Positions 1 through 63,914 of a stretch of DNA of 63,914 nt are shown piece after piece. Positions within the stretch are counted from its first letter, which is position 1. Every line of letters begins with the position of its first letter. Origin of the DNA: Rhina ancylostomus (lineage: Eukaryota); assembly GCA_030265395.1 (NCBI GenBank), contig JARFYF010000094.1:68166280-68230193 (forward strand), read 5' to 3'. The translations under genes were made by a program, and so were the position numbers. Under the pieces are notes generated by a model. It was not told where the DNA came from and made no database searches. It was given only the letters and a program-made list of their open reading frames with translations.

Positions 1-1529
1 AATCTTATCCAAGTTGCATCCAGCACTCCCGACTCTGATTACTCATTATTCTCAACTCTGTTGATAGATCTTCAGAGATTTATTTTCTATTCTTTCTCTC
101 CCTGGCTTGGCACCTAGTTGCAGAGCACTGTGAAATGCTTGACTGAAATAATATTATGTCAAGATGAGTATGTTACACAGATTACAGACTCTGCATAAAT
201 CTCTATGTCACCTCACTGTATTGGGAGAATTCAAAAATATTCATAAAGTTGCAAATTATATCTGTTTTTTTTGCTAACAGTTTATAACAGAAAAATTCTT
301 GTTTAACCAAACGTCAAATCTTACTATGACAGATATTAAAGTGAGCAGAGCCAATGTTTTGCTGAATGTAAAACTGTGAGAATAAAACATTAGCTGATAC
401 AGTTAATGCTTGTACTAAAATGCACATATTTATTTCAACCAGTTCTGTGGCTGTATGATTGAAATAAAATTCCATAGCTTAAAACAACCCCTAAAAGTCA
501 TTTGTGTTCAATAACATTGTTTGCAGGGATTTTTAACCGTGCAGTGATGGCTCACTATAGTAGACACCAGCAATCAAATAGAAGTTTGCAGACAGCAAAC
601 TGATTGAACTTAATTCTCTAAGTGGTTATGGAATTCATGGCCCACAGGTGACCCAATTTTTCTAATAAATACGATATCATCTAATGGAAAAAATTCTCAA
701 CTTAGACCACTTAATAGCACTGGTGATTTGTGACAGTAATAGAGCAACACAATAAATTGCAGCAAGGCTCATTATTTGAAGAAGTTTCATGCTGTAATTG
801 ACTCTTGACTGAATTGTTTGTAAACTCAATATTCCTGCACATGTGTGACATTTCTTTAATTAGCCAACAATCAATACCTATCCTAGAAAATCAGCCAGTG
901 AGGTTGAGAAAGAGGGTGAATCTGGATACATTTCCACATTTTTGTTCAATATATTTTACATGAACTTCTATGAATTTGATCTTTATCATTTGGTTAATTT
1001 TATAAAATTGTTATGCTCCTTTTTGCTATTTTTAATGTTAATTAGGATTCTATCTTGTTTAATTACCAGATCATCCCAGGAATGAGCTATTGAGCCACAG
1101 TGAGTGTTTGCTTGGTTTATGTTCATGAGGAAGAATGGAGATCAAAATTAATGCCTTTCCTAAAGTACATTCAATTAATCTCACTCTTCTGAAGGTAGGT
1201 GTTTTCTGATTGTTTTACACTGGGTATATCTTCACTTATTTTCCCACTCACCTATTTGTTATGGTTTCATAAGTNNNNNNNNNNCTACATGGCCATGCCC
1301 AAGTTAGCCTCCCAGTCGAGGTTCACCCAAGGCCCCAATTTGACCTCATCCATAAACAAAACAAGCACAATGAGAATCTTGGTGATTTTGCCCTTTTATC
1401 CCTTCTTAACCAAAAAACAGAGAGCCTAATTCCAAAGGCACCCACAGAAGTGTCCAGTAAAGAGGTGATAGCAAGAATAGCGCCATGCCATCCACCTACA
1501 ATTGATGCCCAAACAATAAGGAGTGGAGT

Positions 1530-1878
1530 GTGGGTGGCAGAGTGGTCCTGGTAGTAAGCCACTGTCCTACAGCTCCAGTGACCTGAGTTTAATCTTAACC
1601 CCTGTTGCTGTCTGTGGGGAGTTTGCACATTCTTCCTGCTACTGCATGGGTTTCCTATGGGTACTGTGATCTCCTCCCACATCCCAGAAATATGCATGTT
1701 GGTAGGTTAATTGGCTGCTGTAAATTGTCCCTAGTGAATGTAGTGGTAGAAACTAAAGGGAGTTATTGGGAATGCAGGGAGAATAAAACTGGAAGTAGTG
1801 GAAATGTGTGCTTGATTGTCTGCATGGTTACAGAGGGCCAAAGGGCCTGTTTGTGTTCTCTATGACTCTATGATTCTA
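1530..1878 (+). mobile_element. tRNA-derived V-SINE (HE1-like) with CR1-type 3' tail
   Basis: A/B-box-like head, V-domain-like gtggggagtttgcacattct...gggtttcct...ctcccacatccc, tail gggccaaagggcctgttt...tatgactctatgattcta shared with CR1 3' ends in this window. Confidence 0.75.
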
Positions 1879-2734
1879 ATATATGCCTTTGTCTACATCT
1901 TTTAGCCCTTGTAGGTATTTCTAATGGCAGTAATTCAACTTAGTTTTATGTTACAAGGTTTTAAAGTTTCTTTGTCTGCAGTATTTTTGCATCATTTTAT
2001 CCACTGGTCCTTTTTTAATTGGGGGGGGTGGTTAACAGTGATATTGTTCTCAGGTTTAACATTTCAAGACTAACCCCAGGAATGAACTTTTGCTTGTTGT
2101 TAGCCAGAGTGTATATGCACTCCAGCTGGAATATTTATAACAATCCCAGAGGTTAAACATAAAGCTCTTAATTTAATTATAGCCCCAAAATTATACTACA
2201 AATTTCAGCATTTAGTTGTACACAGTGGAATAAACATAATAAGCTTGTAATATCCTCTTCCAGAACTGAAGCTGTACATAGATTCAAAATTTCTCACCAG
2301 TTCAGCAGATCTTGGATGGTTCTGTCAAAAGTTGTGTCTTTACAGTCCAACAGCTATTAGAAATAACCTCTATTGCTAATTAACTATCTGTTACTATGGC
2401 AATACTTTCTTCATTTACATTAATCATTCAACCAATTAGTTAAGGTGCAAATGAGAAAACATGAAATCTTTGCACTTGGAATAAAAGTCCAATCAATTTG
2501 CTCCAAAACAGGCTGATATATAATTTGTAAAGTCAAATCTGCTCATTTAAATGATCCTTAAAATGAATGTCTAAAATGAACACCGTGGCTGCATTCTGTC
2601 ACTCCAGTGGCTGCTGGGTTAAGTCTCAGATGTTGTTAAATACCCTTAACACTAGAGTAATGGTGTGACAGGATATGCAAATAAGTATGACCAACAAATA
2701 AAACAGAATAAAAACATATGACAATCCTCCCAGA

Positions 2735-5700
2735 CATATTTTTGATATGGGAGGACATAACAGCAGTACTTTGAGATGAAATTCTTGGGAGATCGTCCCG
2801 TGAGGCCATATGGGTAGAACTCAGAAACAACAAAGGGTGGGTCACCCTAGTGGGGCTGTGTATTTATATAATAGATATATAATTAGCTGTATACATAACT
2901 CCAATAGTCAGCAGGAACCTGAGGAGCAGGTGTGCAGAGAAATTGCTCATAGTTGTAAGAATAATAGGGTTGTATTAACGGGAGATTTCAATTTCCCCGG
3001 TATTGACTGGACTATCCAGAGTGTTAGGGCCTGGACAAGGTAGAACTTGTTAAATGTATCTAGGAAAGTTTCCTATGTCAATATATAGAGGGCCTACTCG
3101 GGAGGGTGCAATACTGGACCTCCTCTTAGGGAATGAGGCAGGGCAAGTTACTTAAGTGGCAGTCAGGGAGCACTTTTGCTCTAGTGACTATAGTTCTATT
3201 AGTTTTAAGATAGTGATGGAAAAGGATAGGACAGAGACTGGACCAGGGCTAATTTTGGGGGAATTAGGCAGGATCTGGCAGAGATCAACTGGATGAGCTG
3301 GTCCGAAGGGAAAGGAACGAACAGCAAGTGGGAGGCTTTCAAGAGTGTGTAATCAAGAGTCCAGGAGCAGTGTGTTCCTGTTAGGATGAAGGGTAAACTT
3401 GGCAAGTTTAGGGAACCTTGGTTGACGAAAGATATTGAGACTCTGGGTCAAGAAAAAGGAGGAAGCATATATTGGGTTTAGGGGGTTGAGTATGAATGAA
3501 TTCCTTGATGACCATAAAAAGATTAAGAATATTCTTAAGAGGGAAATCAGGAGGGCAAAGAGGATATAAGATGGATGTGGCAGGTAGGGTTACGGAAAAT
3601 CCCAAGAGGTTCTATAGTCATATTAAGAGTAAAAGGGTGGCCAGGGAGAGAGTAGATCTCCTTAGAGATCAGCAGGGTCGCCTATGTATCGAAGCCACAG
3701 GAGATGGGTGGGATTTTTAATGAATACTTCTCCTCTGTGTTTACTGAGGAGAAAATCGTTGCTGCTCAGGAACAAGGGAAACTAGTGGTGATGCTTTGGA
3801 GGATATTTATATCACCAGGGAGGATGTATTTGGAGCATTACAGCACATTAAGGTGGATAAATCCCCAGGGCCTGACTGAGTGCATCCTCAGACTTTGTGG
3901 GAGGCAAGAGAAGAAATTGTGGAAGTCCTTGTGGAGATATTTGCTTCATCATTAGCCACTGGTGAAGTTCCTGGAGATTGGAAGGTGGCTATTGTTGTGC
4001 TGTTGTTTGAGGAGGGTAGAAATGACAAACCAGGGAATTACAGGCCAGTCAGTCTGACATCAGCAGTGGGGAAGTTACTGAAGGGAATTCTGAAGGACAG
4101 AATCTACCAGCATTTGGATCCAGTCTGATTAGGAAGAGTCAGCATGGCTTTGTGTGTGGAAAGTCACACTTGATGAACTGTTTAGAGTTTTTTGAAGAGG
4201 TAACCATAAAGGTAGATGAGGGTAGGGCAGTGGATGTTGCCTTTTGGATTTTAGCAAGGCCTTTCTGGTCCAACATGGTAGACTGGTTTGGAAGGTTAAG
4301 TTCCATGGAATCCACAGAGAGCTAGTTAGGTGGATTCAAAATTGGCTCTGAAATAGGAAGCAGAGGGCGGTGGTTGAAGGCTGTTTCTTGGATTGGAGGC
4401 CAGTGACAAGTGGCGTGCCGCAAAGGTCGGCGTTGGGACCTGTGTCATTTGTTAGTTATATAAATGATTTGGATGCACAAGGCTTGATCAGTAAGTTTGT
4501 GGATGACATGAAATTAGGAGGTGTTGTTGATAGTGAAGAAGGTTATCGTAGATTACNNNNNNNNNNNNNNNNNNNNNNNNNNNNNNNNNNNNNNNNNNNN
4601 NNNNNNNNNNNNNNNNNNNNNNNNNNNNNNNNNNNNNNNNNNNNNNNNNNNNNNNNTTAGGTCCCATGGAATCCGGGGAGGGCTAGTTCGATGGATTCCA
4701 AATTGGGTTGGAGGTAGGAAGCAGAGGGTGGTGATTGAGGGTTGTTTCTCAGAAAAGAGACCAGTGACTAGTGGTGTGCCACAGGAATCAGTGTTGGGAC
4801 CCTTACTATTCGATACTTATATAAATGATTTGGATGCAAATGCACAAGGCTTGATCAGTAAGTTTGTGGATGACACGAAGTTAGGAGGTGGTGTGATAGT
4901 GAAGAAAGTTATCGTAGATTGCAGTGTTTTCTTGATCAGTTAGGGAAGTGGGCTGAGGAGTGACAAATGGATTTCAATACAGATAAATGTGAGGTTATGC
5001 CTTTTGAAAGTGAAACCAGTGTAGGGCTTACACTATGAATGGTAGAGTACCAGGGAGTAATAATGGAACTGAGGGACCTAACAGTACAAGTCAAAGTTCG
5101 CTGAAAACGGTGTCACAGGTAGACAGGGTAGTGAAAAAGGCATTTAGCACGCTGGCCTTCATCAGTCAGGGTACTGAGTATAGGAGTTGGGACATTATGT
5201 TGCAGTTGCATAAGTTATTGGAGTACTGTGTACAGATTTGGTCACCCTGTCATAGGAAAGATATGGTTAAACTGGAAAGAGTGCAGAAAATATTTATGAG
5301 GATGTTGCCAGGACTAGAGGGCCTGAGTTATAGGGAAAGGTTGGCCAGGTGAGGTCTTTATTCCTTGCAGCATCGGAAAATGAGGGGTGACCTTATAGAA
5401 ATGTTTAAAATTATGAGGGGCATAGATGAGGTTGATGGTAACAGTCTTTTCCTCAGGGTAGGGGAGTCCAAAATGGGGGGGAATAGATTTAAGGTGAGAG
5501 GGGAAAGATTTAAAAGGGACTTGAGGGGCAACTTTTTCATGCAGAGGGTGATGAGTATATGGAACAAGCTGCTCAAGGAAGTGGTTGAGAAAGATACAAT
5601 AGTTTCATTTAAGAAGCACTTGAATAGGTGCATGGAGGGGCAGGGCTTAGATATGGGCCGAACACAGGAAATTGGGATTAGCTGAGTGGGCACTGTGGTC

Positions 5701-5759
5701 AGCCTGGACTCAATGGGCTGAAGGGGTTGTATCCGTGCTGTATTGCTCTATGACTCTAT
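2735..5759 (+). mobile_element. CR1 LINE, near-complete but decayed ORF2 (APE endonuclease + RT) with 3' UTR
   Basis: Frameshifted fragments: GDFNFPGIDW (APE), PGNYRPVSLTS, SGVPQ.S.LGP, SKFVDD.KLGG, KLERVQ, RGDLIEMFKIM, RGNFFMQRV. Ends in tgctctatgactcta. Contains an assembly gap at 4557-4656. Confidence 0.93.
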
Positions 5760-7422
5760 ATCAAAGATATATAAATCAGACAATTTTAGGCAAAATCATA
5801 AATTAAACAATGGATGGACTCTCACGATATTTGAAAGTGCCAGTAGTACCCTGATCATGGTCCAGCCTATTTAAAATACAACATTGGTTAATTCACCAGA
5901 AATAAATAAAACCAATGGTCAGTTAATAATGTCTAGATATCAAAAAAATCAGGCCAATCTGACATTTTTAACAGAGATTATCAGTAACTGAAGCCTCAAT
6001 AAGTTTTAATGCCACTTACTTTCAATTTGATCACAGACTTTATAAGTCATTACAATTTCCTCCCTCCAAATCATCTTTATTTCTCATGCACAAAAGAATT
6101 AAAATACACTAGAAGTTGAAGAATTATTTGAATTCATCTAAATGTAATGGTTGCTATTAGCAGAGAATGGAAAACATCAATGATATTTCCCAATAATTTT
6201 GCTCAATCACAAGAAGATGCTGTCTGACCTGTAGCATTTTGTGTGTGTTTCTTCACTCTTTGACACCCTGCTAAATATCCCCATTTGGTGCTGTGTTCAA
6301 ACATATAAACCAGAAAGATTTGATAATTGCTTCCTAGTGAAGTTTAAGTAATCTCAAAGGGAATGGAAATGAAGAGTGTTATAATTTATCTAAATTCATT
6401 TTAATTAAGAATTAAATACTGGAAACATTCATCAAGTCCGGCAGTAAATGTTATGAAGGAAAAAAAATGCTTCAGGTTTAGATTTGTCATGAATCTGTAA
6501 AAAAAAAATAAAGGGCTACCATTTCTAAAGAATAAAGAAATTTGTGGCAAAATAACCCTACAAAACAGATCAACATGAGCTTATTCAAGCTCTCTGAGGA
6601 AGCAGTTTCCTTCGGGACATGATGTGCAGGGGCACTTTGATTTAAGAACATGCACCGTGGGATTGAATTTTGAGGCTAAGTAGCTCTTTAGACCAAGTAA
6701 AAGAAAATTCAGGGGGACAGCAAATAATCAAAGTCCTGAATAGGGTAGAGGGAAGAACTGGTTAAATTATAATTGTGATCATGGGGTAATAGGCTCAGGA
6801 TGAAAGTTCTGAGGAATGGTTATTGACCTGAAATAGTCACCAGTTTTCTCCTCATGGATGTTATCTATTAACAGCCTTTTATTTTTGTTTCAGATTTCCA
6901 GCATCTGCCATATTTTATTTTTGAATAAACTAAATTAAGCATCAGCATTCACCACTTAAGTAGGATGCCAGATGATGTTGCTGGGAACTGGTCCAACCTG
7001 TACCATTGTTATTGTAATTTTTGGCATTGAAGAATACCACATCTTTTTAGCAACCATTTTATTTGCATACTATAACATATTTAGTTAATAATTGAGTCAG
7101 TGAGAATCAAGCAAGCAAAACTGTCGAAACTTAATCAATATATGGTTATGATTGCAAGCCTTTGTTTCATATTGTTCTATGTAATCATTATACATTTAAG
7201 AAAATGGTTACGAAGGAAGAGTAAATTATGTTACACAATGAACCATAGTGACCTTAAAAGGGAGTTGAGAAATGAAAGATTTCAATCATTTTATAACAGA
7301 GCTTTTTTATATCCAAACATGTGTTGAGTTAAGCTGGTACAGCCTATGTGACCATGTTCAATCTCTTTTGAAATCAAAGCATTTACCCAACCTTTACTTG
7401 CTTTCCCCATTGAAGATCTTAC

Positions 7423-7585
7423 CCTGCCAACAGGCTCCAACAGTTAGCTGCATATCAATGTGCGATGGGTGGATGGGCCAGTCATCTGTCACCAGGTACG
7501 GGTCATAAATCACTCCATCCACGTACAATGTTGCCACAGGAAACTCAACATTAATAACGTAATAATGCCATTCCTTGTCACAGAT
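7423..7585 (-). CDS. CLSTN2: Calsyntenin-2 coding exon (exon 9 equivalent), LNS domain
   Basis: 163 nt, ctttctccctttcag| ... |gtaaga. ICDKEWHYYVINVEFPVATLYVDGVIYDPYLVTDDWPIHPSHIDMQLTVGACWQG. Phase 0 join to the previous exon. Not in the ORF track. Confidence 0.96.
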
Positions 7586-7659
7586 CTGAAAGGGAGAAAG
7601 ACTCCAGCTTTATTTCATGTCAAAGCACAGTTGAACTTTTGTTTTGCAGAAGATCAACA

Positions 7660-10130
7660 AGTAACATGATTGTAAATACAGAAAATGACAGCGATATCAG
7701 CAGGCCAGGCAGCACCTTTGGAGTGAGGAATAGTTAATACTTCAGGTTGATGATCCATCATCAGAACTGAAAAAGCGAGAATCAAGCACGTTTTATGTTG
7801 CAGTAAGAGGAAAGGGTGAAGAGAACCAAGGGAATGTATGTGACAGGATGGAGACCAAGTTTGTTGAAGTGACACATTTGCTTTCAGTGCCATCCGAGAG
7901 AGGGATATCAATGCTTATCAATCATAGTTGATCTGGAGGGGTGCAAATAGGAGATGAATAAGAGCAATAGAAAAAGAAAGAAATGCTCAAACTGTGAGAT
8001 GCAGAATGCAACAGTTGCTGGAAATCTGAAAGTAAAGAGAATGCTGGAAATACCCAGTGGATCAGGTAGCATCTGTGGAGGGAGAAAAACCAAGCTGTTA
8101 TGGTTGAATGATGTTACATCAGAACTGGCCAGTTCTGACATAAACTGGAAAGACTGGTTATCTGAAATATTTGCATTCTATATTGGATCCCAATGGCTGC
8201 AACATGCCTAGATGGAAGATGAAGTGTTGTTCTTCAAGTTTATTTTGGGCATCATTGGAAATAGTGTAGGGAGTCAAAGTATGGGAGTGGAATGGAGAAG
8301 TAAGGCATCATGTGACTGGAAGCTTAGGATCACCCTTGTGAACTGAACAGAGATGTTCTGCAAAGTGATTGCCCAACTTGCAGTTGGTTCCACCACATCA
8401 TGAACACACTAAATTGGAAGATGTGCAAAGAAGCGGCTGCTTCACCTGGAAGGATTGCTTGAGTCCTAAGAACGTGAAAGAAAGATGTGAACAGGCAGGT
8501 ATTGCATCTTCTGTGGTTGAATGGGAGAAGGGAACCATTTGGTGGAGATACATGATTAAACTGGGGAATTGTGAATGATACAGTCCCTTTGGAATACTGG
8601 AATGGGTGGGGGTGGGAGAGGTATCTGGTGGTGGAATCTCATCGAGGTTGCACTATTTATTTATTTTGTAATTTATAATAATGTTATGTCTTTTCACTGT
8701 ACTAGCTGCCACAAAACAACAAATCTCACGACATACAAGTCAGTGAATAATAAACCTAATTCTAATTCTGATCCTGATAATCTGTGGAACGTGGAGGCTG
8801 GTGGTTGCAACACGAGGATAAGAAAACCATATCCATGGTCTGACTGGGAGACAGCGAGAGCAAAGGTCTGGTAAATAGAGGGGATGTGATTGAGAACTCC
8901 CTCAACTATAGTGGAGGGGCAAGAGTAAGGAAGATAAGCAGTTCTGAGGAAAGTCATCATCAGAACAGATAAGAGAGAGGAACTGGGAGAATGGAATTGA
9001 ATCCTTTTGGCAGCAGGGTGGAAGGAAGTGCAAGTGCGATAACTGTGGAAGTCTATGGGTTTAGAATAGTTACTGGTTGCTAAAATATCCTGTAAGATGG
9101 AGGTAGGGGAGTCAAGAAAGAGTCAGATGTAGATCACATGAAAAATGGGAACAAGGTCAGAACTGACAGCAAAAATGATGTACAAGTGCAGGAAGCAGCA
9201 GCAACACAATCAATAATACACCAGAAAAACAGTTGTTTCAGAACTATTCCATGTATATCACAAGGAGGCAATTGTAGCTTCGGTCTACGTGAATTTCCGT
9301 TGTTACATCAGTGACTTGTGGAGAGTCAGTGGGGTTAAAGGAAAACTTGTTCAATGCAAGAACAAATTCAGCTAGGAGTTTAGTGGTGGAGGGTAACTGA
9401 CTGGGCCCAGTTCAAAAAGGTGAAAGGTCATCAATCCATCCTAGAAATGCAGAGGATGAAGGTGAGCTGTCCAGGAACAGTGATGGGAAGTATCAGAGAA
9501 GACTGGGATGCTAGTGGGAAGGGACTGAATAAGGGGAGGTAAGGTGGAAAGAAATAAGTTTAGTGGGAGAAGAGCAGGCTGAAACAATGGGTCGTCCAGG
9601 ACAGTCCTACTTGTGGATCATGCAACAACTTATGCAGGGTTAGGGGGCTATGATGCTGGATGTTATGGAGGGAAGATATCCTGAGGAAATGAAATCCAGT
9701 TTTTTTCTCTCTCCACAGATGCTCCCTGACTTGCTGAGTATTTCCAGCATTCTCTTTCATTTCAGATTTCCAGAAATTCTGCTTTCTGTACCTAGGTTCC
9801 AGCAATGTTTTTTTTCCCCACTACTGCCCTCATTCATCCTTCTCATTTACATTCCTCCAGAAAGATGAGCTACAATCAACAGGTATTGATTTCCCTCTCA
9901 AAGATTACACTAGAACAGCTGTATCATCTGGACAACTTTGGTCTCTGCCCTATCACAGTCATTCCCTTTGTTCTTCCTACCTTCCTTCTCCTCTCTGCAG
10001 CTCTAAGGTCATTGATCTGAAATGTTTATTGTTTTTCTCTCTCACAGATGCTGCCTGACCTGATGATTTTTTTCCAGCATTCGCTGTTTTCATTTCAGAT
10101 TTCCTACATATGCAGTTTTTGCCTTTCCAG
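7660..10130 (-). mobile_element. Degraded Penelope-like retroelement (RT + GIY-YIG) with inverted terminal pLTR blocks
   Basis: Minus-strand translation at about 9200-9380 gives LAEFVLALNKFSFN...SYNCLLVIYME (PLE RT region). At about 8180-8455 it gives SFQVKQPLLCTSSNLV...LGNHFAEHLCSV...PKLPV...AQNKLEEQHFIFHLGMLQPLGSNIE (PLE GIY-YIG C-terminus). 7670-8140 is roughly the reverse complement of 9690-10130. Confidence 0.8.
8648..8778 (+). mobile_element. Short LINE 3' tail (Rex1/Babar-like, tentative) inserted in the Penelope element
   Basis: gctgccacaaaacaacaaatctcacgacata...aataaacc followed by short tandem repeats (taattc/tgatcc). Interrupts the PLE body. Confidence 0.45.
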
Positions 10131-12809
10131 TAATTCAATAATCCTGTTATCCAACTTTGATGCTAGATCATTCAACGCCAAGCTTCCTTTCAGTGCTTAA
10201 TAACACCATTATCGGCTGTGCAAAATAAATTATATTAAAATATTGTGACACTTATTGCACATTATCATTATTATGGATTTGGAACAATTTAAAAGATTTC
10301 ACCTTCTTTCCCGTTCTTGGTAAATGCAGGAAAAAATTGACTGAAATTTGATTACCATGATAAAAGTTTAATAAGCCAATATCTGTTGAAAAATATAATC
10401 TGAAAGAAATGATAGCTCTATTTAAAAGTTGAATTCATGAATGCATTTAATTTTATTTTGATTTCTTTTCAATTTGAAACTCCTACATGTAGGAACTGAG
10501 AAAAGAAAGTAAATGGGTCTGTTCAAAGCAGATGTAGTCACCAGAATTTTATTATTGTTCAAAGACTAGAATTGATTGTGCTCAGAAAATCTCTCTGTTT
10601 TTCATTCCATCAGTAACTTATTTTAAAACAAAGCAATTCTTTGCTAGATTTGTGTAAAATACATTTTATGGTAATTACTTAATTTCTCAGTCCAAGGACT
10701 TCTGAGGAATAAAAAAATCCTATGTCTTCTTGATGCATAATATCTAGGTGCCAGCTCTGATTCATGACTAACATTTAGCTTAATACCATAACATGAGTAA
10801 GCTCAGTGCATTGCTGGTGATTAGTGGCAGTGCTAATTTGCTTTGGAAAATGAATTTTAAAGTTGGTGATCATGGTAACAAATCATTACAGACATTAGGG
10901 AGAAGCAGTCATAGTCAGAGTATGAAGTTTAAGATATAATAGACATTAATACAAATGAGAACCAGTCTTCATGAACCATTTCAAAATGTACACCGAAAGC
11001 AGTAATCACTTTTGAAATTAAAAGCACAGTTGCATGAATAAGCACCACTCTCTGAAGAGAGCTGACTACTGACTCACAGTAGGTGGCCACTTAAGAGATA
11101 TGGTTTATAAACTGACAAAACCATGAGACATTCTTATATGCATCGACCAAACATATAGACAAATGGGGCTGTGCTAACTGGCCTGCATCAAACCAGACAT
11201 CAGACATCTTCAACTAAGCAATTAATAATTGGGTATCTGTGTATGCAGAGACTCATCTCCCATAACACAACCTTTGAGTGCCTAGGGTCTCTGTCCTCAG
11301 AAGTTTTTAGACTATCCATGTGAATTATTTTCTCCCAACAAAAGTGTTTAAATATTCAGAGGTGTTTCATCAGCGAAAGACATGCTCCCATGGTATATGT
11401 GAAATTCAATGGAATCATTTGTCTGCACTCAAAATATTGAAGTAAACTGTGCAATTGTTAACAAGTGAAACTGTATGCAAACACCTGATGTTATCTTTAC
11501 ACTTCTGAGTATAAAACCTCAATGGTACTCTGCATTCCACTGAGAGATTCACCTCAGAGACAGTCTTCCATCAGGTCTCCTTCTGCTTGGGCTGAATTAC
11601 ATTTTTACATCTAGGGCTCTGGTCTCCATATGGCTCATTCAAAGTCACAACAGCAGACTTCATTTGCCCAGGATTATGATGATTATTTTTGACCAATAAC
11701 TGAGAATATTCAGCTTTAATTCGTCAGATTTGCATGAGAAAAATAAAATTGACTGCTGTGTAACATTACTTAAACTCGAAGAAAATTCAGATGACTTTCC
11801 TTTTAATTTGTTGAATAGAATATTTAAAATTTCTAATGCTCATTTACATAAGCAATAGTTGACTGATATTTCTCAAGGGAATGCCCTTTCTATGCATTCT
11901 GTGGAATGAGTTCTAACAATCTGGATTTGCACAGCTGTTTGTGCGCTTTACCCAGGTAAATGAAACTGACACCTCACTGTCAGCAATGGAGGGGTGTGGA
12001 GTTAATTCATGACTCTGGAAAACACTTGGTTTAATCCCAAAGGTCCAGAAACACGAAAGTTCGATGGTTAGGTGAACACACTGAGGGAGAACTACTAGCA
12101 GGTAAACAAGCAATTGAGATCTGTGGTAGACAAATAAGTGGACTGGGGCACAATCTTGTCCATTGCGGAATGGGTGGATGAGGAGACTGTAGAAAGTTGA
12201 CAGTAATAACAGATTTATTACTGCTCACAGCCTGAGAATAAGAAGTTACCCTTGAATTGATCACAAGTGGATTGATTTTTCAATTGTCCAATAACTAAAA
12301 CATGTGATCTAAAAAGACACTGCAGTAGTTTGTTTCCTCTCTGATTACCATCCTCTTTTACCTTGCATCATTTTTTGTTGGTTTGTACCTTGTGCCTTGC
12401 ACCTAAAAATGGACATTGCTTTTACCTCCCCTCTTTCCTTCCCCTGAGACTCGGTTTCAGCTTAAAACCTGTATGGCTCATTCTTTTTTCTCTCTCACAT
12501 TTTTCCGATGATAGGTCAGTGAAATATGCACATAGTTTCTTTCTAAAGGTGGAAGCTGGTGTGCTGAACATTCCATATTTCTGCTTTTATTCCTGTTACA
12601 CTCAACTGCACTTCAGCATCCACATGAAACAACACGTCAAACCCTGCTGGGCGAAGCCAAGGCTTCTGAAGAGAACTGACAGCGTTAGGCAACTCCAATA
12701 GAGGGAAGTCTCAGACTTTGGCAGATTTTCTACAAGCCTGGACGTACTGATAGGTAGAGCCACACCTGATCTCTGCTGTCTCTCACTGGACTTCAGATGG
12801 AGCACATGG

Positions 12810-12951
12810 TGTTGTCCAGTTTAGAATAGAGATGAGGAGAAATTTTTTCAGCCAGAGGGTAGTAAGTTTATGGGATTCCTTGCCACGTACAGCAGTGGAG
12901 GCCAGATCATTGGGGACATTTAAAGAGGAGATAGACAGATATCTAATTAGT
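12810..12951 (+). mobile_element. CR1 3' fragment running into an assembly gap
   Basis: MRRNFFSQRVVSLWDSLPRTAVEARSLGTFKEEIDRYL. Confidence 0.85.
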
Positions 12952-13623
12952 NNNNNNNNNNNNNNNNNNNNNNNNNNNNNNNNNNNNNNNNNNNNNNNNN
13001 NNNNNNNNNNNNNNNNNNNNNNNNNNNNNNNNNNNNNNNNNNNNNNNNNNNNNNNNNNNNNNNNNNNNNNNNNNNNNNNNNNNNNNNNNNNNNNNNNNNN
13101 NNNNNNNNNNNNNNNNNNNNNNNNNNNNNNNNNNNNNNNNNNNNNNNNNNNNNNNNNNNNNNNNNNNNNTGCAACCTGACTCCCAGCTGCAGAAGGTCTG
13201 TGGGATTCACCGTCCTCACCAGGCCCAGGAAAGTGTAGGCTGATGGGGCCAAGTGCAGTAATTCCAGGGAATGGGCCTGTTTCAGGAAGATCTGCCCCAG
13301 TTTGCATTAAGTACTACCTGTTAAACTGTTCGAGGCACATACTGGTTTCCAAATTTCCTCTTTTATAATGATGTAAAACTCTCTCTAAAATATTTTAATT
13401 GAAATGAAGCCACATACTGATTACTGTCCTGTCACTGGCTGCAACCTCCTTATTGGTAAAGCTCAAGCTGTTTGTAATAAACTGAACAGTCTATTTGGTA
13501 TTATGATCTACAAGCAAATAAAATGATTATGTCTTGCATTCATGGAGCTCTTTTTCTTAATTACACTTTCACACTTAAATCTGTGGCCTACATCATGTTT
13601 ATTTTCAGATTTAAAGCCACATT

Positions 13624-13962
13624 GAACATAGAGCACAGAACGGCAACAGGCCCTTTGGCCCATGATGTCTGTGCCAACCATTAAACTAATCTCATCTGCC
13701 TGCACATGGTCTATATCCCTCCATTTGCTGCATGTTCACATGCCTGCCTAAGTGTCTCTTAGACATCACTATTCCACCACTTTCCATAGCAACAAGTTGC
13801 AGGCACGTCCCACTTCCCATGCCTTGCACTTCTCTTTTAAACATTCCCCCTCTTACCTTAAAGCTACCCCCTCCAGTCTTTGACATTCCCATCCTGGGAA
13901 AAAGACTATCTACCCTACCTATGTCTCTCATGACTCAATAACCTGGCTAATGAAGGCAAGTG
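13624..13962 (-). mobile_element. CR1 3' fragment with 3' UTR
   Basis: Minus ORF SLFPRMGMSKTGG.SFKVRGGMFKREVQG and tail ...ttctgtgctctatgttc. Confidence 0.8.
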
Positions 13963-13964
13963 CT

Positions 13965-15190
13965 TTTGTTGTATGTGTCTTATAGTTGCAGACTACTTAC
14001 TCTAAGGTATGCTATGGCCTAGTTGGTGTTTTGGGTTACCACCATCTCTTTTGTTGTGTACTTCTGCACTTCCGCCATCCATATTGTCACTATTCTCTCG
14101 ATACCTTAGTAAATGTCAATGCACTGTATAGCTGTTCAAGCTCTTAGGTAGCAGTTCTCCATGTATGTGACCTTCGTGCATCTTCTTCAGTGATCTTCGT
14201 TGCACCTTTTTCAGTATGATGATCCTGAATACAACCAGTAAAACACAACTGTCCAGTAAGCAATCGTCTTTGCAAACATCTTATTGCTTTGTTATTTGCT
14301 CAGGCCACACCCGAATCACTTGTAGAGAGCGCATCCATAATTCCTCTTGTATAATTCTTATAACTCTGATCTTACTTACTTTTGCTTTTTTCCCCATATT
14401 TCCAGGAATGTATGTTCATACCTTGATCTCTCATCTTCCTCTTGCTGTTTAGACTTTGAGGGTGCATGTCTTCTCCCAATGGTTGCAGTTACCACGTGAT
14501 TTATAGCTTGATGCATATCCTGAAGAGTTCTTTCTGTGGACCTTGTAATTATTGGCATATGCTATGCAGCTTTATTCCAGTCAGGTTTTCATTCCTTTGT
14601 TTTTGTTGACTGCATCAACCCTGATTCCATTCCCTGGAGGTTGGCTGTGAGAATAGTTGATTAGTCAATGTCATAATCAGTCATGTGGCTTCCTGTGTTC
14701 TGGTTGAGTCTAGAGCTTGTGCTATAGTGAACTCCTCCTTCACCAGCAAAGCTTTCTGCTTTTCTGGGTATACTGAGCCTCCAAGTGAGCTGGTCCATGA
14801 ACTTTTCTTTCATTTCCTTGAATTTACATTTACTAGCTGTATTTCTAGACTGTGTAAAGAAATTGCCTCAGGTCTTTGAACTTGTATTTGGAGATCCAGG
14901 AATTTGATTTCAAATCAAGGTGAATGCTGAACTCTTTGAAGATCTTGTCAGGACTTTTATTCTCTGACTCTCTTATTCACCAACTGCTGAAAACATCCAA
15001 TTCTTTATCTCTCATTCATAAGAGAGCTGAACTCTTCTTCATCACTGATGCCTTTAGCAAACTGTTGAATGCCAGTTTACATTTTTGCTTACATTTTCCA
15101 AATTCCTCCACAATGTTGACAGCCTCCTTGTTCATCAAAGCCTGGAGCAATGGAGTTATTGCAGCCATCTTTCACTCACTTCAGGCGCAC
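13965..15190 (-). mobile_element. Decayed Gypsy/Ty3 LTR retrotransposon gag(-protease) remnant
   Basis: From ATG 15168 (minus): MAAITPLLQALMNKEAVNIVEEFGKCKQKCKLAFNSLLK...*...KELDVFSSW*...PDKIFKEFSIHLDLKSNSWISKYKFKDLRQ...QKALLVKEEFTIAQALDSTRTQEA. Resembles the metazoan Gypsy gag pattern (FKQ.C.L.F..L; F..LRQ; LL....LTL..ALD..RT.EA). Many stops. Confidence 0.55.
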
Positions 15191-18100
15191 CGTCTTCATG
15201 TGTTACTGCTGTTATTTTTTGATAAGTCTTTGATAAGCCTTCACATCATTCCATGTGGTAGGGAATTTCATTCACTAGCCTATCTTGTTCTTCCCACTGC
15301 TTTGTTTCTTAATTATATTTTAAGATTCAAATCTCAGATTTCAAATCTGTGGTTGTCATTGTGTTTATTTTCAGAATAATGGCCATGTGCTGCCGAGTTG
15401 TAGAATGTGTATTTTTGTTTTACACAGCATGTATTGTGCTAGTGAGTGGTACAACAAATACTAATGTATATTTGCACATTGCAATATATAGACCCTTGTT
15501 CATTCTTGCAAATCACATAACCAAAATATTAAACAAATGCCTTTTGTAAGTCCATTGAACAAATGAGCTTTTGGCAGGAGAACACGTGGAACAGTATGAT
15601 TGAACAGAACCACAAATGATTAGAACTTTGCCAGAACTTGTGGCCAGGGAGCTCACTAGTAAAAGAGATTGCTGGTTGACAGATATTGAAAATAGGAAGG
15701 CTCAAGTCTGGAAAGCAAATAGAGTGCAAGCCACAACAAACAAGAGCCACACGGCATCTGTAGGCAGGGCACTTGTCCAACAGCTTCCCAACAGAGAGCT
15801 TTCGAGATCTCAAGTGGCTTTGTTGCTGACTGAGCAGTATATTATCATCAATGTTACTGACAACCTGCGGTTGCTTACACTGTTGCAATTCTACTTATTC
15901 AAAGTTTTTTTTTCTCTTGCATTAGTGAGGCACATTCAGAAGTAGAGAGCAGACCCACATGGTCCTATGCCCTGAATGACATAATAATCATGATAATGGG
16001 GCCACCACAACCTGCCCCAATGTTAGCCACATCCAAGAATCTGCTGGTAATGTTCACAGAAAAGCTATCAGGTTTTGACAGCCTGGGTAATTCACATTCA
16101 TCACAGTCCATTGCATTAAGGGCAGTTATTTAATGCACCTTTCTAGCTTTGCTTGATCAGTCAACGCTGCAGATCAACTACTAATCTTGTAGTCCACATA
16201 TCTCAGCATACCTAAGCTTTGACTTATCCAGAGGAACTCCAATTATTTGTTAATATTCAGGTTCAACAGTTATTCTTATATAGTACAATTTTCCAGAAGG
16301 ATAACATAAATATACAATATGCCTGCTCCTTACATCACATGTTTAGTTTTTCTTGCACTTTTATCCTTAAGAATAAATTAATTGAAATTGAAATAAAGAG
16401 AAAGTAATCAGCAAATAGCATGGGAAAGCATTTTGATGCTATACTTGCTCTAGCGAGACAAAATAGAATGAAAATTATATCAAATTATTGACAAAAACAG
16501 TTGTAGAAGAAGCTTGATTTATTTCAACGGCTCTCCATACCAAGTAATATACTTAATGGCTCCAGGGAAAACAGGTATATTAAATCATTTGGAAAATAAT
16601 TTGTATTATGCATGCAAATTAAATATGTCCTGTCTCATTTCCATGTGGGCTGGGAGGCAGTTGAACAGATGATGGAGTCTGTTTCCTTTAACAGTATGAC
16701 TGAGGTGAATGAGCACTGCTGATAACTGCTCAATGGCCACGAGGCACACAGAACAAAGAGCAGAAACAAGACATTAGAGCCAAGGATAAGACAGCATCAA
16801 TAGCACTTAGTGAAACAGACAAGACAAGATTAGCTGTGAACATTTAAAATGAATGGGTAATGGATGGTAACATAGATCAAAAAAGTGGTGCAGTGAGTGG
16901 TACAAGGATGAGCAGACACCTGAAAAGTGTTGGTCAAAAGGAGCCTAAGAAGTCGGGACATTAAAAGGTGTTTGCTGTATACTGCAGGATTAAATAGCCT
17001 GAAGAAGACCAGAAGGTTGGTTTAGGAACAAAGGTCACCGTTATGACCAGCGGGCTCTCACCTCATCATTTATTATTTGGCTGTTAACGTGAACACAAAG
17101 AGAAAAAAATTTCTTCCTTAGGAAATGCATTTTTTTGTTGGAAGCTATCTTAAATTGTACTTGGAAAATAAATGCAACAGTTTACACATAAATAGAATGT
17201 ATGCATAAATATTACATGGTTTGTTTCTTTTTGAAGTTTATGTCATGAATGATTTAATACAAGTGGGAGAAGTTCCACTGATTCAATGGAAAAGAATTTC
17301 AGAAGCAGAGTTCAGCAAGCATACATTACTACACTGCATATTTAGCACGTGCAATGGAGGATGAATTTCTACCTGTTTTGCTATTTTATCTCTGACAGAA
17401 AGTGCAGGGGTATGATAAAAGAACAGAATATTACAAGCACAGGATCATACTTCACTAAGATGTTGCTCAATGTTGCTCATTAAAGCGGAGAATGCTTTTA
17501 TACACCTATCACAAATTTCTCGAAAATTAAGGGAAATGACAAAAGTAAAAATTTTGCACTCTGCAATTTATACACCTTTTAGAACTCCCACACTGAGTCC
17601 CTCAATTTGCATAGGGCATAAATTGTTTGCATATTCTGGATACAAATCTTCTACAGAAAAATAACAATGTATTTCTCTCAGAAAATTATGTTGTCACCAA
17701 GGAGAAAAAACAAGTTGTACAATGAAAGGTACAATCCCTGATTATTTCCTACATTACTCTGTCCCTAAGGGAACAAAGCTCTTCTGTCTGTTAGCATATG
17801 ACATTCAATTTTATTTTCAAAATGCTAGCCTAACGTCAAAGTGAGACAAGAACCAAACAACGTGATATAGTGAGATTTGCCACAATGCTTAATATTTATG
17901 ACACATCTGAAATTATTGTGGCTCCCAGGACCTAGGACTCAGAAAATTATAATGGATGTTTTCAAAACAAAGNNNNNNNNNNNNNNNNNNNNNNNNNNNN
18001 NNNNNNNNNNNNNNNNNNNNNNNNNNNNNNNNNNNNNNNNNNNNNNNNNNNNNNNNNNNNNNNNNNNNNNNNTGGATGTTTTCAAAACAAAGACATAATT

Positions 18101-19819
18101 CATCTTTACTCTTTCCTTTGGGTATTTAGATGAAAGATTAGTTACTTTATGAGAATGAATTTCAAATGTATACATCTCCAATGAATTAACTATTTGCTTA
18201 ACCAGGTTTCTTCTTTGATATAGGTATTTCCAGCCTTGAGTATGATTAAATAACCAAAACCAAGTTGCTCTTTTATTGTTCTTCCTTTAGTCACATTATT
18301 TCTCTTTTGTAGGCTATCATTGCATGGAAATTTGCAAACTGTTTGTAAGTGCCCAAGATTATTGCAGGAGGCTAGGTATAAGGTGGGGGTAAGTTCTTTG
18401 AACTGTATTGAGACATCACAGCCAATTCTCTGTTACTTTGCCTAGCACACATACAAACAGATACTGGCACAGATCAGGACTAGGAACAATGATGATGGTC
18501 TCCTCATTTCTAGCTAAGAAGCTACTGGTTAAGTTACTGGACTACCAGCCAAAGTTTTGAAATGTTGATCCACGGACATATTCTCAGATCTCACCATGGC
18601 ACTTAAATTATTCAAGTAATTAAAAGAATCTGCATATTTCTTACAAAAGCTGATTTCAGTAACAGTAAGCATGAAACTACTGTATTGTAAAAACACATCT
18701 TCACAGAACAAGATATGCTATCCTTCCTCAACGGGGCTAAATGTGAATCCAGTGTGGGTAACTCTTAACTAGCTCCTCTGTTCAGGGACACTTAGGAATG
18801 GACAATCAATTCCAGCATCCTGTAAACATGGCAATAAAAAGGCACTGATGCCAATGGCAGTGATTTGACCATTGGTCCAACAGCACTCTGTAAGCAAAGA
18901 TGGGACCTTACTATTCATATGATGCTCTACCATATCAGACAGTGCTATTAGCTACTAAACAATCTCGGGTACTTGCAGGAAACCTCTGTGCTTTAAGCTT
19001 TTGTGGTGAATATAATAACTCTGAGCCCATCAGCTTGTACTGCACTCTTGCTTCAACAAAAAAAAAATCAGTCATGTAGTCCCACAGCTGCCCATCATTC
19101 AAACACCTGTCCAACTTGGGCTGGTTTTGTAGATTCTCACTATTTCACCTTTACATTGCAATGGACTATGTAACAGGGGAAAGGCTGACAACAGAGTCAT
19201 CCCTTTTTCCTGTCCATCATTTACAGACTTACAATATGACAGACTTCTGTTCATACTGTGCCCTGGACAATTCTTATCTGCAGTTAATGTGCAGATGCTG
19301 TTGATTACTTTTGAGTTTACCTGGAAGAGTTTATTGCATCAATAATTTTAACATTACCAAGCAATTAGAGAACAGCTCAAAGTTAGCTCAAGCTTCCAGG
19401 CAACAATAAACATTTAAACCTCAATAATTGCAATCAGAAGCAGTAACACAAAAGTACTCATTGGTTTTGAGATCTGATTTAACACAGATGCCCTTTCTTC
19501 AGTCTATGTTCACCAATATGAGCAATGCTGCCAAGGGCATACTTATTTCTCGATGTTCTTAGGAAATGCAATGGGACTTCTGGGTTGTTTACAAAGCTGA
19601 GCATTTTCATTACTAAAGAGGCCACTGAAATGAAGTAATGTACAGGCTGGACAACAAGAGTGGCACATTTGCTCCCCTGAAGGATGAAAGTTAAAACATC
19701 TAAAATTTCTGCATCAGTTAACCAATGATAGAATCTAGTCCCTTGAAGTACCAGACTCCAAAAGTCAACCTTTACACATTAGCTCCATGCAATTTCAAGT
19801 TCACATTTGGAGACTGTGT

Positions 19820-20815
19820 GCATGTAACAGTTTGTAAAATTTAGCAAAAAGGAAAGTATTAACAATAAATAGACGCATACAGTATAAAAGTAGGGGTGTT
19901 ATTTAAACCTTTACAAAACACTGGCTAGGCAACAATAAGGTATTGCATCCCAACTTGTTCATTACACTTCAGGAAGGATGTCAAAGTCCTAGAGAGGCAG
20001 GAGAAAAGATTTACTAGAATTGTTGCAGGGTTGATGGATTTCAGCTACAAAGTTAGACTGGAGAAGATTGGGTTGTTATCCTTTCAGCAAAGAAGATTGA
20101 CAGAAAAGCTGACTGAGGTTTACAAGATCATGATAGGTTTCAATGGAGTAAATAGAGAGAAGCTGTTCCCATTAGCAGGTGGCTTGAGGATGAGGGATAC
20201 ATTCAAGGTGAAAGGCAAGGATGCAAGGGGAATGTTTCACAGATTTATAGGGTCAAACAACATGGAAATGGGCCCCTTGGCCCACTGTCTCTGCGCTGAC
20301 CATCAAGCAACTATTTACACTAGTAACATTTTATTCTCTCCACATTCTCATCAACTACCCTAGATTCCACCACTCACTTACGCATTAGGGGTAATTTAGT
20401 TAATCTATCAACCTGCATGCATTTGGAATGTGGGAGGAAAATGGAACCCCAGAGGAAACCCATGTAGTCAAAGGGAGAATGTGTAAACTCCACACAAACA
20501 GTACCGGACCTTAGGAGTGAACCCAGACTGCTGGAGCTGTAAAGCAGCAGTTCTACTAGCTATGCCACTGTGCTGCTATGATGCATTACTTAAAATATGT
20601 GGGGAAACGTTTCTTCCACAGAGCGTGGCTATTATGTAGAACCCACTGCCTCAAAGGATGGTAGAAACAGGAAAAGAAATTGGATAGGTACTTGAGAGAA
20701 AATAATTTGTAGGACTACGGGAAAGAGTAGGGCCACGGGACCAATTGGATTGCTCTACAAGGAGCTGGTATAAACTCTATGAGCCAAGTGGCCTTCTATG
20801 GCACATTGATTCTAT
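19820..20815 (+). mobile_element. Old CR1 3' fragment interrupted by a SINE
   Basis: FSYKVRLEKIGLLSFQQRRLTEKLTEVYKIMIG..GVNREKLFPL. Resumes after about 20590 with gaaacgtttcttccacagagcgtgg and a 3' UTR. Confidence 0.75.
20236..20580 (-). mobile_element. V-SINE with CR1-type tail, nested in CR1
   Basis: Reverse complement of the same head and V-domain as 1530-1878 (plus strand: tgtgggaggaaaatggaaccccagaggaaacccatg...gagaatgtgtaaactccacac...gccactgtgctgc). Confidence 0.75.
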
Positions 20816-22899
20816 TTTATGTACTGTTCTTGGAAAGGTAGACAATGCATAATTGAACAAAAGGAAATTGAACAAATTTGAGAACATGTGGGAAACACAA
20901 CATATTCAATACATATCAGTGCAATGTTACTTCTTTTAGCATTACTATCATAGGATTAAATGTTGGACAGAATGAGCACACTTCTGATGGCAAGACACGC
21001 AAACTGCTTGTGTGGATGTCTGGTATCGCTGCAGAGGGAATATCTAAAACAGAGCTGAAACTCTCCATAAACCATTTCTTGAAATAATGTATGTGACAAA
21101 AATGAGATATATGGCTTTGGTCAGCATTTATTTATGCAGTGTACCTACAGCACAAATGGAGGTGGGGCATAATGAACTATTTTTACGAGCTATAACATTG
21201 TGGATGCATAAATATGACTAAATTTGGGACTTACACATACTGTAGGTGTATATAAAGTTCTGAAATTGCTGGCTGCAGTTCACTGGCAAATGACTGCATG
21301 CGAACAATGAGGCATGAGGTTAGATCAATTCCCCAAGTACAGTAAAGAATCCAGTCAAAGAATCTGTGCCATGTTCTTCCCTGTTGATCTTACCCACTTC
21401 TAGGGTCTTCACATATTCCGCATAGTCCAATGAATCAATATCCTGCATGTAGATTAACCAGTGTTTTATGGATGCTCAACATATTCTCCTTGATTCTTTT
21501 CCTTTGGTTAAATTGCAATCTTCAAAAAAAGCACTACTTCGCTGGGATTTCTCCATCTTCTATTCCTTCATGTATATCACGTCATTATTGAAGCTAAAAG
21601 ATGCTAAATCTGTATAATTTGTGAAAATGGTAACTGCATCCATCTCAACGAATGGTCACTCAAAGTCCCTTTCCCTCAAAATGGCCAGAAGAACCACCTT
21701 GCCTAAAATTGGCCCTTAGTTACAAGGTAAATACCTATACCAGCACACCCCTGTGCAACAGATTCTCTGATTCACCAAAACTTACCCTGTTCCTCAGCAC
21801 AGAGTGTAAGCAACATTTAAATATAGCTGCTGGAGTTATAAATAAAGAAAAGCCAATGCCACACATTAAAAAGCAGACAGCCCTCCAACAGTATCCAACC
21901 AATAATAGCTTTCCTCATCCTTAAGTACATCCAGGGTGAGCTGAAGCACCAATTTCTGATTAGGTCAATGGAATCTCTCTGGGACACATTAGGACTATCA
22001 AACAATTGTAGTAATCCTTGTTATGAGAAAGATTTCAGGTGCAAGTACTGATCTGAAACAAGATACCTCTGTGAGGAAAACAGACCAATTAAATTTAACA
22101 GTCACTATTTTTTCCATGGGGAAATGCTTAGTCTAGGTTTTCTTTCATCTAGTGACAATGCATATTGATAGAGCTTAACTGTTACCCTATAAATGTGCAC
22201 TGCAGAGTATACAGTCATGCACGGTTTCATGTTTGGCAACATTGTGTTCAGCCATAGACATCAATTCTTTTGGGTGTTTGACAATAATCAGAACCCTGCA
22301 AGAACAGTAGTCACTGAAATAAAATGGATATCCCTTGCTCAGCTAGATGAAGCACCCAGAATTATAAATTATTCAGAGTGACAATGTTTAATGGTACAGA
22401 CTGTTGAAACAAGTCAGAAGTTAGTCACACCAATTGCATGATAAGGAAATGCTAACACTAGATAATGGTCAGGGCATTAGGCAGCTTTTCAATTGCGTGG
22501 AAGGTTTTCCATCTGAAGTCTTCATATCAGATTGTCCAGGATCATATTACCCATCTGAATGGGTTTAATTTTATGTCAGTTATTTTTGCAAATGTTGAAA
22601 AGTAAGCAACCAAGTTAATATGTAGCCATAATGATATATATCCCTGCCATACCACCACCTCTTTTGACCCCTTCATTACCTTTGTTTTGTCATACTGTTG
22701 TCCAATATACATTCCTGAATAAGCAGAACATTTTTCCAGTTAACTGTTGTGAAAACCACTCTTCAGTCCCTTTACAATGTCTGTTTGAGCAACTGACTTG
22801 ATCCCCCCTCCTGATTGCTGTCTGATGCTGTCAAGCTGTTAATAACCAAACCATCTCCATGTGACTGAGCCAGCATCTCATTTTCACTCTTGTCTGTGA

Positions 22900-23525
22900 A
22901 AATGAGGTGGTGGCTCAGGCCCATCACTGTGCCTTCCTCACCTCACCTGGTGCAGAAGTCCCAATTCATACCATTTTCAGCTCAGAATTGTCACAGTATT
23001 CTCCTGGCCAGCCACCCAAGAGATGGATGCACCTCTATAAGCCTGAACTCATCCAATATTCTTCTGCTGGTATACTACCTCACACCAGGTCCTATTCACC
23101 CATCCCCCAGTTCTGTTCAATTTTGGTTCCCGGACCAGTGAAACATTGATTACAAGATTTTCAACCCTGTTTTCAAATCTATCTAAAGCGTCAACCCTCC
23201 CAATCTCTAACCTTCTTCATCATACAAGCCTCCAAGATCTTTGCATTCCTCAAATACTGTCCATTTTAAGTTCCTAGTATTAATTTCTTCACCCTGGTGA
23301 CTGGGTCTTTAGCAGCTGAGGCTCTAAAATTGGGAAATTCTTGCCTAATCTGCTCTGCTTCTCCACTCCTTAAACTCCACCTCATCGTTCAAGCCTTTGA
23401 ACATATGCCCTGATACCTCCTTGTCACATGGTATCAAATTTTATGTGATAACAGTACTATAAATCAGCTTGGATGTTTTGCTTCTTTAAAAGCACCACAA
23501 AAATGAATACAATGTTCTTGTTGCT
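22900..23525 (+). mobile_element. L2 LINE 3' fragment
   Basis: LYKPELIQYSSAGILPHTRSYSPI followed by w.P...IDYKIF.PVFK, the L2 ORF2 C-terminal pattern KLQLIQNSAAR...HITP...HWLP...I.FKIL. L2-like tail ttggatgttttg...aatacaatgttcttgttg. Confidence 0.65.
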
Positions 23526-26500
23526 TGCAATAACATCATTAATACTTTTAATACATCTTGTCATAAACAATATAATATTTACCAGAAAAATAGTCTTTTT
23601 CATAATATACTCATTATATATTGAATTAATTCAACCTCAGAAGCTGTTGACTTAAGCAGCCTCCAGTACTGAAATTATTGAAGCTTTATTTGTAAAATTG
23701 TGTTGATATTGTTGACTAGAGTTAAACATTATTCTATACTACAGCCATTATAAGATTTAAAATTTACCCTGAATACAAGCAATAAAACTGGCATTAATGG
23801 CAAGAGTAGTGTTACAATTCCTGTACCAAATTAACCCATTATTACATTTTACTAAATTTAAATAGGAGTTTCTTTTGTGATCTTCTCGTGTTGTATTATT
23901 ATTTATGTTTAAAATTATTCAGGCTCTTCACAAGACAGCATTATCGTACATCAATAGACTGGCTCATCAGCACAAGGTCCTTTTACATTGTGTTTTTTTA
24001 ACTAATGAGATCTTTCTTTGAAGATGTAATTGGCATGCCATAGATACAATTTTCACTAAATTTAATGACTTTCAATCAAATTTAATTTAGTGCATTAGAA
24101 TAAATCTTGCTGTTTCCAAGACATAGCTCACAAAACTGCAATGAATTGAAGTCGTCAATTAATTATTCACAAAATTATTTATACACATTTCCCTACAGTT
24201 AGTTTCTCCTATGTCTCATTTACATAATCATTAAATGGCAAAGCTTACATAGAGAGAAAAAAAGAGGTAAGGCACATCTTTATCAGCATAAACTTTACTC
24301 TATAATCAAGTCTTCCAATTCTCAGCAATTATTTTAATTGCATTTAGCACACAATATTTTTGCATGGATACAAGCCTAGATTTCTATTAAATTCCTGTGA
24401 ATTCAAACTCATTTGTTTTATGGTATGGTAATAGATTTTCTTTTAGGATGTTAATTATGCATATTTTTTATTGGTATTAAAATGCTTGCTTTTCTTCAGG
24501 ATAGATACTGAAGCAGCCACAAATCTCATTTGCCTTACATTGGTCAGATTTAGCAGTTGTTTACGTGTGCAGTGCTTGCCTACTGGATCAGCTCCATGAT
24601 TTAATCTCTCCATCTGAGTCCTTTAAACAGCACCTGACTAATTATGTCCTGAATTCAAGACAGTTTTGTACTCTGGATTTAACTCCAGTGGGGGTACAGT
24701 TTATGACTGGCTGAGTTTGATTCATTTATCGTCCTGCAAAAATCCCATAACATCACACTCGGGATTCTGATTTTAACACAATTGCTCTGTTAATCCAACA
24801 ATTATCAGAGATCTGAATAATTAATCATTGCTGGCTCTTTCATCCAACAGAATTATACACTAAGCAGCACCATTTGAATGGAGAAATTTATTTTTAAGAA
24901 GGGATCAAGCACTCAAAAGAAAATTTGGAAAAATGGTCCAACTATGAGATTAAAAATGAAAGCAATTTTAATAGAAAAATGGTCCAGAACAGAATTAAGA
25001 ACTTTAGCTATGGAAGTTTCATTTGCCTTCAAGTATTGCACTGATTTGTAGTTAATTAAGTTTTTGCATATTGAGTTTTTTTGGGAGCTGAAGCATAAAT
25101 TTAAATTGCTCATAAGCAAGTACTTTCCATGAAGTATCTGTTAATGATGTGATCAAAAGGAAAATGTTGCACAGGGCATCCAATGCATTTCAATTTATAG
25201 GCCACACTAAAGGTAATTTATATCCTTTATTGAACTTGGAGGCAGTTCAGAAATTACGCTACGATCTTCCTAGAATAGTTAATATAAAAGTTCATTATAA
25301 CACCATTTTTTTAAAGAAAAGTGAGGTTTCCTGGTTTTCAACATGCAAGTGTGTTTGCTTTAACCAGTGCTATCTGTTAATGCATCAATGGCTGTCATTC
25401 ACACTCAGTCTTCCAGTGCTCCTTCCCCTAGCCAATAGATGACCAGTTCACAGTAACTAAATGCTAAATATTACTACAACAGAAAGAGGAAATGCTGGCT
25501 GAGGTTGGTCTTATCCTTTATCAGCATGCAGTCTGATACATGTTGTGCAGATATCCAAGCTCATTGCCAATGGGTATACTGAATGGTGTCATTCTTCCCG
25601 AGAAGAAAAGTGGGTCTCATGATTTAGAAATCTGCTGACTACTATTACTTTTAGAATCCCAAGACATAGTCTTCACAGATAATTATTGTAACTCCTCATA
25701 ATTTAAGGTAAACAAGAATTAACCTCATTGATAAGGGTATGGAGAAACACACTGGCCAGACTAAATAGGGATAACGGTTTCTCTTTCTTAAGGCAAACAG
25801 TGGACCCAGCTGAGTTTTTACAAGTATTCAATAGCTTCACATGTACTTTGTTGATGCCTGTTCATGTATTTTAGACATTTAATTACTTAACTGAAGTTAA
25901 ATTCCCTAGATGCCATAATTTAACTGTTATGCTACCTTATCCCCACTTACGTGTAAATAACTAGTGTCATTCATTATTCTATGAGGCCATCCCAACAGAA
26001 ACCACATTTATATGTTAAAATGGCAAAGAAATTCAATTATAAAGCTCTTGTTATTTCAGTGCCACATTTCTAAAAGTGCACTCTAGATGAAATGAAACAC
26101 AATAATGATTTTTCTTTTGGTCATTTTGGGTCATTCTGGAAGTTCTTGCATCTCCAGCTTGAAGCCCACATCAGAAATGCATCAACTGATGTCACTCCAC
26201 AGCAATGTTCCTTTACAGACAACTAGTTTTCCATCACAGTGCTGGTGTAGAGTTCCACTAAAGTAAGTCACCATCTTCTCTATTATGCTTTTCTGGTATC
26301 ACCTCTACTCTCCACCTGACCCCCCCCCTCCACCACAAATTCACCTCCTTGATCCACCTATTCCGTCCACCCCTCAAAACCTCTTTTCCTGATCTCTCCT
26401 TGCTCCAACCCCCTGCTAAAATGACCCCAAGATTCTGGTCCTCCAATGACTCTGATTGCCTAACCTAGCCACCCAATGCCCAACCCCTCCCAAAGCAAGG

Positions 26501-29297
26501 CTTCAATCCTCTAAGAGTTGACCCTTCCCCTGGCTCTGATCCTCTGGTGGCTTCCTGCTGTCCCCAGTGAGCTCCAATTGCCAGCTCTCTATCTTCCTCC
26601 CTTCTCCACTACTGTCTGAGTCCCCAGACTCAACTTCAGTCCCGAATGGTAAATTTGTTCATTCTGCAGCATGCAAGGTCCAAGGGAAGAATTGTAAGTG
26701 CGCATGTAACATGAAAGTGTGACATAGTTTAACAGTAGCTGAGGCTGTGGGCCAATATGTCCATCAACATCCAGTTTATGACCAAGTGATCACAGTTCAC
26801 TCAAACCATTTTGCAAAAAGGAAATGAACTGATGAGCAAATCACTGCTAACTCTATCAAAGGAAGCTGCAGAAATAGAATTGCATTAAGCTAATCTGAAA
26901 GTATCTTTTCAGATAATTCAGAATGAGAAGTAAAACTGGCTTTGGTTATCATGTTAACTTTTGTTACAGAGCACTAAATCTTTTTCTGTGATCAAGAATT
27001 TATTTTCCTTCTCTCCGGACGACAGGAAGATAAATGGCCACATGACCATCGACACCACTCTGGGACCTCACCAAGTGAGCCTGCTTCATGTGAGAATCTG
27101 TCCAAATGAGTGCCAGCTGGTTAATCAACTGAGGGGATCATTGCAGCTGGGTGCAATGATATCCCTGCACACATATCATAATCCCATGGGATCTTCCCTT
27201 ACCTCACAATGCTTTTCCTTGGAGCCATGTTGCCTTGGGCTGCAACTCTCGGATGAAGAAGTTGGTACTTTTGTTTCTGAAAAATAATTTCTCTGTCCTC
27301 ACTCCCAGTCGGAGAACCATTGTGACAATAAGTAACAAGGGTTTGGCAATATTAATTTGTTTCTGACTGTTTAGTATTAATTGGACAGCTAATTAGTAAT
27401 TAGACTGTCCAATCAGCTTTTGACCAGAAAATTAGATATTTTACATGGTATAGTTCTTCTTCATTCTGCCCTGGTGCACTGAATCCAACCCCACAACAAA
27501 CGACATGGAATCTGAAGCCAGAATAATCTGCACTATTTGTGCTTGATCAGGTCTGTGTTCATTGTGACACAGAGATGAAATACAGAATGTTTAGCTCAGC
27601 ATTTTAAAGGCAAAATTCACGCACTGCCATTCTTTCCTTGCTTGAGATCAAAAGTGTTGGTTGCCAGAATAAAGTTAGTGAAAAAAAAATTGTTCCAATC
27701 AAGTTTCTGCCCTAGACCTAGGCCATCAAGCCTTTGATGTAACTGCTAAAAGCAGGTGGAACCCTCAGTCATATATTAAATCAGGCTTCCATATCTTCTT
27801 CACGGGCATAATGAAATTTTGGGCACCCAACTGATGGAGCTGTAGAAACCTGTATCCAAAATATGAAGATAAACTTAAAACAACACCTAGAAATTCTTGT
27901 GCAAGCAACCAATGCAGAGGATAGCCCACCACTGCAGAATTGAGTATCACTCAATATCCAAGGCTTTCAGCAAAACTAATGAGCATTGCTGTTTTTGTAA
28001 TTGAAAATATGCCACTGAGGTGACAAAGTAGGGGAAGGGCAACAGGAGAGAGTGCTGTTGATCAAAGGTTGGGGGTTCCTGGAACAAAAGAAGAAATGGT
28101 GGGTGTGCTGGGAGCAGTGAGGAATTAGAGGGTTAGAACCCTTTTCTGCAGGGTATGGGGTTGGGAGTGAGATCGTGGGATGGTGATAGTGGGGGAGTGC
28201 TGGTGTCATGTGAGGGGTAGGGCCCACAGGATCAACATTAGGTATCGGACACCTGATAAGAAAACCAATCCATACCATAGTTTTAAAATCTTGGTGCCCA
28301 GGAAGGCCCCAACAATGGTGGCTTGTGGGTGAAAGTGATCTAAGTTTCCCTGCAATATTCCAAAAGGACCACAGCATGAGGAATATTACCATGTATACTG
28401 TTTACTCTGTGAACTTCGTGCGAATGAGGAATTTCATTGCACCTTGCTGTATATGACATCTGAAATTTGAAATACCATCCAATGCTTGATTGACTAGGGA
28501 ATCGTGTGAGAAGGCAAGGGTGCATCACTCTGGGAAGTGCCCTATTAAGAATTTTGGATGTACAATCCAGAATAATGACTCCAGACTATGAATACCAGCC
28601 CTCTCTCCTTCACTCTTCCCAACTGTGGTTATTGCACTTATTTATTGGAAGCTATATTACGCTATCTAAAACATTAACACAGGTTGATTTTCATTTTGTG
28701 TAAACTTCAGCCAACTAGTGTGGGAACTAACCCCATTGTCTGCTGGAACTCCAGTCTATCTTTACGATTAGCTATCATTGAAAGAAAATCATGGAGTTGC
28801 TGGAGCTAAACAAATGCTGATTCAAAATAGTGATCATCAGATGAAATACTGGACGTCATCATAAAATAATGATCTTAGCTTTATCTAAAAGCTCATGAAT
28901 TTAGAGTAACAATTCTGTTCACAGTGCAAAACCAGCCCCAGGCATAGCACATACGCAAATGGAAAATGAGTCAAAAAGTGCGCACATAAAAGTAGCTATT
29001 TTAGTAGCTGCAAAATCAGTGTTCAAATGAACAGAGCCATAATATATTCGTGTTCTATTTACATCTCCATTTCTCTTTTTATAAAGCACTTCTATTTTCA
29101 ATCTTTGTACAATGTCATCAAATAATTACCAGTGAAATAATGTGCCATCTTTCTAAATGGATTTAGATAAATACTTGGAAAGGAAAATTTTGGATGGGTA
29201 TGGGGAAAGAACAGGGATTGTGACAAAGTGTATAGCACTTTCAAAGAAGGAGCTGTGGGCTAGTGGGCTGAAAGGGCACTTCTCTGCTGTATAATTC

Positions 29298-29612
29298 TGC
29301 ACACGTACACACATACAACATGCACATAACATACACACCTACTTACAACATACATACAAAATTTACCCAACACGCACATACCCACACATGACATATACAA
29401 CTCATACACATACCACCTATATCACATACACAAATGTGACTCACACACACACATACCATACCCCAGAAACACGCAGAAAACCTTACGTGCATACACTCCC
29501 TGTGCATGCAGGCATTACACATACTCCATGCATACACACATGCTCCCATCACGCACACACAGATCCATGCACATATGCCAAATACACAGACACTAACACA
29601 CACACACACAGG
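29298..29612. repeat. Degenerate CA-rich simple repeat next to a CR1 3' UTR remnant
   Basis: Imperfect (CA/TA)n run directly after a CR1-tail-like gggctgaaagggcacttctctgctgtataattct. Confidence 0.85.
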
Positions 29613-29742
29613 TCCCGATAACATTGCATGTGTACAATGGCTAAATCAAAGGCTTCTTCAAAGTATTTCAATCTCCAATACAACTTCATCCAGTCCAGCT
29701 TAACTTATGCTCCACTAATGACTGACTCAAAGTCTTACCCAC

Positions 29743-29864
29743 CTGCTCCAGTTTCCAATGGAATTCAGCTGGACGGAATGTGTCAACTTGGTCAAAATCT
29801 CTACGAAGCAAGAACACCAGCCGGCAGTTGTGGACATACAGTGCGTAATGATGGCGATTCATTT
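29743..29864 (-). CDS. CLSTN2: Calsyntenin-2 coding exon (exon 8 equivalent), LNS domain
   Basis: 122 nt, ttttgccttcag| ... |gtgggt. EMNRHHYALYVHNCRLVFLLRRDFDQVDTFRPAEFHWKLEQ. Confidence 0.97.
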
Positions 29865-29947
29865 CTGAAGGCAAAAGTAGAATTGGTTAACAAGAATCCT
29901 GCACTGCTAAAATTGTTATCATACCTCTTATACTGACCAATATGTGT

Positions 29948-30470
29948 TGGAACAAAAATAGAAGATGTTGGAAATGCTCAGCAAGACTGTCAGTCCCTGT
30001 GGAGAGAGAAACAGAGTTACTGATGTGAACTGTGCTGCTTGTGAGCCAGCAGTTCCACAGAGAACTGCCAGTTGGCTGCAGTGTGAGGGTCAGCTTGTTC
30101 CTGATGCCCATGGCTATCCACTGCAATGTGGAAGTCACGAACAAGCTGGAGATCCAGCACTACCACCGTCAGGTCCAGAGTTAGGGCTCAAATATACTGA
30201 ACTGAGGGGAAAGATGTAATTCATATCCAGCTTCTCAACAGACCGTGCACAATGGGGACATTGACTTGAAGTAAAAAGGTAAGTGCAGATAAGCAATAAA
30301 AACAGTAAAAGTGCTAGAAACACTCAGCAGGTCAGGTTGTGGAAAGAGAAACAGTGTTAATATTCCAGGTCAGAGACCCTTTGGTCAGAAATGAAAAAAA
30401 GGTGAAAGAATGCGTTTGGTGTTTTCAGCATTTTCTGTTTTTAGTTCAGATTTCCAGCATCTGAATATTT
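29948..30470. repeat. Penelope-derived pLTR hairpin fragments
   Basis: atgttggaaatgctcagc...tgtggagagagaaacagagtta (29965), gtgctagaaacactcagcaggtcagg (30310) and the inverted arm cagcattttctgtttttagttcagatttccagcatctg (30427). Confidence 0.7.
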
Positions 30471-30707
30471 TTTTTAAGTGCAGTTGTGGTTTGTTTACTT
30501 ATTTAATATTTTTAATTAATTTGTGACTTCAGTGCATTTTAAATGATTTATTTTGTAGTATTTCAGTTCAATCCAACATTTTTTTTTCCTTTTTGAATTC
30601 TCTAAATCTATTTCAATTGTCTTCAATATTCCTGACTTTCAGAAACATTTAAAAAAGCTTTTGCCAGCAGTGCACTTCCTGGATCACTCCAGGCATGGTA
30701 GTGTAGT

Positions 30708-30984
30708 GGGCAGGCACGGTAGTGTAGCGGTTAGTGTAACACTCTACAGCGCCAGTGACCCGGGTTCAAATCTGGCCACTGTCTGTACGTTCTCCCCGTG
30801 TCTATGTGGGGTTCCTTCCACATTCCAAAGATGTACCGGTTAGGAAGTTGCAGGCATGCTGTGTTGGTGCCGGAACCATGGCGACACTTGCTGGCTGCTC
30901 CCAGAACACTGTGCAAAAAGATGCATTTCACTGTGTGTTTCGATGTACCATGTGACCAATAACGATATCTTAAATCTTAAATCG
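30708..30984 (+). mobile_element. tRNA-derived SINE (V-SINE-like head, non-CR1 tail)
   Basis: A box ggtagtgtagcggttag, B box gggttcaaatc, short V-domain, tail gcatttcactgtgtgtttcgatgtaccatgtgaccaataacgatatcttaaatcttaaatc. Confidence 0.8.
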
Positions 30985-32528
30985 TGCGATGGCCACAGCA
31001 GCAAAACTGGAGGTCATTGGGAGATAGAGGGTCACAAAATATAAAAGTGTGGCTGTGAGAATAGTGTGGGGAGGGAGCTCAAGGAGTGAAGCAGATCAAA
31101 CATCGTCCAGCCCAATGCCTCAGTTCCAAGATCTACCACCAGTTCCAAAGAAAGACCATCAAACTGAAATAGTAAAACCATTTTTTCTCTCAACAGATAC
31201 TGCCCAGCCTGCTCAGTATCTCCTGCATTTTCTGTTTTTACTACAGTATCTTGATTTTGCATGAATGATTGGCAGGTGCAACATGTGGACTTTCTAGGAT
31301 CAGCACTACTTCCGGTATTGAATCAACTTAATGAAATGTAAACATTTTAATTATTATCAACATTACGGGGTGAAAGGGAAATTCCTTATCTGTGGGATGT
31401 AGGAGAATGAAAGACATATTCAAAATTGATCAAATACATGGCAGTGGATTGCTTACTAAAAATGATTAAAGGAAAAGGTGCAAGATAACTTGATCATCAT
31501 AATGTAAACTGTGTAAAATTTTTGCTTTGTTTGGGTTGTGATAGATCACAAGGCAGAAAAGGGAGGTAAGGACAGAATATTGTAATGTTGGCTGCTTATT
31601 ATGGGTCAACTGGTTCAAAAGAAAATTGGACGGACAAAAACCATTAAAGTTTTGTGGCATTTTCTTTAGGCTCAGAGATTTTACATAGGATGATGAGAAC
31701 TAAATCTGTTGCCACTGTATCAACAGTACTTTGCATTAAGCACACAATGTTAACAGTTGCTGCTATGTAAAAATTAAACATTGAAGCCACTAATTACTGC
31801 CAACGACTGAGCTGCAAGCATCTCTATAGAATTGTGCTATTCAATTTACAATAAGCTTGAATTACCTACACTGTAGATGGCTACTGACCAACATTCCTTT
31901 CACAATCTGAAGCTTTACAATAGCTTAAAGATATACACAGTCTGTATATATTGTGTGCACATACAATCAACCNNNNNNNCCTCAAGATACATTTTAAAAA
32001 ATGGGAAGGTAGCAGGAGGAGTCAATGCACGGGGCATTCTAATTCTACACTCAAAAAAGGAGAAGGAATAGATATTACATGCAAAAACCCAAATGCTATC
32101 ATGGGAAAGATTTTTTTTTACTGCTTCAGGAGTTTATTCAGCAGTTTAGATTCAGAGTCACGCAAGAGCATTATTCTATACTGATATCTCAGGTGCTCCT
32201 TGTTCTGATAGGCATTGATATTTTATGTTTTTAATTTGGACATTGAGCTTATTTTTAACCCATGAAAGGAAAAGGTATAAATCCAGCATGCCTGTACAAC
32301 TATCTGAATAGGGACCGTGTGGAACTTATCCTGAAAACATGGCTGTATTTCTCCAATACAGATTTAAAACATAAACTTCAGGCAATCAATATTGGCAAAT
32401 AAATAGGTTTTAGATAAGATCAGGATCAGTTTGACCTGATATTATCTCTATAAATGAAATATTAGATTGACATAGGTCCTACATTCAACAACTGGCAACA
32501 CATTTAGCTTGAATCACACGTATTCCAC

Positions 32529-32786
32529 CTGTTTTATCTGAATTGCAGAGAATAGTTTCTTTCTCTGCTCTCACTCCTGAACTAGGTCCATGCCTCATCC
32601 ACGTTGTGATGGTAAATTGATCGGAGAGATTTTTCAACATCACCCCATCTGGAATCTTCGCAGCATGTTTGCCATCAAATTTAAAGATCAAGTCACTGTC
32701 ATGTCCATTGTCCATCAGAAGACTAGAGGTCCAGTTTGATAAACCATAGGGTGCTGGGAGCAAGTCAATGCTCTCTGAAGAAGCAC
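32529..32786 (-). CDS. CLSTN2: Calsyntenin-2 coding exon (exon 7 equivalent), start of LNS/LamG domain
   Basis: 258 nt, tctccag| ... |gtggaa. ASSESIDLLPAPYGLSNWTSSLLMDNGHDSDLIFKFDGKHAAKIPDGVMLKNLSDQFTITTWMRHGPSSGVRAEKETILCNSDKT; the GPS.GVRAEKETILCNSDKT segment is CLSTN2-type. Confidence 0.95.
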
Positions 32787-35200
32787 CTGGAGATTGAAGA
32801 GAAAGAAAAGAGACTTAGCCATTCAGTGGTCAATTTGAAGTTAATGAGTTTACCTTCAAGGATATAAGTACTATAAAGATGACCTGAGATTCCAGAAAGC
32901 TGCATGATTTAATTTGTAGATTAATGGACATAAAATATTATATGAGATGTGATAATGAAATTGCAACAGCAGATTAGTGCATGGAGCAATGTTTTGAGTT
33001 CATAAAATTATTACATATTTGTCATGTTTTTGTATGTGCACAACTTATCTAGAATTCAGATGCATTAATGTCGCATTCACGATTGAAACCATGCCAAATG
33101 TTGTCATCAACAGAATTATAATGCTCACACTACTGAACACATTAGTGCAATAAATAGCTAGTGCACTTGAATTTTTAGATTGCCAGAGCCTCACATTACC
33201 AAGGTAATGTGAAGATGGTAAAGTATTTTTGCAATGAGAATCACAGAATCACAGAAATAATAACAAAAGATAAAGGCTAAATGGGTAATACTTAAAATTT
33301 CACCTTATTTGTAGCCCTGAAGTTGGTTTAAGATATGCATTTCTATCACAGGCATACAAACGTTTCCAGAAAAGTAATAGTTTATTAACCCCTTCATCTC
33401 CCAAATTACAATGCTTTTACTATCCTGATGAGGATCACTTTCCTGCATTACACAGGAACTGGGTTTTCCTTGTCTCCCTGTTAACTTTTTTCATTACATT
33501 TTCTGAGATCACAAGCTTTGGTAGATATACTTAAATTAGTAAAATATACACTTCAGTAGCAACATTCCCATAAAGAGAGTTTCATCAGGAATCAGTAGAG
33601 AGTGACTGGACTTTCTTTCTTTGCTCATATCCTCTATCCATTTGTTGAGAATAGTTTTAGCACCAAGATGCCACTCCATGTGTGACTGATCAGTTCAATA
33701 GCAGGGTATCAAACTGCAGCATTTTATGTGATACATTATATTTTGCTGGTGTAATTTCAAATTATGAAAAAAAAACTTTGTTGAAAGGGAAAGAATTTGA
33801 ATTTACAGTACTTTTGTCTTCACAACTGCCATATTATATAACCCTGTTTGCTCTTAATATTTGGCAAGTTACCACCAATGTATAATAATTGATGGCAATC
33901 TTTTAAAATCACAGATTTCAGATAGTTACATAAGTAGCACTATGCTGCTTATTTTTAAGTGAATCCAGTGGTCATTTAAATCACAGTCTTATTTTTGGAA
34001 CTGATTAAATAGATTTGCAACCAAACCTTTGTCCAATAGAGAGTGAAATAAATTCTTATGGTATGTTCAATACATACAAGTAGTATGGAAGATGGCTGGT
34101 ATGTTTATGTTTAATCAGGACCATGGATCTAATTAGCTGAACTGATATATTATGCACCGAGAAAGTTGTGGTTTATTCATGCATAAAGTTATAAACTTGC
34201 AATAGTCACACCAACATAATCTCAACAATCACCTCATGTTGTAAAAAATAAAATCTAGTGCACAATGATTGTGTGGCTTCAGACATCCATATTTCACATT
34301 TAACCAAATTATTAATCTGCACAGGACTCAAGTGTCATGTTGATTTGCTCATATCATTGAGTGGGCCTTGAAACCTTAACCTTTGATTGAATAACATTTG
34401 CGCCAACTGATACTCATGCATTTTCTTGTGATTATAGTCGTTTACTCTTGCTATCATTCTATTGAAACGAGATTGCTTTTTCACTGTTTGTTATATATAT
34501 TTTTCTTTCAATAGAACACCACCTGATTTTTCTCCATATGTTAGCTACCACATCCACCCCTCTCAGAACACCATTCACCCTTTGTCCCAAAGATCTGTAA
34601 TCACACTTGTAAGTTTTATATGCATCAATATTGAATATGTGGATGGGTGGAAGAACCTCTAAAAGCATTGGCCTGGAAATTTGGGGTAAGAATGCATGCA
34701 TTTTGGATTGGACCTCTATATCAACACTCTGTATTGCATAATGTTACAGCAAAGGATTTAAGAAAAGTCAGCCTCTCAATCAGTGTCAAGGTGCATCATT
34801 TCTTGATTTGGATCAGGGCAATAGGGATACAATTGGCCATAGAGAGGGGGCTGTGGATACTAATGATGGGATCGATCGGAGGGAGGGAGGGTCATCTCCC
34901 AAAAAAAGACTGGGAGTGAGGTGTAAATATAAATATTAAAAATATATCTATCTTCTGGGAGATTGATGCACCAGGCAAAGTCCCCTCTTAGCTACACAGA
35001 ACAGGCATCAACTATTTAATGAAGGTGAGTTTCTGTACAAGTCGGCCACACTGCTTACTAGCAATGCATGGCTAAGTTAATTTTGCACAAATCAGATTAA
35101 AATATATATCACATGCTGTTTGACATCATTTGTAACATCGATATGCCTCTGAGTGTAAATGGTTCATGTGCTTGATTGCTCTGGCTCCAATTGACCAATT

Positions 35201-35308
35201 GAAAAGCAAAATCAGTACAGGTGCTAGAAATCTGACATAAAGATCAAAAACCAGTGAGGATACTCAGCAGGTCAGGCAGCATGACTAGACGAAGAAACAG
35301 AATTAATG
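35201..35308. repeat. Left half of a Penelope-derived hairpin insertion
   Basis: gatactcagcaggtcaggcagcat...gaaacagaattaatg, preceded by accaatt (35194-35200). Confidence 0.75.
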
Positions 35309-35500
35309 CCTGGAATGCGTTGCCTGATAGGGTGGTGGAGGCAAATTCATTGGGGGCTTTTAAGAGGGGCTTGGATGAGCACATGAATGAGGGGAAAATG
35401 GAGGGATATGGGCATTCTGTAGGTAGGAGGGATTAGCCATGTTGGCACAATATTGTGGGCTGAAGGGTCTGTTCTGTGCTGCACTGTTCTATGTTCTATG
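35305..35500 (+). mobile_element. CR1 3' end
   Basis: NAWNALPDRVVEANSLGAFKRGLDEHM plus 3' UTR ending ttctatgttctatg. Confidence 0.88.
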
Positions 35501-36074
35501 ACAACAATGCACTTGAACGTAAGTCACTTTCTGTCTTGGATGACATACAAAGTAATGTGGGCAGTGAGGGTGGAGATGGCTGCTGGCTATTGCGGAGCTG
35601 TATCAGGGTCACCAAACTCTGGGGGAACAGAGGAGGAGAAAAAGGTGTCGCAACCAGACTGGGTGACACCTCCCGTCAGACCAGCACACCCACTAATGCC
35701 TTGTGCAGACAGCAAGTGCACCAGGAGCAGGTACTTTGCTGAATGAACATGTCAGGACAGGAGGACCTGGCGTACAGTGTGCTGACACAACGCTGAGGGC
35801 CAGGCACAGGCTTCTCTGCAGATGACATCATGCGGAGACAACTGAGACAAAATTAACCCTCTCAGAGCCAGTGACAAATGAAAGAGTTTTCCCACTTGTC
35901 TGGGCAGAGATTTGGTTGTTCTGAACATGTCACAGTCAGAACATTTGAACTGGATAAGGTTGCACTGACCAACGTAAGTGACAAGTATTTTAATATAAGG
36001 TATTTTTCACTGTGAACTGACGATACCACAGTGGAGGGGCCTTTGCTGCACTTGACTAGTGAAGGGTTTTCATC

Positions 36075-36620
36075 AGGTAAAGTGCGACTAATTCTGGTCG
36101 CCCCCTTACAGGAAGAATGTGGAGGCTCTGGAGAGGGTGCAGAAGAGGTTCACCAGGATGCTGCCTGGGTTAGAGGGCATGAGCTAGAAGGAGCGGCTGG
36201 GCAAATTTGGCTTGTTTTCTCTGGAGCGGTGGAAACTGATGTGAGGCCTGATAGAAGTTTATAGAATTCTGAGAGGCATTGGTAGAGTAGACGGCTAGTA
36301 TATTTTCCCAGGGTCGAAATGTCTAATACTATATACTGAGGGCATGTATTATAGTGAGAGGGGGAAAGTTCAAAGGAGATTTGCAGGGCAGGTTTTTTTA
36401 CACAGTAAGTGGTGGGTGCCTGCAATGTGCTGCCAGGGATGGTGGTGGAGGCAGATATGACAGAGGTGTTTAAAAGGCTCATAGATAGGCACATGAATGT
36501 GCAGAGCATGGAGGGATATGGACCACGTGAAGGCAGAAGGGATTGGGATTCATTAGCTTAATTAGCTCAGCACAGACCTCATGGGCCAAAGGGCTGCACT
36601 GTTCTGTGCTTAATGTGTCT
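36075..36620 (+). mobile_element. CR1 3' fragment
   Basis: ttctggtcgcccc...ctggagagggtgcagaagaggttcaccaggatgctgcctgg...gtgagagggggaaagttcaaaggagat, plus 3' UTR. Confidence 0.85.
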
Positions 36621-37093
36621 CTTGGTCGTGACTCTCTGCTGCAACAATGCAGGCCTGAGCAACTGCGAGGTCACTGCAATTTCTGTTGCATTTTTATGTA
36701 AAGTGATGTGAATGAGGGTTTGGGTGAGGCTTCTTGGTGTAGGACCAGGTACGACCTCCAGGATGGGTTGATGATTGACGAGGTTAGAGCCTTGTACGTA
36801 ACAGCCTATCTCAGTGCCAAGCATCCATCATCTTGTATAGAAACAGGGGTGGATCAGACCCTCAGTCCCAGTAAACTGCACATCACCCTGAGCTTCCCTC
36901 CAGCTCAGCCCAGAGCCTCTTGGGGAGCTGACACAATGGGTCTGACTGTAGTAAGGCCCCACCCCCAGCCTCACCAGCCATCAATGCTCTCACTGTTGTG
37001 TACATTCTGAATCATGTGAGACCTGCTAAAAACAAAAATATTGTTGTAAAGAGTAAAATTATTAAAGTTAGTAAAAAGATGGAAAGCACAAAT

Positions 37094-37094
<1 letters not shown>

Positions 37095-37132
<38 letters not shown>

Positions 37133-37202
37133 TCACACACAAATGCTCACATACACACAGATATACACACATCTATACACGCATCTATGTGTTCACACAC
37201 AC
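37095..37202. repeat. (AC)n microsatellite with degenerate extension
   Basis: Perfect AC run of about 32 nt from 37095, then imperfect. Confidence 0.95.
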
Positions 37203-37419
37203 AATTAAACTAACTAATTAACTCAAATAAAACTCAAATCTACTCTGCTAAGACCCGGTGAGGTAGATGCTGGGGTTCTGCTGAATGGAAGCCTGGACTT
37301 CAGCCCATAGTGTGGATGATCCCAGTCATGACCTTTCCTTCTGGCAGATCCATGTGGATCTAAGCAGAAGAACTCCCTCAGTATTTAACCCTCAATCAAT
37401 ATCAGAAAGATGCATTAGC

Positions 37420-37583
37420 TGGCCATGAGTACATTGCTCTTTGTGGGAGCTTGCTGTAGATGAACCACTTGTGGTTTTCCTAATTGACCAAAAACTGGAC
37501 TTCAAATAAAGCAAATTGTTGGCTGTAAACTGATTAGGGATATTCTGAAGTTGTGCAAGGTTCTTGATAAATGCAAGTCTTTC
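37420..37583 (+). mobile_element. Deu-domain/L2-tailed SINE remnant (SacSINE1/AmnSINE-like)
   Basis: cattgctctttgtgggagcttgctgt...ttggctgtaaac...gggatattctgaagttgtgcaagg...ataaatgcaagtctttc. Confidence 0.55.
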
Positions 37584-38504
37584 AGAGCAAGGAGGCAGTC
37601 TTCTAAAGCATGTTTGCCTGGCTGTACAATCAGTCCACAGCCATAATGGATGTGTCACTGATAATTTTTGAAAGGAAAATACTTCTGGCAAAATATTACA
37701 TGTGGATCCCAACAAGAAATTAAGCTTTCCTTAATTCATAATGGAAATTCTTGAGACACTCTGTCAGAGAAAGGACAGGTTAACAGTAAATTCTGTTCCA
37801 AAATACAAAATTTACCCTGACAATGTTTCCAGTGCCTATTACACATTTCCAGTAGTTCCTGGAGTGGTCTGACAGAGAAGAGGGCCAATGTCCTCATCTT
37901 CTTGGGAAACATTGCCACTCAGTGGTGAACATTAGGGAGTGCATCACCCTTGGCATTTGTGCAGATTGCAGATTTGTGGCTGAGGCTTTCTGCCAGGGAG
38001 TTTGAGAACTTCATTGGGGATACTGTCCTCTCCCAAGGCCTTGTAATTTAGTAGGACTGTGGCCTTTGACTTGGAAGCTTTTGGTGAAATCAAGGAGGAC
38101 TTCTATTCCTATCAGAATCTGAAGGGAGAAAACCCAAGATACCCAGAAATCCAGTAAACACAACCCTGTGTTGGACAGGGAGAATGCACCCACTGACTGC
38201 GATAATGTGTGTGGGTTCTCCAGTGCTGTAAAGGTCATTGACAATTCAAAGACCCAAGGGCACAGCCCATGAGAGTCAAGCACAGAGGTGAACTTACCAA
38301 GCACTGAGAGGCAGAGTGTGCAACACTCTGAAGACCACCTTAGCTGTGACATGAGTGCCCTTGACTCCATTCCACTGCAGCCTATTCAATCCAGTCTTGC
38401 TGCCACTTCAGTGCAACAATACTCTTAATGTATTTATGAAGTTAACACAGTATTGAACAGATGTATTCTTTATCAGCCTGATTGAAACAGCAATAATCTC
38501 TCAT

Positions 38505-38803
38505 TAGATACAAGATATTTATTAGTCAAATGTACATCAAAACACAGTGAAATACGTCTTTTGTGTTATTGAGAATGTGCTGGGGCAGCCTGCAAGTGTC
38601 GCCACACTTCCAGCGCCAACACAGCATGCCCACAACTTCCTAACCCGTACGTCTTTGGAATGTGGAGGAGACCTGAGCACCCAGAGGAAACCCAAGCAGA
38701 TAGGGAGAACATACAAACTCCTTACAGGCAGCGGCAGGAATTGAACCCAGGTCACTGGTGCTGTAATAGTGTTACGCTAACCGCTATGCTACTATGCTGC
38801 TCC
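38505..38803 (-). mobile_element. tRNA-derived SINE, same family as 30708-30984
   Basis: Reverse complement shares tagcggttagcgtaac, cctgggttcaattcc, ttaggaagttgtgggcatgctgtgttggcgctggaagtgtggcgacacttgc and the tttcactgtgttttgatgtaca tail. Confidence 0.82.
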
Positions 38804-39047
38804 TAAGGTATGACTCTTAGGCAACATGTCACAATGTTGAGCAAACTCAGAACCCAAATGCAGTACACCCATACAAGACTGGAGTCAGGATACTTCCTCA
38901 GGACAAACACAAGCAGCAACTGGAAGGAATCTTGCCTCAGAGATCAGNNNNNNNNNNNNNNNNNNNNNNNNNNNNNNNNNNNNNNNNNNNNNNNNNNNNN
39001 NNNNNNNNNNNNNNNNNNNNNNNNNNNNNNNNNNNNNNNNNNNNNNN

Positions 39048-39215
39048 TAGGGTGGTGGAGGCAAATTCATTGGGGGCTTTTAAGAGGGGCTTGGATGAGC
39101 ACATGAATGAGAGGAAAATGGAGGGATCTGGGCATGCTGTAGGCAGGAGGGATTAGCAATGTTGTCACAACATTGTGGGCCAAAGGGTCTGTTCTGTGCT
39201 GTACTGTTCTATGTT
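39048..39215 (+). mobile_element. CR1 3' end, near-identical to 35328-35495
   Basis: RVVEANSLGAFKRGLDEHM plus 3' UTR. Starts directly after the gap. Confidence 0.88.
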
Positions 39216-39348
39216 GTTTCAGGTCAATGGTCTTTCATTAGAACTGGTAAATGTCCTGATAAAAGATCACTGACCTGAAACATCAGTTCTGTTTCTCTGT
39301 CCATTGTTGCTGCCTGAGCTGCTGAGCAGTGTTTTCTATTTTCATTTC
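39215..39348. repeat. Right half of the Penelope-derived hairpin insertion
   Basis: tgtttcaggtcaatggtctttcattagaactgg...tgacctgaaacatcagttctgtttctc...gctgcctgagctgctgag, followed by accaatt (39349-39355). Confidence 0.75.
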
Positions 39349-40634
39349 ACCAATTTGGTAAGCTAATGAGAGCTTTGCAGGTATTACTGGGCTTGTGATT
39401 TAACTGCCTTTCTGTAATGCACAAATATGTTGTGCAAGGAAAAGAATTTCTAAGCCCTTGATTTTAGCTTCCTGTGGGTAAGGATGGGGGAGGGGGAAGC
39501 TTTGGTGAAGCAGATAAACTGGAAACCAAAAGGTGCTTACTTCTTGGATCCATCAATTCCTAAACTGCCAGGTGGCCAGTGTTAAGTTTAAATTATTGGT
39601 TAATTCTATGTTACATAATCTTCTGCACTATTATTTAATTCTGCTTCCTGCCAGTGAGCACCATCCCTTCATCTCCTCTGTTAAATCCAGACATGGGAAT
39701 GATGCTGTCAGGTTTTAAACATATAGCATCACATCCTATCTTACCCCAATCTACCCAGTTTTGGGCTCCGATATTTCAGTTGACCTAATCAACACTGTTC
39801 CGATGATATGTCTTTGACCTGAAATGTTAAATCTGCTCCCCTCCCCACAGATGCTAGCTGACCAGCTGAGTGCTTCTATCTATTTCTCGTTTTATTTTAA
39901 ATTTTGGGCATCTGCACCTCTTTGCTTTAAAATGTCAACTCTTTTCATAATCCTGAAATGCTTAAAAATGCAAGTGTCTGCAACACACATTGGCATTCCA
40001 ATGTAGCACACAGCCAAGACATTTGTGTAAATGTACCTGATACAATATGCTTATGCCGTCTGTTCTCTGTGTCAAAGAGTCTCAAACACATATCTAACAC
40101 TGACATAGGAGGCATTTTCTACTGCAGAATGCCACTGCAATTTATACAAGAACATGCTGATTTATTCTCTTCTGTGACAATTCAAATTTACAGATGACAT
40201 GATAATCCTAATTGATTGCATTCCATGTCATTGGACCCCTTCTCACATAGGATATTAATGGCATTAAATGATACCCACTAAGATAGGTCACAATGGCAAA
40301 GCTGCCTGATTGCCTACTAGTTGTGTGATAGAGCTCGTTAGCTGGAAGGATAAATGCTGCAGGACAGTATTGATAAGATACCAGCAGATTGCCATTAGTC
40401 CAGGAAAAGCTGTAGAGACGCTGTGGCTGTTCCTGTGTTCTCAGCACTCTATTCCTTTCATTGTTTGTGGGTTCAGTGCTAAATTCTCATGATAACAAAG
40501 CCCTATTATTTGATGCCATTGCTCTTGCTGTTTAAATCCTGACATTGTAATGGTATGCAACACCATCACTTATAATTGACACATTTTTTTAAAAACGGGA
40601 ACATTGGTAATATGAAGCAAATATGTTTGTTTTG

Positions 40635-40952
40635 AAATAACAACAGAAAATGCTAGAGATACTCAATTGGTCAGGCAGCATCTGTGAAGACAGGAGCAGA
40701 TAATGTTTCAGGTCAACAATGTTTCATCAGAATTAGAAAAATGAGTATACAAATATCTTCAAGTTGCAATGAAGGGAGGTGTCAACAGAACAAAGGGAAC
40801 GTCTGTGACAAGCTGGAGACAAAGATTGTCTGGATGAATCAATTGCTCTCAGTCCTATCTGGTTAATCTTGGCATAGGCTAGCCTGCGGATGATCTCCAG
40901 CATTTTTTTATTTCATATTTCCAGCATCTGCAGGTTTTTTTGTTGCTTTTCA
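40635..40952. repeat. Penelope-derived inverted-repeat element
   Basis: acagaaaatgctagagatactc...tcaggcagcatctgtg and the inverted arm ctccagcatttttt...tttccagcatctgcag. Confidence 0.7.
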
Positions 40953-43073
40953 ATACCTGTTTTGAAAGTTAAATATTTCCTCTGGTTCAAGGTGGAAAAA
41001 TTATGTAATTTATCATACCACTAAGGTTGATTTGTTAAATTAAATATTAACTGGTGTAGACCAACTGAAATTCCTCAACATAAATTGTAATAACCTCCAT
41101 TTTGCTGGGATCATCACCTATTCAATTACAGGGATTCTAAATTGTTTTTCTGTTCTAAAAAATTAGTAAGTTTTTCTCTAGGCAAGTTTGAAAGTAAACT
41201 ACATCTCAAATATTTTATATGTTACAACCTTGGTTCCCGTAATTCCTTTGAAAGAAGATAGGCAATCATTTCAAGTGGTTTCAATACAGCTGCTGAAAGA
41301 CAAAGGTCTGGGTGGAGTGTGGGGTGTACTCAGCAATTGTGTGGGGCTAGATTAATACTGGGCCGTTGACATGGTGTGGCTAGCAAGCTGCCTGCATGAC
41401 ATTTGCTCCCAGTGGATAGTTTGTTGACCTGTGACATGAATTAAGGTGAACTGGCCAAATATGAAATGCCTGCATCAATAACCATACAGGGGAAGGAATG
41501 AGAGAAAGTTCTTCAGAGGAGCAAGTAAGATGACCGTAGGATCAACAGAGGCAACAAAATGAATTTTAAATGCCTTTGAGATTGAAAATCTGGAACGTTA
41601 GGTATCATTATCTTTTCCAGAACTCTCTTTAGCCTTCTTTGTGGAAATGGTTGCCTTGCATCTTGTCACCTATGGCTGGTGGGTAGAAGCAAAAAGTTAG
41701 AGAGAATTGGTTGCCCAAGAAAAAACAACAACACGGTCCTAACTGTACAGCTGGACTCAGATTTGTAAATGTGTTCAAGCTTTCCATGAGTTTCAGCTGG
41801 GGCTCTGGTCACTAGGACGGAAACCAGGTAAAGCTGAAGGAAGGTACTACCTTGGGTAAGTTCATGCAATCTTGGTCAAGGGTCACCTTCATTTTAATGG
41901 TGAACACCCAATTTGCAAAATGAAAACTGGTCTCAACATTTTCAGCAGAGAGAATATATTTTAGTTTGTTCAAAACAATTAACAATATTTAAGAGGTCTT
42001 TCTTCATAAGAGTTGAATTTTTCAAGCATTGTTAGTAGAAGTTAACATTCAAGTTGCAGCTGTTCTACATTTAGCTGCTGAACTGTTTTGAGGCACTGGA
42101 ACCAAAACAGGATCTCAAATAAAGTCATGTAAATCAACACAGAGGTTGGAAAGTGGAAATTTCTGAACATGTCCATGCCATTTGGCTGATGAGGCATGCC
42201 AGAAAATCCTCTTGACAACAGAGTTTAGAGCATTTGGTTGGAAGTCTGTCATTTCATTTTTTGGACAGACCAATCCCTCTGTACTATCTGTCAGGGACCG
42301 AAATAAATCATGATCGGAGCACTTCAATTCTGTGCTTTTCAAGTGTGAACAAAAAGGGACAATAATTCAGCCAGTTCTGAATAAATTTGCACACTGTTTC
42401 AGAGAGTGATTAAGGATTGTTGGTGAGATATGAAAGGATTCTTGTTGGTCCAACGTGAGACACACTTTCAAAGGTGGTATGTTGCAGCAAACATGTCGGG
42501 CTTGACTCTTCGCCCTGGAAAAATAATAATGCTGGCTCTTGATGACAAAGTGAAAAAAAAGCATTCCATTTTCAACTCTGACACATTGAATGTGACTGAA
42601 ATTTATGAAAGAAAGCTAATATCCATTGGTGAATTGAAAATCTGTATTTTCCTCTAAATCCTGCAACTGGCCTGCACAGTTAGAAACAAGATAAATATCA
42701 CAGCAGATGGAATGAAACATATTAAGAATCATATTAGAACTGTAAGAAAAATAAATCCCAAAGCTTCTTTCTACAATAGAGGAATGTGGCTGACATCAGT
42801 TATGCAGTTCTCTCTTTGTTGACTGCACTTTTGAGTGTCAATGACCTGAGTTCAAGACAACCAGGGACTTTAAAGAAATATGAAAATGTGTGCCCATGAC
42901 CCTGGCATTTTTACAGCAGGAAACTGATATCACACGGCGGCACTGTATACCACAATATGGAGCTCAGCTGGTGTTCTGCTGGGCAGTATGTAAAAAATTT
43001 AAGAATGGAGGGAGAAAAGCATGAAAGCACTGGAGACATTCCTGGACAACACTGTAGATAATTTGTCACATAC

Positions 43074-43259
43074 CACACAATTTTTGTAAGGATTTCTCCG
43101 AGTATGTGTCACGATCACATCCCTTTCCAATGTGGCTGGTCTGAAGTTCTATTGCGGTCTGCACAGAAGATACTGGCTCACCACAGGTCTCCAAGTGGAT
43201 GCTGGGAAGCAATACTTTACTGCCAGATCCGGACTTGTATTCGACACGCTTATTCCAAC
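43074..43259 (-). CDS. CLSTN2: Calsyntenin-2 coding exon (exon 6 equivalent)
   Basis: 186 nt, tttttacag| ... |gtatgt. WNKRVEYKSGSGSKVLLPSIHLETCGEPVSSVQTAIELQTSHIGKGCDRDTYSEKSLQKLCG. Confidence 0.97.
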
Positions 43260-43367
43260 CTGTAAAAAACAAGATAACTTGAGCCTTTTCCTTTTTAATA
43301 AATCAACCAAAAGAATGCTGCCCTTCATGAAGATTAATCCAAACAATTAAAATATATAGTAAGATGA

Positions 43368-44110
43368 AATCATAGAATTATACAGCAAGGAAACAGGCCA
43401 TTAAGCCAAACCCATCCACACCAACTGGTGGGCACCCTTCTGTATTAATCCCATCACCTAACACTTGGTCTATAGCCCTCTATGCCAAAGCAGGTCAAGA
43501 GCTCATTAGACACTTCTTAAATACTGTCAGTGAGCCAGCTTCAACCACTCTCTCAGGCAGTGCATTCCAGGTAGTTACCACTCTCTCAGTGAAGAAGGTC
43601 CCCCTCATATCCCCTTTAAATTTTTTCCCCTTTACCTTAAACCTATGTCCTCCAGTTTTATCTACCTCTAATATGGGGAAAAGTTTCTTTCAGTTTACCC
43701 TAATAATTTTATATACCTCAGTTATGTTCCCTCTTACCTCCTCAACTCCAGGGAGAACAGAACTAGCTTCTCCAAAGTCTCCTCATAACTGGACTGCTTC
43801 ATCCCAGGGAATATCCTGGTGAATCTTCCCTATACCTTCTCCAGCAGAATCACATCCTTCCTGTATCTTGGTGACCAGAACTGCATGCAGTGCTCCATCT
43901 GAGATCTGACCAAGGCTTTATAAAGTTGGAGCATAACCTCCTTGCTTCTGTATTCAATGCCCCGACTAATGAAAGCCAGTATCCCATATGCCTTCCTAAC
44001 CACATTATCTATCCACATTGCTACCTTCAAGGATATATTAGAAGTCCCTCCGTTCTTCAACATTCCCTAAGACCCTATCATTCATGGTGCACATCCTAGT
44101 CTCATTAGTG
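43368..44110 (-). mobile_element. CR1 3' fragment
   Basis: VVRKAYGILAFISRGIEYRSKEVMLQLYKALVRSQMEHCMQFWSPRYRKDVILLEKV. Confidence 0.9.
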
Positions 44111-45642
44111 TTTGGATTAAAATGAAATGTTGCAATATTATTAATACCTTACGTTAAACAATTATTATTTTTAAAACTGTAGTTGTAAAACTATCCTGAA
44201 AAATATGGCTCCAACTCACACATTTCCACATAAAATTTAAGATAAATTCTATAAACTTCAATGAACAATGAAGATTAGTTCCAATTTCCCTAGAAAAAAT
44301 ATTATCTTGTTCATTTTAACGGACAAACATTTTCTTTGCAACAATGCATTAAAGGTATTCTGAGTAAGACTTCCTCTGAGACCATGCACATGAGAATTTC
44401 AAACTCTTTGTTCATATGTTTTAATATGGCTCTGTTCCTTTGATTGATCAATAACCTGTACATGAACTATTTATGTTCAAACTGGGTGGATGTAAACAAG
44501 CCCAATTTCCCACTGAGAAGAAATTCAAATGATTTTAATGAAATGTTTCTCAACAGTAATGTCAAATTCTTCTTCATGCATTTATCCCTTTATCACCTTA
44601 AAGCTTAAAAGCTATATAAAATATAGTCACCTCTGTCTGCCATAATGAAGGGGACCTTTGGGGGAATAATGGAATTGATCAGATAATCAATTTCCCTCAA
44701 ATGCTGGCATTATATATGATGTATGATATATGCACAAGAGATATGAAAATACAATAAACCAATATCGTACAACAATAAAGGAAAAATTATATAGTTTAAA
44801 AGTCTCAGTGGTTTGTGTCCAGTCTTCTGTGCAGGGATATAATAATTTATGTGCACTTGATGGAGATTCCATATAACATTAAATTGCAATAGAGAGCAAT
44901 ACAATTAAAAACTGAAACATTGATTTACAGTCTAGATTCTGCATGTCCCTTTATTACACTTTAAAATGCCAATAATTGATAAATTTGGAAACAGATACTA
45001 TAAGTAAATAATTCATTCTGGGATCCTAGTCATGCTGACTGCCTCCACAAGTGGGAGTATGATTGGACACACTAATGTCCATGGAGTAATAATGTGTCAA
45101 AGGAAGATAAATCCTGTCAGACTGCTCTATAACATTAGAATCATAAATTATAATTGCAATTAACAAGCATTCACCACCACCTCTCAGACAGCATCACTAC
45201 CATTTCAGTCATTCAGTCTCTACTGGTTTCACAGAAATGTCCTTTGTCTTTTCCATCCCACCCCTTCTCTGCAACTTTAAATGTATGATTTCTACATTTT
45301 GCTGGTTTTAATGAAAGGTCATTGAAGGTCGATGTTAATTCTCTTTCTTCCTCCATGGACGCTGCCTGACTGACTCGTATTTTGCAGCAATTTCTGTTTT
45401 TATTTCAGATGTCCAGTAACTGCAGTTCCTTGCATACTGTCTATTATTTCTTTTCTTAATAGCTGTGGTCAATTTCAATGAGAATTATGGTAATTAGTAT
45501 TTCATTGCCCAAAATAATATTGACCCAGTTGACATGCCTCCAAAACATCATTATGATCTCTAGCAGACATAGGTTTCTCTTTATTTTGAGGCACATTTCT
45601 GTCCACAAGTATTTTTCTGTCATTTGAATGAAAAAGCCTTAC

Positions 45643-45792
45643 CTTGCCAGCCAGGCTTGCAAACTGGCTTAATTTCAATGTGGACTAATACATCTTCTGA
45701 TGCTTCCTTTTGGCCACAATCATATGCTGTTACCATGAACTTGTATTGGTGCTCATTGTCATAGCTCAACTTCTCAGTGCTCCTAATATTAC
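45643..45792 (-). CDS. CLSTN2: Calsyntenin-2 coding exon (exon 5 equivalent), cadherin repeat 2
   Basis: 150 nt, ttttaccag| ... |gtaagg. GNIRSTEKLSYDNEHQYKFMVTAYDCGQKEASEDVLVHIEIKPVCKPGWQG. Confidence 0.97.
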
Positions 45793-46339
45793 CTGGTAAA
45801 AAGAATGGAATTATTGTTAATATAATAGAATAAATGTTTCCACGTAAAATATTAACAGTTTGTCGTAATTTTTCAAATACAATCATTATTTTACACTACA
45901 AATTAAAATTCTAAACATATCATTTTAATTCAGGAAAGAAATAGATGCCAAAAAGTAGTGAACCAATAATTCCCTTGTTGAGCTTGCTACATTGTATTTA
46001 CAAACTACTGGCTGAGGAATTCATCATAAATTTTCAAATAAACTGCATACCAGATGTGTTAAAAATTAATTTGTGAGAGAACTAGTCTCACTTTTTCATG
46101 ACTCTAGAATTTAATTGGAAGTGTTATGTTCCCTCGCACTTGATTGGCACTTACTCCACCCTAAAGATTCAATCATTCCACCACTGGTGCAGAGTGGCTA
46201 CAGTATGCATCATCTACAAATGCACTCCAGTTACTTGCTTATGCTATTCTGACAGCACTTCCCAAGCCCCTGTGCTCTAGCACCAAGATGGATGAAAACA
46301 GCTGGTGCATGGATGCACCACCAGCTGTGGGTTCTGCCC

Positions 46340-46812
46340 AAGAGCACAAAGGAGACTTACGACAATGTTGCTGGGACATGAGGGACTGAGTTATGGAGGG
46401 AGGTTGAGCAGGTTTGGACTTTATTCATTGGAACATAAGAAAATGAGGGGTGATCTTATGGAGCTGTATAAAATCATGAAGGGCATAGATAGCATGGATG
46501 CACTCAGTCTTTTCCCCAGGGTTGTGGAATCAAGAACTTGATGGCATAGGTTCAAGGAGAGAGAAGAGAGATTTAATAGGAACCTGTGGGACAAATTTTT
46601 CATCCAGAGGATGGTCAGTATATGGAATAAGCTGCCAGAGGAAGTAGTTGAGGCAGGTGCGTTAACAGCATTTGAAAGGCACTTGGACAGGTATGAGGAT
46701 AGGAAAGGTTTAGAGGGATATGGGCCAAATGAGGGCAAATGGGACTAGCTCAGATAGGAATCTTGGTTGGCAGGGACCGATTGGGCCAAATGACCTTTTT
46801 CTATGCTGTATG
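46340..46812 (+). mobile_element. CR1 3' fragment, inserted next to an older LINE tail at about 46110-46335
   Basis: EGLSYGGRLSRFGLYSLEHKKMRGDLMELYKIMKG, plus 3' UTR. Confidence 0.88.
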
Positions 46813-46859
46813 TCCACACCCCACAAAGATTTTGTTTTAAACTGCCACTTTTCCAAGAT

Positions 46860-47395
46860 GTGATGCTTTTCCCCAAGTCTAGATGTTTGCTCCATGAGAC
46901 TCCTCCCTCCACCATGGCCATTTGTCCACCCCACCAATCATTGCTTTTTTTAAATCCCTTTCCACCTGATGTCTTGACTTCCCCATTTTTTGAAAATCAT
47001 GCCCTGTACCAAATGTTCAAAACACTGACAATATTTTAAGAATGGCAGTGGTCCTAGTAACAAACCTCCAGAGTTCGCTTCTCTTCCTTCCAAGAAAGAA
47101 CCTTTCACTAATAATCTGTCACTTTGCCAACTTTCTATTAATGTTTCTACAGCCTCATTTATTCCATGACCTTCAACTCTGATCTCAAGTTTATTATGTG
47201 GTATCATATCAGGTACCTTTTGGAATTTCATACATCCTACATCAACTCAATTTTCCTCAATAACCCTCTGCATTACTTCATCAAAAAACACTATTATTAG
47301 TTAGACATGATTTGCAAATCCATGTTGCCTTTCTCTAATCAACCATGACACATAAGTGACTGCTAATTCTGCCCGTTTGTCGTTTCTGAACCTTT
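46860..47395 (-). mobile_element. Highly decayed CR1 RT fragment
   Basis: FQKVPDMIPHNKL..VEGHGI...IESW...LLLGPLPFL, corresponding to the CR1 pattern F.KAFD.VPH..L..K...GI..W..GPLLF. Confidence 0.65.
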
Positions 47396-47527
47396 TCCCA
47401 TTTGCTGTGGGATGCTGAGATGGGACAGAAGACATGGTCTTAAAGTTTTACAAAACAAGAGACATCTTACTTAAATTATTAAAAATGAGGTGCAAAATTA
47501 AACCAATTTTATTCTGTTGGAACTCAC

Positions 47528-47736
47528 CGTTCCTATCAATTGCAAAGGGTACATCAGGCGTAACAATTTCATAATTACAAATCTGGCTGTATTGAGGAGA
47601 GCAATCCTCATCCACTGCTTCCACCTGCAGTATGTTGTCATACAGCTTCCCTTCTGTGATCACACCTTTATACACCGTCTCTTTGAACACTGGTGCATAT
47701 TCATTGATGTCATTCACCTGAATGTGTACCACTGCC
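47528..47736 (-). CDS. CLSTN2: Calsyntenin-2 coding exon (exon 4 equivalent), cadherin repeats 1/2
   Basis: 209 nt, tttccag| ... |gtgagt. AVVHIQVNDINEYAPVFKETVYKGVITEGKLYDNILQVEAVDEDCSPQYSQICNYEIVTPDVPFAIDRNG contains the cadherin Ca-binding DxNE..P and AxDxD motifs. Phase 2 start matches the previous exon. Confidence 0.97.
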
Positions 47737-49223
47737 CTGGAAACAGATGACATCATTAGTGCTCCATAAATAGACAATATACCTACTAACAAAAATATTA
47801 TTATGATGTGTCTATCATCTATATAGATAAAATAAATGTACAGGAAGATTTGACAAGAGTCTTTAGTAAGAAAATTGAGACAATGCAAAATCTTTATGAA
47901 GCATTTGTTTCCAGACAATTACAAGAAAATGACATCTGAAGGGATAGGATAATTCAAAAAACAAGAAATACTCTTTGTGGCAATAAGTATTAAGGCAAAG
48001 GTCCGCTCTGGTGAGGTTATTAAACACTTTGGAGCAAAACTCTGAGAGGAAGCAGGGTTAGGATATGTTCCCTCTTCAGAGCACATATTTCTCTTTGCAA
48101 TTGTTTATGTTAAGTATTCCAATTTGTTTTACACCTCCACTAACTACCATCAATGAAATTAGCAGACTCTAAGCAGAATGGAGAAACCTGGCAAATGAAG
48201 ATCGAATGAACATTTCAAGCTTTATTCCAGATCATGAAAGAATTTTATGGTGGCTATCAATTAATGATGCCACAGGCTCACAGAATTATCCACATCTGTT
48301 AGTTGAAAAATTGTAAGTAATTATCGATCTTAACATTGTTTTATGTTATGTGGTGTGCTTGTTAGAAATAGCTGCCAGACTTGGCTTGACACAGTTAAGG
48401 AATGGATGAAACAGAAAGTGTTGAAATCACTGAGCAGGCTACTCATCACCTGTGGAGAGAACGGGTAACTGAGCCTCAGCTGAGATATTACCTTTGCAGT
48501 GATAAATCTGCCTCATCTACGCACATCATATTAGCCCTCTCACACTGGTGAGTTCAATCATTCCTCCAGAGCAAATACATCATTATGTACATTAAAGAGG
48601 GGCAAAATACGGCTTATTTTTGTTTACAATGAGCATTGATTATCCATTTAATATTTTATGGATGCAAACTGTTTTCCATCGATAGACTTACAGCTCCTGA
48701 CTGCAAGTGAATCTATATTCTTAAGTCTGAAATTTTAATTACTGTAAACTATTCAATGTCTTTCTAAACTAAATGTTGACACATATCACTTTACATTGAT
48801 GTCCTTGAACAGCGCTGATCATTATTCTATAACCAATGGGTGTAAAATGAGCTGTGAATTTAACATCGCCCATTTGGCACAACCACTGAACTTGAATTTC
48901 ACTTAAGGTTTACAGAATATCATTTGAGATCAAAAATATTTGGCATTGATATTTCACAGATTAAAAAAAGGACATNNNNNNNNNNNNNNNNNNNNNNNNN
49001 NNNNNNNNNNNNNNNNNNNNNNNNNNNNNNNNNNNNNNNNNNNNNNNNNNNNNNNNNNNNNNNNNNNNNNNNNNNAAAGGACATATGTCCACTGCAAGAT
49101 TGTAAAGTTCAACTGAAAATTGGCGACATTTCCAAGCCATTTCCTAACAGTATATTCCATGTCTCAATGTGCACTCTCAGAAGTAACAACTAAGCCTAAC
49201 TAAATCAGGGGCAAGTTACTCAC

Positions 49224-49419
49224 TTGTGTGATTTTTTCCAATAAGTTCCACTCGGCCTGGCTCCACAGTCATATGCCTGAATGATGAATGTGTATTCTTT
49301 CTGAAGCTCACAGTCGATTGGACTTTTTGCCTGCAGCAAACCTTCCCCAGATGTCTTGTTTAACACCACAGCTTCGAAGGGCACATCCTGACTGTGGATC
49401 TTGAAAGCACAGATCTCAC
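49224..49419 (-). CDS. CLSTN2: Calsyntenin-2 coding exon (equivalent to human exon 3), cadherin repeat 1
   Basis: 196 nt between ttttgttccag| and |gtgagt. Translates GEICAFKIHSQDVPFEAVVLNKTSGEGLLQAKSPIDCELQKEYTFIIQAYDCGARPSGTYWKKSHK, matching the recalled CLSTN2 sequence GEICAFKIHGQELPFEAVVLNKTSGEG... Not in the ORF track; found by manual translation. Confidence 0.96.
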
Positions 49420-49844
49420 CTGGAACAAAAGTTATACATCAGTGTGTAAACTGTGCAGTATAAATATAAGCACAAAAAATGAGTGCTTTTGCCAGAACTG
49501 AGTTAGCTACTCAGGACTGATTTACAGCTATGCCACTTGGCCATATTAGTCATTTGTTTTCAAACAGGTAGAAATTAATTGAGAGTTTACCCAAGTTTGT
49601 TTAATGAGATGTCAATGACTGCAAATGATCATTTCATAAGAACAAGGCATTTTGCCAGTTTGCCAATGGGTTGCACTTGAACTGGAGGGGCACCAATATT
49701 CTAGCAGGGATATTTGCTTTTGCCACCAGGGAGGGTTTAAACTAGATTGGCAGGAGGGCGGGACTCAAGAGAGTGAAGTCAGTGAGAAGACAGGGGTACG
49801 TGCAGCAACCAGAGAGTGCAAGCCTAGCAATCGAGATAGCCATG

Positions 49845-50429
49845 TGTATTGTGGAGGGTCGTGGCTGTCACGTGACAACACTACCCCTACCTGTCAGATG
49901 ACAGCACTGCCCATTACCTGGTCGAAAGACACGCCACTGTTAATCAAGGTTTGGCTCCACCCCACCCATCAGTCCACACCAGACCATCGGTCCCTTTAAG
50001 CACCTTTGTACTTGGCCTCGGGCCATTGGCCTGTTTGACCTACCTGGGCTTGACCCTCCAGCACTATAAAGAGTGCCAAATGTGCTTGGTTCTTTCTCCT
50101 TTTGTCTGAGGGATGCCTTGTTGGTAAGCTGTGCACTGTTTAAGAGAAATAAGTTAGGACTGCCGGCAGCATAGAGCTGTGCCTGCACTGGATCAAGGGG
50201 TAGCAGGTATCATATTGAGTGTTCCTTGATTTTTTGTACCCAGTTAGTTGTGTGTGTGTATTTTACCCTGTGTGATTTTCCCACGATCGCTATAAACTGT
50301 GCGTGTGTGTGTTATTCCCGTTACCATTTTCCCTGGTTTCTGTTTGTAACTAAAATCCTTCCTTGCCAGACTGTGTTCAGAGTCCTTCACTTTTGAGATC
50401 CTTTGAATCTGTTCCCTTCACTCACAACT
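49845..50429 (+). mobile_element. Probable solo LTR (585 bp)
   Basis: Flanked by direct repeat ccatg (49840-49844 and 50430-50434). Starts TGT. TATAAA at 50065, donor-like ggtaag at 50123, ACTAAA at 50349, ends cacaact. Removing it restores a continuous CR1. Confidence 0.7.
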
Positions 50430-52939
50430 CCATGTTTACAGTAAAAGGGCAAATATGACAACTGCCTTAAATTGCATGTATTTTAATGCATGTAGCTTAA
50501 CAGGTAAGGCAGACGAACTGAGGCAGTGGATTGCCTCTAGGGATGGGATATTGTGGCCATAACAGAAACGTGGTGGGGAGAAGGGCAGGACTGGCAACTC
50601 AATGTTCTGGGATACCAATGATTTCGGTGTGATAGAGGAACAGGTAAGAATTGATGAGGTGTTGCCTTTTCGGTAAGAGGGGATGCAACAGCAGTGCTTT
50701 GAGAGGATATTCTTGAGGGATCATCTGGTGAGCCTAATTGGGTAGAACTTAGAAATAAGAAGTGGATGCTCACCTTTGTAGGGCTATGTTATAGTCAACA
50801 AAAACTTGAGGAACAGATGTGTTGAGAAATTGCACGTAGTTGTGAGAANNNNNNNNNNNNNNNNNNNNNNNNNNNNNNNNNNNNNNNNNNNNNNNNNNNN
50901 NNNNNNNNNNNNNNNNNNNNNNNNNNNNNNNNNNNNNNNNNNNNNNNNNNNNNNNNNNNNNNNNNNNNNNNNNNNNNNNNNNNNNNNNNNNNNNNNNNNN
51001 NNNNNNNNNNNNNNNNNNNNNNNNNNNNNNNNNNNNNNNNNNNNNNNNNNNNNNNNNNNNNNNNNNNNNNNNNNNNNNNNNNNNNNNNNNNNNNNNNNNN
51101 NNNNNNNNNNNNNNNNNNNNNNNNNNNNNNNNNNNNNNNNNNNNNNNNNNNNNNNNNNNNNNNNNNNNNNNNNNNNNNNNNNNNNNNNNNNNNNNNNNNN
51201 NNNNNNNNNNNNNNNNNNNNNNNNNNNNNNNNNNNNNNNNNNNNNNNNNNNNNNNNNNNNNNNNNNNNNNNNNNNNNNNNNNNNNNNNNNNNNNNNNNNN
51301 NNNNNNNNNNNNNNNNNNNNNNNNNNNNNNNNNNNNNNNNNNNNNNNNNNNNNNNNNNNNNNNNNNNNNNNNNNNNNNNNNNNNNNNNNNNNNNNAGATG
51401 TGTTGAGAAATTGCACGTAGTTGTGAGAATAGTAGGATCGTGTTTGTTGGAGATTTCAATTTTCCCAGTATTGACCCAGCCACCCGGAGTACAAAGGGGC
51501 TGGATGTGGTGGAATTTGTGTGGTGTGCCCAAGATAGTTTCCTCACACAATATATAGAGGAACCTACTCAGGAAGGAGTAATACAGGATCTCATCTTAGG
51601 GATTGTGGTGGGCCAAATAACTGAAGTGGCAGTTGGGAGCACTTTGTCTCCAGTGACCCCAATTCTATTAGTTTTAAAATAGTTATGGAAAAAAAATAGA
51701 ACAGGTCCACAGGTTGAAGTCCTGAACTGGAGCATGGCCAACTTTGAGGGCATTAGGCAGGATCTAACCGGGGTTGGCTGGGTGACTCTACTTGAAGGCA
51801 GAGGAACAGTTTGAACAGCAAGTGAGAGGCTTTTAAAAGGGTCATATCAAGAGTCCAGGGGCAGCATGTTCCTGCTACGGTGAAGGGTAGAAATACCAAG
51901 TTCAGGAAACCTTGGCTGAAGAGAGATATCAAAGCTCTCGCCAGAAAAAAGAAGGAAACGTATATTGTGTTTAGGCAGATGGGTTCCAATGAATTCGTCG
52001 ATGAATATAAGAAGTTTAAGCCCAGACTTAAGAGGGAAATCAGGAGGGCAAAAAGAGGGAATGAGATGGATTTGGCAAGCAGGGTTAAGGATCATTCCAA
52101 GAGGTTCTTCAGTTATATTAACAGTTAAAAGGGTGACTAGGGAGAGACTAGATTCTCTTAAAGACATCAGGGCTGTCAATGTGTGGTGCAGGAGGAGATA
52201 GCCAAAATTTTTAATGTTTATTTCGCCTCGGTGTTTACGAAGGAGAATATAATGGATGCCAGAAAAATGTGGGTAATAAGTAGTGAGGTTTTGGATCATA
52301 TGCATATTGCAAGGAAGGAGATATTTGTAGCCTTGAAATGCATTAAGATGGACAAATCCTCAGGGCCTGATCAAGTGCACCCCCAGACATTATGGTAGGC
52401 CAGCGAAGAAATAGCAGAGGCCCTTGTAGAGATATTTGCTTCGTCGTTAGCCACTGGTGAAGTCCCAGAAGAAGAGTGGTTAATGTTGTTCTATTGTTCA
52501 AAAAGGGTAGCAAGGAATGGTCAATAAGCCTGACTTCAGTTGCAGGGAAGTCACTGGTGGGAATTCTGAGGGACAAGATCTACCATCACTTGGATAGTCA
52601 AGGCCTGATCAGGAATAGTCAGCATGGTATTGTGCATGGGAGGTCATGTCTGATGAATCTTTTGGAATTTTTCTGAAGAGGTAACAAAAGGGACTGATGA
52701 AGATAGGGTAGTGGATGTTGTCTATATGGACATTAGTAAGGCTGTTGACAAGGTCCTGAATGACAGGCTGATCTGGAAGGTTAGGTCACATGGGATTCAG
52801 GGGGAGCTAGTAGGGTGGATTCAGAACTGGCTCAATGATAGGAAGCAGAGGTTGACGGTCGAAGGTCAATTCTCCGACTGGATGCCTGTGACTAGTGGGG
52901 TGCCTCAGGGGCCAGTGATGGGACCTCTGTTATTCATTA

Positions 52940-53884
52940 AGAACATAAATAAGGGCAGGAGTTGGCCAAATGGCCCGTCGAGCCTGCTCCACCATTCATT
53001 AAGATCATGGCTGATCTGGTCATGGACTCAGCTCCACTTACCTGCCTTTTCCCCATAACCCTTAATTCCCCTACTATGCAAAATTTTAATTGTAACTTAA
53101 ATGTATTTAATGAGGTAGCCCCCTCTGCTTCCACAGATTCCCACAAATTCACTGCGCTCTAGGAAAAGCAGTTCTTCCGCATCTCCTTCCTAAATCTACT
53201 CCCCCAAATCTTGAGGCTATGTCCCCTAGTTCTAGTCTCATCTACCAGTGGAAACAACTTCCCTGCCTCTATCTTATCTATCCTTTCATAATTTTATACG
53301 TTTCTATTCTCTCTCATTCTCCCGAATCCCAGTGAGTATGGTCCTAGGCAACTCATTCTCTCCTCATAGGCTAATCCCCTCATCTCCGGAATCAACCTGG
53401 TGAACCTCCTCTGCACTGCCTCCAAAACCAGTATATCCTTCCTCNNNNNNNNNNNNNNNNNNNNNNNNNNNNNNNNNNNNNNNNNNNNNNNNNNNNNNNN
53501 NNNNNNNNNNNNNNNNNNNNNNNNNNNNNNNNNNNNNNNNNNNNNNNNNNNNNNNNNNNNNNNNNNNNNNNNNNNNNNNNNNNNNNNNNNNNNNNNNNNN
53601 NNNNNNNNNNNNNNNNNNNNNNNNNNNNNNNNNNNNNNNNNNNNNNNNNNNNNNNNNNNNNNNNNNNNNNNNNNNNNNNNNNNNTCTTCTATTTTTCCTT
53701 CCAAAGTGGATGACCTCGCATTTACCAACATTGTACTCCATCTGCCAGACCCTTGCCCACTTACTTAACCTATCTATATCTCTCTGCAGACTCTGCATCC
53801 TATGCACAATCTACTTTTCCACTCAGTTTAGTGTCATCAGTAAACTTAGATACTCTACACTCAGTTTGCTCTTCCAAATCATTA
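52940..53884 (-). mobile_element. 5'-truncated CR1 (different subfamily) nested antisense in the host CR1
   Basis: Minus: NDLEEQTECRVSKFTDDTKLSG...LQRDIDRLSKWARVWQMEYNVGKCEVIHFGRKN...LEAVQRRFTRLIPEMRGL. Tail ttatgttct. TSD atta at 52936-52939 and 53885-53888. Confidence 0.9.
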
Positions 53885-55796
53885 ATTATTTATGTAAATG
53901 ATTTGGACATGAATGTGCATGGCATGATTAGCAAGTTTGCTGATGATACTGAATTAGGGGTCGTATTGATAGTGAAGCAGGTTACAATGAATTTCAAAGA
54001 GATCTTGATCAATTAGGGAGATGGGCTGAGGAATGGCAAATGGATTTCAACTTAGATAAGTGAGAGGTGATGCATTTTGGACAGTCAAACAAGGTAGGAC
54101 TTGTACAGTGAATGGCAGGGTACTGAAGAGGGGCCCGGGAGTAGAAGTGCATAGTTCGCTAAAAGCAGCTGCGCAAGTAGACAGGGTGGTGAAGAAGGCG
54201 TTTAGCATGTTGGCCTTCATCAGGCAGGGCATCGAGTTTAGAAGTAGGGACATTGTGTAGCAGTTATAAAAATTGTTGGTGAGGCTGCACTTGGGAGTAT
54301 TCAGTACAGTTTTTGTCATCCTGTTATAGGGAAGACATTGTCAAGTTGGAGATGGTGCAGAAGAGATTTACAAGGATGCTGCCTGGACGAGAGGGCCTAA
54401 GTTATAGGGAGAGGTTGGCCATGTTGGATCTTTATTCCTTGGAGCTAAGAAGAATGAGGGGTAACCTCAAAGAAGTTTATAAAATCATGAGGGGCATGGA
54501 TAAAGTGGACGGTCGTAGTTGTTTCCCCAGGGTTGAGGAGTCCATTACTAGAGGGTACAGATACAAGATAAGAGGGAAGAGATTTAAAAGTGACCATGGG
54601 TCACTCCTTTACATGGAGGGTAGTGAGTACCTTCGAATGGGCTGCCAGAAGAAGTGATCAAGGTGGCTACAATTGCAACAATTAAGAGGCATTTGAATAG
54701 GCACGTGGAGGGGAGGGGCTTGGAGGGTTATGGGCTGAACACCAGCAACTGGGACTAGCAGAGAGAATGCTGTGGTCAGCATGGAGCAGTTGGGCTGAAG
54801 GGCCTGTTTCTGTGCTGTATTACTCTGTGACTCTATTTTTATACAATTCTGAATTTTGACAAAACAATCCCCAAATTTCTCCCCATCCCCCACCCTCCAA
54901 TACACATCTAATTGCTTTGTAAATATGTTAATTTTAATTAAATAAGGTTTAGGTGCAAAAGTAAATGGGAGTGAATGTACTAAAGTTTGGAATTCTGCCA
55001 TGAATGTATCAGACCAAAAATGCTAACAAGCTGCAAACTTAATGTCAGATTACTATGACTCAATGACTTTCATTCAGGTACCATTGTAAATACATCTCAG
55101 TACTCCGAAATTCTCCTGTGTTCAGTTGTTGTGAGTGGTAGTTTGACCTTATCAGCATTGTTTGTTAAAACTGCTCACACAGGATATGCTTGAGATACCA
55201 CAGATATGTTTGCTCTTCACCAAAACTGTGATTGGATCTTTATCCCATTTATCTCAATGTGCCTTTTGGAGATGCTTGTTATTGTCTGGACTGGACTCCT
55301 TTTGTTCTCTCAGCCTGGAGAGAATATTAGGATTAGTCAAGCTGCCTGCAATGACAGCTGCGTTTTTCATTCAACTTTACAGCTGAAGTTTGCTGTTTTC
55401 ATCTCCATCACGTACCATTGTCACAGAAAAGCTCAGAAATGAAGAAGTCATGCAATTCAAGAAAACACCTGCATTTTCTGCTTTTTGTCTAAACAACAAA
55501 TGGGGGAAAAGTTAAAATAGCATTACTACACCATTATAAGTATTGAAAGCCAAAGATGATGTTTATTACTGTTTTTATTTACCACCAGAATTAATGCAAT
55601 GCTTACATCTGGATTAACCACGAGTCACATATGGCAGGTGATTAATGCATCAATATGTGGCATCGACCCAAATAACCAAACACCTGCAAAATATTTAGCG
55701 TTAGAAAGAGTAGTCTGCATCACTAACAACCTGTATATACCAACAGTTCAAATGATCCTTCCTAGCTACAGAATCAACTTATTTTGTTTCCTTTCC

Positions 55797-55833
55797 AGTT
55801 CTGATGAAGGATCTTCGGCCTGAAACATTAACT
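55797..55833 (+). ncRNA. Minimal type-I hammerhead ribozyme-like motif in a Penelope-derived repeat (55790-55930)
   Basis: agtt-CTGATGA-agg..cct-GAAA-catt-aact: stem I agtt/aact, conserved core, stem II, and a stem III palindrome carrying CpG decay. Confidence 0.6.
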
Positions 55834-56044
55834 CTGTTTCTCTTTCCACAGATGGTGCCTGACCTGCTGAGTGGCTCTAGCATTTTCTGTTTTTATTTCT
55901 GATTTCCAGCATCTGTAGTATTTTGATTTTCATGGAATCAAACTTGCTTTAATTTAGTTCTGAACGGTGTTACGGCACATTCTGGCACTATATTTTGAAT
56001 CTTCACAAGGAAGGATAAGCTTTAAACTTATTTTTTTTAAATAT

Positions 56045-56082
56045 GATCCTGATGAAGGGTCTCAGCCTGAAATGTCAACTGT
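56045..56082 (+). ncRNA. Minimal hammerhead-like motif in a Penelope-derived repeat (56045-56142)
   Basis: CTGATGA(56049)-agggtctcagcct-GAAA-tGTC: core, stem II agg/cct, and GTC cleavage triplet. Confidence 0.55.
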
Positions 56083-57169
56083 TCATTCCCCTCCATAGAT
56101 GCTGCCTGACCTGCTGAGTTCCTCAAGAATTTTGTGTGTGTTACTTTTTTAAATATTCATTCATTTTTCTGGATGTGATCAAGACTAGAGTTTATTATCC
56201 ATTCCAAATTCCCCTTGAGAAGATGGTGGTAAGCCACTGCAGTCCATCTAGTGAAGGTACTCCACAATAGTGTTCGGGAGTTAGTTCCAGGATGGTGTAC
56301 AACAATGGAGGGAAACCTGCAGGTGGTGGTGGTGTTCCCATGTGTCTGCTACACTTGCTCTTCATGGTTTACAGGTTTTGTGCTTGGAAGCTGTTGTTGG
56401 TCTAGACCAGATGAGTAACTGCAGAAATAATTGAAAGTGATTTGGATAGTAATCTGAAATATAGTTTGCAGCTTGTTAGCATTTTTGGTTCTGACCTCCA
56501 ATTCCTCACAAAGCCTCTTTGTGTCAACTTAAAAATCACAGAGACCATCAATCAAAGCATGAAATTTAGACATGGCAAAATTACCTTGCAAAGCCGTCAC
56601 ATGAATGTGTCATGGGTGTGAAAAGAGGACTTTGCCTCTACACAGATAACGCAGTGGCTATTCCTACCAATACTGTCTTGGGCAGTATATTTAGATGCAT
56701 CTACCACGGTGGATTGGTGAGGACAAGGTCAAGCAGGGGCTGGTGGGTGAATATTTGACTCCAAATTAGGAAAGTTGTCCTATAATCTAGTCAAGCAACA
56801 GCCTGACAAAGTTACAATTATTGAACTGCACCTAATAGATAAAGTACCAATGACTCCATCACAAGCAACAAACAATCTGCTGGAGGAACTCAGCAGGTTG
56901 TGCAGCATCTGTGGGAGGAAAGAAATTGTCAACATTTCGGGCTGAAACTCTATCACAAGGTCTTGTCCCACCAACAGGACAGACTCATGAGATATGGTGG
57001 TCATACAGGCAGAATAGAGAGTCCTTTATATTAGGTTGGGACCTCATTAAGTCTCATAACATTGGATCAAACACTGGCAAAGAAACCTCCTCCTCAGTGC
57101 CACTACCATCCTCCTGTAGCTGATGAATCAGTGCTCCTCCATGCTAATATATCCCAACATGTTATCAAA

Positions 57170-57485
57170 CACAATTTGACAGCAATCCACATTAAGGGAG
57201 ATGACCAAAAAAAGTTAAAGAAATAGCCATTAAGGAGGAGAGTAGTGAATATAGAGGGATTTATGGAGGTAATTCCAGCGCCATGTCCTTGGCAACTGAA
57301 GGCATGACCATCATTGGAAATACAATTGCATTTAAGAGTAGTCAAGGTGCCAGAAGGAGAATAGAGCAGATGCATAAGATAGTTGTAATGAAAGAGAAAA
57401 TTACATGGGAGAAAATGTGGGGAGCTTTGGAGAAATTTTAAAATCAAGCTTTACTGGGAACTAAAGTTGGTCAGCAAGCAGCAGT
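57170..57485 (-). mobile_element. Decayed L2 3' fragment
   Basis: Plus-strand ttaaggaggagagtag...ggaggtaattccagcg...ggcaactgaaggcatgacca resembles the reverse complement of an L2 ORF2 end, like 23270-23400. Confidence 0.5.
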
Positions 57486-59609
57486 AGTTAAGGGTGAACT
57501 GAATGAGGAATGGGAATTGGAAGGAATGCTTCCCTTCACTCCATAAAATAAACAATGAATCAGAATTTTCAGTCAGTGTTGAGACACTTGTCGTCTATTG
57601 GTGACTTACAAAGAAAGATTGCCAAACCTTTTGTGGATCTTTTCAAACCAGTCTGTGAGTAAAAAACTGGTTCCAAGCTCAGCAGACCTTCACTACAGGT
57701 TAGCCCTCTCCTCATAAATCCCTGTTAAATGGTGGGGCATAATTAACTCCACCCAGTAAAGTGCTGAAACAGACATTGACAGTGTCGATGCCTGCAGCTG
57801 AGTGGCCTGTCAGACCTGCAAAATCATTCTGCATGTTTCTGACATACAAAACTGTTAAAAATATTCAAACTATTAAAACATAAAAAAATTAAAAATATTA
57901 TGAATGCAAAACATTTGAATAGATTCTGAAACACTGAAAACATTTAAATAAAGTAAAACATGTACAGAAACCAAAAGTTAACTTGTGCAGCCATTCCTCT
58001 GCTTTCAAATGATTGGAGATGTTGTTCCTCCACTAGGTCTAACCTGACACAAGTTCTTCAAGTGGTTTCCCCACTTAAATTGGCAGAGGATTACCATAAC
58101 TGAATGCCTCACCACCCGCTTTTGCATATAGTTGCTGGCACTTCCCTGAAAAATTTGCACCATAGGAATGGACTTCAAGCCAAAACAGATTGTTTTGCTT
58201 ACTGCTTGTTTTGTTTTTTAAAGATGTTGCATAAAAGTCAGCTGAGGAACAACTGGAGATGATGAAATACTAAGAGAAGATGATAGTTTATTTTCAACGT
58301 TTTCAGTGGGCAAAACAAAAGATTATATTTTATACAGGAAATTTCATTATTTAAGAAAAAGTACCTTCAAGGTTCCATAAACATTAGGAATGAAAGTTAT
58401 GTCAAAGGATAGTTGGGTTAACTGATCTGATTTTTCCAATGATTGTGGGTTTTAAATGGCATTGTTGAATCACTGAGAGCATGGAAATATCTGAAAAGCA
58501 AGATGCAATGGAAGCTCCGATTGGATAAACTTTGCACAACATTTCATCAAAAAGTATCAATAAGCTGGATAGGTATCATAATAAAGAGCTTCCCAATTCC
58601 TGGCTTTTCTATGTTCTAGAACATACTTTAAATAGTTTCTTATTTTAAGATTACAACAATTGTATACAAAACATACTCAATAGAGGATCATATTCAGCAT
58701 ACTATAATGTACTGTCAACTTCTCTGAACTGCTGCATTCATGTTAATACAGGTTACCATTGCACTGGTACCAGTGACAATATCTTACAATACTGCTCTTT
58801 CATAATAGTGTCAGCCAACAGATGGGATAATTTAACTGAAAAGTAATGCTCACCCTGTTACAACCTATAACAGTCTTGATTATATCATATGTTCTTTGCA
58901 CAGTTCCATCCACTTAATGCTTTAGTGGCAAAAAGGCATACTGAACTGCCTTAAGCAGTGTAAATGTTTTAGTGCCATATCATACACTTGTGTAGGATAC
59001 AGGAATAATAGAGAAAAAGTTGAAGGCAGATTTAAACCTTGGCTGCTTAAACAATTGTTGCTTTAATAGCAATGGGTCCTTTTTCTTAGACTAACTTGGA
59101 GTTATATTTTTGTATAACACCAATACAACCATACCTTTGCTTCTGAGTACCTCTGGGAGATGAACATTTTCATTTGAATTCTCTGCTTGCACTCTGTGCC
59201 TTAGCAACCTGGTATCTAAGGAACATTAGACAACAGGAACGTCTGTCAACCCCCGAGGGCTTATACTATTTTGTTATTTGCTTTATTTACTTTAGTTTAC
59301 TGGAGTCAGTGTCATGCATCTGCACTTAATTTCTTTTTAAAGACAGTCACTTTGAAACACATTACACCAGCTGACTGCAAAGGGATCAGACAGTTGGAAG
59401 TCTCATTAACTTATAATAATCAAAGCAGTCTCAAACTAAATGAAATGTATCGTCAGTGCCCTGATAAAATCCCAAGACTGTCAATTAGAAGCCAACATCT
59501 GTGACTATTTGTGTGAAGCTGATAAATGAAAAAAGTATATATGTAAATGTATGGAAAAAAGTAATGAAACATAATGCTGTTGAAATCATATTTTCCATTA
59601 GCTATTGTA

Positions 59610-59915
59610 GAAAGAAAATTGAATTTATATAGCACCTCATCACATTGCTCACAGTAAGGTGCCAAGGAGCTTTACATAAAATGAATTTATCAAGTAGAGT
59701 AAATGTCTTTATGTAGACAAATGTAGCAGCTAGTGTGCAAACAGCATGGTTTCTGCTGTCAATGAATATATAACTGTTTTATTGGTGTAGCTAGTGAGAA
59801 GAGTGCTAGGCAGGATACCAGATATTCAAGTTTTGCAAAGTGCTAGCTATCTGTCATGTCCACCCAAACCACTGGAAAAGATGGAATTAACCTTGGGCCC
59901 ATCATGTTTCGAAAG
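59610..59915 (-). mobile_element. Deu-domain/L2-tailed SINE remnant
   Basis: gaaagaaaattgaatttatatagcacct...ccaaggagctttaca...gcagctagtgtgcaaacagca resembles the reverse complement of 37420-37583. Confidence 0.55.
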
Positions 59916-60869
59916 ATCCTTCAGTTATTCTTTATTTCAGTCACTTAAATCAAAGGATTTTGTGCTTTTAATCAAGCTTTGTAAAACACAACACAAAAGA
60001 GAAACAGCATTTATATGTGGAGAAAAAGAGTGAATGTAAAAAAAAAGAATCATTTACATTTATGATCAACTGCTATTAAAAAGCATACACAAAAAGGAAT
60101 ATACAAACACAGATAAATATTATTTTCTTTAATAATAAATTATAAATCCCAGTCAATGTTTAAACCAAATGTTTAAATGTTTCAATGCTTAAAATGTTTA
60201 AAACTGCACTGTGTAATGAATGGACCTGTACGATTGGTATGCTATACAAGTTTTTCACTGCACCTCGGTACAAGCGACCATAATAAACCAATACCAATAC
60301 TAATACAAAGTGGCAATTGTTCACTAGATGAATTAAAGGCTCAATTTACAGCAGAATTTTAACCAATTTCAATCAGTCAGGTTTTTCCAATGCTGAATGC
60401 TACCAAGTGACCATAAAACAAAATTATGTACCAGTGGAGTTGATTTAATGCAATACCTTCCTTTGCCCAATAGTCTGCCAATAGAAGACGTGCACACAAA
60501 TAATGGTCAATTTGGGCAAGTTAACTGGGACTATTGCTGCTGTCATCTGCAGAAGGGCAGATCCAAATCTGTTATTAAATGTTACCTTGAGGACAAGAGG
60601 AAAGAACAGTGGTGAGAAATTAAACATAGAACAAAGAAGATGGACAAAGAAGATAACAGCCACTCAGTCCTTAAACAAAAAGTTGCAGAATAATTCCCAG
60701 TTTGTAAGTATTTCACAAAATATTTATTCCAATCCAGACATAATACAAATACTGTGGTTACTTTGGCATTTTCTGCTTTACTGAAATTGGTATATTAATA
60801 TCTTCTGTATCACTGGCAAGGTCCCTGTTAAGATTTGTGGCAGTCAAGCAGTCGACCATGTTTAGGCAG

Positions 60870-62392
60870 ATGTACAAATGACGATCCAACTGAACTTCTA
60901 ACCAAGATCACTGTTATCAGAGAAGTCAGTCCTTATCCAATTCAGTTCACTCCAGGTGATATCAAAAAAAGTTTGACAGCTCTGAATATAGCAAAGGCCA
61001 TGGGACCGGTTAGCAACCTGACTGTCATACTGAAGACTTGCACTCCGGAATTATCTTGGTATCTATGCAATCTGTTCTCGTATAGTTACATGCACCCAGC
61101 AAAATGAAATGCAAACTGCCAGGAATGTTCTGTCCACAAAAAGCAGATCAAATAGAATCTGGTATTACTGACCAATCCATTAACACTCAGTCACCAGTAA
61201 AGTAATGGAAGACGCTTTCAAGGAGAAATTACTCTTCAATAACTGCTCATCAAGGCCCTGCTTGGCAGTTTCAGTTTTATCAGCATCCAAATATGGACGA
61301 AAGAGCTGAATACCAGAGTTGAGGTAAGATGCCTTACCTCAACTTTGATATCAAGGCAGCTGTTTACCAAGAGTCTCATCAAAAATTCCAGGTAAAATTA
61401 AATAAACGGGCATCAAGAGAAAAAAAATACCCTAATAGTTGGAGCTGTACCTTGTATGATTAAGATGGTTGTGGTTTTCAGAGGTTATTCAGGCAGAGTC
61501 CTAAGCCCAAACAGTTTCAGCTGCTTCAACAATGACCTTCCTTCCATCACCAGGTCATAATATTGAATTCCACTGCAACTCCTTAGAAAATGAAACAATC
61601 AATCCAAAGGTAACTTTGATGCATGGGATGATAAGTGGTAAATCATATTCACGACATATGAATGCAAAACAAAGACCACCTCCAAGCAAGAGAAAGTCTA
61701 ATTGCCTACTCTTGATCATCCTCTTCAAAATCATACTCTTACCATCAAGTTTCCAACTTCTAACATTCTGGAGGTGACATTGACCAGATACTCCATTGGA
61801 CAAACTACAGAAATACTGTTGCTAGAAAAGCAGGTCAGAGGGTGGGTATTCTGTGGCCAGTGATTCACCTCTTATGTCCCAAAGACTATCCAGTATCAAC
61901 AAGGCATATATCAGGATTTGAGGAATACTCTTCACTTATCTGGATAATGCAGCACTGACAACACTGAAGAAGCATGACAGGATTCAAGACAAAGCCCTTG
62001 AATGATATCCATTCACATTCATTCACCCTATCACTCATGCACTATGGCCACGGTGTGAGCAATTACAAAATGCAATGCAGTTACTCACCCAGGCTACTCC
62101 CATAGCTCCTCCGTCAAGACCTCTTCCGTCAAGAAGGACATAGAAATTAGCACATGGGACCACCTGCAGATTCTTCTCCAAGTCACACATCATCCTGACT
62201 TGGAAAAAAATCTCATTCCTTCATTTTTGCTTGTTCTAAGTGCTAGAACTTTCTACCCAATAGCACAATGGGAGTACCTTCAACAGAAGGTCTGCAGTGA
62301 TTCGGGATGTGGTCTCATCACATCCTTCTAAAGAGGAATTAGGGATGGATAATATATGCTGACCTTACCAGTAAAAAGCACACCCTGAAAAA
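60870..62392 (+). mobile_element. Ancient CR1/L2-group LINE RT fragment with 3' UTR
   Basis: IQFTPGDIKKSLTALNIAKAMGP..LTVILKTCTPEL, then fragments vHKK, Y.PI, t.DIKAA, QgrVLSP..F. Tail ggaattagggatggataatatatgctgacctt. Related tails at about 46110-46335 (+) and 56160-56345 (-). Confidence 0.7.
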
Positions 62393-62711
62393 TGTCACAA
62401 ACCATTACTGTCAGCTCAGTGCAGGTCACTTGGAACAAGTCCCAGCATTTTTGTAGCATGGTTGGCTTGTTTTTCTGCTTGATCAGGAGGTCAATTTTAA
62501 CCTAATCTGCCCATCAGCAAATGGACAAGACTGAATCCAACATTAGTTTTACAATCCATGAGATTTAACTACCCAATGAAGTTTTTTTCCACCCAAGCTT
62601 TTGATTCTCTTGCCCATCAATTTCAGTTAGTTACCCAAATATGACTTTCTTTCAAATATGCAGAAATACAGCAAAAATCTAAACAAGCATTGGGGTTCTG
62701 TGTTCTCATTG

Positions 62712-62748
62712 GGCTCTGATGAAAGGTCTGGGACCCGAAATGTTAACC
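62712..62748 (+). ncRNA. Minimal hammerhead-like motif in a Penelope-derived repeat
   Basis: ggct-CTGATGA-aaggtctgggaccc-GAAA-tgtt-aacc, with a ggtc/gacc stem II. Confidence 0.55.
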
Positions 62749-63914
62749 GTTTCACTTTCCACTGAATCTATCTGATGTGTTGAATGCTTCTAGCGTTGTC
62801 TGCTTTTATCCCTTATGTACAGCATCATTAGATTTTTTAAATGATTTTCATAAACAAACATTGAGGCTTAAAAGGGGGAAAAACTCAGGTCTCTTTTGGC
62901 ACACTGTAGAACAACAAACATTATTGGCATTGCTAAATCAGAGTATAAATTGCAAACACTGCATCACCCAATTAATTGCAGCAAAATGTCCATTTAGTCA
63001 TTAAATAATCTACCTAGAGAACAGAGGAAACTATTTACAGATAGTTTACTACACCACTAAAAGGGTAATTTTCCAGAACAAAAATACAGCGAGCAAAGGA
63101 CAGGTACAGATAAATTAGAGGCATAAAATCAATCTCAGTATCCTCCTGCAAATGTGGTCATAACCTTGATTGACAGGGGAATTACCCAATCCTTTCCAGT
63201 CTAACTAATCGTAGCATTTTCCCGCACAACATTCCTAAAGAGTAGGCCTGGCCAACTGGGATGTTCTCAGGTGACAGTACCTTCTGGTTTCAATTAATGA
63301 TGTATTTCTGTCATTTGTGGAGTTCCCATTCTCGTGAAATGATTCCAAGTACCAGATAATTTAAAACTTTTCTAACTGTTTGTCCCACACAATCTTTTGG
63401 TCTTTTGCTTCACCAGCAATTTGATGGCTATCAGAAGAGGAATGGACTGAGAACAAACACATTTATCAGTTATTAGGTTTTAGTAACTCTTTAAAAGATT
63501 TTTTAAAAATAGTCCAGATTATTTCTGAACCAATTACAGGTCATGGTTCAAAAGCTTTAGATACACCCAATGATTTGGGAGTCAAATGCCANNNNNNNNN
63601 NNNNNNNNNNNNNNNNNNNNNNNNNNNNNNNNNNNNNNNNNNNNNNNNNNNNNNNNNNNNNNNNNNNNNNNNNNNNNNNNNNNNNNNNNNNGAAATAGCA
63701 TGGCAGCAGGAAAATCAACAGGGAACCCTGGATGAGGAGGGTGCTGGGTGTGGAGGGGAACATGTGGGGGAAAGAGGAAGAAAGGAAACAAAACTCCAGT
63801 CACGAAGGATTACAGTTCCTGCTCAATGAATCCCACTAAACATGCATCTATTATCATGGGTATATTCAGCTTCGAAATATGTAATTACTGAGGTTGTTAG
63901 TCACTTAGTAGAAT

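Follow-up and report, generated by a model that had tools for sequence, protein, structure and literature searches.

The window, meaning the whole stretch of 63,914 nucleotides of Rhina ancylostomus DNA analysed here (contig JARFYF010000094.1), carries part of CLSTN2. An exon at 47520–47750 matches calsyntenin-2, best in stingray (94 %) with sharks next, a match that marks the genome as ray-like, and coding exon 3 was placed on the minus strand by tblastn of stingray calsyntenin-2. Intron 2, of approximately 115 kb, extends from 49421 to the end of the window and beyond, with coding exon 2 lying approximately 100 kb past the window end and coding exon 1 further out. Three plus-strand hammerhead cores, at 55801, 56049, and 62716, are therefore in intron 2 and antisense to the pre-mRNA, as the initial annotation of this DNA had proposed. 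Within CLSTN2, copies of the repeat to which they belong favour neither strand, 35 being antisense and 29 sense (p=0.53). The features are as follows.

6795–6921, plus strand: strongly decayed copy of the repeat (6809 copy), by HMM.
39215–39349, no strand assigned: decayed copies in a head-to-head inverted pair, including the 39256 copy, by HMM.
39790–39928, plus strand: decayed copy (39800 copy) with a mutated core, by HMM.
40632–40744, minus strand: copy with intact core letters (C3 at 40730) and broken stems, sense to CLSTN2, by pattern and HMM.
49223–49420, minus strand: CLSTN2 coding exon 3, by tblastn.
55787–55929, plus strand: copy 1, a Penelope-like terminal repeat of a more diverged subfamily (stem I U-A type, U17) in the long-tail form, by HMM match and tail cluster (1 of 6).
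55796–55834, plus strand: copy 1 hammerhead (core 55801–55807, stem II 55809–55821, GAAA 55822–55825).
55930–56032, no strand: spacer, unique and outside the repeat unit of the element, on single-copy evidence.
56033–56044, plus strand: left-hand member of a pair of 12-bp AT-rich direct repeats around copy 2, probably its duplicated target site, by flank comparison.
56047–56144, plus strand: copy 2, a terminal repeat of a younger subfamily (stem I C-G type, C17) in the short-tail form, 5′-truncated inside stem I, by HMM and tail clusters.
Within copy 2, plus strand: copy 2 hammerhead (core 56049–56055, stem II 56057–56068, GAAA 56069–56072, putative cut after C56076).
56145–56156, plus strand: right copy of the 12-bp direct repeat, by flank comparison.
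62708–62842, plus strand: third copy (core 62716), with an A.C mismatch at the base of stem II, 3/5 stem I pairs, TGT, and U17, by pattern and HMM.

A pattern scan for CTGATGA-N-stem II-GAAA-NNT-H recovers all three cores on the plus strand and the tandem spacing reported for the first two, whose C3 positions are 248 nt apart. Stem II and its loop occupy 13 nt at 55801 (then CAT, with H=T), 12 nt at 56049 (TGT, H=C), and 13 nt at 62716 (TGT, H=T). The bare pattern is barely above chance, with six matches in the window against a shuffle mean of 2.2, and 5 out of 100 shuffles reaching six. The motif is not a chance occurrence, because it is embedded in a repeat of approximately 140 nt, which has 23 copies in the window by profile HMM, and its genome matches stand against none in the control. 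Self-BLAST of the window is consistent with this being, as noticed before, its most abundant short repeat. Decayed copies do exist where they were earlier placed, at 6809, 39256, and 39800. Of the six copies listed in the initial annotation, said to read CAT or TGT after GAAA, five do so (CAT, TGT, TGT, CAT, and TGT), but the one at 6809 reads TAG. The minus-strand copy with an intact core at 40730 is absent from that list.

The short flanking stem I attributed to the copies has been lost in part at 56049. In copy 1, 4/5 stem I pairs can form, stem II has a G.U pair at its base and an A.C mismatch, and the CA after GAAA is non-palindromic, with the putative cut after U55829. In copy 2, the 5′ strand of stem I is gone, the first pair is C.A, and one contiguous pair is left. 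The copy 1 hammerhead is at most 90 % identical to other genomic copies, and copy 2 at most 96 %.

Copy number was estimated from forty evenly spaced 10-kb stretches on nine large contigs (347,186 non-N bases), in which the HMM found 53 copies scoring at least 30 and 67 in all. Extrapolation to 2.2 Gb gives approximately 290,000–370,000 copies (~3×10^5). A strict core-plus-stem-I pattern has 1054 genome matches against 0 in the reversed control. A looser pattern has 3179 (control 0), with the core canonical, by eye, in 57 of the first 100 listed; intact copies are thus less than 1 % of the estimated total. The genome is seeded with ribozyme-bearing Penelope derivatives, as had been suggested, most of them decayed.

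At the level of the family, the minimal type-I architecture that had been proposed, with a loop-less palindromic stem III, is what the majority sequences of the subfamilies form. Stem I has 3–5 bp, stem II 4–5 bp with one extra base before it, and stem III is a loop-less ACGU; the core is CUGANGA/GAAA/NUH, with G10.1-C11.1 and a palindromic 15.2-16.2. At positions 15.2/16.2, unselected copies of the younger type (n=23) have CA in 9, TG in 8, CG in 4, and TA in 2, and those of the older type (n=43) have TG in 14, CA in 13, TA in 7, CG in 3, and other letters in 6. This predominance of CA and TG is as CpG decay predicts and supports an ancestral GAAACGUH, the CAT and TGT forms having been attributed to deamination of GAAACGTH from the start.

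Clustering by the tail alone, of 186 out of 389 copies (those with core and tail covered, excluding pattern-selected ones), separated six groups, two with U-A as their first stem I pair and four with C-G, which is one compensatory change. Pair 2.1-1.1 is U-A in 55/75 and 11/21 copies of the tail-defined subfamilies, and C-G or its decay product C.A in 45/52 and 15/21. Stem II shows one one-sided change between subfamilies. As to the stem covariation on which the initial annotation had staked its reading, the tail-defined subfamilies differ by this one two-sided stem I change, and a formal covariation count over 19 hand-picked copies was not above shuffles (247/500). In the same 19 copies, 79 % of positions pair in the predicted register, against 15–49 % in slid registers. 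The Rfam scan suggested for the family (Hammerhead_1) misses the motif: there was no hammerhead match in the window at E≤5, nor at E≤10 in three loci with intact copies.

Conservation of the core and of the tail is nearly equal, at 87 % and 86 % in younger copies and 84 % (447/530) and 83 % in older copies, the core figure being lowered somewhat by subfamily variants. Core letters are intact in 3/23 younger and 5/43 older copies. The core is no better kept than the tail, and inserted copies therefore look neutral.

Variants at invariant core positions were counted by eye among the first 100 listed of the 3179 matches. A9 is C in 19 (T in 2, G in 2) and U4 is A in 11 (C in 8, G in 1). Core variants are found in tail clusters 3 and 6, at L219:3589 and L142:3757, and at 56959 on the minus strand of the window, the A9C form being at the 3′ end of a reverse transcriptase (RT)-bearing copy (L219). 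The amplification of A9C and U4A subfamilies suggests either that cleavage may be dispensable for transposition or that the variants are tolerated. Luense et al. (RNA Biol 14:1499; cited in PMC6765202) are said to have described Penelope-like element (PLE) hammerhead variants cleaving as dimers, and may already cover these changes. Neither A9C nor U4A is named in section 8 of PMC3088659.

Upstream of the hammerhead, longer copies have a UTR rich in pyrimidines and, beyond it, broken frames that encode a YIDD RT motif, a Cys linker, and GIY-YIG. Among 25 loci selected by RT, the repeat is 0.8–1.4 kb downstream of the RT match on the same strand in nine, and most of the remainder end in gaps or at the locus edge. 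Pfam gave nothing significant on the broken frames, and the long 'open frames' of a first protein search were runs of N. A genome search with an 871-aa homolog found L206 (contig C2762:1-3287), in which the end of a frame (1–636) is followed by UTR, a hammerhead at 929, the tail, and an open frame from an ATG at 1096 to the contig end. This frame has 730 uninterrupted codons, and its first ATG is approximately 165 nt downstream of the core. The two contig ends share 77 identical bp, therefore L206 is likely a collapsed tandem of a unit of approximately 3.2 kb, with the repeat between the stop of one RT and GIY-YIG frame and the start of the next. In Pfam, the frame matches RVT_1 at E=4.5e-5 and GIY-YIG at E=2.3e-4, neither reaching the curated cut-off, and the 871-aa protein to which it is 47 % identical (E=1e-168) passes both cut-offs. 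The L206 hammerhead has C7, U17, and U.G as first stem I pair; other genomic matches to L206 are at most 77–82 % identical.

On this sequence context, the repeat is identified as the terminal piece, made up of the hammerhead and a tail of approximately 95 or 128 nt, of a Penelope-like element with a Neptune-type linker, and the Penelope origin first suspected stands, since that strand also carries, upstream of the repeat, the RT, the Cys linker, and GIY-YIG. Before GIY-YIG, a linker C-x4-C-x2-C was read by eye in L206 and in broken copies. A CX2-5CxxC linker between RT and endonuclease is a Neptune/Nematis feature (PMC8557442), and marks the element as a probable Neptune or Nematis, the clade being assigned by this motif alone. 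A relative of the Penelope-like RT/GIY-YIG protein is annotated in zebra shark as an 'uncharacterized protein' (fragment). Its last C-terminal residues look like read-through into the same hammerhead repeat, and the family therefore extends to sharks, where it is annotated as a gene.

The ends of the copies bear on how they were made. Measured from C3, 3′ ends in 93 unselected copies scoring at least 40 are bimodal, at +87 to +104 and +118 to +132, and there are 13 head-to-head inverted pairs among 131 matches in 592 kb; both match PLE hallmarks given in PMC8557442 and PMC11167929. The 5′ ends showed no accumulation at the cleavage site: 4/66 older and 0/27 younger copies start within 4 nt of it (HMM ends being fuzzy). 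Copies retain sequence 5′ of the cut, and with no pile-up there the template was likely uncut RNA. Same-strand neighbours less than 400 nt apart number 8 pairs among 102 copies, against 2.4 expected under Poisson (p=0.003). The excess is approximately threefold, and placement is therefore not fully random.

A sequence of events may be proposed. In tandem arrays of the parent element, neighbouring hammerheads would, as the literature suggests, pair via the ACGU palindrome, perhaps aided by protein, and process the multimeric transcript. Reverse transcription of uncut RNA would begin at one of two sites, approximately 95 or 128 nt downstream of the core, by analogy with PMC11167929. It may often halt a few bases upstream of the core, giving the short copies that fill the genome, in which CpG deamination after insertion would convert ACGU to ACAU or AUGU and stems I and II would be weakened.

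Alternatively, the short copies could be a separate SINE-like non-autonomous element, transcribed from a point immediately 5′ of the hammerhead and moved by the protein of the Penelope-like element, rather than by-products of copying the parent RNA. Such an element would account for 13 out of 27 scored younger copies beginning within 8 nt upstream of C3, the other 14 continuing into the 3′ UTR (these 27 are the best matches to copy 2, possibly biased, with three registers adjusted by eye), and for upstream UTR homology being detectable in only 16/74 unselected copies. It is nonetheless improbable, as short and long copies have the same subfamily sequence and the 3′ ends are at two PLE-type sites rather than at an own terminus. 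Truncated copying of the parent RNA is the preferred explanation for the short copies.

Copies 1 and 2 are 75 % identical (72/96) and fall in different tail-defined clusters, and so in different subfamilies. Between them, 55936–56044 is unmatched among the loci examined, and 55925–56046 is covered by one single-depth contig (sequencing run X1). Copy 2, truncated at its 5′ end, begins two bases ahead of the core, and the 12-bp direct repeat borders it on both sides; only 1 in 380 shuffled flank pairs reaches 10 bp. None of 20 other short-scored copies has a flanking duplication of at least 8 bp, which weakens the target-site reading of the 12-bp repeat. The 5′ portion of copy 1 (up to 55844) occupies the same place in a contig of a related organism, whose contigs do not span the spacer. 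On subfamily, spacer, and flanks, copies 1 and 2 are likely to be independent insertions.

The initial annotation had the two copies placed so as to pair as a dimeric hammerhead in a transcript antisense to CLSTN2. This is not supported: they are of different subfamilies and look independent, only one of the two possible cores can be paired on paper, and its predicted fold is unfavourable. Close same-strand pairs are also common for the repeat (the 8 pairs above). With the core of copy 1 and the cut site of copy 2 (56076), the hybrid has 5/5 stem I pairs, 3/4 stem II pairs with a G.U at the base, and 4/4 stem III pairs, the last because ACAU and AUGU are reverse complements. The reciprocal core (56049 core, 55801 cut site) has 2/5 stem I pairs, and on paper there is thus at most one hybrid site, after 56076, and no double hammerhead.

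The hybrid fold is predicted by ViennaRNA to lie 12.6–14.2 kcal/mol above the ensemble in windows of approximately 300 nt and 26–27 kcal/mol above it in windows of 410–550 nt. Hybrid stem I alone costs 0.9–2.5 kcal/mol in short transcripts and has a pairing probability of approximately 4 % in 55780–56100. The hybrid energy is +1.1 kcal/mol, against −8.6 to −12.2 kcal/mol for homodimers of five younger-type copies with intact cores; the homodimer of one older-type intact-core copy is also at +1.2 kcal/mol. Forming their own stems I and II costs 10–13 kcal/mol in three window copies, compared with 0.6–2.2 kcal/mol in three pattern-selected intact copies. Likewise, a homodimer of 55801 has 2/4 stem III and 3/4 stem II pairs, so is neither self-complementary nor intact in its stems, and in 56049 the first pair of stem I is missing and stem III is held only by G.U pairs. 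These energies disregard tertiary contacts and proteins, and intact dimers are also 6–22 kcal/mol above free co-folding, therefore the energies rank the candidates rather than prove the outcome.

It is highly probable that the motifs are hammerhead-bearing ends derived from a Penelope-like retrotransposon whose linker is of Neptune type, and that the neighbouring copies, likely independent, are decaying neutrally, with self-cleavage predicted neither alone nor together. The contrary case is a split hammerhead, in which the core and stem II of copy 1 would cut after C56076 in a CLSTN2-antisense transcript, the opposite CpG decays of the two copies restoring a 4-bp stem III. Beyond the pairing described, it has in its favour that the cut site is a GUC triplet, that hybrid stem I is predicted to pair at low probability, and that the copy 1 hammerhead region is unchanged over 67 nt in the related organism; with 8/348 differences in the flank, approximately 1.5 changes would be expected there, so this constancy is not significant. 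Against it, Watson–Crick complementarity of stem III is expected in approximately 26 % of random older-by-younger pairs, and both the reciprocal core and the predicted energies are poor. Cleavage by intact minimal hammerheads is itself weak when they are tested as dimers in vitro (PMC4209133), or requires the protein of the element (PMC11167929). The CLSTN2 pre-mRNA, moreover, carries the reverse complement. That two dead retrotransposon ends of different ages have accidentally rebuilt a working split hammerhead, cutting the younger GUC site 248 nt away, is thus very improbable. Even less credible is the view that the pair represents a non-LTR retrozyme of two units, or a unit of approximately 248 nt duplicated in tandem, and has spread via circular RNA: the copies share a strand, and 248 nt is within the 51–972 bp range of animal retrozyme units (bioRxiv 10.64898/2026.07.22.740005), but they are 75 % identical and of different subfamilies, the spacer occurs once and does not recur beyond copy 2, and copy 2 has its own flanking duplication. 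Independent insertion remains the preferred origin of the pair.

This kind of element has already been published. The minimal hammerheads of metazoan PLE pseudo-LTRs (Cervera and De la Pena 2014, PMC4209133) are alike in being type I, with a stem I of 4–5 bp, one unpaired base before stem II, G10.1-C11.1, no loop 3, and a palindromic 15.2-16.2. They too are mostly dispersed single truncated copies, with several consensus families per genome and opposite-strand pairs. In contrast, stem II has 7–8 bp there and 4–5 bp here, and copy number including decayed copies is far above the 4,000–9,000 of coelacanth and Xenopus, whereas the intact-pattern counts (1054–3179) are of the same order as in those genomes. 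No cartilaginous fish is named in the part of that paper available, and its supplement may list shark motifs.

Neptune and Nematis, as endonuclease-bearing (EN+) PLEs (Craig et al. 2021, PMC8557442), share a single frame with RT and C-terminal GIY-YIG, the CX2-5CxxC linker, partial tandems, an inverted 5′-truncated partner, an optional tail of 30–40 nt, and a 3′ hammerhead. Here there are likewise an RT and GIY-YIG frame, a pseudo-LTR between frames, two 3′ ends, and inverted partners. Poseidon of the green anole (Frangieh et al. 2024, PMC11167929) is alike in having two reverse-transcription start sites approximately 100 nt downstream of the hammerhead, which give the tail, an uncut RNA template, and AT-rich targets. 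In Poseidon the ORF starts inside the hammerhead, whereas in L206 it starts well downstream of the core, and the Cys linker is present here. Animal non-LTR retrozymes (PMC7229834; bioRxiv 10.64898/2026.07.22.740005) also have type-I hammerheads from PLE pseudo-LTRs, dimer-active when tandem, but the pair in the window is not a tandem repeat of one unit. Hammerhead retrozymes are reported in one chondrichthyan in the latter source, whose supplement may list shark motifs. A search of the open literature found no paper describing this ray or shark hammerhead family, with Repbase, Dfam, supplements, and subscription journals outside its scope.

The family puts a ray genome among those of animals already known to carry many scattered Penelope hammerheads; almost every copy is a relic, and in that respect the finding matters little. 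Of more use, the uninterrupted tandem in L206 is a natural substrate for models of dimer or protein-assisted cleavage, and the subfamilies amplified with A9 to C and U4 to A changes raise the prospect that cleavage is unneeded for transposition. Were the hybrid to work, it would show a route by which decayed repeats give new self-cleaving RNAs, and with approximately 3×10^5 copies there would be accidental split ribozymes at many shark and ray loci.

Some further observations were made in the window. Pyrimidine tracts ending in CAG or TAG, like 3′ splice sites, are present at 55787–55798, 55835–55852, and 55885–55901 and in other genomic loci (L002–L030). One such tract stops two bases before the core, and copy 2 begins right after that AG position; in Drosophila Penelope, the end of an intron is reported at a comparable place before the core (PMC4209133). 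Another dispersed repeat, at 56157–56400, directly adjoins copy 2, has a depth in the hundreds, and has three weak matches among the loci examined. Copy 2 apparently landed in the T-rich end of this repeat. The repeat may resemble the end of a CR1-type LINE. Fragments on the kilobase scale of another reverse-transcriptase element, with approximately 72 % mutual identity, are at 2759–5759, 46352–46811, and 50687–54836. Finally, 35328–35495 is duplicated at 39048–39215 (168 bp, 94 % identity); an assembly gap lies directly to the left of the second copy, and the duplicate is possibly an assembly artefact.
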